64,000 bases of DNA from positions 57,536,001-57,600,000 of the forward strand of contig OZ024740.1 in NCBI GenBank assembly GCA_964016885.1, given 5' to 3'. Every line of letters starts with the position of its first letter. Position 1 is the first letter of the stretch. Positions 1-64,000 of the stretch are shown in pieces. The stretch is from Eledone cirrhosa. Lineage: Eukaryota. Position numbers and translations under genes: made by a program. A model generated the notes under the pieces. That model saw nothing but the letters and a program-made list of their open reading frames with translations, ran no database searches and was not told the DNA's origin.

Positions 1-1248
1 AAGGGAAACGCTCGCCAAAATGGAGCGCGCACTCTTCCAATTCCTTTGGAAGAAGCGGGCTCCTATGGTGAGGAGATCCATCTGCTGTCAACACCCTTCG
101 AAAGGAGGGATGGGGATGCCGTGGCTAATGATACGTAAACACGCATTAAGGCTACGGCACCTCCAGGTATTCCTCTCCGGTCAACCGGTGTGGGCCCCGT
201 TTGTGAGGCGAGCCTTTCCCAGACTCGTCTCACTCACCGAGCTGCAATCCTGGGTCAAGCAAAGACCGAGAAAACTGGGCACCTGGCACACCGAGTGTGC
301 CCAGGTGCTCACGGCTCTCTGGCAGGTGGACCCGGCTGTCAGTGGAGAATCCACCTCATCATTCTATAGAGGGCTGGTGGTTAGCAGGTGCGACGACGCC
401 CTGGGAGAAGCCCTAGGCATGGAGGAAGATGAACTGGCCAACCTGTTCGGTAGGACATTCAGCCCGGGACCCATGGATAACTTCCAGAGGTCCCTGGCCT
501 GGTAGTGCTACAGAAGGGCTCTGCCCGTTCGAGAAAGGCTCTACAGACACGGGCGCCCGGGTAGGGACCCCTCGAAAAAGATCTGTCCCAGATGCGTGTG
601 CGACGAGGAAACCGTTGCACACGCATTGGTACACTGCTCGGGCATTGCTGATCTGTGGGGCTATGTCGAACAACTGCTGTCAAGGGTGGGACCGATCCGG
701 TTGACCACCGAGTCTATTGTAACTATCAAGCCGCCTTCCCTCTTCAAAAACGAAGGAGAGGCGGTGTTTCTGTGCGTAATAGCCATGGCGAAAGAGGTTG
801 TATGGTGGACGCGTCTGAAAGGACTGAGGTCAGACACCTTTCTCTCTGGCCAACAACTGGTCCATTTCTTCCGATATCATTTCGGAAGAAGGATCAGGAT
901 GGAGAGAGAGGTGCTGCACCCCAGCCGTTTTTATGAAAGATGGTTGAAAGTGGCAAGAATGGCCCGTGTGAATGGGCCTTCACTCTACATCAGACTATAA
1001 GTGAGGAAGATGAAAGACCAAGGGAGCACCCCTTCTCTGTGCTCCTGAGGAAAAGGGTTGCACACTTTTTTTCGGGGGTGTGTGTGACCCCCCAAGGCGC
1101 CTCCTCTCTATTGAGGATTTTGTTATAAATTCTATTCTGTTATATTTTGTTATTGCCCCCTCCTTATTGAGGACGCCTTGTTTTGTAAACTCCCCCCTTT
1201 GTACTTGTCCCACTTTTGATGCCCTGGTGGCAAATAAAAGAAACATAT
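1..1248 (+). mobile_element. 3' end of an L1/Tx1-type non-LTR retrotransposon (ORF2 C-terminus with zf-RVT-like knuckle, 3' UTR)
   Basis: ORFs 20-505 and 596-1000 are in the same frame, split by one TAG (503-505). Motifs: FQFLWK...GGMGMP and CPRCVCDEETVAHALVHC. GC-rich body ends in AATAAAAGAAA (~1232) next to (AT)n. Confidence 0.8.
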
Positions 1249-1258
1249 ATATTATATA

Positions 1259-1339
1259 TAAGATGTCCCCCAAAAATGTATACTCATATTTATTAGAATG
1301 TTGTTAAAGTATGTATATATTTTGGGGGGACACCCTGTA
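1259..1339. mobile_element. ~80-bp Tc1/mariner-type mini-MITE (decayed copy)
   Basis: GATGTCCCCAAAAATGTATA...TATATATTTTGGGGGGACACCCTG-TA inverted ends; second copy at 30848-30928. Confidence 0.7.
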
Positions 1340-1599
1340 TATACCATATTTGATAGCTTATAAGATGCATGGTGTCAATTCAAGCAGGCATTTATTCAAA
1401 AATATAATGAGTTTTTAGCAGAAATGTTCTTTAGAATAATATTTTTTAGGTTGCAGAAAGGATCCTTAAAGAAGATTAGGTTATAAGGCTGTGAGGAAAG
1501 GATCAAATAGGAAAACACAGCGAGGAAATTATATAAAAGGTTTATTTTTCTCCATAAATATTTACAATTGATAAAAGAGTAAAAAGATGCTGGCATGCC

Positions 1600-1870
1600 A
1601 CACGATTAAGTTAAACTAGTTGTTGGGCCCTTGCCGACAGAGCCAAAGTTTCTTGGTAAGTTCTATATCTTGCCAGTTGCTCCAGGGAACAGATTTAGTA
1701 ACATCTTGCTTGTACGAGAATGAAGCTGGAACTCTTTAGAAGAGAAAAGAGGTGCGAATTCGCTTCCTGTGTGGCAGTCACTACTTGGTATTTCTACGCC
1801 GCTGACTTACTGGCCTGGTGACTGATCAAGCATAACCTAATTGTTCCACTGAGATAAGTAGTGCCATTGC
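1600..1870 (-). mobile_element. possible old CR1/Crack-like LINE 3' remnant
   Basis: The minus strand reads RTSKMLLNLFPGATGKI*NLP, loosely resembling the SFFPRT..LWNSLP terminus of CR1-group LINEs; heavily decayed. Confidence 0.3.
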
Positions 1871-1879
1871 TTACTACAA

Positions 1880-2835
1880 GTTTAAACTTTTTCTGCCTAT
1901 CTACTCTCAGTTTCATCTATCTTTGAATGCTTGTACTGTGTTTTTGCACAACCCAGACCTTCTTACTTCCAGCAACAGCAGTTCTGTGGAATTTTTTATG
2001 TACCATGCCATGCTATTTTCTTCTGTTGTAAAGCTTTTTTCGCACCCCATCAGTCCTTTTCCTTTTTCTTGGTACATATAATCTGTCTGTGTTGCACTTT
2101 GGGTGAAATACCCCATATCTAGTCAAGACCTTTCTTGTCTTTTGGTTCAAACTGTTTAGCTCTTCCACAGTCCACATGATCACCCCCGCTCTATATCTAA
2201 GGAGTGATACCATCCAAGTATTGATAGCCTTCTATCTTATTCCATCTATTCAGTTTCGACTTGAGAATAAGTCTCAGTTTGTGCATGTATTCCAACCTTA
2301 ATTTTTCTTTTATTTCTACCTACATTATCTTATCAACTTCCAATATCCCTAAGTATTTATAACCTTCCTCTTCTATTTGCTTCATAACCTTTTCTGATGG
2401 CAGCACCAACTCCTTAATGCTTTTAAATTTGCCTCTGTTCAAGATGAACACACCACACTTTTTTAATCTGAACTCCGTTCTGATGTCCGCACTAAATGTA
2501 TACAATGTATCAACAAGGGAACCAACCCGGGATTTATTCTTACTATAAAGCTTAAGGTCATCGATGAACAATAAGTAATGGATTTTTTGCTGGTGACCTT
2601 TGAATTCATACCCAGCCTTAGCTTTGCTCAAAACCATTGTCAGTGGTATCATCCACAGTACAAACATCAGTGATGTTAAGCTATTTTCTCGGAATATACA
2701 TCTCTTGATTCCTATTGTTCCTAAACCTCTTCAATATGCTGCCAGTTCAGTCTTCCACTCTTTCATACTTTTCCTTAAGAATCGCTCAAATTTGATGCAG
2801 TACCAAATAAGATAACACATTCCATAATCCATATT
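1880..2835 (-). mobile_element. degenerate RT fragment of an R4/Dong-like (RLE-type) non-LTR retrotransposon
   Basis: ORFs 2320-2667 (IPLTMVLSKAKAGYEF..LLFIDDLKLYSK..KKCGV..GYKYLGILE), 2013-2213 (LRYRAGVIMWT..HPKCNTDRLYVPRK) and 1913-2116 (GKGLMG), joined across frameshifts. Confidence 0.75.
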
Positions 2836-2839
2836 TATC

Positions 2840-3410
2840 GTCATCATCATCATCATAATCATCATATAATCATCATCATTTAACATCCATTTTCTACACT
2901 AGCATGGGTAGGACGGGCTATCTATCCCATTGTGAGAGATCCAGGTCGGAAGACCATGTTTTGTTCACACAGAACTTATTTTGGCTTAGTTTCTATGGCT
3001 GGATGCCCTTCCTAACACCAATTACATTTACAGTGTGTGCTGGGTGCTTTTTGTCACGACTCCAATACTTTATAGTGTGGACTGGGTGCTTTTTTATTGT
3101 GACACCTACACAACCATTTTATAGTGTGGGCACTTTCTGTTGTGTTGTCAACACAATCTCTTTACAGTGTGGACTTCGTGCTTTTTATCATGACACATAC
3201 ATGACCACTTTATAGTGTGAACTGGGCACTTTTTGTTGTAACTCCAGGATGACCACTTTATGGTGTGAGTTAGGGACTTGGGTGGGGTGAGAAGATGCAT
3301 GGGGAATTGAGGAGGTAGGTATAGGAGTGGGATGATTATAGCGAGGGAGGTATATGGGAGGGGTGATGGGAGGGAAAGTGGTGCATACTAGATGTATGCC
3401 TCAGCTCCTG
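2840..3410 (-). mobile_element. old RTE-type 3' UTR / SINE tail with (CAT)n end and ~40-bp degenerate subrepeats
   Basis: CATCAT tail, CTAGCATGGG stem-loop, GGATGCCCTTCCTAACACC module, repeated CCACTTTAyAGTGTGGACTGGG units. Confidence 0.65.
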
Positions 3411-3415
3411 CATAT

Positions 3416-3630
3416 GGGAGGGTGGTCATTAGAGCATCGGACATTATGCTTTGTGGCATATAGTTACGGCCCTTTACATACTAAGTCCAAATCCCACCGA
3501 GGTTAGCTTTGCCTTTCATCTCTACGTGGTCGATAAAATAAAGCACCAGTAATGTATTGGGGTCAATTTAATCGACTTTTCCCTCCCTCCAAATTACTGG
3601 CCTTGTGCCTATACTAAAAATCATTATTAT
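3416..3630 (+). mobile_element. tRNA-derived SINE with Meta-domain-like core
   Basis: GGTTAGCTTTGCCTTTCATCTCTACGTGGTCGATAAAATAAAGCACCAG core and (ATT)n tail; same family as 30102-30297. Confidence 0.7.
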
Positions 3631-4187
3631 TATATGCTTTGTATTATTTCATATTTAATTACTGTTTTCCAACTTCCACGTCCATTATCTTACATTTTTA
3701 TATTATAAACCTAAATTTTCAAAGTGATAGAAAATTATAATTAATGATTGTTATGCTTGGCTGCCTGATGCTTAAAACTCAAACACATACAGCAGACCAT
3801 CTGGTGCTTCACTAAAGATAAGAACTTGGATAGACACTGCAAACTTGTTGGCTGAAATAGCCACATCAAAGCTGGGATAAGAAAATTGGGTTGTAGAAGG
3901 GGATGTTACCTGTCAGTAATACAATAAATCAACTTTAAAACCAGGGACAAGTAGACATGGTGATAATGAATGCTAAAAAAAAAATTTTCTTAACCACACC
4001 TACCATCACACACTAAGATTCATATTATAAACTCATAAGGAGATAGGCTTTTGGAGTAGCAACCAAGACATTACAGTGCCTGACAAATGGATTACTTAAT
4101 AGGTCATCTGAAGATGGCATGTCATGGATTGCATGATATGGTATCATTATGTAACCATTTCACCAAAGAAATATGGTTATTGCATAT

Positions 4188-4405
4188 TTAACCCTTTAGC
4201 AATTAAACCAGCTGTATCAGGCCAGAATTCTCTCACCTCTTTCTGTTCAAACTGGCTGTAACAGGCCACTCATACTGATGTTAAGGTATTGTTCTCAAAA
4301 TATATATCAAAATCATAGATTCAATATTATGTGAGATAATTATGTGAGGTAAAGCTTTTACTGTGAAAATACAAAAGTAAATATAGAGTAATGTTAAAAT
4401 GTTCA
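4188..4405. mobile_element. piggyBac-like MITE, decayed right end
   Basis: TTAA-CCCTTTAGCA start; body matches the copies at 18429 and 45767. Confidence 0.7.
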
Positions 4406-5204
4406 AGATGTTATGAAATTTAGTCTCCATGTTGTAAAATTTATGTATATGCCATAGTAGAATGTAGTAGTTTATTAAGGCTAATCCAAGGAAACAAGTT
4501 ACTAGATCAGCCATAATACAGAGCGGTTGCCGGCCCAGCAAAAATTAGAAATTAGTATAGGTTCTCTGAAATAGCGATGTATATATGAATGTATGTATAG
4601 TATATTTGATAATATACTGTATGTCTGCTGGGCCGGCAACTGTTCTGTATGTTAATGAGTTTAAACAGCTTGTAAACATAACTGGAATTCTATAACAATC
4701 CAGCTTCTATAATTAGTCTTGTAATTAGTCTTGACAACTACTTACTAGTGAGAAACGGTGACCATCGATTACTCTGCTTTGCTTTTGCTGGGACTAAATA
4801 TGTGACATAGTCACTACTTTAAAATTCATAGCGAATGGCCTTCAAAATGATTTTAAATAAACATACACTATATTATCAAATATACTATACGTATATTCAT
4901 ATATGTATTTATATATATAAAGATTAAAAAGAACCAAAGAATCAATATGTTTTTAAACTAACATGTTTCAGTCGATAGAACTACATCCCGAGGATGTGAA
5001 TTTACAGTCAGAAATATATATTATACTTATTATGTCATCTCACTTGATCCTAGATAGGAGCCATCTTCTGTATCTTGTTAATACGTCTGCACCTTTGAAC
5101 CTTGGTATTATGGTATGATATCAACTGCTAAACACAGTTTATGCTTGTAGCAGAGTATACTGATGGAAAGTGACCTGGTGGTGGTGGTTAAATGAAATGG
5201 TAGA

Positions 5205-5572
5205 TAGAACCATAAAAACAAAAAGATAAGCCTGGGGAGACTGGAGGAAAGGGAGAGACTGGGATAAATACCTAATAGCTAGAAGAGAGGCCAGACGCCA
5301 GGTATACTTAGCAAGAGCAGAGTCAGAAAAGAAGAAATTTGCTCATGTTCTGCATTGAGAAGATCAGAGGCATGAAGTGTTTTGAATTGCGAAACAGTGT
5401 GCTATAGAATATCATGATGTGGTAGGGGAAAAGTGTATTTAAAATGATAATGGAGTACTTGCTCTGTCTGATGTCAAGAAGAAGGAAGCATAAGAGACTG
5501 CTGAATGAAGAGAGGGCCTACCACATATAGAACCAACTGAGGGAGCAGCTATAAAAGTTGACAGCAGTGTGA
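5205..5572 (+). mobile_element. old internal RTE fragment (region between endonuclease and RT)
   Basis: Degenerate match to the REARRQVYLAR/QREDQ/GEKC region of the younger RTE copies; multiple stops. Confidence 0.6.
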
Positions 5573-6345
5573 TCATCATCATCATCATCATCGTTTAACG
5601 TCCATCTTCCACGCTAGCATGGGTTTAGACGGGAAATGTCCCACTTGAGGCAAGATTGGTTGTCTTGCTCAGGACTGTCTGGTGGGTTTTCTACGGCTGG
5701 ATGCCCTTCCTAACACCAACCACATTTACAGTGTGGACTGGGAGGTTTTTACCGTGTTACCTACACGCCCACATTACAGCGTGGACTGTGTGTTTTTTTG
5801 TTGTGACACCTACACGACCTCATTTATTTAGGACTGGATGTTGTGGTACCAACATAGCTTTACAAAGGGGTGGTGTAGATGGGGTGGGGGTAGTGGGACA
5901 GGGGGTGTATTTTGGTTAAGAGGTGCCTACTGACTGTAGGTTTCGCTTTGTACTTAGGCAAAGCGGGTCTTCTGTATTACTGCGTAGCGCCAAAGATCTC
6001 GGTCCAGTGACATTGTCTTGGAGAGGTGTAAGTGTGTGAAGTCGGAATTTATCAAGTCGTCCCATGTTTTTCTGGGTCTGCCTACTCCATGGCTACCGTC
6101 TATTTTTATCGCCCTGCACTTTTTTATACAACTTTCGTCTTTCATGCGCATCACGTGACCATACTAACGTAGTCTTCTCTCGAGTAAACAGCATCTGATC
6201 CCTCTTATTCCTAATTTCTCACTTAGTTCATTTATGCTTTACCGTTCACGTATATTACTATTACACATCCAATGGAGCATGCAAGCTTCGTTCCTCTCCA
6301 GTCTGCGTAGATCCTCTGCACACAATGCCCAAGTCTCACTGCCAT
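5573..6345 (-). mobile_element. 5'-truncated RTE LINE, subfamily A
   Basis: (CAT)n tail, 3' UTR as at 32855, ORF 5954-6154 GRPRKTWDD C-terminus. Confidence 0.9.
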
Positions 6346-7314
6346 ATGATAGATAAAGCAATTAAAAACATGAAGGTAGAGAAGGCAGCTGGATCTTCTC
6401 ATATAGTTGCTGCTAATTTGATTGTCTAAGTAACAGAAACTGTTGACAACTACCAAGGAGCCTCCCTGGCAGCTGAAGGCATTTATTTCACATGAGTTCT
6501 TAGTGCTTACTTCTCCTATGGATCTGCCATAAACAAAGTCAATTTTTCTGTTTATCTGCCTGAAATCCTATTACATCTGTTTGTGTCCCTAGATTGCACT
6601 GTGTGCACTTTATAGAATTTCTATGTACCCCAGTCTGACATATCAAACAAGGCCATGTTGTCAGAATGAGGTGGGCAGAAATTCTATAAGGTGCACACAG
6701 TGCAATCTATGTAACTGGGCATAAGAAGGGTCAGATGCAGTGTGCAAGAGCAGAGAATGCATTGGTATGGACAGGGGATATATATAAAGGATGACAGATG
6801 TATAAAAAGGTGCAAGGCCTTCAAAGTTGATGAAAGCTATGCTGTAGGAAGACTTGGGATGAGATAAAAGCTGACCTTGCTCAATTGCACCTCTCAAAGG
6901 CGAGATCTCTAGCATTATGCAGTAATACAAAAGACCCGCAGTCCCATGTGCACAGGTTGAAGCATACATCTAGTTCACATCACTTTCCCCAACCTACCCC
7001 TTCCTCCTTCCATACACCTCCCACATCCTAACACTCTACCCACATCCTAATATACCACCCTCCATCCATGTCTCTGATCCCCACCCTTCACCAGATAAGT
7101 GTCCCATCCTAAATCTACCTCTCCAACCCAACGCCATAGAAACCAAGCCCAAATAAGTTCTGTATGAGCAAGACATGGTCATCTGATCTGGCTTGTCTCA
7201 CAACGGGACGACTCATTTAACCCATACTAGTAAGAAAAATGGATGTGAAACAGTAATGATGATATATCATCATCATCATCATCATCATTTAACGTCTATC
7301 TTCCACGCTAGCAT

Positions 7315-7377
<63 letters not shown>

Positions 7378-7381
7378 CATA

Positions 7382-8713
7382 CATCATCATCATCATCATC
7401 ATCGTTTAACGTCCCTGTTCCACGCTTGCATGGGTTTGGACGGGGGTTTTCCCACTTGAGGCAAGAGTGGTTCTCTTGCTCGCATAGGACTGTCTGGCGG
7501 GTTTTCTACAGCTGGATGCCCTTCCTAACACCAACCACATTTACAGTGTGGGGCTGGGAGGTTTTTACCGTGTTGCCTACACGGCCACATTACAGCGTGG
7601 ACTGTCTGGCGTGTTTTCTACAGCTGGATGCCCTTCCTAACACCAACCACATTTACAGTGTGGGACTGGCAGGTTTTTACCGTGTTGCCTACACGGCCAC
7701 ATTACAGCGTGGACTGTGTGTTTTTTGTTGTGACACCTACACGATCTCATTTGTTTCGGCCTGGATGTTGTGGCACCAACATAACTTTGCATTGAAGGGG
7801 GCGGTGTGGATGGGGTGTGACGGGGGTGTATTTTGTTAGAGATGCCTACTGACTAGTAGGTTTTCCTTTGTATTTAGGTAAGGCGGGTCTTCTCTGTTAC
7901 TGAGTACCGCCAAAGGTCTCGGTCCAGTGACATTGTCTTGGAGAGGTGTAAGTGTGTGAGGTCGGAATTTATCAGCTCGTCCCAGGTTTTCCTGGGTCTG
8001 CCTTCTCCGTGGCTACCATCTATCTTTATTGCCCTGCACTTTGTTATACAGCTGTCGTCTTTCATGCGCATCACGTGACCATACCAACGTAGCCTTCTCT
8101 CGAGTAAACAACATCTGATCCCTCTTATTTCTAATTTTTTCCTTAGTTCGTTTATGCTTTGCCGTTCACATATATTACTATTACACATCCAGTGGAGCAT
8201 GCAAGCTTCGTTCCTCTCTAGTCTGCGTATATTCTCTGCACACAATGCCCAGGTCTCACTGCCATGCAACATTGCTGTTCGTATGCAGGCATCATACAAC
8301 CTGCCTTTCATTTTTAGGGAGAACCCTTTAGCGGCTAATAGTGGTATAAGCTCTCTGAACTTTTTCCATCCAGTTCTGACTCTAGCTACTGTACTTAAAG
8401 AGCACCCTCCCCCACTGCTGATTTTGTCACCCAGGTAACGGAAGCTGTCCACTATTTCTATAGAACCCTCTGCGCAATTGAAAGCGTTAGTATTTTGTGG
8501 GCACTTGCTGCTACTTATTGCACCAGAGCACCGGCCACATGTAAAATCTGTGTTCTTAGTTAGCTTACCTGTGATCCCACTACATCTTTTATGCACCCAT
8601 ACTTTGCATTTGGGACATAAAATGGAGTTTCTACCTACGCCTTTCCTACACAGTGAGCATGGCCACTTCCCGGAGGGGACCGGCGCCTTATTTTCTTTCC
8701 TACAAACTAGAAC
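7382..8713 (-). mobile_element. 5'-truncated RTE LINE, subfamily A, flanked by (TA)n
   Basis: ORF 7874-8596 (FRYLG, MLHGSETW, RLRWYGHV, GRPRKTW); (CAT)n tail; internal ~110-bp UTR duplication. Confidence 0.95.
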
Positions 8714-8724
8714 TATACATATAC

Positions 8725-8755
<31 letters not shown>

Positions 8756-9359
8756 TGATATATATGATATATATATATATGTGTGTGTGAGTGTGTCATC
8801 ATCATCATCATCATTTTATGTCAGCTTTTCCCTGTTTGCAAGGGTGTATATATATATATATATGACCCATGCTAGCGGTCTAACCCATGCTAGCGTGGAA
8901 GATGGACGTTAAACGAAGATGATGATGATGATGATGATGATATATACATACACATACATATATATATATATATTCATAGATAGATACCTACACATACATG
9001 TTCTATAGTTATTACATATTGTCAATGTTATCTATTTAATTTTCTATACTGATATGATATAATCTGGCAGCAGTCCATTCACCTGTAGATCAGGTATATA
9101 GAGAGTTGCATTGATTGCATGATAAATATTCATTATACAATGTATATTACTGGAACAAATGATTTACAACTAGACATAGTTTGGGGCAGTACCAAAAACA
9201 AATGTCTGAACTTGGAGTACTGCCTACTCCATATCAATATGGCCATTAAATTGAATATACTATGGATATAAGCTAACATATAAATTTATGTCTTTTGTGT
9301 GAATGTATGTGTGTGTATTAATATATGTATGTATATTATGTTTATAGTATATGTGTATG

Positions 9360-9421
<62 letters not shown>

Positions 9422-9473
9422 CACATCTATGAATATTAAATACGAAAGAAAATGTTTGTATAATTACGAATAC

Positions 9474-9512
<39 letters not shown>

Positions 9513-9601
9513 TTAATATAGAAGAGCTTCTACAGGACTAGAACTGTTTCATTTGTGAGGAATCATATATATATATAGATCTGTGTCCTAGTATATGTAT
9601 G

Positions 9602-9646
<45 letters not shown>

Positions 9647-10834
9647 CCACATACCCTTGCTAACAGGGAAAACTGACATTAAATGATGATGATACATACA
9701 CACACATATGCATACATAATTTTAGACAATAATTCTACATTAATGGTCATTCCTGCAGCCTTGGAATTATTATTATTATTACTATATTGAAGCAACTGTG
9801 CAAAGCACCACAGCCACGGCAGAACCAATCAAGCAGAGAAGAATGCCATAAATAATCACTGAATGGAACTAAACAATACACCGTTCTCTAAAACTGTGCT
9901 GTAGTTATTATTGTTCTATTGTGCAGCTTTGGCAACATAGTGATTATTGCACCCAGTTGCATTTGCTACATTCTTCCAACATTTCATATCCTGCATTTCA
10001 TATCCTGCATATTCATCACTTACGCATGAGGCATTGATGGATATTTGCAGTTTCAATAATGGATGATAAATGATATGCAATATCTTTAATATATATATCT
10101 GCTATAAGAAATGAACAAAAACAAATAAACTTGGAAAGAAAAAAGAAAAGATAAAGATGGAACTAAGAAATGTATTTTCCTCATTGTTGTAACTTTCTTA
10201 TTCTTTTCCTGTATATTTGAGTGCATAGGTTATCTTTCTTGTTGAGTCAGTAGAGTATCAAACAACAGGGCTTATGTCCTCTAATGTCTTGTTACTGAGA
10301 GTTTATCATTTACCATTAATAGTTATCCTTGTTATTGTTGTTTTAGCCCTTAGCCCCTTAGCCAACCTTGATCAAGCATCTTCCCTCTATGACCATCCTC
10401 TCTTTTATATGTATCTCATCATCTCTTTATCCTCATTGTCATTTCTATTTGGAGTTACTGCCCTCCTAGATGTGTCGGAGACCCTGTTTCACTTGTATGT
10501 TCCTTCTTTGGCCTGTTTTCTATGACTGGATGGGAACCCCTTTCTATTGGTAACCCCTTGACAGTGTGTAATTGGTACATCATGTATCAGCAAGACCAAA
10601 GATGGTAGGTGTTAGTTTTATAAGCCACTATACCATTGTTACTAGTAGAAGTAGTAGTAGCTGCAATTTACAATTGATGAGTATGCAACTTTAAATTCAG
10701 TCTCTACTGCCAGCAAGAGATTCAACATTTTATCCCGAGAGAGATTCATCTTTTTATTATTTATTATTTCATAAACTCAATACTATGGTAACTAAATAAA
10801 CACCGACACCATGAATATTTGTGATTTTGGAAAA

Positions 10835-11290
10835 TATCCACTGAATGTGGAAGATATGCAAAGGCTGGAAAGAAATGAGTGAACATGCTTCTGGTGTGAA
10901 TGACCAACAGAGTGAACATGTTCCTGGTGTCAATGACCAACAGAGCATAAGTGCGCTGAAAGAAAAGGAGGGCATTAGAGGTATTAGCTGTAATGCGTAA
11001 GAGAGAAAACTGTGCAGCTATGGACATGTACCTGTGAAGTGCATGAGATATAATAGTTGGGTGAAAGAAGAACAGATGAAGCAAGTGAACTGAACCTGAA
11101 GAAAAGAAAGACTGAAGAAGGGGTGAGATCTGATCTTAGGATGCTGGACCTCATAAAAAAGGTGACAAAAGACTAAGACAAGTGTAGAGATGTTCTGTTG
11201 AATGGGACCTGTCCAACTTATACCAGCTTGCAAAAGTATCTATTTAAATGATGGTTATGGTGATGGTGATGATGATGAGGATGATGATGA
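10835..11290 (+). mobile_element. highly decayed RTE 3' fragment
   Basis: GAAGATATGCAAAGGCTGGAAAGAAATGA (EDMQRLERNE) and a (GAT)n tail; contains a 33-bp tandem duplication. Confidence 0.6.
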
Positions 11291-13116
11291 ATTTTCTGTA
11301 TTGCTGGTGTATGTAAAGGAGTGAGATAATTCCTTACATCCACTGAAATGCTAAGAATTTACACATTTACCATAAGAATGTCATATAAATTAATGTGAGT
11401 CTTGTTTACTAACTCTCCCGGAATCCCAGTGAAAATAAACAGATAACACTCATTCTTTTATTGAGGCTCAGCTGTAAAAAAAAAAAAGTCAAGCTCCAAC
11501 AAATATTCAAATAACGAACCAATGAAGGAGCTTCTATGTGTTCACTTGACCTGTTAGCAATAGCAACCAAATCTCTTTCAAATTACATCTTACTATCAAT
11601 AACCCTTTTGATATCAACCTACCCAAAACCACTTGTTTTAAAGGGTGACTATTTAAATTAAAATATTCCAACATAATTTTATATGAAACCTTTTGTTGTT
11701 ACAAATATCATCATCATAATGAAATTATGGTTTTAGTAAAGCCCTCTAAATTCTTAATTAATTCATACCCAGTGTATTTAATTAGAAATATCATAATGAG
11801 ATGGTTGATAAAATAGAAAAGATATAATGGATAATGTAGTCCCAGATTTGCAATGCTCAAAAGAAGTTTAGGATGGCCATGGCTGGAATGTCTGTAATTA
11901 TAGGTCTTCTGAAGTAAGAGCTCACCTAGGGTTAAGCAACAAGAATAATATTCAAACATGTTCTACTTACCTCTCATAGCATATGGAGAAATTGCTTTAA
12001 CCATTTTGCCACTATATTTCCATATGGCTTTTGATTTTCAAAGAATTTTGAAAATAACCAAGAATTTGGAGAGGTTTAGTAATATAACTGACTTTCTTAT
12101 TATTAAGATGGTGTTTAGATCATAACTTAATATCCTTACATAGAATTATGATGAAAGGTTTTTATCATAGAACATTGGTTGGTAACAGAGGGTGAAAGAA
12201 TATATTTCTATCCTTACTCTGTAACAGTTTTGAGTATCCTAACTAACCTATTGAAAATATTATGGTGTTGTAGATTTAGCAACCTCAGAATTATTTTAGA
12301 GTAAGGTGAAAATATATATATTCCTAAATGGAAACCATACCAAAAATGGAGCACACAAGTGAGATGTGGTCCTCCGATCTGTTTGGAAGGGAAATAATTC
12401 TGAATACGAATTGCATTGGGTCTGTAAATGACTATTCCAACCCATACCAGCATAGAAACCAAGTTTACAATGATGACAATGATGATATTGGAATTAACCC
12501 ATAGTCTATGGTGCTTCACATAATATTTCTCATATATTAATTGTGAAATCTATAACCACCAGATGATATATTCTAGATATTGACTGTCTGCCTGTAAGAT
12601 CATTCATGGTTCTGACTGTATTGAAAGCTAAATGAAACGTAAACTAGCTCAAAATCATACTAATTTATGTTTGTTAGATCTTCATTGTTCTCTCTAGGGT
12701 TTATAATCAGTAAATTATTTATAATCTGCAAATTATTTTAGAAGGATAGACATGTACTTCTGTATATAAAAAAATCAATTTTCATTGTTGTACACACTAA
12801 GAATATTATATTGCCGTAAGCATCTATGATTTCAAGATTCTTCATTAATGTCACTGATTCTCAGCACATAAATAATGGAATTTTGTGAGTTGTATCAAAT
12901 AAGCCATTATTAATAAGTTTGTTTTCATAGAGCACAAGCTAGTATTCAGCAGTCTGCTAGTGGTTTTCAATCAATTACATCATGGAAGAGTCATTTAGCC
13001 ATTCAAAAACTGTTAACTTCACTTGACTGTATTGAACACTAAATGGAATGTTGATTTCTTGGCAGCAACATTTTTGTCACATTTTTCTAACCCATGCTAG
13101 CATGGACAAATGAACA

Positions 13117-13140
13117 TTAAACAACAATAGCAACAACAAC

Positions 13141-13175
<35 letters not shown>

Positions 13176-13186
13176 TAATAATAATA

Positions 13187-13231
<45 letters not shown>

Positions 13232-13355
13232 GTGGTGGTGACGGTGGCAATGGTGGTGGTGGTGGTGGTTGTGGTGACAGTGGTTGCAGTGGTGGTGGTG
13301 GTGTTGGCAGTGGTGGTGGTGGGGGTGACAGTGACAGTGGCAGTGGTGATGGTAG
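13117..13355. repeat. compound trinucleotide microsatellite (AAC>AAT>GAT>GGT)
   Basis: Directly visible; source of the poly-I/M/V/T spurious ORFs. Confidence 0.95.
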
Positions 13356-13760
13356 CTCTTTGTGGCCTGGTCACTGACACACTTGCAGTGGAACTGTGTC
13401 AGTGATCATGTTGCTAAACAGCTTCACACTAAGAAATAAATGGTAAAGATAAAGTAAAGAGAACAGTTTTTGTGTATTTTTGAGTGGCTAAAATGACTCT
13501 TCCATGATGTAATTGCTTTAGTTTCAACACATGGTCTCTCTGATAAAGTGACTTGTCAGACAAGTACAACTCCAAATCTGTTTTCAATATGATAGTGATA
13601 CTGACAGACTTACATTTCCTCTCTATGAAGTGTTTCTGCTTTTATTACCATCCTCTCTTATCTTACATAATGAAGGAAATGTTTAATAATTAAATCATGT
13701 GTGTATATATCATCATCATCGTTTAACATCCATCTTCCATGCTAGCTTGGGTTATATATA

Positions 13761-14152
13761 TCATCATCATCATCACCGTTTTATGTCCGTTCTTCCACGC
13801 TAGCATGGGTTAGATGGGTTGTCCTGTTGTGGGCAGTGTCTGGTCGGCTGACCATGCCTTGCTCATACAGGAACTGATTTTGGCTTGATTTCTACTGCTG
13901 GATGCCCTTCCTAACACCAACCTCATTTACAGTGAGTGCTGGGTGCTTTTTTTCCATGGCACCTACACGTCCACTTTACAGTGTGGGCTGGGTGCTTTTT
14001 TGCCGTGGCACCTCCACGAGCACTTTGCAGTGGGAGGGTGTGGGGGCATATTGTCTATATGCTTCAGCTTGTACCCATGGGAGGTCGGGTACTCTGTATT
14101 ACTGCATGACGCCAGAGGTCACGGTCGTGTGTTATCGCCTTTGAGAGGTGAG
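13761..14152 (-). mobile_element. RTE subfamily B 3' end
   Basis: Matches 19847-20200 (CACCGTTTTAyGTCCGTTCTTCCAyGCTAGCATGGG...); ends in HLSKA..DRDLWRHAV codons; flanked by (TA)n. Confidence 0.9.
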
Positions 14153-14647
14153 GTATATATATATATATAAGAAAATGAGGTTTTTTTTTAAATGGAAAAA
14201 AAATGAGATGTCCTACACAAGTGAAAATATAAGGAAAAGAAATCGAAAATGCAACCGGTAAAGGAAACAAATAAATATTCTTAAAAAGACTCCAGTTGCA
14301 TTTTCGATTATATATAAGCAAAGTGATTGACTTAGGAAGCATTGAGAAAATTTGAAATGTGTGCATCCCAATGCAAATGATCATAATGATAGTTGATTGA
14401 TATAAATAATAGTTGAGAAAACCTGAAATGGAAAAAAGTGGTCAAACCTGAAATGAATCAAACCCTGCATCTCTGCAATTTTTTTTCACTATTATTTATA
14501 GGGATCGATTATCATTATGGTCATTTGCATTGGGATGCACACATTTCAAATTCCATATATATATATATATCATCATCATCATCATCATCATTTTACGTCC
14601 ACTTTTCAATGCTTGCAAGGGTGGGACATATATATATATATATACAT

Positions 14648-14694
<47 letters not shown>

Positions 14695-14730
14695 TAAAAT
14701 AAAGTGTCTTGCTCAAGGAAACAACACATC

Positions 14731-15031
14731 TCAGACCGGGTGATGTGTTGTGTCCTTGAGCAAGACACTTTATTTCACATTGCTCCAGTTTACTCAGCTG
14801 TAGAAATGAGATGATAAGGACTGGGGTCCCTATCATTCCACTGCAAAGTGGTCGTGGAGGTGCCACGGCAAAAAAGCACCCAGCACTCACTGTAAATGAG
14901 GTTAGTGTTAGGAAGGGCATCCAGCTGTAGAAATCAAGCCAGCATCAGGTCCCGTCCCACCCTTGCAAGCAGGGAAAAAAGGTACGTAAAAATGAAATGA
15001 TGAAATGAAATATACATGATGATGATGATGA
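14731..15031 (+). mobile_element. 5'-truncated tRNA-SINE with RTE-C-type tail, preceded by an inverted 5' segment
   Basis: Matches 56911-57258. Confidence 0.85.
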
Positions 15032-15054
15032 TATATATATAAATTTATATATAT

Positions 15055-15257
15055 ATCATCATCATCATTATCATGATTTTACATCCGCTTTTCCCTGCTT
15101 GCAAGGGTGAGACGGGTCCTCTTCAGCACAGCATCTCTCCATTTGTCACGGTCCTTCGTCATCTCCTCTGTGAGCTTCATCGATCTGAGGTCTGTTCTCA
15201 CCACATCCGCCCATTTTTTCATGGCCTTCCTCTACTGCGTCTTCCTTCTACTGGGAT
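15055..15257 (-). mobile_element. RTE subfamily C 3' end
   Basis: Matches 47030-47225. Confidence 0.85.
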
Positions 15258-15282
15258 TATATATATATATATTTATATATAT

Positions 15283-15592
15283 ATCATCATCATCATTTTA
15301 CGTCTGCTTTTCCCTACTTGCAAGAGTGGGAAGGGCTTGATTTCTACAGCTGGATGCCCTTCCTAACACCAACCTCATTTACAGTGAGTGCTGGGTGCTT
15401 TCTTCCGTGGCGCCTACACATCCACTTTACAGTGTGGGCTGGGTGCTTTTTTGCTGTGGCACCTCCACGACCACTTTGCAGTGGGATGATAGAGGACCTA
15501 GTCCTATCGTCTCATTTCTATAGCTGAGTAAACTGGAACAATGTGAAATAAAGTGTCTTGCTCAAGGAAACAACACATCACCCGGTCTGAGA
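15283..15592 (-). mobile_element. 5'-truncated tRNA-SINE, inverted relative to 14731-15031
   Basis: Reverse-complement match to the 56911 family. Confidence 0.8.
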
Positions 15593-15956
15593 TGTGTATA
15601 AAAATCCAAATCAAAATGTAAAACTACTATAATAAAAATGTAAAATCTCAGAAAGTTTTGTAAAAGTCATCCCCTTCCTCATCATGATGGTCATATTGAA
15701 AATAAGAAACTAATTGGTCATTACTATGCAGCACTATAGAACTTGGGGGTTGGGGGTGTGCAGGACATTTCAGGTTTCATACACAAAAAATTAAAACACA
15801 TAACAAACCTCCAAGTTTACATTTCTAAGTCAGCTCAGTGCAAGTAATTGGAAATCTCAAGTTATTCATATAGATGTTTAATTCAAAAAATCTGATCACC
15901 TTCATTTTAAGTGCACTTCCTACTTTGGCATGTGTTAGAGAGTTTGTGTATGTATA

Positions 15957-16480
15957 TACGAGGGAAAGTCAAAAACCATCCACACTCCTGTTTTTTTTCA
16001 ATTTATTTACACAAAAGCATGGGTCCAGCAGTCCAGAAGCTTGCATATTTCCTCCAAGAAGAAGATTTTTGGTTGGTTGCGCAACCATTTATGCCCCACT
16101 TGTCATTAATGATTTGATAAGCAGAACCATGACTAATCTGCAGAGAACATGCTACCTCATCGATGATAACTTGTCACTTCGCCATTACTATCTCCCAAGC
16201 TTGCTGAATTTTCTCGTCAGTGGTGGAGGTTGACAGCTGTCCTGCTCCTTCTTCATAAATCTCGCTTGTTGGCCACTTTTAAACTTCTTGATCCACTCAT
16301 ACACACGCAGTAGTGCATTTTCACCATATTGTGTTAAAAGCCTCCAATGAATTTCAGCTACAGACACACCTTCCAACCAAAGAAATCAGATCACTTTTCT
16401 TCGTTCCTTCTTTGTGCACACTGCTAGTAGAGTGCAGCCATGTTTACACTGAAACAGCAGCAAAAACATTGGTGTGATCA
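15957..16480 (-). mobile_element. mariner transposase remnant
   Basis: TACGAGGGAAAGTCAAAAA TIR-like end; ORF 16188-16376 EGVSVAEIHWRLLTQYGE..VYEWIKKFKSG resembles the mariner HTH. Confidence 0.75.
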
Positions 16481-16754
16481 AGCTCAAATATATATATATA
16501 TTTATATATATATATATTTTTTCAAGTTTTTTATTCTTATTAATTCTTTTTAATTGTAATACCCAACATTCGATAAGAAGGATTTTACTAATACATCGAA
16601 ACAGGTAATACTTTATATATTTTATATACATCATAAACTCTTTTTTAAAAGAATTGTCCCTCTCATTTTTTCAATAATGTCACTTTGACGAATCAAAGAA
16701 AGGAAAAAAAAGAAAAACAGATCCTTAAATATATTTTCTGTGCTATTTTCAATT

Positions 16755-16839
<85 letters not shown>

Positions 16840-18048
16840 TGTATTATACATATATATCATCATCACTTAATGTCAATTTTTCCACACTTTATGGGTTAGA
16901 CGGATTGTCGCATTATGAGACAAGTCAGATCTAGAGACCAACATGCTCACACGGATCTGTATTTTGGCTTGGTTTCTCTGGCTAGATGCCCTTCCTAACA
17001 CCAATCATGTTACAGTATGGATTGGGTGCTTTTTATTGTGGCACTGAAACAACCATCTAGCAATAGGGAGGCGCTTTTTGTCATGTCACCAGCATGACAA
17101 TCTTACAGGGTGGACTGGGTGCTTTTTGTCGTGTCACCAACATGACCACATTACATGCTGGACTGGGTGCTTTTGTTATTGTAGCACTGGACATTGTAAG
17201 TGATCAGACATAGCATGTGTCCAGCTTTCATGCTTGTATGCGTGGGTTGGATATATGAGGTGTAAAGGGGTGAGAGTTGTGAGGGGGGCAGGGTTAGATA
17301 AGCAAGTTCAACATTGATAAGGTGCATGGGATATTGACCACATCTCTCACACCACCACATCCCTATACACTAATCAGCCACCCCTACCCATCCTCACAAA
17401 CACCTATAAGTTAATAATTATTTCCCTCCCCAGAGCTGAGAGAGCTTTTATAGTTGGGTTTATGACCAACAACCTCTCTAGTGATGGTGCCACGGAAATG
17501 CACCTGGTACACACCATATGGATGGTTGGCTAGGGGAAGGGCAACTCAATGTAGAAGCCATGCTTAAAAGGGTTGAAATAACCCCTCAGCTATAGCAAAG
17601 ACACAGCAAACTCTTTAGTATTGGGGATCTACACAATAAATGCACCCAGTACACACTGTAAAGTGGTCGGTGATAGGGAGGGCATCCAGCTGTAGAAAGA
17701 TTGCCCAACAAAGGGTTAGGAGGATCTTTTAGTCATGTCAAGGACATAACACCCACCCATAGAAAGCTTGCCAAACGAGGGTTTAGGAGGATCCTTCAGT
17801 TTGTGTCAAAAGACACAACAACTTCTCTTCTGCAGTTGATAATGACTGTACAAAAGCAAGACAGACGTCCTCGACCTGTCCGGGATGTCAATGGCCCTTG
17901 CTTCAGTACTGACTTGGTCTATATAAACCTGTTCAACCCTTGCTAGCAGAGAAAGGGGGCATTAAATGATGATGATATATATATATATGTGTGTGCGTGT
18001 GGATATATATATATAAGATTGTCTTTTTATTTTTTTCTAATTATGCAG

Positions 18049-18244
18049 GCATTCACTGGATGGCCTCCAGAAAAATCTATATGCTGTTAATAAAGAATTA
18101 GATCGCAAAAATTATACACTGGTGCTGGATAAACGCTGCATGGATGTCAGACAGCGTTTGAAAGTTCGTCCAGTATCAGCAGAAGAAAGAAACTGTACGC
18201 TGACTGGAATAATAAGAGATAAACCTGATATTCTAGCTACTTAA
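18049..18244 (+). CDS. TEKT2: terminal coding exon of a tektin, most similar to tektin-2/B1
   Basis: Polypyrimidine tract plus TTATGCAG acceptor, then g-HSLDGLQKNLYAVNKELDRKNYTLVLDKRCMDVRQRLKVRPVSAEERNCTLTGIIRDKPDILAT*. The K.N.L.LD.RCMD.R..L pattern matches the TEKT2 C-terminus as recalled. AATAAA at ~18336. Not in the ORF track. Confidence 0.85.
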
Positions 18245-18335
18245 TTTAACATAAAGATGTCTTTCAAATTTGATGATTTTTCGATTTTATTAAGTATTAG
18301 ACTATAAATTATACATCAATATTATCAGGTTCCAT

Positions 18336-18341
18336 AATAAA
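18336..18341 (+). terminator. candidate polyadenylation signal of the tektin gene
   Basis: AATAAA ~90 nt after the stop, followed by T/GT-rich sequence. Confidence 0.5.
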
Positions 18342-18428
18342 ATGTTTAAATATGTTTTATTGTTATTTATATTATGTCCACAGATGGATATTTATATGTA
18401 TGTATAGACCCATAATGTGTTGGACACT

Positions 18429-18644
18429 TTAACCCTTTAACATTTAAAACGGCCATATCCTGCCAGAATTCTCTCACCTCTTTCTGTTCAAACAGGCTGT
18501 AACCAGCTGCTCATACTGATGTTAAGGTATTGTTCTCAAAATAAATAATATCAAAATTGCATAGATTCAATATTATGTGAGATAAAGCCTTTATTGTGAA
18601 AATATAATAGTAAATATAGAATAATGTAAATGCTAAAGGGTTAA
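18429..18644. mobile_element. piggyBac-like MITE (~210 bp)
   Basis: TTAA|CCCTTTAACATTTA...TAAATGCTAAAGGG|TTAA: TIRs plus TTAA target duplication. Confidence 0.9.
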
Positions 18645-19713
18645 ACTTGGTGGAGAAGGAGAGAGTGGTAGAGAGAAAGTGAGAAAGAGATATAGAGGAA
18701 GAATCAATCCCAGTATAGGGCTGGTACTTTTTTATTGTCCCTGAAAGGCAAAGTTGATCTTGGTTGGATTTGAACTGAGAGCACAGAAAGCCAGGCTGAA
18801 TGCCACAAAGTCTTCTATCCAACATTCTAATGGCTCTGCCAATTTGTTGCTATAGATAGATGTTTACTGTCAGCCAAAAGATGTATAAAATATCAATGAG
18901 ACAATACTTAGTAACTTACATAGAGTGACTAGAAGTGATTGATAGAAAATGTCAATTACAAACACAAAGAACAACTTGTCATTTCTTCTATAATGATAAT
19001 GATAATGATAATCCACCACTGTAAATTACAAATGTGTCAAACTGGAGGCAAAACATAATGTATATTAACAAATATATAGAAAAGAGCATCAGCTATTTCT
19101 AAGTGATTTAGCAGTAGAAGAAAGTTTGAGCATTGTCAGCTACTCTGGCTCTTTTGAGATTGTTAAATTTTATTCTAAATAATCTATTTTCCATTAATAT
19201 AAACATATAATTAGGATTAAAGTGAGAGGTATAGAGCTTAAGAAATAATAGAAAACAGAATTGCAATGGTTGTTAATAGGTACAATAACATCAATGAGGA
19301 TTTAAGCAATGGTTTTCACCTGCAGTAATACATTCTCTTATAATATTCTCATTTTTATTACTTAACAAACTGGAAAAAAGTGTTAAAATAATAATAATAA
19401 TAAAAACAAGCCGTAAACAAATGCTTTCACCCAGTCACAGTTATCTCGTTAATTTATTATCTAGTACTCCCATGAAAATATATTCTTATAATCTTAACCA
19501 ATCTCTTTTTTTGCAGAAGAATCATTTCTGAAGTCATCTAGAGCAAAATATGTGCATTTGTTTTCCAACTGTTGCTATCATGAGAATATATATATATATC
19601 ATCATCATTTCATTTTACGTCCGCTTTTCCCTGCTTGCAAGGGTGGGACGATATATATATATAATATATATATATATATAAGATATATAATATAGATATG
19701 TATGACATATGTA

Positions 19714-19833
<120 letters not shown>

Positions 19834-19846
19834 TAATATATATATA

Positions 19847-22800
19847 TCATCATCATCATCATCATCATCACCGTTTTACGTCCGTTCTTCCACGCTAGCA
19901 TGGGTTAGACGGGTTGTCCTGTTGTGGGCAGTGTCCGGTCGGCTGACCTTGTCTTGTTCATGCGGGAACTGATTCTGGCTTGATTTCTACAGTTGGATGC
20001 CCTTCCTAATACCAACCTCATTTACAATGAGTGCTGGGTGCTTTTTTGCCGTGGCACCTCCACGACCATTTTGCAGGGGGAGGGTGTGGCAGCATATTGT
20101 TTATATGCTTCAGCTTTAGCTTGTACCCGTGGGGAGTCGAGTCTTCTGTATTACTGCATGACACCAGAGGTCACGGTCGTGTGTCACCGCCTTTGAGAGG
20201 TGTAATTGGGTAAGGTCGGCTTTTATCACCTCATCCCAGGTCTTATTGGGTCTCCCCACTCCGCGGTTTCCATCGACTTCTAGTGCTCTGCACCTTTTTA
20301 TGCAGCTGACCTCCTTCATATGCATCACATGTCCATACCAATGCAACCGCCTTTCCTGCACACAGCATTTGATTCCTCTTATGCTCAGTCTCTCTCTCAA
20401 TTTATTTATGCTTTGCCGTTCGCGTATATTACTATTACACATCTATCGGAGCATGCAGGCTTCGTTTCTTTCTAATCTACACAAGTCATCCACGGACAGT
20501 GCCCAGGTCTCACTACCATGTAACATTGCTGTTCGTATACACGCATCATACAGTCTGCCTTTCATTTTGAGGGTAAAGCCTTTTGCAGCTAGCAGTAGCA
20601 GTAGCTCCCTGAACTTCTTCCATCTCGTTCTTACCCTAGTTATTGTACTTTCCGAACACCCACCTCTGCTGCTAATTCGGTCACCAAGGTAGCAGAAGCT
20701 GTCTACTGTTTTTACAGAGCCTTCCCAGAGTTTGGTGGTACTTGTTTCCTGTGGCTGTTTGCTGCTTGATGTCCCAGCGAAGCTGCTACATGTGAAGCCT
20801 ACATTGTTAGTTAAGCTTCCTGAGATCCCGCTACATCTCTTGTGTACCCATTGTTTGCATTTGGGGCAGAGAATGGAGTTCCTACCTACACCTTTCCTAC
20901 ATACTGAGCAAGGCCATTTCTCTGAGGGAATCTGGGTTCTGTTTTCTCGTCTACTTACAAGGGCCTTATTCTTTGTCCGGTTGACTTTGAGACCCTTTCT
21001 TTCTAGACCCTGCGTCCAAGTTTGGAATTTCTTCTCTAGTTCTACCATAGATTCAGCTATAAGTGCGAGGTCATCTGCATACAGGAGTTCCCATGGGCAT
21101 CCGGTCTTAAACTCCTCTGTTATTGCCTGCAGGACTATGATGAACAGAGAGGGCTAAGAACAGAGCCCTGGTGGACACCGACCGGTACGCTAAATTCCTC
21201 GCTATACTCATTGCTAATCCTAACTTTGCTGACTGCTCCCCTATACATGGCTTGTACAGCTTTCACAAGCCATTCATCTACTCCTAGTTTTCTAAGAGCC
21301 CACCAGATTATAGCACGGGGAACTCTGTCAAAGGCTTTCTCGAGATCAACGATTTCCAGGTAGAGTGGCTTACTTTTAGCTAGGTACTTTTCCTGTAACT
21401 GCCTCACAAGGAAGAAGGCATCAGTGGTGCCTCTTCTGGCACAAACCCAAATTGCATCTCATCTAGTTTCACCCTGTCCCTAATCAACTGTGCTATAACT
21501 CTTTCTGTTACTTTCATGACCTGGTCCATCAGCTTTATACCTCTATAGTTTCCTCTATCTAGTGCATCACCCTTACCTTTGTAGCAGTTGACAATGATGC
21601 TACTGCACCAATCCTTTGGTATGACACCTTCTAATATTACCTGGTTAACAATATGTGTGGTTATGGTGTGACCTACAGACCCAGATGCCTTCAGCATCTC
21701 GGCAGCTATACCCGATGGACCGGTTGCCTTCCCCATCTTTGATTGCCTTACTTACTACACAGCTGCTGACTTGTACTGCTGGCCCCTCTATAGGGTCTAC
21801 TTGGGGTAGGGTCTCTTCTTCCCATGCATTCTCTTCATTTAGTAATCTATCATAATGGTTCTTCCACGCATCTTCTCAGCACTTGTGAGGGCAAGCTCAC
21901 CTTTATCATTCCGGATACACTTCTCTCCAATGACATCACAATTCTCTCTGACACACTGCCTCACAATCTTGAACACCTCCTGTTTCTGCTCCTCACGTTG
22001 CAGAACATGCTTGAATTTTCTATCCTCTGCTTCCCTCCTAGCTAAGTATATTTGTTGCCTAGCTTCCCTCCTGGTCTCTATGTAATGTACCCTGCTTCCC
22101 CCGTTCTTCCATTCTTTCCATGCCTGTCTCTTGGCCTTAACTGCCTCATCTACCTTATTGTTCCACCACCAAGTCACTCTCCTCCTGCCTGTGGTCTTAC
22201 TCCAGCCACAGATCTCATCCGTCGCCTCTAGTAAGTTATTTTTTAGGAACTCCCAGTGCTCTTCTACATTGAATGTCTCTATCTGTTCTTCTTTACTGTC
22301 ATAGGCGTTGAGTAAAATATCTTTAAATCTGTTACTGGCTGAGGGATCTTTCAGCTTCCAGATCTTTCTTCTCCAGGTTGGCTTCTGTTTCCAGGTTCGT
22401 CTTGTTCTGACCGTGAGGTCGCTGACAACTAAGCTATGTAGGGAAGGCTTTTGTGTTTACAACCGTCCATCTGTCACGTCCTCTGATGAGGATAAAATCT
22501 ATCTGACTAGAATGCTCCCCTGATCTATAGGTGATCAGGTGGTTGTCGGGTTTTTTTGAAGTTTGTGTTACATATCGACATGTGATTGGTGTTGCAGAAT
22601 TCTAGAAGCCTGAAACCTTCTTCATTTCTTGTGCCAACCCCATGGCCTCCATGGACTCTATAGAAGCCGTCACAGTGTTTACCTATGTGTCCGTTAAAAT
22701 CTCCTGCAGTGATTAGGAAGTCATTGTCGTTAGTTAGAGCAGTAGTGTGCATTAGGGACTCGTAAAACCTATCCTTAAGTTCGTCTGGCAGCCCCGATTG

Positions 22801-22962
22801 GGGTGCGTAAGCTGATATTATTGTGGTAATTGTTTTATTCAGGACTAGTCTGAGTTTAATGATTCTTGCATTCACCCTGTTCACTAAAATTACCTTATCT
22901 ACCCACTTGTCAGCTAGTAGGATACCTACACCACCCATCCCATTGTCATTTCCCACCCCCCA
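19847..22962 (-). mobile_element. long RTE LINE, subfamily B (partial APE endonuclease + RT, frameshifted)
   Basis: ORFs 22525-23010 (ISAYAPQ, AGDFNGHIG), 21839-22177, 21404-21736 (QFGF), 21135-21407 (DLEKAFDRV, GVHQGSVLSP), 20443-21048 and 20116-20442; (CAT)n tail. Confidence 0.95.
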
Positions 22963-22989
22963 AAATGTGTATATATATATAAAATATAT

Positions 22990-23051
<62 letters not shown>

Positions 23052-24643
23052 CCCCGCTCCATTATCTGGTGGGCTCTTAGAAAACTAGGCGTTGACGAAT
23101 GGCTTGTGAGGGCTATACAAGCCATGTATAAAGAAACAGTCAGCAAGGTTAGAATTAACAACGAATATAGTGAAGAGTTTAGCGTAAAAGTTGGCGTCCA
23201 TCAGGGCTCTGTTCTCAGCCCACTACTATTTATTATTGCCCTTCAGGCTATAACAGAGGAGTTCAAGACAGGCTGCCCATGGGAACTCCTATACGCAGAC
23301 GACCTGACACTCATAGCGGAATCAATGGCCGAGCTAGAGAAGAAATTCCAAACATGGAAGCACGGCCTAGAGTCAAAAGGACTTAAAATTAACCTGGCTA
23401 AGACCAAAGTACTAGTTTGTAGGAAAGAAAACAAGGCGGCGGTCCCATCTGGGAAATGGTCGTGCTCGGTGTGTAGGAAAGGCGTAGGTAGAAACTCCAT
23501 TTTATGTCCTAAATGCAAAGTATGGGTGCATAAAAGATGTAGTGGGATCACAGGTAAGCTAACTAAGAACATAGATTTTACATGTGGCCGGTGCTCTGGT
23601 GCAATAAGTAGCAGCAAGTGCCCACAAACTACTAGCTCTTTCAATTGCGCAGAGGGTTCTATAGAAATAGTGGACAGCTTCCGTTACCTGGGCGATAAAA
23701 TCAGCAGTGGGGGAGGGTGCTCTGAAAGTACTGTAGCTAGAGTCAGAACTGGTTGGAAAAAGTTCAGAGAGCTTATACCACTATTAGCTGCTAAAGGGTT
23801 CTCACTAAAAATGAAAGGCAGGTTGTACGATGCCTGCATACGAACAGCAATGCTGCACGGCAGTGAGACCTGGGCATTGTGTGCAGAGGATATACGCAGA
23901 CTAGAGAGGAACGAAGCTTGCATGCTCCGCTGGATGTGTAACAGTAATATACGTGAACGGCAAAGCATAAACGAACTAAGGAAAAAATTAGAGATAAGAG
24001 GGATCAGATGTTGTTTACTCGAGAGAAGGCTACGTTGGTATGGACACGTGATGCGCATGAAAGTCGATAGCTGTATAACAAAGTGCAGGGCAATAAAGAT
24101 AGACGGTAGTCACGGAATAGGCAGACCTAGGAAAACCTGGGACGAGCTGATAAACTCCGACATCACACACTTACACCTCTCCAAGACAATGTCACTGGAC
24201 CGAGACCTTTGGCGGTACTCAGTAACAGAGAAGACCCGCCTTACCTAAATATATAGTAAAACCTACTCCAGCCAGTAGGCATCTCTAACAAAATACACCC
24301 CGTCCCACCACCCCCGCCCCCACCCCATCCACACCACCCCGTTCTATGTAAAGTTATGTTGGTGCCGCGCCATCGAGGCCGAAACAAATGAGATCGTGTA
24401 GGTGTCACGACAAAAAAACACACAGTCCACGCTGTAATGTGGCCGTGTAGGCAACACGGTAAAAACCTCCCAGACCCACACTGTAAATGTGGTTGGTGTT
24501 AGGAAGGGCATCCAACTGTAGAAAACCTGCCAGACAGTCCTATGCGAGCAAGACAATCACTCTTGCCTCAAGTGGGACTACCCCCGTCCAAACCCATGCA
24601 AGCGTGGAACACGGACGTTAAACGTTGATGATGATGATGATGA
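23052..24643 (+). mobile_element. 5'-truncated RTE LINE, subfamily A, with uninterrupted 380-aa RT/C-terminal frame
   Basis: ORF 23106-24248 with GVHQGSVLSP, LYADD, FRYLG; (GAT)n tail. Confidence 0.95.
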
Positions 24644-24747
24644 TACACATACATATATATATATATTACATATAATATATATATAAATTATATATAATAT
24701 ATGCTCAAGGAAGCAACACATCACCCGGTCTGAGAACTGAGAATTGG

Positions 24748-25037
24748 TTGTGAGTTCAATTCTCAGACCGGGTGATGTGTTGTTTCCTTGACCAAGACAC
24801 TTTATTTCACATTGCTCCAGTTTACTCAGCTGTAGAAATGAGATGATAGGGACTGCGGTCCCTATCATTCCACTGCAAAGTGGTCGTGTAGGTGCCACGG
24901 CAAAAAAGCACCCAGCACTCACTGTAAATGAGGTTGGTGTTAGGAAGGGCATCCAGCTGTAGAAATCAAGCCAGAATCAGTTCCCATCCCACCCTTGTAA
25001 GCAGGGAAAAAGCGGACGTAAAATGAAATGATGATGA
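24748..25037 (+). mobile_element. 5'-truncated tRNA-SINE with RTE-C-type tail
   Basis: GGTTGTGAGTTCAATTCTCAGACC B-box region onward matches the 56911 family; inverted fragment at 24703-24736. Confidence 0.85.
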
Positions 25038-25195
25038 TCGCCATCTTCATCATCACCATTTAATGTCCATTTTTCCACACTACCATCAGTATATATATAT
25101 AAATAATGTATATATAAAATATACATATACATATATATCATATATATCATATATATATATATATATATATATAAATATATATATATATATGTATA

Positions 25196-25227
<32 letters not shown>

Positions 25228-25723
25228 AATGAAGAGAATAAGATAAATACAAATCCCTTGTGTATCTTATGCAAGCAGCCATAAATCATGATTCATGTGT
25301 AATTTACCTACCACATTCCTAACACAGCATTGACATACTTAGAAGCCAAATCTTTTGCTTAGTTTTACATTTGGTATAAGCTTTAACAGTTCCATCAATT
25401 TCCATTCTGAACAAGAATTATTGATATATGGGCATATTTGTGTATGAATTTTGTGTGTTTGCATACATACACACAACCATCTATCCACCTATACATATGC
25501 ATATACATACATACATACATCTATCCACCCATACATATGCATACATATATATCATCATTGAACATCTGTTTTCCATGGTAGTGTATCACCATTATATATT
25601 TGTATATAAAATAAAGTACCAGTAATACACTGGGATAATTGGTGGCCTTGTGCCAAAAGGAGAAACAATTATATATTTGTTTATATATATATTATTTTTA
25701 ATATATATTTGTATCTCTTTCTT

Positions 25724-25802
<79 letters not shown>

Positions 25803-25944
25803 GTATATATATATCATCATCATCATCTTCGTTTAACTTCCATTTTCCATGCTGGACGTTAAACGAAGATGATGATGTTGATGATGATATATACACAAAT
25901 ATATATATATAGAGAGAGAGAGAGAGAAAGAGATACATATTTGT

Positions 25945-27745
25945 ATCATCATCATCATTTTACGTCCGCTTTTCCCTGCTTGCAAGGGTGGGATGGGTCT
26001 TATTCAGCACAGCATCTCTCCACTCGTCACGGTCCTTCGTCATCTCCACCGTGAGCTTCAATGATCTGAGGTCTGTTCTCACCACCTCCTCCCATGTTTT
26101 TCGTGGTCTACCTCTACCACGTCTTCCTTCAACTGGCATTTTCTGACACTTCTTCACCCATCGGTCATCCTCCATGCGCAACACATGTCCATACCACCTC
26201 AGTCTCCTCTCCCGTACACTACATTCTATCCCTCTCAGACACAGTTTCTCTCTCAACACATTTATGCTGGGTCGTTCACGCACATTTACACTGCACATCC
26301 AACGGAGCATGCTTGCCTCATTTCTCTCCAGCCGTCGCATATCCTCTGCAGTTGCTGCTCATGTCTCACTACCATGCAGCATCATGCTCCTCACACAGGC
26401 ATCATACAACCAGCCTTTCATACACAGGGAGAAACCCTTCTTCGTCAACAGAGGAAGCAGCTCCCTAAACTTCTTCCAACCCGTCCTTATTCTAGATACT
26501 ATGGCCTCGGAACACCCTCCTCCCATGCTAATCTGATCTCCTAGGTACCGGAAGCTATCCACCACTTTGAAAAATGTGTCTATCAGTGCGACTTCTACTG
26601 TCAAATTTCCCTGTACATCTACTGCATACATATTTCTCCCTACCTGTTAGTTTGCCTGCTATCCCGCTACATCTCTTGCGTACCCAGGATCTGCATTGTG
26701 TGCATTTTATAGAATTTATGCCAGTTCCTTTTCTGCATATCGAACATGGCCATTTCCCTGACGGAATCAGGGTTTTGTCCTCTTTTCTACTCATCAACAC
26801 TTTTGTCTTAGCTAAGTTCACTCTCAGTCCTCTTGCTTCCAACTGCTGTTTCCATAGCCAGAATTCTCTAGCTCCTCTACTTATTCTGCTATAAGAACCA
26901 GATCGTCAGCATAGAGAAGTTCCCATGGACAGCCAGTCTTAAACTCCTCTGTTATGGCTTGGAGGACTATAATGAACAAGAGCGGGCTGAGGACCGAACC
27001 TTGATGTACTCCTACTTGTATCTGGAATTCCTCGCTAAACTCCATTCCTACCCTGACTTTACTGAGAGTACCTCTGTACAAAGTTTGCACTGTCCTCACA
27101 AGCCATTCCTCAACACCTAGCTTCCTTAGGGACCACCAGATGACAGATCGGGGTACCCTATCAAAGGCCTTCTCTAGGTCAACAAAGGCTAAGTATAGTG
27201 GCTTATTTTTCTCTAAGAACCTCTCTTGCAATTGTCTCACCAAGAAGAGGGCATCTGTTGTACTCTTCCCAGGCACAAAACCAAACTGCATCTCATCTAG
27301 TTTGACCCTTTCTCTAATTAGTTGTGCTAATATCCTTTCTGCCACTTTCATAACCTGATCCATCAGTTTTATACCCCTATAATTGCTCCTCTCTAGAGCA
27401 TCCCCTTTACCTTTGTAGCAATTTATGAGAATACTGCTGCACCAGTCTTTGGGTATGACACCACCATATATAGCCTGATTGATGATGCGTGCAACCAGTT
27501 TAGTGCCTACGTCCCCTGATGCCTTCAGCATCTCAGCAACTATTCCCGATGGTCCAGCAGCCTTACCATTTTTCATTTCCCTAATCGCCTTTTGGACCCT
27601 ATATTCGTCAATCTCAATAGCTGGTCCCTCTATTGGATCTACTGAGGGTAATTTCTCTCTCTCCCATTCGTTCTCCACATTCATCAGTCTCTCATAATGA
27701 CATTTCCAGGCCTCCTTTTTCTGATCATTCGTGACACTAAGTACA
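25945..27745 (-). mobile_element. 5'-truncated RTE LINE, subfamily C
   Basis: ORFs 26881-27933 (RT motifs through LYADD), 26555-26842, 26359-26631 and 25960-26340; colinear with 47030-48855. Confidence 0.95.
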
Positions 27746-28151
27746 CTAAGACACACACACATAGAACAAACAACCAACCAACAATAAATAAATAAATAAA
27801 CAAACAAATATAAATAGAAAAATAGAAAAATGAACACAAACACACACAGACACCCGGATGTGGCGCATGCGCAAACTGAGCACGCAACCCACACACAAAC
27901 AAAATGGCGTAGGATAGAAGAAAGGAAAGGCACAGAAACGAAGAAAGAAATCCCCAGTCACTGAAGAGGTCACAGAGTGTGTGACGAAAGAACTATGACT
28001 ATATATATATAAACAACTATCTGGTTGTGGAACCAACCAACCAACCAGAAATTTATAAATTTGTAAATTTATAAATATATAATAAATTAAATTGAAGTGA
28101 AAGCAACTGGTGCGTGTGTTTCTTATTGGCAACATGACCCTCCCAAAGTAT

Positions 28152-28157
<6 letters not shown>
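27746..28157 (+). mobile_element. non-coding repeat (Penelope pLTR/retrozyme-like) containing a hammerhead motif
   Basis: Homologous to 28605-28928 and 60741-61337; shared terminus ATGACCCTCCCAAAGTATAACA abutting (TA)n. Confidence 0.7.
27956..28000 (+). ncRNA. minimal type I hammerhead ribozyme motif
   Basis: AGTCA-CTGAAGA-g-GTCACA gagtg TGTGAC-GAAA-GAAC-TA-TGACT: stem I AGTCA/TGACT, core CUGANGA, stem II, GAAA, very short stem III, UH site. Confidence 0.7.
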
Positions 28158-28224
<67 letters not shown>

Positions 28225-28351
28225 TGATCGTGTAGGAGTTATGATAATAAGCACCCAGCACACACTGTAAATATGGTTGGCATTAGGAAGGGCATCCATC
28301 TGTAGAAAACAAGCCAAAATCATACCAACACAATCTTCTCTCTAGTATATT

Positions 28352-28602
28352 ACATCTGATCCCTCTTATGCTTAATTTCTCTCTTAGTTCAATTACGCTT
28401 TGGTGTTTATGTATATTACTATTACACATCCCTCAGAGCATACCAACTTCATTTCTTTCCAATCTACCCAGGTCTTTTGCACACAGTGCCCAGGACTCAC
28501 TACCATGCAACATTGTTGTTCATATACATGCATCATAGTCTTTCCTTCAATTTAAGGGGAAAACCTTTTGTAGCTAACACTGGTAGTAGCTCCCTGAACT
28601 TT
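28352..28602 (-). mobile_element. decayed RTE C-terminal fragment
   Basis: Matches the KFRELLP..MLHGSE..LERNE region of the RTE copies. Confidence 0.7.
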
Positions 28603-28604
28603 AC

Positions 28605-28928
28605 TGATCGTTATTCATTTGTTTGTCAAAGTTCTTTTGTCACACATTCTGTGACTTCCTCAATAAATATCTGTTTTATGCCTCCTCTTTTTCATGGTCT
28701 TAAAGTTCTACTCCATCTTGTCTTTGTTTTGTGGTGCATCATTTGTGTTTTGTGTCTGCACATGCTTTTGCACCTGTATCTCTCTGTGCGGCACAAAACA
28801 GATAATCATTGAGAAGGTCACAGAATGTGTGATGAAAGAACTTTGTCAAAAAAATGAATAACGAACAATAGTGTGAAATTTATATCGTGTGTGTGTTTCT
28901 ATTGACAATCCCAAAATATAACAATATC
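28605..28928. mobile_element. fold-back copy of the hammerhead-bearing repeat (degenerate)
   Basis: Arms ~28608-28664 and ~28808-28864 are reverse complements, each covering the GTCACAGAATGTGTGA-(G/A)AAAGAACT motif. Confidence 0.7.
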
Positions 28929-29299
28929 AGTTTCAACACACGATTTTGCATCAAGAATCTTGCAGAACAAATTCATAAATAAATCATCATCATTATCATC
29001 ATCATCATCATCATTTAATGTCCATTTTCCACACTTGCATTTGTAGGGCGGGCTGTCCCTTTGTGAGAGATCAGGTCAGGAGGACCGTGTTTCACTCACA
29101 CAGAACTGATTTTGGCCTGGTTTCTACAGTTGGATGCCCTTCCTAATGCCAGCCACATTTACAGTGTGTACTGGATGCTTTTTGTCGTGACACCTACACA
29201 ATCACTTTGTGGGCTAGACACTTGTGTGGGCTAGACACTTTTTGTCATGTCGACAACATGACCACTTTACAGTGTGGACTGGGTGATTTTTGTTGTGTC

Positions 29300-29985
29300 A
29301 CTTGGTAAGCAGGAAAAAAGACAGGACCCTTGCCATCAAGGAAGTGGCCCTGCTCGATATGCAGAAAACGAGTAGGCTGATACACTATATGATGTGCACA
29401 ATGTAAATCTTGGATACACAAGAGGTGTAGTAGTGCTAGCAGGCAGACTAACAGGAAACGAAGTCCCTCTGTGTACTAGATGCACAATGGGAAGAGCAAC
29501 AGTGATATAAACCTTTTCCAATCCCATGAACATTCCATAGAAGTGGTTTATAGCTTCTGCTACGTAGGAGACCTAATTAGCAGTGGGGGAGGGTGCTCTG
29601 AGAGTATAATAGCTAGAATAAGGATAGGAGGGAAGAAGTTAAAGAGCTACCCCCTCTGTTGACAACAAAAAGTTTCTCCCTACATACAAAAGGATGACTG
29701 TATAGTTTCTGTGTGTGAAGTGCAATGTTGCACGGTAGTGAAACATAGGCAGTGACTTCAGAAGACATGCATAGGCTGGAAAGAAATGAAGCAGCCATAC
29801 TGCATTGGATGTGTGATGTAAATGTGAGAGAATGGCAGAGCTTGGAAGGGAGTTGATCTCAAATCACTGAGACTCACAGAGGAGATGGCAAAAGAACGCA
29901 TCTGGAGAAATGCTGCGCTGAAAGGGAGCCATCTAAACCATGCAAGCATGGAAAAGCGAACGTAAAAAATAATGATGATGATGAC
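29300..29985 (+). mobile_element. older degenerate RTE 3' portion
   Basis: GKWPCSICRK, FCYVGDLISSGGGCSES and MLHGSET motifs with stops; (GAT)n tail. Confidence 0.8.
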
Positions 29986-30101
29986 AATATATATTATATG
30001 TATATGTGTGTATAATACAACCATATAGTTACTTTTTACTTGTGTTATATATATAACCCATGCTAACATAGAAAAGAAACATAAAATGATGATATATATA
30101 G

Positions 30102-30297
30102 TAATAATAATTGTTTCTACTTTTGGCACAAGGCCAGCAATTACCCAGTACATTAATGGTACTTTATTTTATCGACCCCCTAAGGATGAAAGGCAAAGTT
30201 AACCTTGGCGGGATTTGAACTCAGACCGTAAAGGGACGTAACTATGCTAGAAAGCATGGTGTCCAACCCTCTACCGATACTGCCAATTCACCGCCCT
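30102..30297 (-). mobile_element. full tRNA-derived SINE with Meta-domain-like core
   Basis: Minus strand: GGGCGGTGAATTGGCAG.. head, GAGTTCAAATCCC B box, GGTTAACTTTGCCTTTCATCC..GGGGTCGATAAAATAAAGTACC core, (ATT)n tail. Confidence 0.85.
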
Positions 30298-30847
30298 TAT
30301 ATATAGTAATAATAATAATACTAATAATAAATAAAAATACCAATAACCAAAAAGGACTCAATAAAGGTTGTATATATATAAGTATGTGTACAGCCGTAGA
30401 ACAAATATTTATTATTAGTACAGGTTAAAAGTTTAAGCAATGAATTTTTGCTTTCACCCTAACCAGAATCATCTGAAACTGAGAAAAATCAATCTGTAGA
30501 TGCAGAAGTAAATATTTCAAAAAGATTATGACTAAATATTGCTTTTAAAAGACAGGAAGACATAACAGTAGTGTGTGAGGACATTCACTTGAAATGAGTG
30601 AAACTTATGCAAGGAGAATTACATCATTATATGGAGCGAGAAGAACAAAGTTTTGCTATGAAAAAATCATATTCTTTTTATGAAAAAATCAGGAGACTAA
30701 TATTCTTTTTAGAATAGCCGGAAATTATTTTCCAGCTACCATATATGGAAAATGATATTAATAGTAATAGTATGATTGAACATAAAAATACTGAACGTAT
30801 TAATAATAGTAAAAACAATAATAATAACGTAAACATTAATATATATA

Positions 30848-30928
30848 TACAGGATGTCCCCCCAAAATGTATACACATTTGAGTTATCTGCTGTTAAAGT
30901 ATGTATACATTTTTGGGGACACCCTGTA
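30848..30928. mobile_element. ~80-bp Tc1/mariner-type mini-MITE
   Basis: TA|CAGGATGTCCCCCCAAAATGTATACA...TGTATACATTTTTGGGGACACCCTG|TA. Confidence 0.85.
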
Positions 30929-32852
30929 TATATATATATATATATGTAAAACATATATAAATACATAACAAAGTCAGAGTCTTGCTTTATAAATATATAA
31001 TCTGTTAGCATTCAAACAGAATCAAGAAACCTAAATTTCAAGAAACACATTGAAAATCCCATTTTTATAGCAAATAATTTTACCGGTTTTATACAACTTC
31101 AAATCATCTATATAAATAGATACAGGACAGTTGGAGTGAATGTTATATGAGTTGTTAATTTGATAATGATATCTGAAATAACTTTTAACTTCTGTTAGAA
31201 TATTTAATGTTTCCTATTAACTTCTGGCTTACACACCTACAGAGGAATATTTTCAATTAATTCTTAATGATGTCATTTAATATCTATTAAATTACTATTA
31301 AAGAAAATAACAGTGAAATGGTTGTAAATTTATTACTTATTAAGAGCAAAATGAATACTTTCAACATAATATGTTAGGTTATATATTTGATATGTAAAGA
31401 AAACATCACCAGCTCAGATAGCACAAGGGTGAAAAATATTCACATTTTCTGCAAATTTCTTCTCTTTCTAAGAAAGCCAGTGTTAATGTAATTTATTCCT
31501 TTCATAAAAGAAGCAAGTGAAATATAGAAAATGTAATTATAATGTATTCAAAAGATTCTGGCAGAGTTTTCAGTTTATTTTAGTCTGTGATAGATTTAAA
31601 AGCTATTTTCAACCAATACAGGGCAGCAAGAGTAAGCTGTGAGTATTGATAAGCAAAGTGAAAACAGTGATATTGAAGGAAGAACTATTGATGGCTGTCA
31701 GTTGAGCGAGAAGGACATTTATCTTGTGTAGCAGAACAAACTAGATTAACACTTTCCTTCCCTTACAAAACAAATTATTCACACCGTCTTTAAAATTTAT
31801 TGTCATTCTCAAATATTATCTGAAACGATTTTTCAAGGCAAGGAAAATCGTTAAACGCTAGTTTGAAACAGAGAGCAGTTTATTCAAGAATTTTCTGTTT
31901 GGATATTTAGCTTTTCTTATTTTAAATTTAATTAATTCTTCAAAGGTGGTGAGTGAGTTCACAGCTTTTGCTGTTTCTTAGATAATAATATTGATTTCTT
32001 AGTTTGGCACAGAACCACAAATATGTGCGAGTGAAATATAGTCCGTGAGATCAACTCCAAAACATGCCTGGAACTTATCTTAACTCCAGAGGATTGAAAT
32101 TTAAAGTAGAGCAAAACTGGATTTGAGAGCTGAGAATGTAAGAAGCGGGTACTAAATCGTCATCATTTTATGCCTCCTAGCTTTCCAAGCTGACATGCGT
32201 TGCACTGGTCATAGTCAGAGACTAGAGAGGTTAAGGGGACTTTGTCTTGCTCGTATGTTCCCTTTTTGGCATGGATTCTACAGCTGGATGCCCTTCCTAT
32301 CACCAACCACTTTCCAGGGTGTACTGGATGCATTTTATCACAGCACCAGCACTAGTGAAGTCATTGTGACCTCTGCAGGGAAAAGAGTGGATGTATGATG
32401 GAGGTGAAACTAAATATTGTATATATTATATTCTGGTGTTCTACCATTTATAGGCAAATCTGCACAGTCATTAGAGCATCAGATTAGATATCTCAGTAAC
32501 TGTTCTGGCTCTCTGCACTCTAAGATCTTAATCTTAGCAAAAGCCAATTTTGCCTTTCATCATTTTAGAGTTGATAAATAAAGTACCAGTCTAGGAGTTG
32601 TGGATTGGTGAAATTGTTAGTAAGACAAGATGTCTTGCAGTATCTGTTCCAGCTCTTTGTGTTCAAATCTTGCTCCTTGTCCCCAGAAAAGCTGTGACAT
32701 TTCTGCCAGGAATTGTGATTGGCAGATAATATCAGCAATGGATAGACAAATGGAAACAGATTTCTTGGTTCAATCTGATGAATAGTTCCTTTCTTTTTCT
32801 ACCATTTACATCATTCCATGAGCGATAAATGAATTCAGTATATGTCTGATGG

Positions 32853-32854
<2 letters not shown>

Positions 32855-32883
<29 letters not shown>

Positions 32884-35243
32884 GTTTAACGTCCATGTTC
32901 CACGCTTGCATGGGTTTGGACGGGAGTTTTCCCACTTGAGGCAAGAATGGTTGTCTTGCTCGCATAGGACTGTCTGGCGGGTTTTCTACAGCTGGATGCC
33001 CTTCCTAACACCAACCACATTTACAGTGTGGGGCTGGGAGGTTTTTACCGTGTTGCCTACACGGCCACATTACAGCGTGGACTGTGTGTTTTTTTGTCGT
33101 GACACCTACACGACCTCATTTGTTTCGGCCTGGATGTTGTGGCACCAACTTAACTTTACATTGAAAGGGGCAGTGTGGATGGGGTGGGGGTGGTGTGACG
33201 GGGGCGTATTTTGTTAGAGATGCCTACTGACTGTAGTAGGTTTACTTTGTATTTAGGCAAGGTGGGTCTTCTCTATTACTGAGTACCGCCAAAGATCTCG
33301 GTCCAGTGACATTATCTTGGAGAAGTGTAAGTGTGTGAAGTCGGAATTTATCAGGTCGTCCCAGGTTTTTCTGGATCTGCCTACTCTGTGGCTACTGTCT
33401 ATCTTTATTGCCCTGCACTTTTTTATACAGCTGTCGTCTTTCATGCGCATCACGTGACCATACCAACGTAGCCTTCTCTCGAGTAAACAATATCTGATCC
33501 CTCTTATTTCTAATTTTTCCCTTAGTTCGTTTATGCTTTGCCGTTCACGTATATTACTATTACACATCCAGCGGAGCATGCAAGCTTCGTTCCTCTCTAG
33601 TCTGCATATATCCTCTGCACACAATGCCCAGGTCTCACTGCCATGCAACATTGCTGTTCGTATGCAGGCATCATACAACCTGCCTTCCATTTTTAGGGAG
33701 AACCCTTTAGCGGCTAATAGTGGTATAAGCTCTCTGAACTTTTTCCATCCAGTTCTGACTCTAGCTACTGTACTTTCAGAGCACCCTCCCCCACTGCTGA
33801 TTTTGTCACCCAGGTAACGGAAGCTGTCCACTATTTCTATAGAACCCTCTGCGCAATTGAAAGAGCTAGTATTTGTGGGCACTTGCTGCTACTTATTGCA
33901 CCAGAGCACTGGCCACATGTAAAATCTATGTTCTTAGTTAGCTTACCTGTGATCCCACTACATCTTTTATGCACCCATACTTTGCATTTGGGACATAAAA
34001 TGGAGTTTCTACCTACGCCTTTCCTACACACTGAGCATGGCCATTTCCCGGAAGGGACCGTCGCCTTATTTTCTTTCCTACAAACTAGAACTTTAGTCTT
34101 AGCCAGGTTAATTTTAAGGCCTTTTGATTCTAGGCCGTGCTTCCATGTTTGGAATTTCTTCTCTAGCTCAGCCATTGATTCAGCTATGAGCGTTAGATCA
34201 TCTGCGTATAGGAGTTCCCATGGGCAGCCGGTCTTGAACTCCACTGTTATAGCCTGAAGGGCAATAATAAATAGTAGGGGGCTAAGAACAGAGCCCTGAT
34301 GAACACCAACTTTTACACTAAACTCTTCACTATATTCGTTGTTAATTCTAAACTTGCTGACTGTTTCTTTATACATGGCTTGTATAGCTCTCACAAGCCA
34401 TTCATCAACACCTAGTTTTCTAAGAGCCCACCAGATAATGGAACAGGGGACTCTGTCGAAGGCTTTCTCCAAGTCAACAAAAGCTAAGTATAGGGGTTTA
34501 CTTTTAGCTACGTACTTCTCCTGTAGTTGTCGTACAATGAAAAGAGCGTCTGTGGTACTTTTGCCTGACACAAACCCAAACTGCATTTCATCTAGATCAA
34601 TTCTCTCTCTGATTAGTTGCGCTATAACTTTTTCCGTCACCTTCATGACCTGGTCGATTAATTTAATGCCTCTATAGTTACTCCTATTTATGGCATCTCC
34701 TTTACCCTTGTAACAGTTAATGATGATGCTGCTACGCCAGTCCTTCGGAACAACCCCATTCTGTATGACTTGGTTTACTATCCGGGTGACCATGGTGTGT
34801 CCCACTGTTCCAGAGGCATTCAGCATCTCAGCAACTATTTCCGAAGGCCCAGCCGCCTTACCCGTCTTCATATCTTTGATCGCCTTACTTATTGTACTAC
34901 CTTCGACTAACACTGCTGGTCCCTCTATTGGGTCGATGTGGGGGAGACTGTCTTTCTCCCATTTATTCTCCTCATTTAGAAGCCTTTCGTAGTGACACTT
35001 CCAAGCTACCTTCTTATCAGCGTCAGTGATGGCAAGTACGCCATCATCATTAAGGACACACTTCTCCCCGACAATATCATGGTTTTCCTCGACACATTGC
35101 CTAGCAATCCTGAACAGCTCACGTTTTTGGTCCTCACGTTGTAGAACATGCTTGAACTTTCTTTCCTCTGCTTCCCTTCTTGCGAAGTACACTTGTCTCC
35201 TAGCTTCCCTCCTGGCCACTTGATAGTCTTCTCTACTTCCCAT
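32855..35243 (-). mobile_element. 5'-truncated RTE LINE, subfamily A (RT, one frameshift near 33870)
   Basis: ORFs 33837-35243 (468 aa, RT motifs) and 33253-33882; (CAT)n tail. Confidence 0.95.
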
Positions 35244-35598
35244 AAATCTTAATATATAATTGGATCAGTTTAAAGCAATAATTTAATAAATATGTGAGTC
35301 AGTAGTGTTAAAGAGATTTCCAAATGTGTAGTAATATCATTTCAATTAGATTATATAATGTTTGCAAAAAAAACAAAAACAAAAAACAATTAGAGGAATT
35401 AAGATGAAATTCAGTCTAGAAATATATGTCAAGGCAACCTTTAAGAGATGAAAATTAATAAAACCCACCAAAACACACTAATATCATGTAAGATAAAGAA
35501 TTAGACCAACCATAAACATACACAAACTTAAAATTGAATGAACTAGATGGAGTACACTACACATAAATGAAAGAAAAGGTGAATAAAGAATATTATAT

Positions 35599-37300
35599 AT
35601 GAGGGTGGGCTGAAAAGTTCATACGCTGACTATGAAGGAGTGATGTTAGGGCTGTAAAATCGTGCATGCATTAATTTCAACTCTTTGCATTAATAACTGC
35701 ATGCAAACAATGGGTACACAAGAGATGTAGCGGGATCTCAGGAAGCTTAATTAAGAATGTAGGATTCACATGCAGCAGCTGTGCTGAAACAGCAAGCAAA
35801 CAGCCACAGGAAACAAGTACCACCAATCTCTGGGAGGGCCCTGTAGAAACAGTAGACAGCTTCTGCTACCTAGGTGACCGAATTAGCAACGGAGGTGGGT
35901 GCTCAGAAAGTACAATAACTAGGGTAAGAACGGGATGGAAGAAGTTTAGGGAACTACTACCACTGCTAGCTGCAAAAGGCTTCTCCCTCAGAATGAAAGG
36001 CAGACTGTATGATGCGTGTATCCGAACAGCGATGTTGCATGGTAGTGAGACCTGGGCGCTGAAGGTGGAAGACTTACGTAGATTAGAGAGAAACGAAGCC
36101 TGCATGCTCCGATGGATGTGTAACAGTAATATACGTGAACGACAAAGCATAAATGAATTGAGAGAGAGACTGAGCATAAGAGGAATCAAATGCTGCGTGC
36201 AGGAGAGGCGGTTACGCTGGTATGGACATGTGATGCGTATGAAGGATGACAGCTGCATAAAAAGGTGCAGAGCACTAGAAGTTGATGGAAACCGCGGAGT
36301 GGGGAGACCCAAGATGACTTGGGATGAGGTGATAAAAGCCGACCTTACCCAACTACACCTCTCAAAGTCAATGACACACGACCGTGACTTCTGGCGTCAC
36401 GCAGTAATACAGGGTACCCGACCTCCCATGGGTACATGCTGAAGCATATAAACAATATGCCCCCCCCCCCCACCGCAAGGTGGTCGTGGAGGTGCCACGG
36501 CAAAAAAGCACCCAGCCCACACTGTAAAGTGGACGTGTAGGCGCCACGAAAAAGCACCCAGCACTCACTGTAAATGAGGTTGGTGTTAGGAAGGGCATCC
36601 AGCTGTAGAAATCAAGCCAGATCAGTTCCTGTATGAGCAAGGCATGGTCAGCCGACCAGACACTGCCCACAACAGGACAACCCGTCTAACCCATGCTAGC
36701 GTGGAAGAACGGACGTAAAACGGTGATGATGATGATGATGATGCATTGTTTCTTCCCTAGTAAACTGACTGAAAAGAAGACTTCAAAAGTAACTAGTAGC
36801 AACTAGTCTTGAAAATGGACAAAATTTGGACATTCATGCTAACATGGTTGCTATATTAGGGCATAACACTCTAGCTTTAACAACAGTGCAAAAGTGGGCA
36901 GCTGAATTTAGGTGGGGAAGGGAGAGTCTTGAAGATGACCAAAAGTCTGGATGTCCTACAATTGTCATCATCAAAGAAAACATTGATCATGTTCACCACA
37001 TGGTGAGTGACTATAAATCAAATATAGAGTATATTCTGCACAATGAACTTGCTATGACGAAGGTTTCTGCTCAGTGGGTGCAACATCTTCTGACATTTGA
37101 TCAAAAGCACACCAGGCTGATCACATTTCAGGAAAAGTGGACAATATTTGATCCAGCTGGTTTCCGTGAACATTTCCTCCTAACCCAGGATGAGTGTTGG
37201 GTTCATTTATCACTTTGAGCCAGAGACAAAGAAACAATTCATGCAGTGGAAAAACCCTTCCTCACCTACTCCAAAGAAGGTCAAGGTCATTTCATTTGCA
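35599..37300 (+). mobile_element. mariner remnant split by an RTE-B insertion
   Basis: TIR GAGGGTGGGCTGAAAAGTTCAT at ~35601; ORFs 36826-37218 and 37190-37408 (DIHANMV..VQKWAAEF, WVQHLLT, TQDECWV, PETKKQFMQWK). Confidence 0.85.
35701..36743 (+). mobile_element. 5'-truncated RTE LINE, subfamily B
   Basis: ORF 35993-36442; B-type UTR and (GAT)n tail. Confidence 0.95.
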
Positions 37301-37417
37301 GAGATTTCACTGCATCGAGATATGATAACAGTTGTGAGGAGGATGGAGAAACACACAGAATATATGCAACGAAAATTCCTAGAGAATGAAAGTCACTATA
37401 CTTCATAGAAACAAAGC

Positions 37418-37643
37418 TTAACCTTTTAGTATATACATTACTCTATATTTACTTTTGTATTTTCATGGTAAATACTTTGTTTCACATAATTATCTCACAT
37501 AATATCGAATCTACAAGATATTGATATTTATTTTGAGAACAATACCTTAACAAAAGTATGAGCAGCCTGTTATAGCTGGTTTGAACAGAAAGAGGTGAGA
37601 GAATTCTGGCTGGATATGGTCAGTTTAAATGCTAAAGGGTAAA
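37418..37643. mobile_element. piggyBac-like MITE (opposite orientation to 18429)
   Basis: TTAACCTTTTAG...AAATGCTAAAGGGT ends; same body. Confidence 0.8.
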
Positions 37644-37869
37644 AACAAATTGCCCAGATATTGTCCCACCCTTGCAAGCAAGGAAAAGCAGTCGTAAAAT
37701 GATGATGATGATTACTATCAAATCTATCAGGAAAAGTAATGCCTCTAATTTGCTGATTCAATTCCAATAGATAACAAAATCTTTCTAAAAGAAATGGTGA
37801 AGCTATCTAAATATGGCTGAAATAGGGATAACTAAAATGTGGTGATTGGAAACTGAAACAATGCACATA

Positions 37870-38360
37870 CTTTATATACTGCTATATAAGCAGAGAAATA
37901 TGTGACAAAAAAAAAATCAATGGTAAAATGGAGAGTCGGCTGATATTTGAGGTCAATATTTTGCCAATTTTCACCAACTTCAAATTCTACATAAGATATT
38001 TTTGCTTTAGAGGTGAATATTACATCAGTTTCATTTTATAGGTGAATATTACACCACTTAGAATTTAGAGGTGAACTTTTTTATTGTTTTCGATGTTTTG
38101 AATGAATATGGTCTTCAAAACGATCAGAAATTGGTAAAAAAATTCATTACGCAATAAAGTTGTAAAATGAAATCTATACTCTAAATGACTCTTAAAACAT
38201 TTTAAATATCAAAATATTAAAACTTCATAAATATATTCTCCACTAACAAGAATTTCAAGACTATGCTATCTAGCACAATGCATATAAATGGGGTTTGGAG
38301 TTTTGCCCATTTCTCAGACATAAATTGTGGGGTCAGCTTATATTCGAGTATATACAATAA
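37870..38360. mobile_element. old DNA-transposon-derived repeat (pogo/Tigger-like); shorter copy at 43499-43707
   Basis: Shared ATATAAGCAGAG.AATATGTGAC start and TTTTGCCCATTTCTCAGACATAAATT..GGGGTCAGCTTATATT end; terminal inverted similarity in the 43499 copy. Confidence 0.55.
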
Positions 38361-38564
38361 GTATATTGGGAGTGATTAGAAAGCAATGCAAACAAATATA
38401 TAATGAAAAGCACAAGACTTCCATACAGAAAATAAAATTACTAGTAACTGCATATACATTACATAGATTACTTTCAATACAATAAAAAAGTAAAACAAAA
38501 TATTGCACATACTCTGCACTCAGTGACACAGTAAAAGAATCTAATGAAAATTAAATTACTGAAA

Positions 38565-39160
38565 TAATAATTGTCTCTAATTTTGGTACAATGCAATTTC
38601 AGGAGGAAAGGAAAGTCAGTTATATCACCCCCAGTACTTGACTGGTGCTTTATTTGAACTCAGAATGTAAAGGGCAGTAACTAAATGCTGCAAAATATTT
38701 TCTCTGGCACAATGCTTCTGCCACTCAACCACCCTAATAATGGTTTCTGAGTTAGACACCAGGCGAACAATTTTAGGGAAAGGGAAAGTCAATTAAAGTC
38801 AACACCAGTACGTTACTGGTACTTTATTTTATCGGCCCCGTAAGGATGAAGGGTAAAGCTAACCTCAACAGGATTTGAACTTAGAATGTTAGGGGATGTA
38901 ACTATATGCCACAAGCATGTTGTCCGATGCTCTACCACTACTGACAGACCACCAATGATTTATAATTTATGCACAAAGCCAGCAATTTGTGGTGAAGGGG
39001 AAGTCGATTATACCTCATTAATTTACTGGTACTTTATTTTATTGACCTTGAAAGAATAAAAGGCAAAATTGACCTTAGTAGGACTTGAACTCACATAAAC
39101 AGTCACAACAATTACTGCTAAGTCTTTGTCTGGCACTCTAAAGACACTTCCAATCCACTA
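38565..39160 (-). mobile_element. three tandem, diverged MetaSINE-like copies
   Basis: Three repeats of ..CTGGTACTTTATTTT..GGATTTGAACT.. separated by AAT-type tails. Confidence 0.7.
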
Positions 39161-40604
39161 GATGGCTCCATAAAAATTCTATATGAAACTTGAAATTATA
39201 ATGAATTTTTTTTTTAAATGATGGACAAGATCCAAGACCTCATTCGCTTACCGAATGGGGTGGAACTCATCAGACCAGACCAAGGAAACAATGTTTCCAT
39301 TGGTCTTTCCAATTGATAATACTATCTACCTGGCAGAAGGAGAAATCTGATGTGAAATAAAGTGTCTTGCTCAAAGACACAACACCACCTGGTCCAGGAA
39401 TTGAACTCACAACCTCATGGTTGTGAATCCAACTCTCCAACAACTAAGCCATGTGCTCTCACTATAAAATTTAGAGATACATATATGCAGTATTATCGCT
39501 ATTACAACGGGCTGTTCTATTGTGAGGTACCCCTGTACATGCCACTTCCACTGAAGCATCCTTTTGTCTTCTTTTCATTATTCCTGCTGTAGCTCAACAC
39601 TAAACACGTTTTTCAATCATTCTCATCCCACTCACCCCCTCTTCCCCCACCCGCTTTCTCAGAATGTCAACATACATAAGTTCAAGCTGAACATCAATTC
39701 CTGTGAACATTAAAATGGCCATAAGCACTGTTTCACCTCTTGTCACGAATTAATTAAAAAATATATCATACTTTCCAATATTAGGATGTCTTACTATTAA
39801 CAAATCAACTATACATTAGATGCCTGATGTCAGTTAAGTAAACTAAACTGAGGCCAGCAGAGTTATGTACCTTACCTAACAACATAGCAGTATGGATGTA
39901 GCAAGGTCTCAACTTTAACCTTTAGCATGCAGGTGATTTTTATAAGTTGTTTCCCTTGACACTGCATTCTTGGATTTGATTGACTTGAGTGGCATCTTTG
40001 GCAAGCCTTAGGTTGACCTATGCCTTATGAGTGAAATTGAGTACACAGAAACTGTTGGAAGCCTGTTAAATGGATGATACCTATAATTCAAAGGGCCGGT
40101 CTTGTCACACACTATCATGTTGAATCTCCCTGTGAAATATGTTAAAGGTACACATATCTGTGGAATGCTCAGTCACTTACATGTTAATTTCATTAGCAGG
40201 CTTTTCTGTTGATTGAACAACTGGAACATTCATTGTCAAAACCGATGAAGGCCCACTGGTCATTCAACATGGTGGTAGCTTAGCATATAGAGATTTCTTA
40301 AAAGAAAAGAAGAAATACTTCCATGGCAGCAATATTTAATCTAAAACATTCCAATGTATGAACCTAGAATTTAATCACAAGCTAAGTTTAATGATCCTTG
40401 ACTTTAGGTTATGATCAAAAACACCTAATTAACTCTTAATGTCCAGCACCAAATGAAACCACATTAGAAAGACTTCCACACATAAAAATTTTCACAATAA
40501 TCTATCCAACAGTAAAGATACTATAAACATTTGAATTAACAAACCTGTTTTTAGATATTTATGCTAAAACATTGCAGGATATTTAGAGTTAAAAAACAAA
40601 TAAT

Positions 40605-40820
40605 TTAACCCTTTAGCATTTACATTACTCTATATTTACTATTATATTTTCATAGTAAAGGTTTTATCTCACATGATATCGAATCTATGAGATTTTGACG
40701 TAATTTATTTTGAGAACAATACGATAACATCAGTATAAGTGGCTAGTTACAGCCAGTTTAAACAGAAAGAGGTGAGAGAATTCTGACCAGATATGGCCGG
40801 TTTAAATGCTAAAGGGTTAA
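40605..40820. mobile_element. piggyBac-like MITE
   Basis: Perfect TTAA|CCCTTTAGCATTTA...TAAATGCTAAAGGG|TTAA. Confidence 0.9.
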
Positions 40821-43153
40821 AGACAAGCAAGAGTATGATGAAGACTCAAAATTATATTGATCTATGTTATTTGAATGTTTTCAAGTTACTCAAGGATATA
40901 TTTGTTTTTCCATAGAGTAGTTACTGACAGAACAGGATATACAATTAGGGTGTATTATGACAGTTCACCTTGTCTGCGAGACATGGAAAGTATGTAATTT
41001 CAATTTTTATTGCTTTAACTGCAAACAATTTTATTTGTGTCACTACAGACACGGCGCCACAGGATTGGTAAAATAAATGGAGATAGATGTAACTGTATAC
41101 TGGAGGATAAGGCATAAAGTATTTTAAGTAGAAGTAATTAATGAAGAATAGAAATAGATTTGCCAATTTTGTTTGGTCTGTATGCAGCAACAAATATCTG
41201 AATTTATTCGGTCTTCTGATAAAGAAACAGTGGGGAAAAGGAAAACAAAATTTCAGCAAAAGGAGATACTTTTTCTATGCCTCTGATGTCAGTTTTGTTG
41301 CATTTTTTTAATGGGACAGGATTTAGCTCGTGGCATGGAAACTCTCAGGTTTCACTCTTCACTACACCAACCAAAGCCTTATTTGAAAGAGAGAAAAAAG
41401 ATTTTTTTACAAATGCAGTTAGCATTTTTTTTTCTTTTATCAATCTAGACTTTTATCTGACTTAAATGGGATGTAAAGCAAAATGAATAGTTGCCAATAA
41501 CTTTCAGGAAAATCTGTAATAAACATAGAAATGAAAAATGGTTGATTGTTTTTTTCTTTTCTATTTTTCTTTTTAAACTGCTTTAATGGATTTGTGAGGA
41601 AAGAAGGTTTCTAATTTTAAATTTGATGGTCAATAAACAAAGTTCTAAACCAACACTACTGGCTGTTTATTGATTTTACATAAAATAGCTGGGAGGGAAC
41701 CTGCTCACACATTCATACAATAGAGAAAGAACATTAAAAGATGTTACTGCATCAGTTGCCTTCTCAGTATTTTCTCCTGGCACATTCAACAAACAAACCC
41801 TGAGAAATACACTGAATATTTTGCTACTTTAATGAAATTCCCATAAATTCTCTGGGGATAGTAATTTCACATATACAAATGTATTGAGTGCTTAAAACGA
41901 ATTTTCTAACTGAAGGGTTGTAAAAAAAGATAAATAAAAATGAAAATGTGAGTCAATATATTTAAATTAAAAAAAGAAATATGACTTGAAAATTTTCTTT
42001 TAATCTCAGAACAGTCTTCAGAAGTCATTTAAACGTAAAAATTTCATAAATGTAATAAATGTTTTTTAAGTTCAATCTTTATTTATGGCCAGTGGATATT
42101 TAATACCTTGTCCAATAACAGAATACAACCTCATAACTCATCAGAAAAGAGGTCAACCACTATGTGCCTACAAACATTTCTGTATCTAATTCAGTATACC
42201 ATCAGTCTATTTGAAATCATAGTTTACTTATTACTATCATCATCAGGGTGGTAGATTGTATAGCAGTATTTTCTAGGCTCTTTACATCCTGGGTTCAATT
42301 CCCGCTGAGATTAACTTTGCTTTTCATCCTTTCAGGGTTGATAAACTAAGGTGCTAGTCAAGTACTAGTACCTTATTTCATCAGCTTTCCTCTCCCAAAT
42401 ATTAGTGGTTTTGTTTCTAAAGTAGAAATCATTATCATCCTCATCATAAGTTTTATGTTGTTTTATTTTTTTCATGTTGGTATGAGTTGAATGAGAATTT
42501 TTGAAGTAGACTTCTGCAATCAATTACCCTTTCCAATGTCAACCCTTACCTTTTTAGAAATATACAGTTCATCACACATTTAAATGCTTAAGACAAGGAT
42601 TTGTGTTTACATGGAAAGTAAACAAATATTATCACCTGTAATCTTTCCATCCCCCCCCCCCCCCCACTTCCTTGTCCAACCTATGGTAAAATGGAAAGCC
42701 AGAGCAAACCTCTGATTCACCTTTTCCACTCAACTCACATTTCCATACAACCCAGGCTAACATGGAAAGCCAGACACAACTCACAATATGTAAGACACCA
42801 CTTGCTTCAAGGTCTACACCACCTGGCAAGCAGCATATAAACTGAACCCCCCCCCCCACATACACACTCCAATCCAATCAGTTCCTCCCTAACCTAGCTA
42901 AGGACACACCGACCACCCTAGTGTGGTAATGAGATAGTACTAGCTTCCTAACAAGTTCCATCTATTGAATTCACTTACAAAGCATTAGTTGGACCTAGGC
43001 TTTAGTAGAAGACATTTGCCTAAGATGCTACACAGTATGATAGAAGCAACAAAGGTGACTGTGGCTGGATTTGAAATCAGAGTGCAGAAAGCTGAAACAA
43101 ATACTCGCAAAGTATTTTGTCTGATGCTCTAGCAAGCAGCAATTCCACTCCTG

Positions 43154-43206
<53 letters not shown>

Positions 43207-45138
43207 TACACACACACACACACATACACACGTGCACACACATATAAAAAAAAGACAATCAATAAAACCAAAGAATAAAATAATAAAACAAATAACTATC
43301 AATAAAAAAGAACCATATTTTTATTATATACAGTATAAAATATAAAATAGATATTCAGGTAAAATTCAATTTCATAAACAGAGGTTAGAAAATACAATCT
43401 ATGAATGTACAAAATGTGTACAGATTCATGATGATGGCTCCTCCATTTCAATTATGAGCATTCAGTTGTTTCATCAACTGAATGTCCAACGTGTGAATTA
43501 CTGTATATTCTTGGATATAAGCAGAGGAATATGTGACTAAAAAAAAAGAAAAAAAATCAATGGTAGAAGCAGGGGTCAATATTTTGATGATTTTCACCAA
43601 CTTCAAATTCCATGTAAATAAGGTTTGGATTTTTGCCCATTTCTCAGACATAAATTAGTGGGGTCAGCTTATATTTATATTGACTTATATTCGAGCATAT
43701 TCAGTAACATGTGGGTTGGATCTCCGTAATTTCCAATAAGTACTCCAGTTCATTCAATCAACCCATGCACCCTTAATATAGTTCTCAGAGAGACTCAGCA
43801 TGACACAATAAATGACAAAATTGGTCCCTTGAATTACAAGTAATAACTCATTATTGTCAGCTGAGTGGACTGGAACAATGTGAAATAAAGTGTCTTGCCC
43901 AAAGCCACAGCATACTACCAAGTCTGAAAATCAAATTTATGACTTTGCGATCATGAATCAAGCACTCTAACACTAAGCCATGTACCTACACATGTAAGTG
44001 GTTGAGTATTCCACAAAGACTTGTACCCTTAACATAATTCTCAGGCAGAATCAGAGTGATGCAATATGTAACAATGCTGGCTCTTTGCTTTACAGATACA
44101 ATCTATCCAACAGGCTCCCACACAGTTTCTGTCTACCCAATTACACTAACAAGGTTTGGATTGACCCAAGGCTAAAGTAAAGACATTTGCTATGCAGTTG
44201 GATTAAACCTGGGACTTCATGATTGCAAAGTAAACTTCTTAATCACTCAGCTGTACCTATGTCTGGCTGTATATCCAATAACTGGAGGGTGACTGTGACT
44301 TCAAGTCTCGACCTAATGTTTATTTTTCAGCTAATATAGCAAATATTGCATACCTTGTCTGATTTTAATAATAATGATATATATATTTTATGATACTAAA
44401 CCATTTGTTTGAAAATGTTTATATTTATACCAAACCTTTCCATTATATTTTTTATTTAAGGATTTTATTTATTCATTTATTCAATTTAAACATCCGCATA
44501 GAGCTAGTAAGCCATGACAGACTAGGGTAAGTATCGAGTACCCCTTACAGTTGGTAATCAAAATAGCTAGCGACACAAGTAATAAAAAGAAAAAAGAAAA
44601 AATAACTAAAAACCAACAAAATTTAAGGGAGGGGGGGGGGGGGATAACAAAAATAAAATTTCAATTATTGAAGGCCAATGGAATGGGAGGCAGATTATTG
44701 ATAATTTTGTTAATGAGAAAGTTAGTGAATCACTAAATCCCACTAAATTCCTGCTTATTTTCAAAATTATTTGCAAGAACCTAGGCAGTGTCTTTCATTA
44801 GAAATATTTTAATTTAATATCATAAACGAGCTAATGAAGTAAAAGTTACATGCTCTGTTGTTTGGTTTTCACCTTTCATTATCAAATTTCTCATGAAATA
44901 CATTGACTGTGTTTTAGTTAATGTTGAAAATAAACAAGAATTTAGAGGGTTTTAGTAAAATAACTTTTTCAATAAGTTGACATTTAGAACATAATCGAAC
45001 AGTTCTTATATAAAATTATGATGGGCAGTTTTAATATAGATATGAATAAGAGAATGTTGTAGTTTGCTTGAAGCATTGTGGGATATGAAATGTGGTTGTC
45101 TTGGAAGTTGCTACAATGTAAGTGGGGTTGTAAATATA

Positions 45139-45342
45139 TACGAGGGCCGGCTGAAAAGTTCATAGGCTGACTATGAAAGAGTGATGCTTGCACTGTGAAA
45201 TCTTGCATGCATTACTTTCAACTCTTCTTATTAACAACTGCATTGATTATTTTTCTAGTGACTATGTTGAAAAATAAACCTCATTTGGTCATTCCATGAG
45301 AGTACCTTGGTCAGCCTATGAACTTTCTGGCTGACCCTTGTA
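45139..45342. mobile_element. mariner-derived MITE (deletion derivative of the 35599 element)
   Basis: TACGAGGGCCGGCTGAAAAGTTCATAGGCTGAC...GTCAGCCTATGAACTTTCTGGCTGACCCTTGTA TIRs; first ~110 bp match 35599-35700. Confidence 0.85.
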
Positions 45343-45766
45343 TTTGTCCCAATGTATATTGGGAGAAATAAATATTTCCAAGGTAACATTATCTTGTTTT
45401 CCTTCCTCTTCTCCACTCTATCTCACATCTCTCATTCTTCAACCAATTTTCTTCACAACCCCACTTGCATTTTATTGGCTCCCAAGACATATACACATTT
45501 CATAAATATGAATGCTTTAAAATGGATAGTTTTATCACAGAACAAGAGGCAATTTCAGACGAGTTGGTATCAGATTGATTAACTTATTAATTTGTGTTTT
45601 TGTTCTGACAGTTGGTGTAAACTTGATGATGTACAAGCAAGGAAAATTATATAATCTACTCTACAGAAGATAAAATAGGGAATTAATTTTTCTTAATAAA
45701 ACATATAGTTACAATCATAATTTATTATACTACTAACTGCATCTTTAGAGATTAAATATTTTTCTT

Positions 45767-45977
45767 TTAACCCTTTAGCATTTAAACCAACTGTATTGGC
45801 CAGGATTCTCTCACCTCTTTCTGTTCAAACCAGCTGTAGCCTCATACCAATGTTTAAGTATTTAAAAAAAAAAAAATTACATCAAAATCTCATAGATTCT
45901 ATATTATGTGAGATAAAGTGTTTACTGTGAAAATATAATAGTATATATATAGAGTAATATAAATGCTAAAGGGTTAA
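45767..45977. mobile_element. piggyBac-like MITE
   Basis: TTAA TSDs and 14-bp TIRs as above. Confidence 0.9.
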
Positions 45978-46612
45978 ATTTACACCACATTTGAACCTGC
46001 TTGATTTCCAACTGTCAGTAAATGTTTTATTCCCAGAACTTAGTACAGCACTGGGTTTGAACTAGGAACCTTTGTTTATAAATGTAGGATAGTAAAGCTT
46101 GTATCAATAATGTCATTGACATATCTACAAACAAGAATTAGTAGCATAGTTTGAAAAAGGATAATCCTATTAGAAATAACTCACCTCAGGCAATTCACAG
46201 GTAAATATTATTGCAAAGCAATTGTTTTATATATATATATATATAGAGAGAGAGAGAAATACATACATTTATATATATATATAGAGAGAGTGAGTATGTG
46301 TATGTGAAGGTGGTCAGAAACTGGAGTAAAATTATGAATAGATGCTAGTTAGAATATGAGATCACATGATGTCTTTTCAATATTTCCTTAGCAGCAATAC
46401 TAAATATCTTCATACACAGAATTCATTAATTCATGTTTTCTCGGTTTCTTACATAATTTTCCTATTCAAATAATATTGATGTATGCAAGATGTTTATAGA
46501 AACAATATAAATGGACATAGAAGAATGTATAGATGAACAATAGAAATGCATATATATAAGGAAAATGTTTGGGTCAGATAATTTATCTGGATATAGAAAG
46601 TATTCAAAAATA

Positions 46613-46813
46613 TCAAACTGTTGGCAATTTTCCAGCAATTTCTTGCACTAATTCACTTGGAATTATTGATCTTGATAATAGGTTCCTTTGGGTTTCATTT
46701 GACTTCAATACAAAAACTAACTTTCTGGAAATTTTCTGGTACTGATTATTCACCACCTTTTTACAGTGAGAAAATACACTAGATTCAAGATCACATACCA
46801 ATTTAGAGTTACT
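46613..46813 (-). CDS. TCEANC2: terminal coding exon of a TCEANC2-like gene (TFIIS central-like domain)
   Basis: Acceptor TTTTTTCTAATTACAG|AGT, phase 0; SNSKLVCDLESSVFSHCKKVVNNQYQKISRKLVFVLKSNE...*. Aligns by eye with human TCEANC2 [33 protein letters not shown]. Confidence 0.85.
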   Translation of the reverse strand, partial: SNSKLVCDLESSVFSHCKKVVNNQYQKISRKLVFVLKSNETQRNLLSRSIIPSELVQEIAGKLPTV

Positions 46814-47029
46814 CTGTAATTAGAAAAAAATTGGAAAAGAATAGTTTTAAAAAAATGATCATCATCACCACCTCATTAAATTTTCATATAATCATTGTAG
46901 GCATACACACAAACATATAAGATGGGGAAAAAATCTCTTAATTAAGAACTTGGAAATATTCAAAAACATCTTCAAATTATTCAAGTTGAAAATCGATTTC
47001 AATATAGTAATAATTTTATATATATATAT

Positions 47030-50000
47030 ATCATCATCATCATTTTACGTCCGCTTTTCCCTGCTTGCAAGGGAGGGATGGGTCTTATTCAGCACAGCAT
47101 CTCTCCACTTGTCACGGTCTTTTGTCATCTCCACCGTGAGCTTCAGCGATCTGAGGTCTGTTCTCACCACCTCCGCCCATGTTTTTCGTGGTCTACCTCT
47201 ACCATGTCTTCCTTCAACTGGCATTCCCTGGCACTTCTTCACCCATCAGTCATCATCCATGCGCATCACATGTCCATACGACCGCAGTCTCCTCTCTTGC
47301 ACACTATATTCTATCCCTCTCAGACACAGTTTCTCTCTCAACACATTTATGCTGGGTCGTTCACGCACATTGACATTGCACATCCAACGGAGCATGCTTG
47401 CATCATTTCTCTCCAGCCGTCGCATATCTTCTGCAGTTGCTGCCCATGTCTCACTACCATGCAGCATCGCGCTCCTCACACAGGCATCATATAACCGGCC
47501 TTTTGCATGCAGGGAGAAACCCTTCTTCGTCAGCAGAGGAAGCAGCTCCCTAAACTTCTTCCAACCCGTCCTTATTCTAGATACTATGGCCTCGAAACAC
47601 CCCCCTCCCATGCTAATCTGATCTCCTAGGTACCGGAAGCTATCCACCACTTCTATAGCACCCACCTGCATTTGAAAAATGTGTCTATCAATGCGACTTC
47701 TACTGTCTAATTTCCCTGTACATCTACTGCATACATATTTCTGCCTACCTGTTAGTTTGCCTGCTATCCCGCTACATCTCTTGTGTATCCAGGATCTGCA
47801 TTGTGTGCATTTTATAGAATTTATGCCAGTTCCTTTTCTGCATACCAAACATGGCCATTTCCCTGACGGAATCAGAGTTTTGTCCTCTTTTCTACTCATC
47901 AACACTTTTGTCTTAGCTAGGTTCACTCTCAGTCCTCTTGCTTCCAACTGCTGTTTCCATAGCCAGAATTTATTCTCTAGCTCCTCTACTTATTCTGCTA
48001 TAAGAACCAGATCGTCAGCATAGAGAAGTTCCCATGGACAGCCAGTCTTAAACTCCTCTGTTATGGCTTGGAGGACTATAATGAACAAGAGCGGGCTGAG
48101 GACTGAACCTTGATGTGCTCCTACTTGTATCTGGAATTCCTCACTAAACTCCATTCCTACTCTGACTTTACTGACAGCATCTCTGTACAAAGTTTGCACT
48201 GTCCTCACAAGCCATTCCTCAACACCTAGCTTCCTTAGGGACCACCAGATGACAGATCGGGGTACCCTATCAAAAGCCTTCTCGAGGTTAACAAAGGCTA
48301 AGTATAGTGGCTTATTCTTCTCTAAGAACCTCTCTTGTAATTGTCTCACCAAGAAGAGGGCATCTGTTGTACTTTTCCCAGGTACAAAACCAAACTGCAT
48401 CTCATCTAGTTTGACCTTTTCTCTAATTAGTTGTGCTAATATCCTTTCTGCCACTTTCATAACCTGATCCATAAGTTTTATACCCCTATAATTGCTCCTC
48501 ACCAGAGCATCCCCTTTACCTTTGTAGCAATTTATGAGAATACTGCTGCACCAGTCTTTGGGTATGACACCACCATATATAGCCAGATTGATGATGCGTG
48601 CAACCAGTTTAGTGCCTACGTCCCCTGATGCCTTTAGCATCTCAGCAACTATCCCCAATGGTCCAGCAGCCTTACCATTTTTCATTTCCTTAATCGCCTC
48701 TTGGACCCTATATTTGTCAATCTCAATAGCTGGTCCCTCTGTTGGATCTACTGAGGGTAATTTCTCTCTCTCCCATTCGTTCTCCACATTCATCAGTCTC
48801 TCATAATGACATTTCCAGGCCTTCTTTTTTCTGATCATTCGTGACACGAAGTACATCAGCATCATTCCGGACACATTTATCTCCAACAACATCCTGATTT
48901 GCATTGACACACTGCCTTGCAATGTGGAACACTGCACGCCTCTGATCTTCCCGTTGCAGAACATTGGCAAACCTCCTACTCTCAGCCTCCCTGCGTGCTA
49001 AGTACACCTGCCTGGCGTCTAGCTTCTCTCTTAGTGGCTGTATATCCTTCTCTACTCCCACCCTTTTTCCAAGCCTTCCATGCATCTTTTGTCTCTAATG
49101 GCCTTATCTACTGTGCTGTTCTACCACCAGGTCACTCTCTGTCTGGTTGGAAGCTCTGCTCCAGCCCCAAGTTTCATCAGTAGCCTACAGTAAGTTGTCA
49201 CGTAAGAAATTCCAGTTATTATCTACGTCATACGACTCTAAATTGTCTTCTTTTTCGTCATACACATATTGAAGGGCTTTCCTAAATTTGTATTTTAGTG
49301 AAAGGTCTTTTAGCTTCCAGACCTTTCTTCTCCACACCTTCCTGTATGTCTCATTCCATCTCTTGCTTACTGAGATATCACTAACGACTAACCTATGCTG
49401 TGGGGTACATTCTTCCCCAGGGCATGCCTTGGTATTTGACACCATCTGCCTGTCCTGCTGCCTAAATAGTAAGAAGTCAATCTGGCTTATGTGCTCACCA
49501 GATTTGTAGATTATTAGGTGGTTGGCAGGTTTCTGGAAGTTAGTGTTGCAAATAGTCAGTGTATTTGCATCACAAAATTCAAGAAGTCTCACTCCTTCAT
49601 TTTTTGAGCCGTAACCGTGCCCACCATGTACCCCAGTGTAACCATCCTGGAGCTGTCCAACATGACCATTGAAGTCTCCTGCTAGCATAACGATGTCTCC
49701 GTCCTCTGTCATTGCGGTTGTTTGTAAAAGTTGCTCGTAAAAGCAGTCTTTCTCTTCTTTGCCTAGGCCTGCTTGGGGAGCATAGGCCGAGATGATTGTC
49801 AGTAGTCTCCTGCCTACAACTAATCTAAGCTTAATTATTCGATTATTAACTCGAACTACCTCTATTGTATTATTGATCCATCTCTCAGCCAGGAAAATGC
49901 CTACTCCCCCTAACCCATCATCCTTACCTACCCAGAAAAGCTTATAGCTAAGATGTTTGCCTGCGACTAGTCTCGCAGAGGCACCTCTCCATCTCACCTC

Positions 50001-50275
50001 TTGCACGCAGCACACATCCACCTGCCTTCTCTCCAGCACCTCCACTATTTCACCAGATCTACCTCTGAGAGTGCCAACATTAAGTGTTGCAACACTGAGA
50101 TGCGACGTCTTCATATTTTGTTGTTGTTCCTATATATTTGTTGCTGTGCTCATAATTGTTTTGGCATTGATATACTGGTTGGATGCCCTTCCTAATACCA
50201 GTGCCACTTTACAGCATGGACTGGGTGCTTTTATTCGTGCCACCAGCACTAGAGAGGATTTCTTACTGGACTCAT
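47030..50275 (-). mobile_element. near full-length RTE LINE, subfamily C (5' region, APE endonuclease, RT), inactivated; lies in the last TCEANC2 intron in sense orientation
   Basis: ORF 49185-50114 (ATLNVGTL, CVQEVRW, AGDFNGHVG, SQIDF, QHRLV), then 48801-49085, 47990-48970 (LYADD), 47246-47947 and 47045-47242; (CAT)n tail. Confidence 0.95.
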
Positions 50276-50566
50276 GGGCCCTCTCTATCCCTCCATTTTA
50301 CACAAAAAGACAAAAAAAAAAACGCCACTGCATACACACACACACTCACTCACACACCAACACTCATGCATACAAACACTTTTAGGTTACGCCCAGCCAA
50401 ACGAACCTGTAACATATCTTGAACAAGCAATTCCCATGCTCAGAAGGTTTTTTTTACATATATACACACATATATATACAGAGTGCAGGCAGCATTACTG
50501 TCTGGGAAAAGATTACTGACAGGGAAAAGATAAAAGATAACAGTGTTTTTATTTTTTGAGATATAT

Positions 50567-50945
50567 TTGTGAGTTCAATTCTCAGACCGAGTGATATATT
50601 GTTTCCTTGAGCAAGACACTTTATTTCACATTGCTCCAGTTTACTCAGCTGTAGAAATGAGATGATAGGACTGCAAAGTGGCCGTAGAGGAGCCACGGCA
50701 AAAAAAAAGCACTCAGCCCACACTGTCAAGTAGACGTGTAGGTGCCACGGAAAAAAAAAAGCTCCCAGCACTCACTGTAAATGAGATTGGTGTTAGGAAG
50801 GGCATCCAGCTGTAGAAATCAAGCCAAAATCAGTTCTCGTATGAGCAAGACAGTCAGCCAACAGGACAGTGCCCATAACAGGACAACCTGTCTAACCCAT
50901 GCTAGCATGGAAGAACGGACGTAAAACGGTGATGATGATGATGAT
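50567..50945 (+). mobile_element. tRNA-SINE variant ending in the RTE-B 3' tail
   Basis: B-box/core as at 56911, but the tail is GGACAACCTGTCTAACCCATGCTAGCATGGAAGAACGGACGTAAAACGG(TGA)n, as in RTE-B. Confidence 0.8.
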
Positions 50946-50949
50946 TTGC

Positions 50950-51250
50950 CCAACTTGGGTCAGCTTGTCTTGATGATATATTCTGCCAATCTCACTCAAT
51001 GACGGCCTTTGAACTGGCCACAGGCCTTCTTCACTGTCTCCCAACTTAGCACCACCCACCCTCTGAAGGCCCTGGTGATTCTGGCACTCAGCTCGTCCTT
51101 CATGTTGCAGCTGTATCTGTTAGGCCAATTGTCAAGTGCAGTGTGGTCGAAGAACTTCTCTGATAGCCAAGCCTGGACTTCTGGCTGATGTGGCAGGGTG
51201 CTGAGTCTTGCTGCCACACATATGGCCTTCTTGCAGCTATCTGCTGGGCC
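50950..51250 (-). mobile_element. decayed maT-type transposase 3' fragment
   Basis: Homologous to 59940-60310 (QAWLSEKFFDHT, CNMKDELSARIT, KKACGQFKGR). Confidence 0.7.
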
Positions 51251-51959
51251 AGGGGAAATTGTATATTTCACCTTCCTTTACACATAGTTTGTTTGGTGGG
51301 TGAGAGAGTGAATTGAGATACTTTTATCAAAACTCTTGTGCTGTTATTTCTTGTGTAAAAATATAAGCCCTTACCCCAAAATAAGCCCTAGTGCCTATAA
51401 GGCCAGTGTCCTCTCTAAGGGGGTAGAAAAAGCTTCCAGCAACAGACGAGAGAGAGAGATTTTTCTTTTATTGGCTTAATATTTTTAACAGTATTTTTGA
51501 TAAGCATCACACATATAAATCATTGGTGCTTCAAACAGAATTAGCATTAGGCTACAATGACTAACTAAAAGTAATTTAATGCCAGACATACCAACAGCTT
51601 TCTCTGACTACAAAGCAGTAAACATTTTTAGTGTATATCAATCATTAAGTCAATTAAAAATATTTTTTGCATCAAAACAGAAAACTGGCAAAAATACTCA
51701 ATTGATATTTCTAGTTTAAAAACAAAATGATTAATGAGAATTATTTAATGGTGAGTTAATTATTCAATAACAAGTAAAGAATGCAGACATGGCCACTGGA
51801 CTTTAAAAGTTCCTTTTGTAAGGACATTCCAGGTTCAAACATATGAGGTACCACTTTAGGCAAGTGTTGCTACAATAGCTTTTCAGATAACTGAAAGCTT
51901 TCAATTCACTACAATATCTTAGAGATGTCTGAAGGTTTTGTAATTCTCTACAATATATT

Positions 51960-52185
51960 GAATCTTTTAGCATTTAAACTGGCTGTATCCGGCCAGAATT
52001 CTCTCACCTCTTTTTATTCAAACTGGCTGTAACCGGCCACGCATACTGATGTTAAGGTATTCTTCTCAAAATAAATAACATCAAAATCTCATAGATTCAA
52101 TGTTATGTAAGATAATTATGAAGTAAAACCTTTACTGTGAAAATATAATAGTAAATATAGAGTAATGTAAATGCTAAAGGGTTAA
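51960..52185. mobile_element. piggyBac-like MITE
   Basis: Right end AATGCTAAAGGG|TTAA intact; body as in the other copies. Confidence 0.85.
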
Positions 52186-53552
52186 GACAGCTCAAGGTTT
52201 ATGATTCTCTACAATAGCTGTGGATAGCTGAAGTTTTGTAATTAAAATTCAGTAGATGGAAACAATGTGGAAGCTTCTTGGATATATACGTTGCTAATTC
52301 ATGTGTAGAGCTATTCAACTCCTTTGCTGGTCAATAATATTCATGTGTTGCTTCCATGGAACATAATTTTACACCACTCATTATATATCCAAAGTGGCAG
52401 TTTTCAATTCTCTCAGATATTATCTTGCCATCCCTTTGGTGATCTGCCTCTTTTACTTGGAAATTTCCTTTGAATACTTGTTAGACATTTTCAGTTGGCA
52501 CATGATGTAACCAGACCATTAGAGTCAGCAATTCTGGATGATTTTGATCATCATAATATCAGCTCCTAGACTGTCTCTTAATACATCATTCATTTTTGTG
52601 TTACCATATAGATGTGTATACAGGGTGGCACAAAAGTCATGCACCAGTAAAATAACACATTGCCATATCCTCATATTTGTTATTTTTGTAAGTCTATTGT
52701 AAGTCTATTTTCCATGCTGTCATGGATTGAAAGGCTCATTATGTCTGAGACTAGACAGGTAAAAAAATCACATCTCACTCATACACTCCATTCTTGGCAG
52801 GTTTTCTATAGCTGGATGCTCTTCCTAACACCAACCACTTTACAGAGTGTACTGTATGTGTGTTTACATTTTATATATATATATATATATTGTAGTACCT
52901 TTCTGACTGAATGACTCAGGAGCACCTGCTTCTTGGAAACCTAAGAGCAAAGTGGACATTAGCATACTTGATGTAATAGGCCAAGAAATTTTAAATATAA
53001 TTTTTTGGCTTACTACATCAAATATACTAGAGACCACTTTACAGCAAATGTTCCTAGGTAAACTCCTCCACCCTCAGTCATTCTCTTATATCTGTGTGTG
53101 TGTGTGTGTGTTGGTGAAAATTCTTTGTATTATTTACTCAATATTAAAAGTGCATTCCTAAAGGAGTGTAATAGGTAAACTCAGTTATTTGATGAACAGA
53201 GATTAATAAAATGACTAGCCAACTAAGTATTACAAGTGGTTTTATTGACTAAAACCTTTGAATGTGGTGCTCCAGCATGACCATAATCTAATATCTAAAA
53301 CCAGTAAATGAAAGTAGTATAAAGAAATATGTGTGTTTGTTTTTCTGTGTTTTCACGTTACATTTGACAGCACTAACAGTGACATTTGTTTATGTCCTGC
53401 ATAAACAAAACTTCCACAGTTCAGCAAGTCAATAGTTAATGATCAGTATCTTACATAAAAAAAAAATGGTTAGTGTGAGAAAGGGTACCCAGCTGTAGCA
53501 CACTGCCTAAAAAAATCTCATACTAGTATGGAAAAAATGACAATAATAACAA

Positions 53553-53935
53553 TGATAATAATAATTGCTTCTACTTTTGGCACAAGGCCAGCAATTACCC
53601 AGTACATTACTGGTACTTTATTTTATCGACCCCGTAAGGATGAAAGGCAAAGTTAACCTCAGCGGGATTTGAACTCAGACTGAAAAGGGACGTAACTATG
53701 CTGGAAAGCATGGCGTCCAACCCTCCACCAATACTGCCAATTCACCGCCCTTGATAATAATAATTGTTTCTACTTTTGGCACAGGGCCAGCAATTATCTC
53801 AGTGTATTACTGGTACTTTATTTTATCGACCCCGTAAGGATGAAAGGCAAAGTTAACCTCGGCGGGATTTGAACTCAGATCATAAAGGGCCGCAACTCTT
53901 TGCTACAAAGGCATGGCGTCTGATCCTCTACCGAG
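53553..53935 (-). mobile_element. two tandem MetaSINE-like copies
   Basis: Near-identical head-to-tail units matching 30102-30297. Confidence 0.85.
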
Positions 53936-54895
53936 GATGATGATGATGATATGTTAAAGCAAAATCCAACCTACCTCATTACATATATCAATAGAGAGAT
54001 TAGATACAAAGATATATTTTCCTATCTTTATCTATTTATTGTGTTATTTAAATGTTCAGTTTAAATCAGATAACATTTTAGTGAATTTTAGCTGGAAGCA
54101 CACACTAAAAACCATTCTTTTATGATTCCTTGTAATTAATATTTTTCTGAACAATCTGTTTATGTAATCTTAATTTACCTTACATTAACTGCAATTTTAT
54201 TACATTTTTTTCCAGATGACATATTTTATTGTCTAAATAGTGTTCTCTGAATATAAAATGTTCTTAGTTCTAAAGTGGTAGTGATGGTAGTAGTGGCTCT
54301 AACATGCTGTCATCATTATCTTTATCATCATTATTTTTGTAACAAACAGAAGTATTGGAACACAGAACAAAATGCTTGCAGTATTTGTTCTGGCTATTTC
54401 TGCACTCTGAGTTCAAATCATGTTGAGGTCAATTTTACTTTCAGAGTCAATAAAATAAAGTACTGCTGTAGTGAAATAAAGTACTACTTTAGTGGAACTG
54501 TTAGAGCATTAACTGAAATACTTTTTGGTATTTGTTCTAGTTCTTTGCATTCTGGGTTCAAATCTCACCGAGGCCTACTTAAGAGGTAGCTTTAATCCGT
54601 CTCATAGTTTATCACCACCACCTGGCACTTGAGTGCCTTTAGCAGAGTCCACTTTGTTGCAAACATTCATGTCAGGTCTCTGGTTTGAGGGTATCTTTCT
54701 CTCTCCTACCAGTCTTGGAAGCCCAAAAAGTGTTATGGGCATTACCCATCCCTCCCTGACTAAACAATGACAAAAAAATATTTGTTAAATTAAACTAATT
54801 TTCAGAAAGCCGGTACAATGCAGTAGAAATATATAAATGGCAAACGATGACAAATAAAATGAAACAAAGTAATGTTGTTTTCTATCCAGTATATT

Positions 54896-55431
54896 TCAAC
54901 ATGCTTCAGAGCAAGACCAGTAGGTGGTGAGTGCTGTATGCTCCAACTGGTCCATGTACATGATGGCCAGCAGGCCTGAGAGACTTGACCACATCATAAG
55001 TCCTAAAATTTGTTTGTAGATGGGGCACCCAAACTGGAAAAAGATGTACATGACAACAGAGAACAGTTCATGGGCATCAGCAGCAGTGAGGCCCAAAACA
55101 ATTGAGGTTGGTGGCAGCAATGATATTGTCAGTAATTAAGTTGGTGGGTGGGTGGGGGGGGACAGAGGTGTAGAAGGAAACTACATCTAAACTAAATGGG
55201 TATCTAATCTATCTAAACGTGATGCTGTTAAGGTTTTTTTAGTCTGTTGATTATTCTGTGTGAGTTGTCCACGTGTCCAAGGAATATGTGAAGGAGAAGT
55301 TTGAGAAGTCTGGAGAGAAGCCAGGAAATTTGATAAAAAGGGCCATTTATGCTGGAAACAAGAGGTCTAATTTTGAAAATTGAGCCCTGGTTTGTGTGTT
55401 TTAATAAGCTGGTAAAAGATTGGGAGCTCAC
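54896..55431 (-). mobile_element. Penelope-like element RT remnant
   Basis: KIRPLVSSINGPFYQISWLLSRLL, SLDVVSFYT-like codons near 55170-55200 and YKQILGLMMWSSLSGLLAIMYMDQLE resemble the PLE RT motifs RPIVS..P.Y and G.AMGSPLS...A..YM..LE. Confidence 0.75.
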
Positions 55432-55746
55432 TGTTTCTGTTGATGAAGATGCATTTAATTCTATTAGGTAAACTTCTGCTGTAACAGATATTAAAATATA
55501 ATTAACCTAACAGCTTCACACCAACTAGAGTCTATATGCTGTTATTTGACCTGCCAGAAATAGCAGTCATATCTCCCACAATTCCCATCTTACCATCTTA
55601 AAACAAGAAAAGGCACCACCTTAAAGAGATTTATTTGATCACATTAATCCTAGTACTTATTTATTCAAGCCTAGCACTTATTTCATCGATCTCTTTTTGC
55701 TGAACCACTAAGTTACAGCTGTACACAAGACATAAACATAAACAAT

Positions 55747-55803
<57 letters not shown>

Positions 55804-56767
55804 AACCTTTGCAGTTTCTATCTACTATATTACACTCAAAAGTTATTGATCAACCCAAGGCTAGAGTAGAAGACACTTGGTGCCAAGCAGTGGGAATGAA
55901 CGTAAAACAAACTCCTTAGCCACACGGCCATGCTTGCACCATATTGCTAATTTTATTCCCTAAATAGACACTGCATAACAACCAAAAAACAAACCCCAAA
56001 ATACTTAAATTCTGTGCTAATATATTTAATGCATGAAGCAGCAAAAAGTTAACTGGAAATAATTATATGGGGAAGGAAAAAAAAAAATCAATATCAGTCA
56101 CCAATGATGATGATGACTAATATTGTTTTAATTCTTTTGCCAAGTACAGGAGACAACTTTGGACATGTTTTAGTCTCATTACGACCATCTTTGGTGAAGC
56201 ATAAGCAAGCATATATTTGAAACATAGGTTAGGTACCACTTTCATTTCATGCCTGAGCGGTTAGCAGTAATAAGATTAGCCAGCTGTAAAATCAACTGCA
56301 CCAACATTATGTAAATTACTAAATTTTTCATGTTAACGAGGGGAAAAAAATGAAAGTTTAAAAAACACAAATATTATTATTCAAATTTAACCCTTTCGTT
56401 ACTATGTTTCTAATGAAAAACACTGCCTGTAATTTTCAAATAATTTTGAAAACAATCAAGAATTTGGGAGAATTTAATAAAATAACTAAAATTACTAAGT
56501 TGTAGTTTGGAGCATAACTTGAAGGTTCTGATGAAATTAATGGAAAGTTTTTAGATAAATGTAATCACTTGAAAATAAACATTTTTTTTTATTATAGAAC
56601 TATGAGCAGTTTCAGGCAGTTTGTTATTACTCACTGTACATGAAAAAACAATAATTTATGAGCCAACATGAGTTGCTATGCAGTTACTCAACCTGCTAGA
56701 AATACCAGCCAAATTTTCCACAAAACGCATCCTACTGTCTAAAACAAGGAAAATCACATTGGCTAAA

Positions 56768-57424
56768 CCAGAGATTCTCAAATATTTTGGGCCAATGCCC
56801 CCACTCACAGCCATGTAGTACCCTCAGCGCCCCCAACCCTATTTCTAGAGAGACCTGCCTACACACAAATTGTAAATAATATATAATAAATAAAATTGTT
56901 AATTTATATATGGCGGCACATGGGTTAGTGGTTAGAGCATTGGCCTGGCAATCGAAAGGTTGTGAGTTCAATTCTCAGACCTGGTGATGTGTTGTTTCCT
57001 TGAGCAAGACACTTTATTTCACATTGCTCCAGTTTACTCAGCTGTAGAAATGAGATGATAGGGACTGGGGTCCCTATCATTCCACTGTTAAGTGGTTGTG
57101 GAGGTGCCACGGCAAAAAAGCACCCAGCACTCACTGTAAATGAGGTTGGTGTTAGGAAGGGCATCCAGCTGTAGAAATCAAGCCAGAATCAGTTCCCGTC
57201 CCACCCTTGCAAGCAGGGAAAAAGCGGACTTAAAACGAAATGATGATGATGATGATGATATATAATAATTAATATAATATATACTATGTATAAATAAATA
57301 TTATATATTTTTTTATTTTACTATATTCATATATATGTATCATTAATATACTATATCATCTCTACCGTTCCCATAGGCCCCAGCACGCCCCTGTTAGTGG
57401 TAGCGCCCACTTTGAGAACCTCTG
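56768..57424. mobile_element. hAT-like MITE with nested SINE
   Basis: Ends CAGAGATTCTCAAA / TTTGAGAACCTCTG are inverted; no convincing 8-bp TSD. Confidence 0.5.
56911..57258 (+). mobile_element. full-length tRNA-derived SINE with RTE-C-type 3' tail
   Basis: A box TGGGTTAGTGG, B box GAGTTCAATTC, core CCTTGAGCAAGACACTT, module AGGAAGGGCATCCAGCTGTAGAAA, tail CCCACCCTTGCAAGCAGGGAAAAAGCGGAC..(TGA)n. Confidence 0.9.
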
Positions 57425-57903
57425 TGATAATCTAATCCTTCTGTACACCATTATCATAGTTGTGCTGGCATAAATTGGGCAGGACTTTTTGAAGCAATGT
57501 TTTACAGCCAGATATCCTTCCGTGACTATATCCTTTTAGTCAGCTCCTACGACAAACACCTATTCTAAAAAGTCTGATATACTCAGAACTATGTATAGAA
57601 AAGGCAGAAATGTTACATCTGGAATGTTTTTCTTGATAAGATCAAACTTATTTGAACCCTTTCATTGCAATATTTTTACTGACACTAAGAATTTACAGGA
57701 ATTTAGTAATATAACTAACTTTCTCATGTTTAAGCTGATGTCTGGTGCATAACTTAATAAAGGTTCTTCCATAAATTTATTATGAAAGAGTTTTAAATAA
57801 ATATGACTTTAAAACCAGGGGGAAGGAGCAGGCAGTTTAGTATCAAAAGAGTAAAACAATATAAACAACATGTGTGTTAGAACATTAATTAAATTCAATT
57901 TAC

Positions 57904-58097
57904 CTCCATTTCAAGAGATTTAGCTAAGAATTTCTTAGCAGTTTCTCTTTTTTTAGTTGTAGCTGTGTCATATTTTACTTCTATTGGTACAAGGTTATTT
58001 TGAGTTTCAAAAAAGCTGTTCCATTCTTTACAAACCTTCCGAGCCAGTTTTCTAACTTCAATATCTTCATGGCAGCGCAGATGTTTTACCAAGCGAC
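57904..58097 (-). CDS. TCEANC2: penultimate coding exon of the TCEANC2-like gene (end of TFIIS N-terminal domain plus linker)
   Basis: Acceptor TTGTACAG|GT, donor GAG|GTAAAT; (G)RLVKHLRCHEDIEVRKLARKVCKEWNSF..PIEVKYD..KKFLAKSLEME. Resembles human [43 protein letters not shown]. Phase 0 joins 46813 in frame. Confidence 0.9.
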
Positions 58098-58292
58098 CTG
58101 TACAATAACAGAGTGGAATTCCTTTGATACTTCCTTCACAATTTTTTTTTTTTAATTATATATATATATATATTCTCATTACTAAGCTGAGCATAATTTG
58201 AAGGTTCTGATGAAATTAATGGAAAGTTTTTAGATAAATGTAATCACTTGAAAATAAACATTTTATTTTATCATAGAACTATCAGTGGTTTC

Positions 58293-58747
58293 AGAGCATA
58301 AACGAATTGAGAGAGAGACTGAGCATAAGAGGAATCAAATGTTGTGTGCAGGAGAGGAGGTTGCATTGGTATGGACATGTGATGCGTATGAAGGGTGACA
58401 GCTGCATAAAAAAGTGCAGAGCATTAGAAGTCGATGGAAGCTGTGGAGTGGGGAGACCTAAGAAGACCTGGGATGAGGTGATAAAAGCTGACCTTACCCA
58501 ATTGCACCTCATCATGCAGTAATACAGAAGACCCGACTTCCCATGGGTACAAGCTGAAGCTGAAGCATATAGACAATATGCCCCCACACCCTCCTACTGC
58601 AAAGTGGTCGTGATGGTGCCACGGCAAAAAAGCACCGCACCCATCCCACACTGTAAAGTGGATGTGTAGGCGCCATGGAAAATAGCACCCAGCACTCACT
58701 GTAAATGAGGTTGGTGTTAGGAAGGGCATCGGTGATGATGATGATGA

Positions 58748-58751
<4 letters not shown>
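58293..58751 (+). mobile_element. RTE-B 3' fragment with internal deletions
   Basis: ORF 58307-58522; the UTR lacks the last ~110 bp before (GAT)n. Confidence 0.85.
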
Positions 58752-58782
<31 letters not shown>

Positions 58783-58859
58783 AAAAAAATAGATTTTACA
58801 CATAAACAGCTCCCACTGGGAATGATTGAAGCAAATTCTGTATCTTGTTATATATATAA

Positions 58860-59043
58860 AATAATTGTTTCTACTTTTGGCACAAGGCCAGCAATTACCC
58901 AGTGCATTACTGGTACTTTATTTTATCGACCCTGTAAGGATGAAAGGCAAAGTTAACCTCGGCCGGATTTGAACTCAGACAATAAAGGGCCGTAAATTCT
59001 TTGCTGCAAAGCATGGCATCCGACCCTCTACCGATACTGCCAA
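58860..59043 (-). mobile_element. MetaSINE-like copy
   Basis: Matches 53760-53935. Confidence 0.85.
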
Positions 59044-59249
59044 TATATATATATAAAATAATGATGGCTGTCACCGAAATATATATAGCAGTATATCTAT
59101 AATTTATAATAAACAAAGCCAAATTTTACATATTTGACTTAATTATTTTACATTACTCCAGAGTAAACAAACCAACCTGCGTACTTCGTCGAGTGCTCCA
59201 ATCTGCATACTGAGGTGTCGCTAAACAACCAACATATACTCAATATATC

Positions 59250-59599
59250 ACCATCATCATCGTTTAACGTCCATATTCCACGCTTGCATGGGTTTGGACG
59301 GGAGTTTTCCCACTTGAGGCAAGAGTGGTTGTCTTGCTCGCATAGGACTGTCTGGCGGGTTTTCTACGGCTGGATGCCCTTCCTAACACCAACCACATTT
59401 ACAGTGTGGGCCTGGGAGGTTTTTACCATGTTACCTACACGGCCACATTACAGCGTGGACTGTGTGTTTTTTTGTCGTGACACCTACACGACCTCATTTG
59501 TTTCGGGCTGGATGTTGTGGTACCAACATAACTTTACATTGAAAGGGGTGGTGTGGATGGGGTGGGGGTAGTGGGACGGGGTGTATTTTGTTAGAGGTG

Positions 59600-59600
<1 letters not shown>
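59250..59600 (-). mobile_element. RTE-A 3' UTR-only copy
   Basis: Matches 32870-33220. Confidence 0.9.
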
Positions 59601-59630
<30 letters not shown>

Positions 59631-59852
59631 GGAGAGAGTGAAAGAGAGGGAGAGAGTGAGAGAGGGAGAGAGAGATAAACAAATAGATTGTCAGATAGAC
59701 AGTAGATCGATAAATAGATAAATATAATTATACATAAACATAGCATCAGTATTCATCATCATTAGCATCTTTATGTTAACTTTTCCATGCTGGCATGGGT
59801 TGGGTGGGTTGTTTTGAGACAATGTTTTATATCCAGCAGAGAGATATATATA

Positions 59853-60684
59853 TACAGGGTGCGGACGATATTTGTTCGCAAGATTACTGTCTATGAAAAA
59901 ATAACACAGTAGTTTTATTTTTTAAGATATATTTATCAAACTTGGGTCAGTTTGTCTTCATGACTTGTTCTTTCGATCTCACTCGATAAACCCGCTATTG
60001 GCTTTGATGATTACCTCAAGGCGGCCTCGGAACCGGCTACAGGCCTTCGTCATTTTCCCCTGACTTAGGCCCCTCAAGGCACTTGTGATCCTGGCCTTCA
60101 GATCGTCTTTCGTATTGCAGCTAGATCTGTTGGTGTCTCGTTCCACTGCACCCCACACAAAGAAATCGAGGGGGTTGCAGTCAGGCGAGCTGGGAGGCCA
60201 GATGTCAGGTGAAGTGTGGTCGACAAAGTTCTCTGTCAGCCATGCTTGGGTCTTTCGGCTGGTATGGCAGGGCGCTGAGTCTTGCTGCCACACGTACGGC
60301 CTACCTGCAGCTACCTGGTCGATCCAGGGCTTTACTACCTCGCTCAAAACGCGGATGTAGCCATCGGTGTTCAGCTTGAGGCACTCAGGGAAGAAGTGAG
60401 GTGGCATGATGTCACCTTGACTGCTGACGAGACCTTAGACCAATGTTGTCGCTGGAAACTTTGTCTGGGCACCTGTTGTTCTGGGAGTTGATCTTCTGGT
60501 CTTATTTGTCCTGGCGTGGATTCCAAGAAGAACTCCGTGTCTCTTCCACAAATTTGGAGCTTCAAAATTATTCATAATCAATTATTCTGAAAATAAATAA
60601 TGGAAATATAGTCACTGTTTTTATGAAGACAAGAGTGACAACGGAAGTAAAAAAAATTTGCATAAAAATCGTCCGCACCCTGTA
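59853..60684 (-). mobile_element. internally deleted maT-family (DD37D) Tc1/mariner transposon with both TIRs
   Basis: TA|CAGGGTGCGGACGATATTT...AAAAATCGTCCGCACCCTG|TA. ORF 59979-60407 has QQD-x37-D (QQDSAPCH...WPPSSPDCNPLD). Confidence 0.9.
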
Positions 60685-60740
60685 TATCATCATCATCATT
60701 TAATGTCTATCTTCAACACTAGCATGGGATATATATATAG

Positions 60741-61507
<767 letters not shown>

Positions 61508-61566
61508 CTGGAAGATAATATCCGTAGTGGTAGAGCACTCAGTCCATGGGATGAGTTAGGTAGAAA

Positions 61567-61995
61567 TGGTAATACAACCGTTAGTTCACCATACCAAGAA
61601 CAATTGTTTCACCTTAGCGGACAACGTGAGAAGATTTCATTTCTTGAATTTAGGCAATCGCTATTGCGTAATCTCCTTAGAATATTTATCCTTTCTTCAA
61701 TACACAATCCACAAGACGGATTGCCCGTACACTAGGGGCAATCTGTCATATGGACTGTGTATTGAAGAAAGGATAAATATTCTAAGGAGATTACGCAATA
61801 GCGATTGCCTAAATTCAAGAAATGAAATCTTCTCACGTTGTCTACATGCGAAGTAACTGTGAAGTAACTGTTTCTGGACATGCGCGTTTATAAGGTTGTT
61901 CTCCCTGTTCCATATAACCATGACCAGTACGAAGTGAGGATCCGCTAAGGTGAAACAATTGTTCTCGTTATGGTGAACTAACTGTTGTGTTACCA
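61567..61995. mobile_element. palindromic Penelope-like element end (GIY-YIG C-terminus plus 3' region)
   Basis: Inner arms 61620-61726/61736-61842, outer arms 61567-61621/61941-61995. Encodes (C/Y)GLCIEERINIL....LNSRNEIFSRCLHAK*. Confidence 0.75.
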
Positions 61996-61998
61996 CTT

Positions 61999-62075
<77 letters not shown>

Positions 62076-64000
62076 CTTCTAAATGAGGAGAATAAATGGG
62101 AGAAAGACAGTCTCCCCCACATCGACCCAATAGAGGGACCGGCAGTGTTAGTCGAAGGTAGTATAATAAGTAAGGCAATCAAAGATATGAAGATGGGTAA
62201 GGCGGCTGGGCCTTCGGAAATAGTTGCTGAGATGCTGAAAGCCTCTGGAACGGTGGGACACACCATGGTCACCCGGATAGTAAACCAAGTCATACAGCTT
62301 GGGGTTGTTCCGAAGGACTGGCATAGCAGCATCATCATTAACTGTTACAAGGGTAAAGGAGATGCCCTAGATAGGAGTAACTATAGGGGCATTAAATTAA
62401 TCAACCAGGTCATGAAGGTCACGGAAAAAGTTATAGCGCAACTAATCAGAGAGAGACTTGATCTAGATGAAATGCAGTTCGGTTTTGTGTCAGGCAAAAG
62501 TGCCACAGACGCTCTTTTCATTGTACGACAACTACAGGAGAAGTACCTAGCTAAAAGTAAACTAGCTTTTGTTGACCTGGAGAAAGCCTTCGACAGAGTC
62601 CCCCGTTCCATTATCTGGTGGGCTCTTAGAAAACTAGGTGTTGACAAATGGCTTGTGAGAGCTATACAAGCCATGTATAAAGAAACAGTCAGCAAGGTTA
62701 GAATTAACAACGAATATAGTGAAGAGTTTAGTGTAAAAGTTGGTGTACATCAGGGCTCTGTTCTTAGCCCCCTACTATTTATTATTGCCCTTCAGGCTAT
62801 AACAGTGGAGTTCAAGACCGGCCGCCCATGGGAACTCCTATACGCAGATGATCTAATGCTCATAGCTGAATCAATGGCCGAGCTAGAGAAGAAATTCCAA
62901 ACATGGAAGCATGGCCTAGAATCAAAAGGGCTTAAAATTAACCTGGCTAAGACTAAAGTTCTAGTTTGTAGGAAAGAAAATAAGGCAACGGTCCCTTCCG
63001 GGAAATGGCCATGCTCAGTGTGTAGGAAAGGCGTAGGTAGAAACTCCATTTTATGTCCCAAATGCAAAGTATGGGTGCATAAAAGATGTAGTGGGATCAC
63101 AGGTAAGCTAACTAAGAACATAGATTTTACATGTGGCCGGTGCTCTGGTGTAATAAGTAGCAGCAAGTACCCACAAAATACTAGCTCTTTCAATTGCGCA
63201 GAGGGTTCTATAGAAATAGTGGACAGCTTCCGTTACCTGGGTGACAAAATCAGCAGTGTGGGAGGGTGCTCTGAAAGTACAGTAGCTAGAGTCAGAACTG
63301 GATGGAAAAAGTTCAGAGAGCTTATACCACTATTAGCCACTAAAGGGTTCTCCCTAAAAATGAAAGGCAGGTTGTATGATGCCTGCATACGAACAGCAAT
63401 GTTGCATGGCAGTGAGACCTGGGCATTGTGTGCAGAGGATATATGCAGACTAGAGAGGAACGAAGCTTGCATGCTCCGCTGGATGTGTAATAGTAACATA
63501 CGTTAACGGCAAAGCATAAGCGAACTAAGGAAAAAATTAGAAATAAGAGGGATCAGATGTTGTTTACTCGAGAGAAGGCTACGTTGGTATGGTCACGTGA
63601 TGCGCATGAAAGACGACAGCTGTATAACAAAGTGCAGGGCAATAAAGATAGATGGTAGCTACGGAGTAGGCAGACCCAGAAAAACCTGGGACGAGCTGAT
63701 AAATTCCGACCTCACACACTTACACCTCTCCAAGACAATGTCACTGGACCGAGACCTTTGGCGGTACTCAGTAATAGAGAAGACCCGCCTTACCTAAATA
63801 CAAAGTAAAACCTACTACAGTCAGTAGGCATCTCTAACAAAATACACCCCCGTACCACCACCCCCACCCCATCCACACCGCCCCTTTCAATGTAAAGTTA
63901 TGTTGGTGCCACAACATCCAGGCCGAAACAAATGAGATCGTGTAGGTGTCACGACAAAAAAACAGACAGTCCACGCTGTAATGTGGCCGTGTAGGCAACA
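62076..64000 (+). mobile_element. 5'-truncated RTE LINE, subfamily A, running off the window end
   Basis: ORF 62040-63506 (RT motifs), one in-frame TAA, then 63597-63797 and A-type UTR. Confidence 0.95.

Follow-up and report, generated by a model that had tools for sequence, protein, structure and literature searches.

A hammerhead-bearing repeat of Eledone cirrhosa is very probably the truncated end of an abundant protein-coding Penelope-like element

The repeat at 27748-28160 (+) of the analysed window, a stretch of 64,000 nucleotides of the Eledone cirrhosa genome (contig OZ024740.1, positions 57,536,001 to 57,600,000), very probably comes from a Penelope-like element (PLE) that is young, abundant and protein-coding, being a 5'-truncated copy of its 3' UTR/pLTR, the end where the hammerhead lies. 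Its predicted hammerhead is likely to be a slow self-cleaver, assisted by dimer formation or by protein, and to be bypassed in most insertions.

By blastn, the window repeat was 84% identical over 414 columns to L076, a full-length natural copy of the element. The nearest copies, L039, L042 and L043, were 96.7-97.4% identical, and all three run on into the ORF. The ATG at 28134 is the same as that which starts the frames of 1,228-1,229 aa in L076 and L074, and the conserved end of the repeat, CCAAAGTATAACA, is the beginning of the PLE ORF. The segment 28134-28160 (+) was assigned to the first codons of this ORF and to the short 3' terminus, the first of two inferred reverse-transcription start sites. 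It is followed by the (TA)n target microsatellite at 28157-28222; TA runs also lie beside most other copies. Older copies are present in the same window: an inverted unit of an older subfamily at 28602-28979 (minus-arm relic 28617-28672; plus-arm relic 28800-28855 with a tail of ~58 nt to 28979), a truncated copy at 60736-61022 (-), found by similarity and by the covariance model, whose motif relic at 60852-60905 has a changed GAAA, and an inverted unit at 61066-61342 (minus-strand tail piece 61066-61106; plus-strand arm 61118-61342 with a relic at 61161-61216). Both places of recurrence given in the preliminary description exist, but the one given as ending at 28928 reaches 28979 because the ~58-nt tail is present.

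Exact matches to the motif numbered 13,638 in the 3.0-Gb genome, and matches to a 32-mer from the 3' end numbered 24,033; the reversed-pattern control gave none in either case. In many of the 30 loci inspected, a frame with a terminal GIY-YIG-type domain stops ~200 nt before the motif. A protein search gave frames open up to 1,257 aa among the 150 scored of 9,037 candidates, and the 20 long-frame loci that were fetched included two complete pLTR-ORF-pLTR copies, L074 and L076, with unbroken frames of 1,229 and 1,228 aa, respectively, which comprise a reverse transcriptase (RT) plus a C-terminal GIY-YIG. The unit is 4,039 nt long (~4.04 kb) and has a single ORF. Full copies have 205 nt between the ORF stop and the hammerhead core downstream of it, and L076 has 112 nt between the predicted cut site and the ATG that follows. 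Ten near-intact copies were 95.3-98.7% identical over 2.1 kb. The ~400-bp repeat had been described as having no protein ORF, but its origin is not ORF-free, given the stop 205 nt before the core and the ATG at 28134. Linkage to a PLE RT/GIY-YIG ORF, which had been proposed as a check, was found intact in L074 and L076, and at least 43 of 98 sampled copies enter the ORF. In a subfamily represented by L116, L134 and L260, a part of the 3' UTR is duplicated in tandem.

An AlphaFold model of the C-terminal 709 aa of the protein had a pLDDT of 91.8, and the eight best Foldseek matches to it in the PDB were all telomerases (TERT E 5e-8). Pfam RVT_1 matched one ORF fragment weakly (E 1.7e-4); a Pfam search with two full-length proteins gave no families, and a sequence search of the PDB with the PLE protein gave no matches. 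The YVDD motif, the linker cysteines and the endonuclease cysteines were invariant across 94 sequences. The linker, C-x4-C-x2-C between the RT and the endonuclease, is that of the Neptune clade and a feature common to Nematis. The C-terminal GIY-YIG with its CCHH motif was assigned by motif only, from residues conserved in alignments. The best named homologue was an Octopus vulgaris protein (70%). A separate observation is that an Octopus vulgaris 'dynein regulatory complex subunit 6-like' isoform (P0113) includes a stretch 79% identical to the PLE ORF; it would be either an annotation chimera or an exonised element.

The minimal type I hammerhead motif stands at 27956-28000 (+) with the letters and coordinates first reported for it, on which the window sequence, a strict descriptor (one match in the window versus none in 40 composition-matched shuffles) and a covariance model agree. 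Stem I is formed by 27956-27960 and 27996-28000 (5 bp), the CUGAAGA core by 27961-27967, and stem II by 27969-27974 and 27980-27985 (6 bp), with an extra G at 27968 between positions 9 and 10.1. GAAA occupies 27986-27989, and the U-A at 27994-27995 gives a predicted cut after A27995. The motif has the whole set of sequence features of PLE minimal hammerheads, namely the CUGANGA/GAAA/UH core, helices I and II, the extra base at 9/10.1 and the position in a pLTR, here adjoining (TA)n, so its assignment to this kind stands. A covariance model built from 10 copies of the family, the window's own copy at 27952 (+) among them, found exactly five motif copies in the window (27952+, 28800+, 28617-, 60852- and 61161+; E<=3e-13), and the next-best match had E 0.48. 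The preliminary description had likewise counted five, and four of the copies have core substitutions.

In the Infernal-type check proposed for the motif, the family model recovered these five copies, and an Rfam scan of the window gave no hammerhead model at E<=1, Rfam being uninformative for minimal motifs. Single-strand folding of the motif gave a stability that was not significant (z -0.86 to -1.36). The letters of the 2-bp stem III in the preliminary description are there, but this stem would close a 2-nt loop and therefore cannot form in the monomer. The helix III segment of the window copy is predicted to be unpaired even as a dimer (+1.4 kcal/mol); the predicted self-pairing energies in other subfamilies are -1.7 to -5.0 kcal/mol.

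The pattern of changes among copies indicates that the hammerhead core and stems are under purifying selection. Among 63 copies spanning the motif, recurrently changed sites, defined as those changed in 4 or more copies, were absent from all 33 core and paired positions; they accounted for 4 of the 10 free ones (N7, loop 2, loop 3 and H17) and for 23 of 155 in the flanks (p 0.002 and 0.009). With the threshold at three copies, the counts were 1 of 33, 5 of 10 and 29 of 155. Rare changes amounted to 1.1-1.2% in every site class, and such equal rates are what neutral decay predicts. The catalytic core positions were protected as much as the stems, H17 was only U or A at the subfamily level, and loop-3 variants kept or improved self-complementarity. 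Older subfamilies frequently have U3 with G8. Covariation of U3 with A8 inside the genome was considered and rejected, as the genome-wide matches with U3 numbered 574 and only 11 of the 100 listed had A8, with no clear master variant.

Three relatives among 12 metagenome loci (L219, L223 and L228) keep the fold with compensatory stem changes. In L219 (47% protein identity) and L223 (40%), the motif lies ~70 nt past the stop, and its stems are different in sequence and still paired. The core of L219 has U3-A8, and its match to the covariance model alone was weak (E 0.18); L223 was absent from the covariance-model matches and its motif was found by descriptor, and in L228 the motif occurs twice in identical form, at a distance of 2.76 kb (E 8e-4). 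L227 and L230 have a motif on the opposite strand only, and neither the descriptor nor the covariance model gave a convincing motif in 7 of the 12 loci. There was no compensatory pair change within the E. cirrhosa genome. The covariation check proposed earlier was borne out by the compensatory stems of the three relatives but not by the formal count, in which none of the 10 pairs had a double change; the MAFFT alignment used for it had two distant rows mis-registered. The L223 contig also shows a related PLE in partial tandem, with an unusual core variant of the hammerhead (GAAU with a matching A at 16.1) and a palindromic helix III.

The anatomy of the insertions was analyzed in 98 copies recovered from 100 listed places with the 3'-end pattern, a selection independent of the hammerhead; the 5' extents are lower bounds, since indels and the fetched length end the alignments. 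No breakpoint was common to the 5' ends, which spread across more than 1.4 kb. The predicted cut site was crossed by 74 copies (73 before one hypermutated copy was rechecked), and no pile-up of 5' ends was seen there among the 98. Only two copies end within 3 nt of the site, both at inversion junctions, and this rarity points to uncut RNA as the likely main template. There are two 3' termini, one near +26 of the ORF and the other, in the 46 of 98 copies that carry an additional tail of ~58 nt, near +84. TA runs adjoin 44 of the 52 copies that lack the tail and 43 of the 46 that have it, and contigs from public runs have loose TA ends at both of the two 3' termini. A tail is present on exactly one arm in all 23 inverted pairs, and the pLTR-ORF-pLTR partial tandem (L074, L076), the inverted 5' arm and the one-sided tail all occur in this family. 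Among the 100 listed motif places there were 10 divergent motif pairs within 4.5 kb.

These features would be produced if the ORF protein nicked (TA)n DNA and reverse transcription were primed at the two ORF-start sites of a more-than-unit transcript, one per DNA strand. Early termination would then yield truncated copies such as the window repeat, as well as inverted units with a tail on one arm. The usual insertion template would be uncut RNA. The hammerhead may trim read-through or tandem transcripts, for example by freeing the ORF message; its processing of precursor RNA would be slow, would depend on a dimer or on protein and would leave most insertion templates unprocessed.

Dense A-to-G changes on the sense strand were found in 3 of the 98 sampled copies. 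A pattern requiring three A-to-G changes gave nine matches at six loci (its A-to-pyrimidine counterpart gave none), and a second A-to-G pattern gave nine matches at six loci, three of them new. Strong change was seen in at least eight units (L260, L261, two in L262, L263, L264, L090 and L273), each arm of which carries 16-57 A-to-G changes, versus 13 or fewer among 92 other copies; L255, L269 and L271, with only 3-5 changes, were left out of this count. The genome-wide frequency of such units is probably of the order of 0.1%, and with this rarity the three in the sample were a lucky draw. The window copy is not edited. The A-to-G changes fall within the pLTR region only, from about -125 to about +131 relative to the cut site. 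At the changed sites a 5' G is depleted (28% versus 45%, p 0.001) and a 3' G is enriched (53% versus 39%, p 0.008), which we take to be the preference of ADAR. Different loci mostly have 10-50% of the changed sites in common (21 of 34 in one pair), and the two arms of one unit have nearly all of them in common (22 of 22 in L260). In L262 and L273, the antisense and sense arms carry the A-to-G changes on the same strand, which is what the editing of a fold-back RNA, followed by its copying in one piece, would give.

We consider it probable that fold-back PLE transcripts hyperedited by ADAR were reverse-transcribed into the germ line, with the edits serving as barcodes of single templates. Both arms of an inverted unit would then derive from one RNA primed at two sites, the template would be longer than one unit with its hammerhead uncut, and fold-back units with no ORF could be re-mobilised in trans. 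The alternatives to be set beside this are a strand-specific mutator acting on DNA, as the source of the A-to-G clusters, and copying of one arm off the cDNA of the other, as the source of the sites shared between arms. A literature search, with subscription journals mostly outside it, found no paper on A-to-G-edited PLE copies; editing of LTR elements from G to A by APOBEC is described in the available part of PMC4866542. If the changes are ADAR marks, they allow the Penelope insertion mechanism, still unsettled, to be read from the genome at the level of single molecules, namely whether there is one template or two, whether it is linear or circular and whether it is cut, and cephalopod RNA editing has been turned into heritable sequence. 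This editing record matters more than the hammerhead repeat and is the part worth pursuing.

The preliminary description had seen in the repeat a separate non-autonomous family of the retrozyme kind. Under such a reading, independent ~400-bp units would be cut by their hammerhead, circularised and moved in trans by another PLE. The majority of copies are indeed short and have no complete ORF, and the one-strand A-to-G changes over both arms of the fold-back units L262 and L273 indicate that short inverted units are likely re-copied in trans occasionally. However, the 5' ends scattered over more than 1.4 kb have no common breakpoint, at least 43 of 98 copies extend into the RT/endonuclease ORF, the window copy's own subfamily has the ORF (L039, L042 and L043), none of the 100 listed motif places has a same-strand motif neighbour within 1 kb, and the motif is minimal and not of the canonical type of tandem retrozymes, as these are described in the part of PMC7229834 available. 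This reading is largely refuted, and we regard it as extremely improbable. A model given in the accessible text of PMC4209133, in which hammerhead cleavage in both pLTRs releases a unit RNA, ligation closes this RNA into a circle and repeated copying of the circle produces pLTR-ORF-pLTR, would also explain copies crossing the cut site and 5' pLTRs reaching upstream of the cut. Against it, the 5' pLTR of L260 (G000:C1:2082500-2091500) carries 22 A-to-G changes and the 3' pLTR only 2, and their subfamily letters differ, so the two were not read from the same RNA segment; L260 is a single informative insertion. Cleavage was also unnecessary in vitro for another PLE, according to the available part of PMC11167929, and circle formation appears rather improbable.

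The motif might instead be kept as an RNA structure, for instance one in the pLTR that binds protein or serves translation, and have lost any useful rate of cleavage. The absence of an end pile-up at the cut site, the weak helix III, the U3 variants of older subfamilies and the weak in vitro activity of minimal hammerheads (PMC4209133, in the text available) would all agree with a structural role. Such a role nevertheless leaves aside that the core is as protected as the stems, that H17 is only U or A and that the self-complementarity of loop 3 is kept or improved, and a related minimal hammerhead cleaved in the presence of its ORF protein, as reported in the accessible part of PMC11167929. 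We consider this explanation unlikely and prefer that of a slowly cleaving hammerhead at the end of an autonomous PLE.

Minimal hammerheads (min-HHR) in metazoan PLE pLTRs were described by Cervera and De la Pena in 2014 (PMC4209133), with weak cleavage and in dimers only, as far as the available text reports. The present motif is like them in its type I topology, long helix II, helix I of 4-5 bp, extra 9/10.1 base, G10.1-C11.1 and reduced, near-palindromic helix III, and likewise in the thousands of dispersed single motifs, the pairs on opposite strands and the U3-A8 variant of one relative. It differs from the min-HHRs of that text in belonging to a new family, of Eledone cirrhosa, for which site-level purifying selection was measured, and in that the helix III of the youngest copies is a mismatched palindrome only. 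The Neptune/Nematis-type PLEs of Craig et al. 2021 (PMC8557442, in the part available) share with the Eledone PLE the RT, the CX2-5CxxC linker, the C-terminal CCHH GIY-YIG, the pLTR, the inverted 5' arm, the one-sided tail and the (TA)n targets, whereas their tail is 30-40 nt and that of the Eledone PLE ~58 nt, and the Eledone ORF is, unlike theirs, ~1,230 aa with a low-complexity N-terminal insert. The octopus families named in the accessible text of that paper are Naiad and Hydra; three of four RT motifs searched were absent from the available supplement and the fourth was found only in an unrelated place.

Poseidon PAc of Anolis (Frangieh et al. 2024, PMC11167929), as described in the part available, resembles the Eledone PLE in its AT-rich targets and in the minimal hammerhead of its pLTR; its two start sites within the ORF start, which delimit the tail, and its mainly uncut RNA template correspond to those proposed for the Eledone PLE. 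The PAc cut site lies 26 nt after the start codon, whereas that of the Eledone PLE lies 112-138 nt before it, so that the ORF would stay intact on cleavage. PAc is a member of the Penelope/Poseidon clade, in which the linker is missing according to the same text, in contrast to the Eledone PLE. Metazoan non-LTR retrozymes (PMC7229834; bioRxiv 10.64898/2026.07.22.740005; both in part) also have a type I hammerhead in a short, AT-rich, pLTR-related repeat, but are described there as tandem units of 150-450 bp with canonical hammerheads and no ORF; unlike these, the Eledone repeat forms no short tandem arrays (0 of 100 listed places) and is the end of an ORF-bearing element. The combination of a hammerhead and a PLE is an ordinary, well-preserved case of a known arrangement. 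A repeat annotation of Octopus vulgaris counts 31 recently active Penelope-like families, with ribozymes absent from the available main text (PMC13282606), and the Eledone family may already be in such repeat libraries. The present results help in annotating the family, in which more than 13,000 copies carry the motif and which also offers a young substrate for testing the role of the pLTR hammerhead.

An RT remnant at 54902-55501 (-) of the window, given earlier as 54896-55431 and proposed as the mobiliser of the repeat, is a PLE RT as claimed but belongs to a second PLE lineage. Its matches in the genome are to a second PLE family, and since this lineage is only ~25% identical to the hammerhead family, the remnant is not the mobiliser; as a candidate for that role, it had no tblastn match from the family ORF or from 120 homologues and no pairwise similarity. 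The second family resembles the Nematis rows in the available supplement of PMC8557442. A young relative in this lineage (L243-L250) has frames of up to 884 aa with an RT, a cysteine linker, a C-terminal GIY-YIG and Nematis-like motifs, and the descriptor found no sense-strand hammerhead in these eight loci.

Other mobile elements were observed in the window. A 5'-truncated RTE-type LINE at 25963-27750 (-) lies head to head with the 5' end of the PLE copy; their junction near 27750 has an 8-nt duplication, and no target-site duplication was discernible there. Many pieces of RTE LINEs are scattered across the whole window. Fragments at 1-997 (+), at 59982-60434 (-) and at 36793-37215 (+) presumably represent an L1/Tx1-type LINE end, which the first resembles, and Tc1/mariner transposases, which the other two resemble. 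Finally, a near-perfect long inverted repeat at 61650-61813, with a weak match, below threshold, to an Rfam miRNA model, is probably a MITE-like element.
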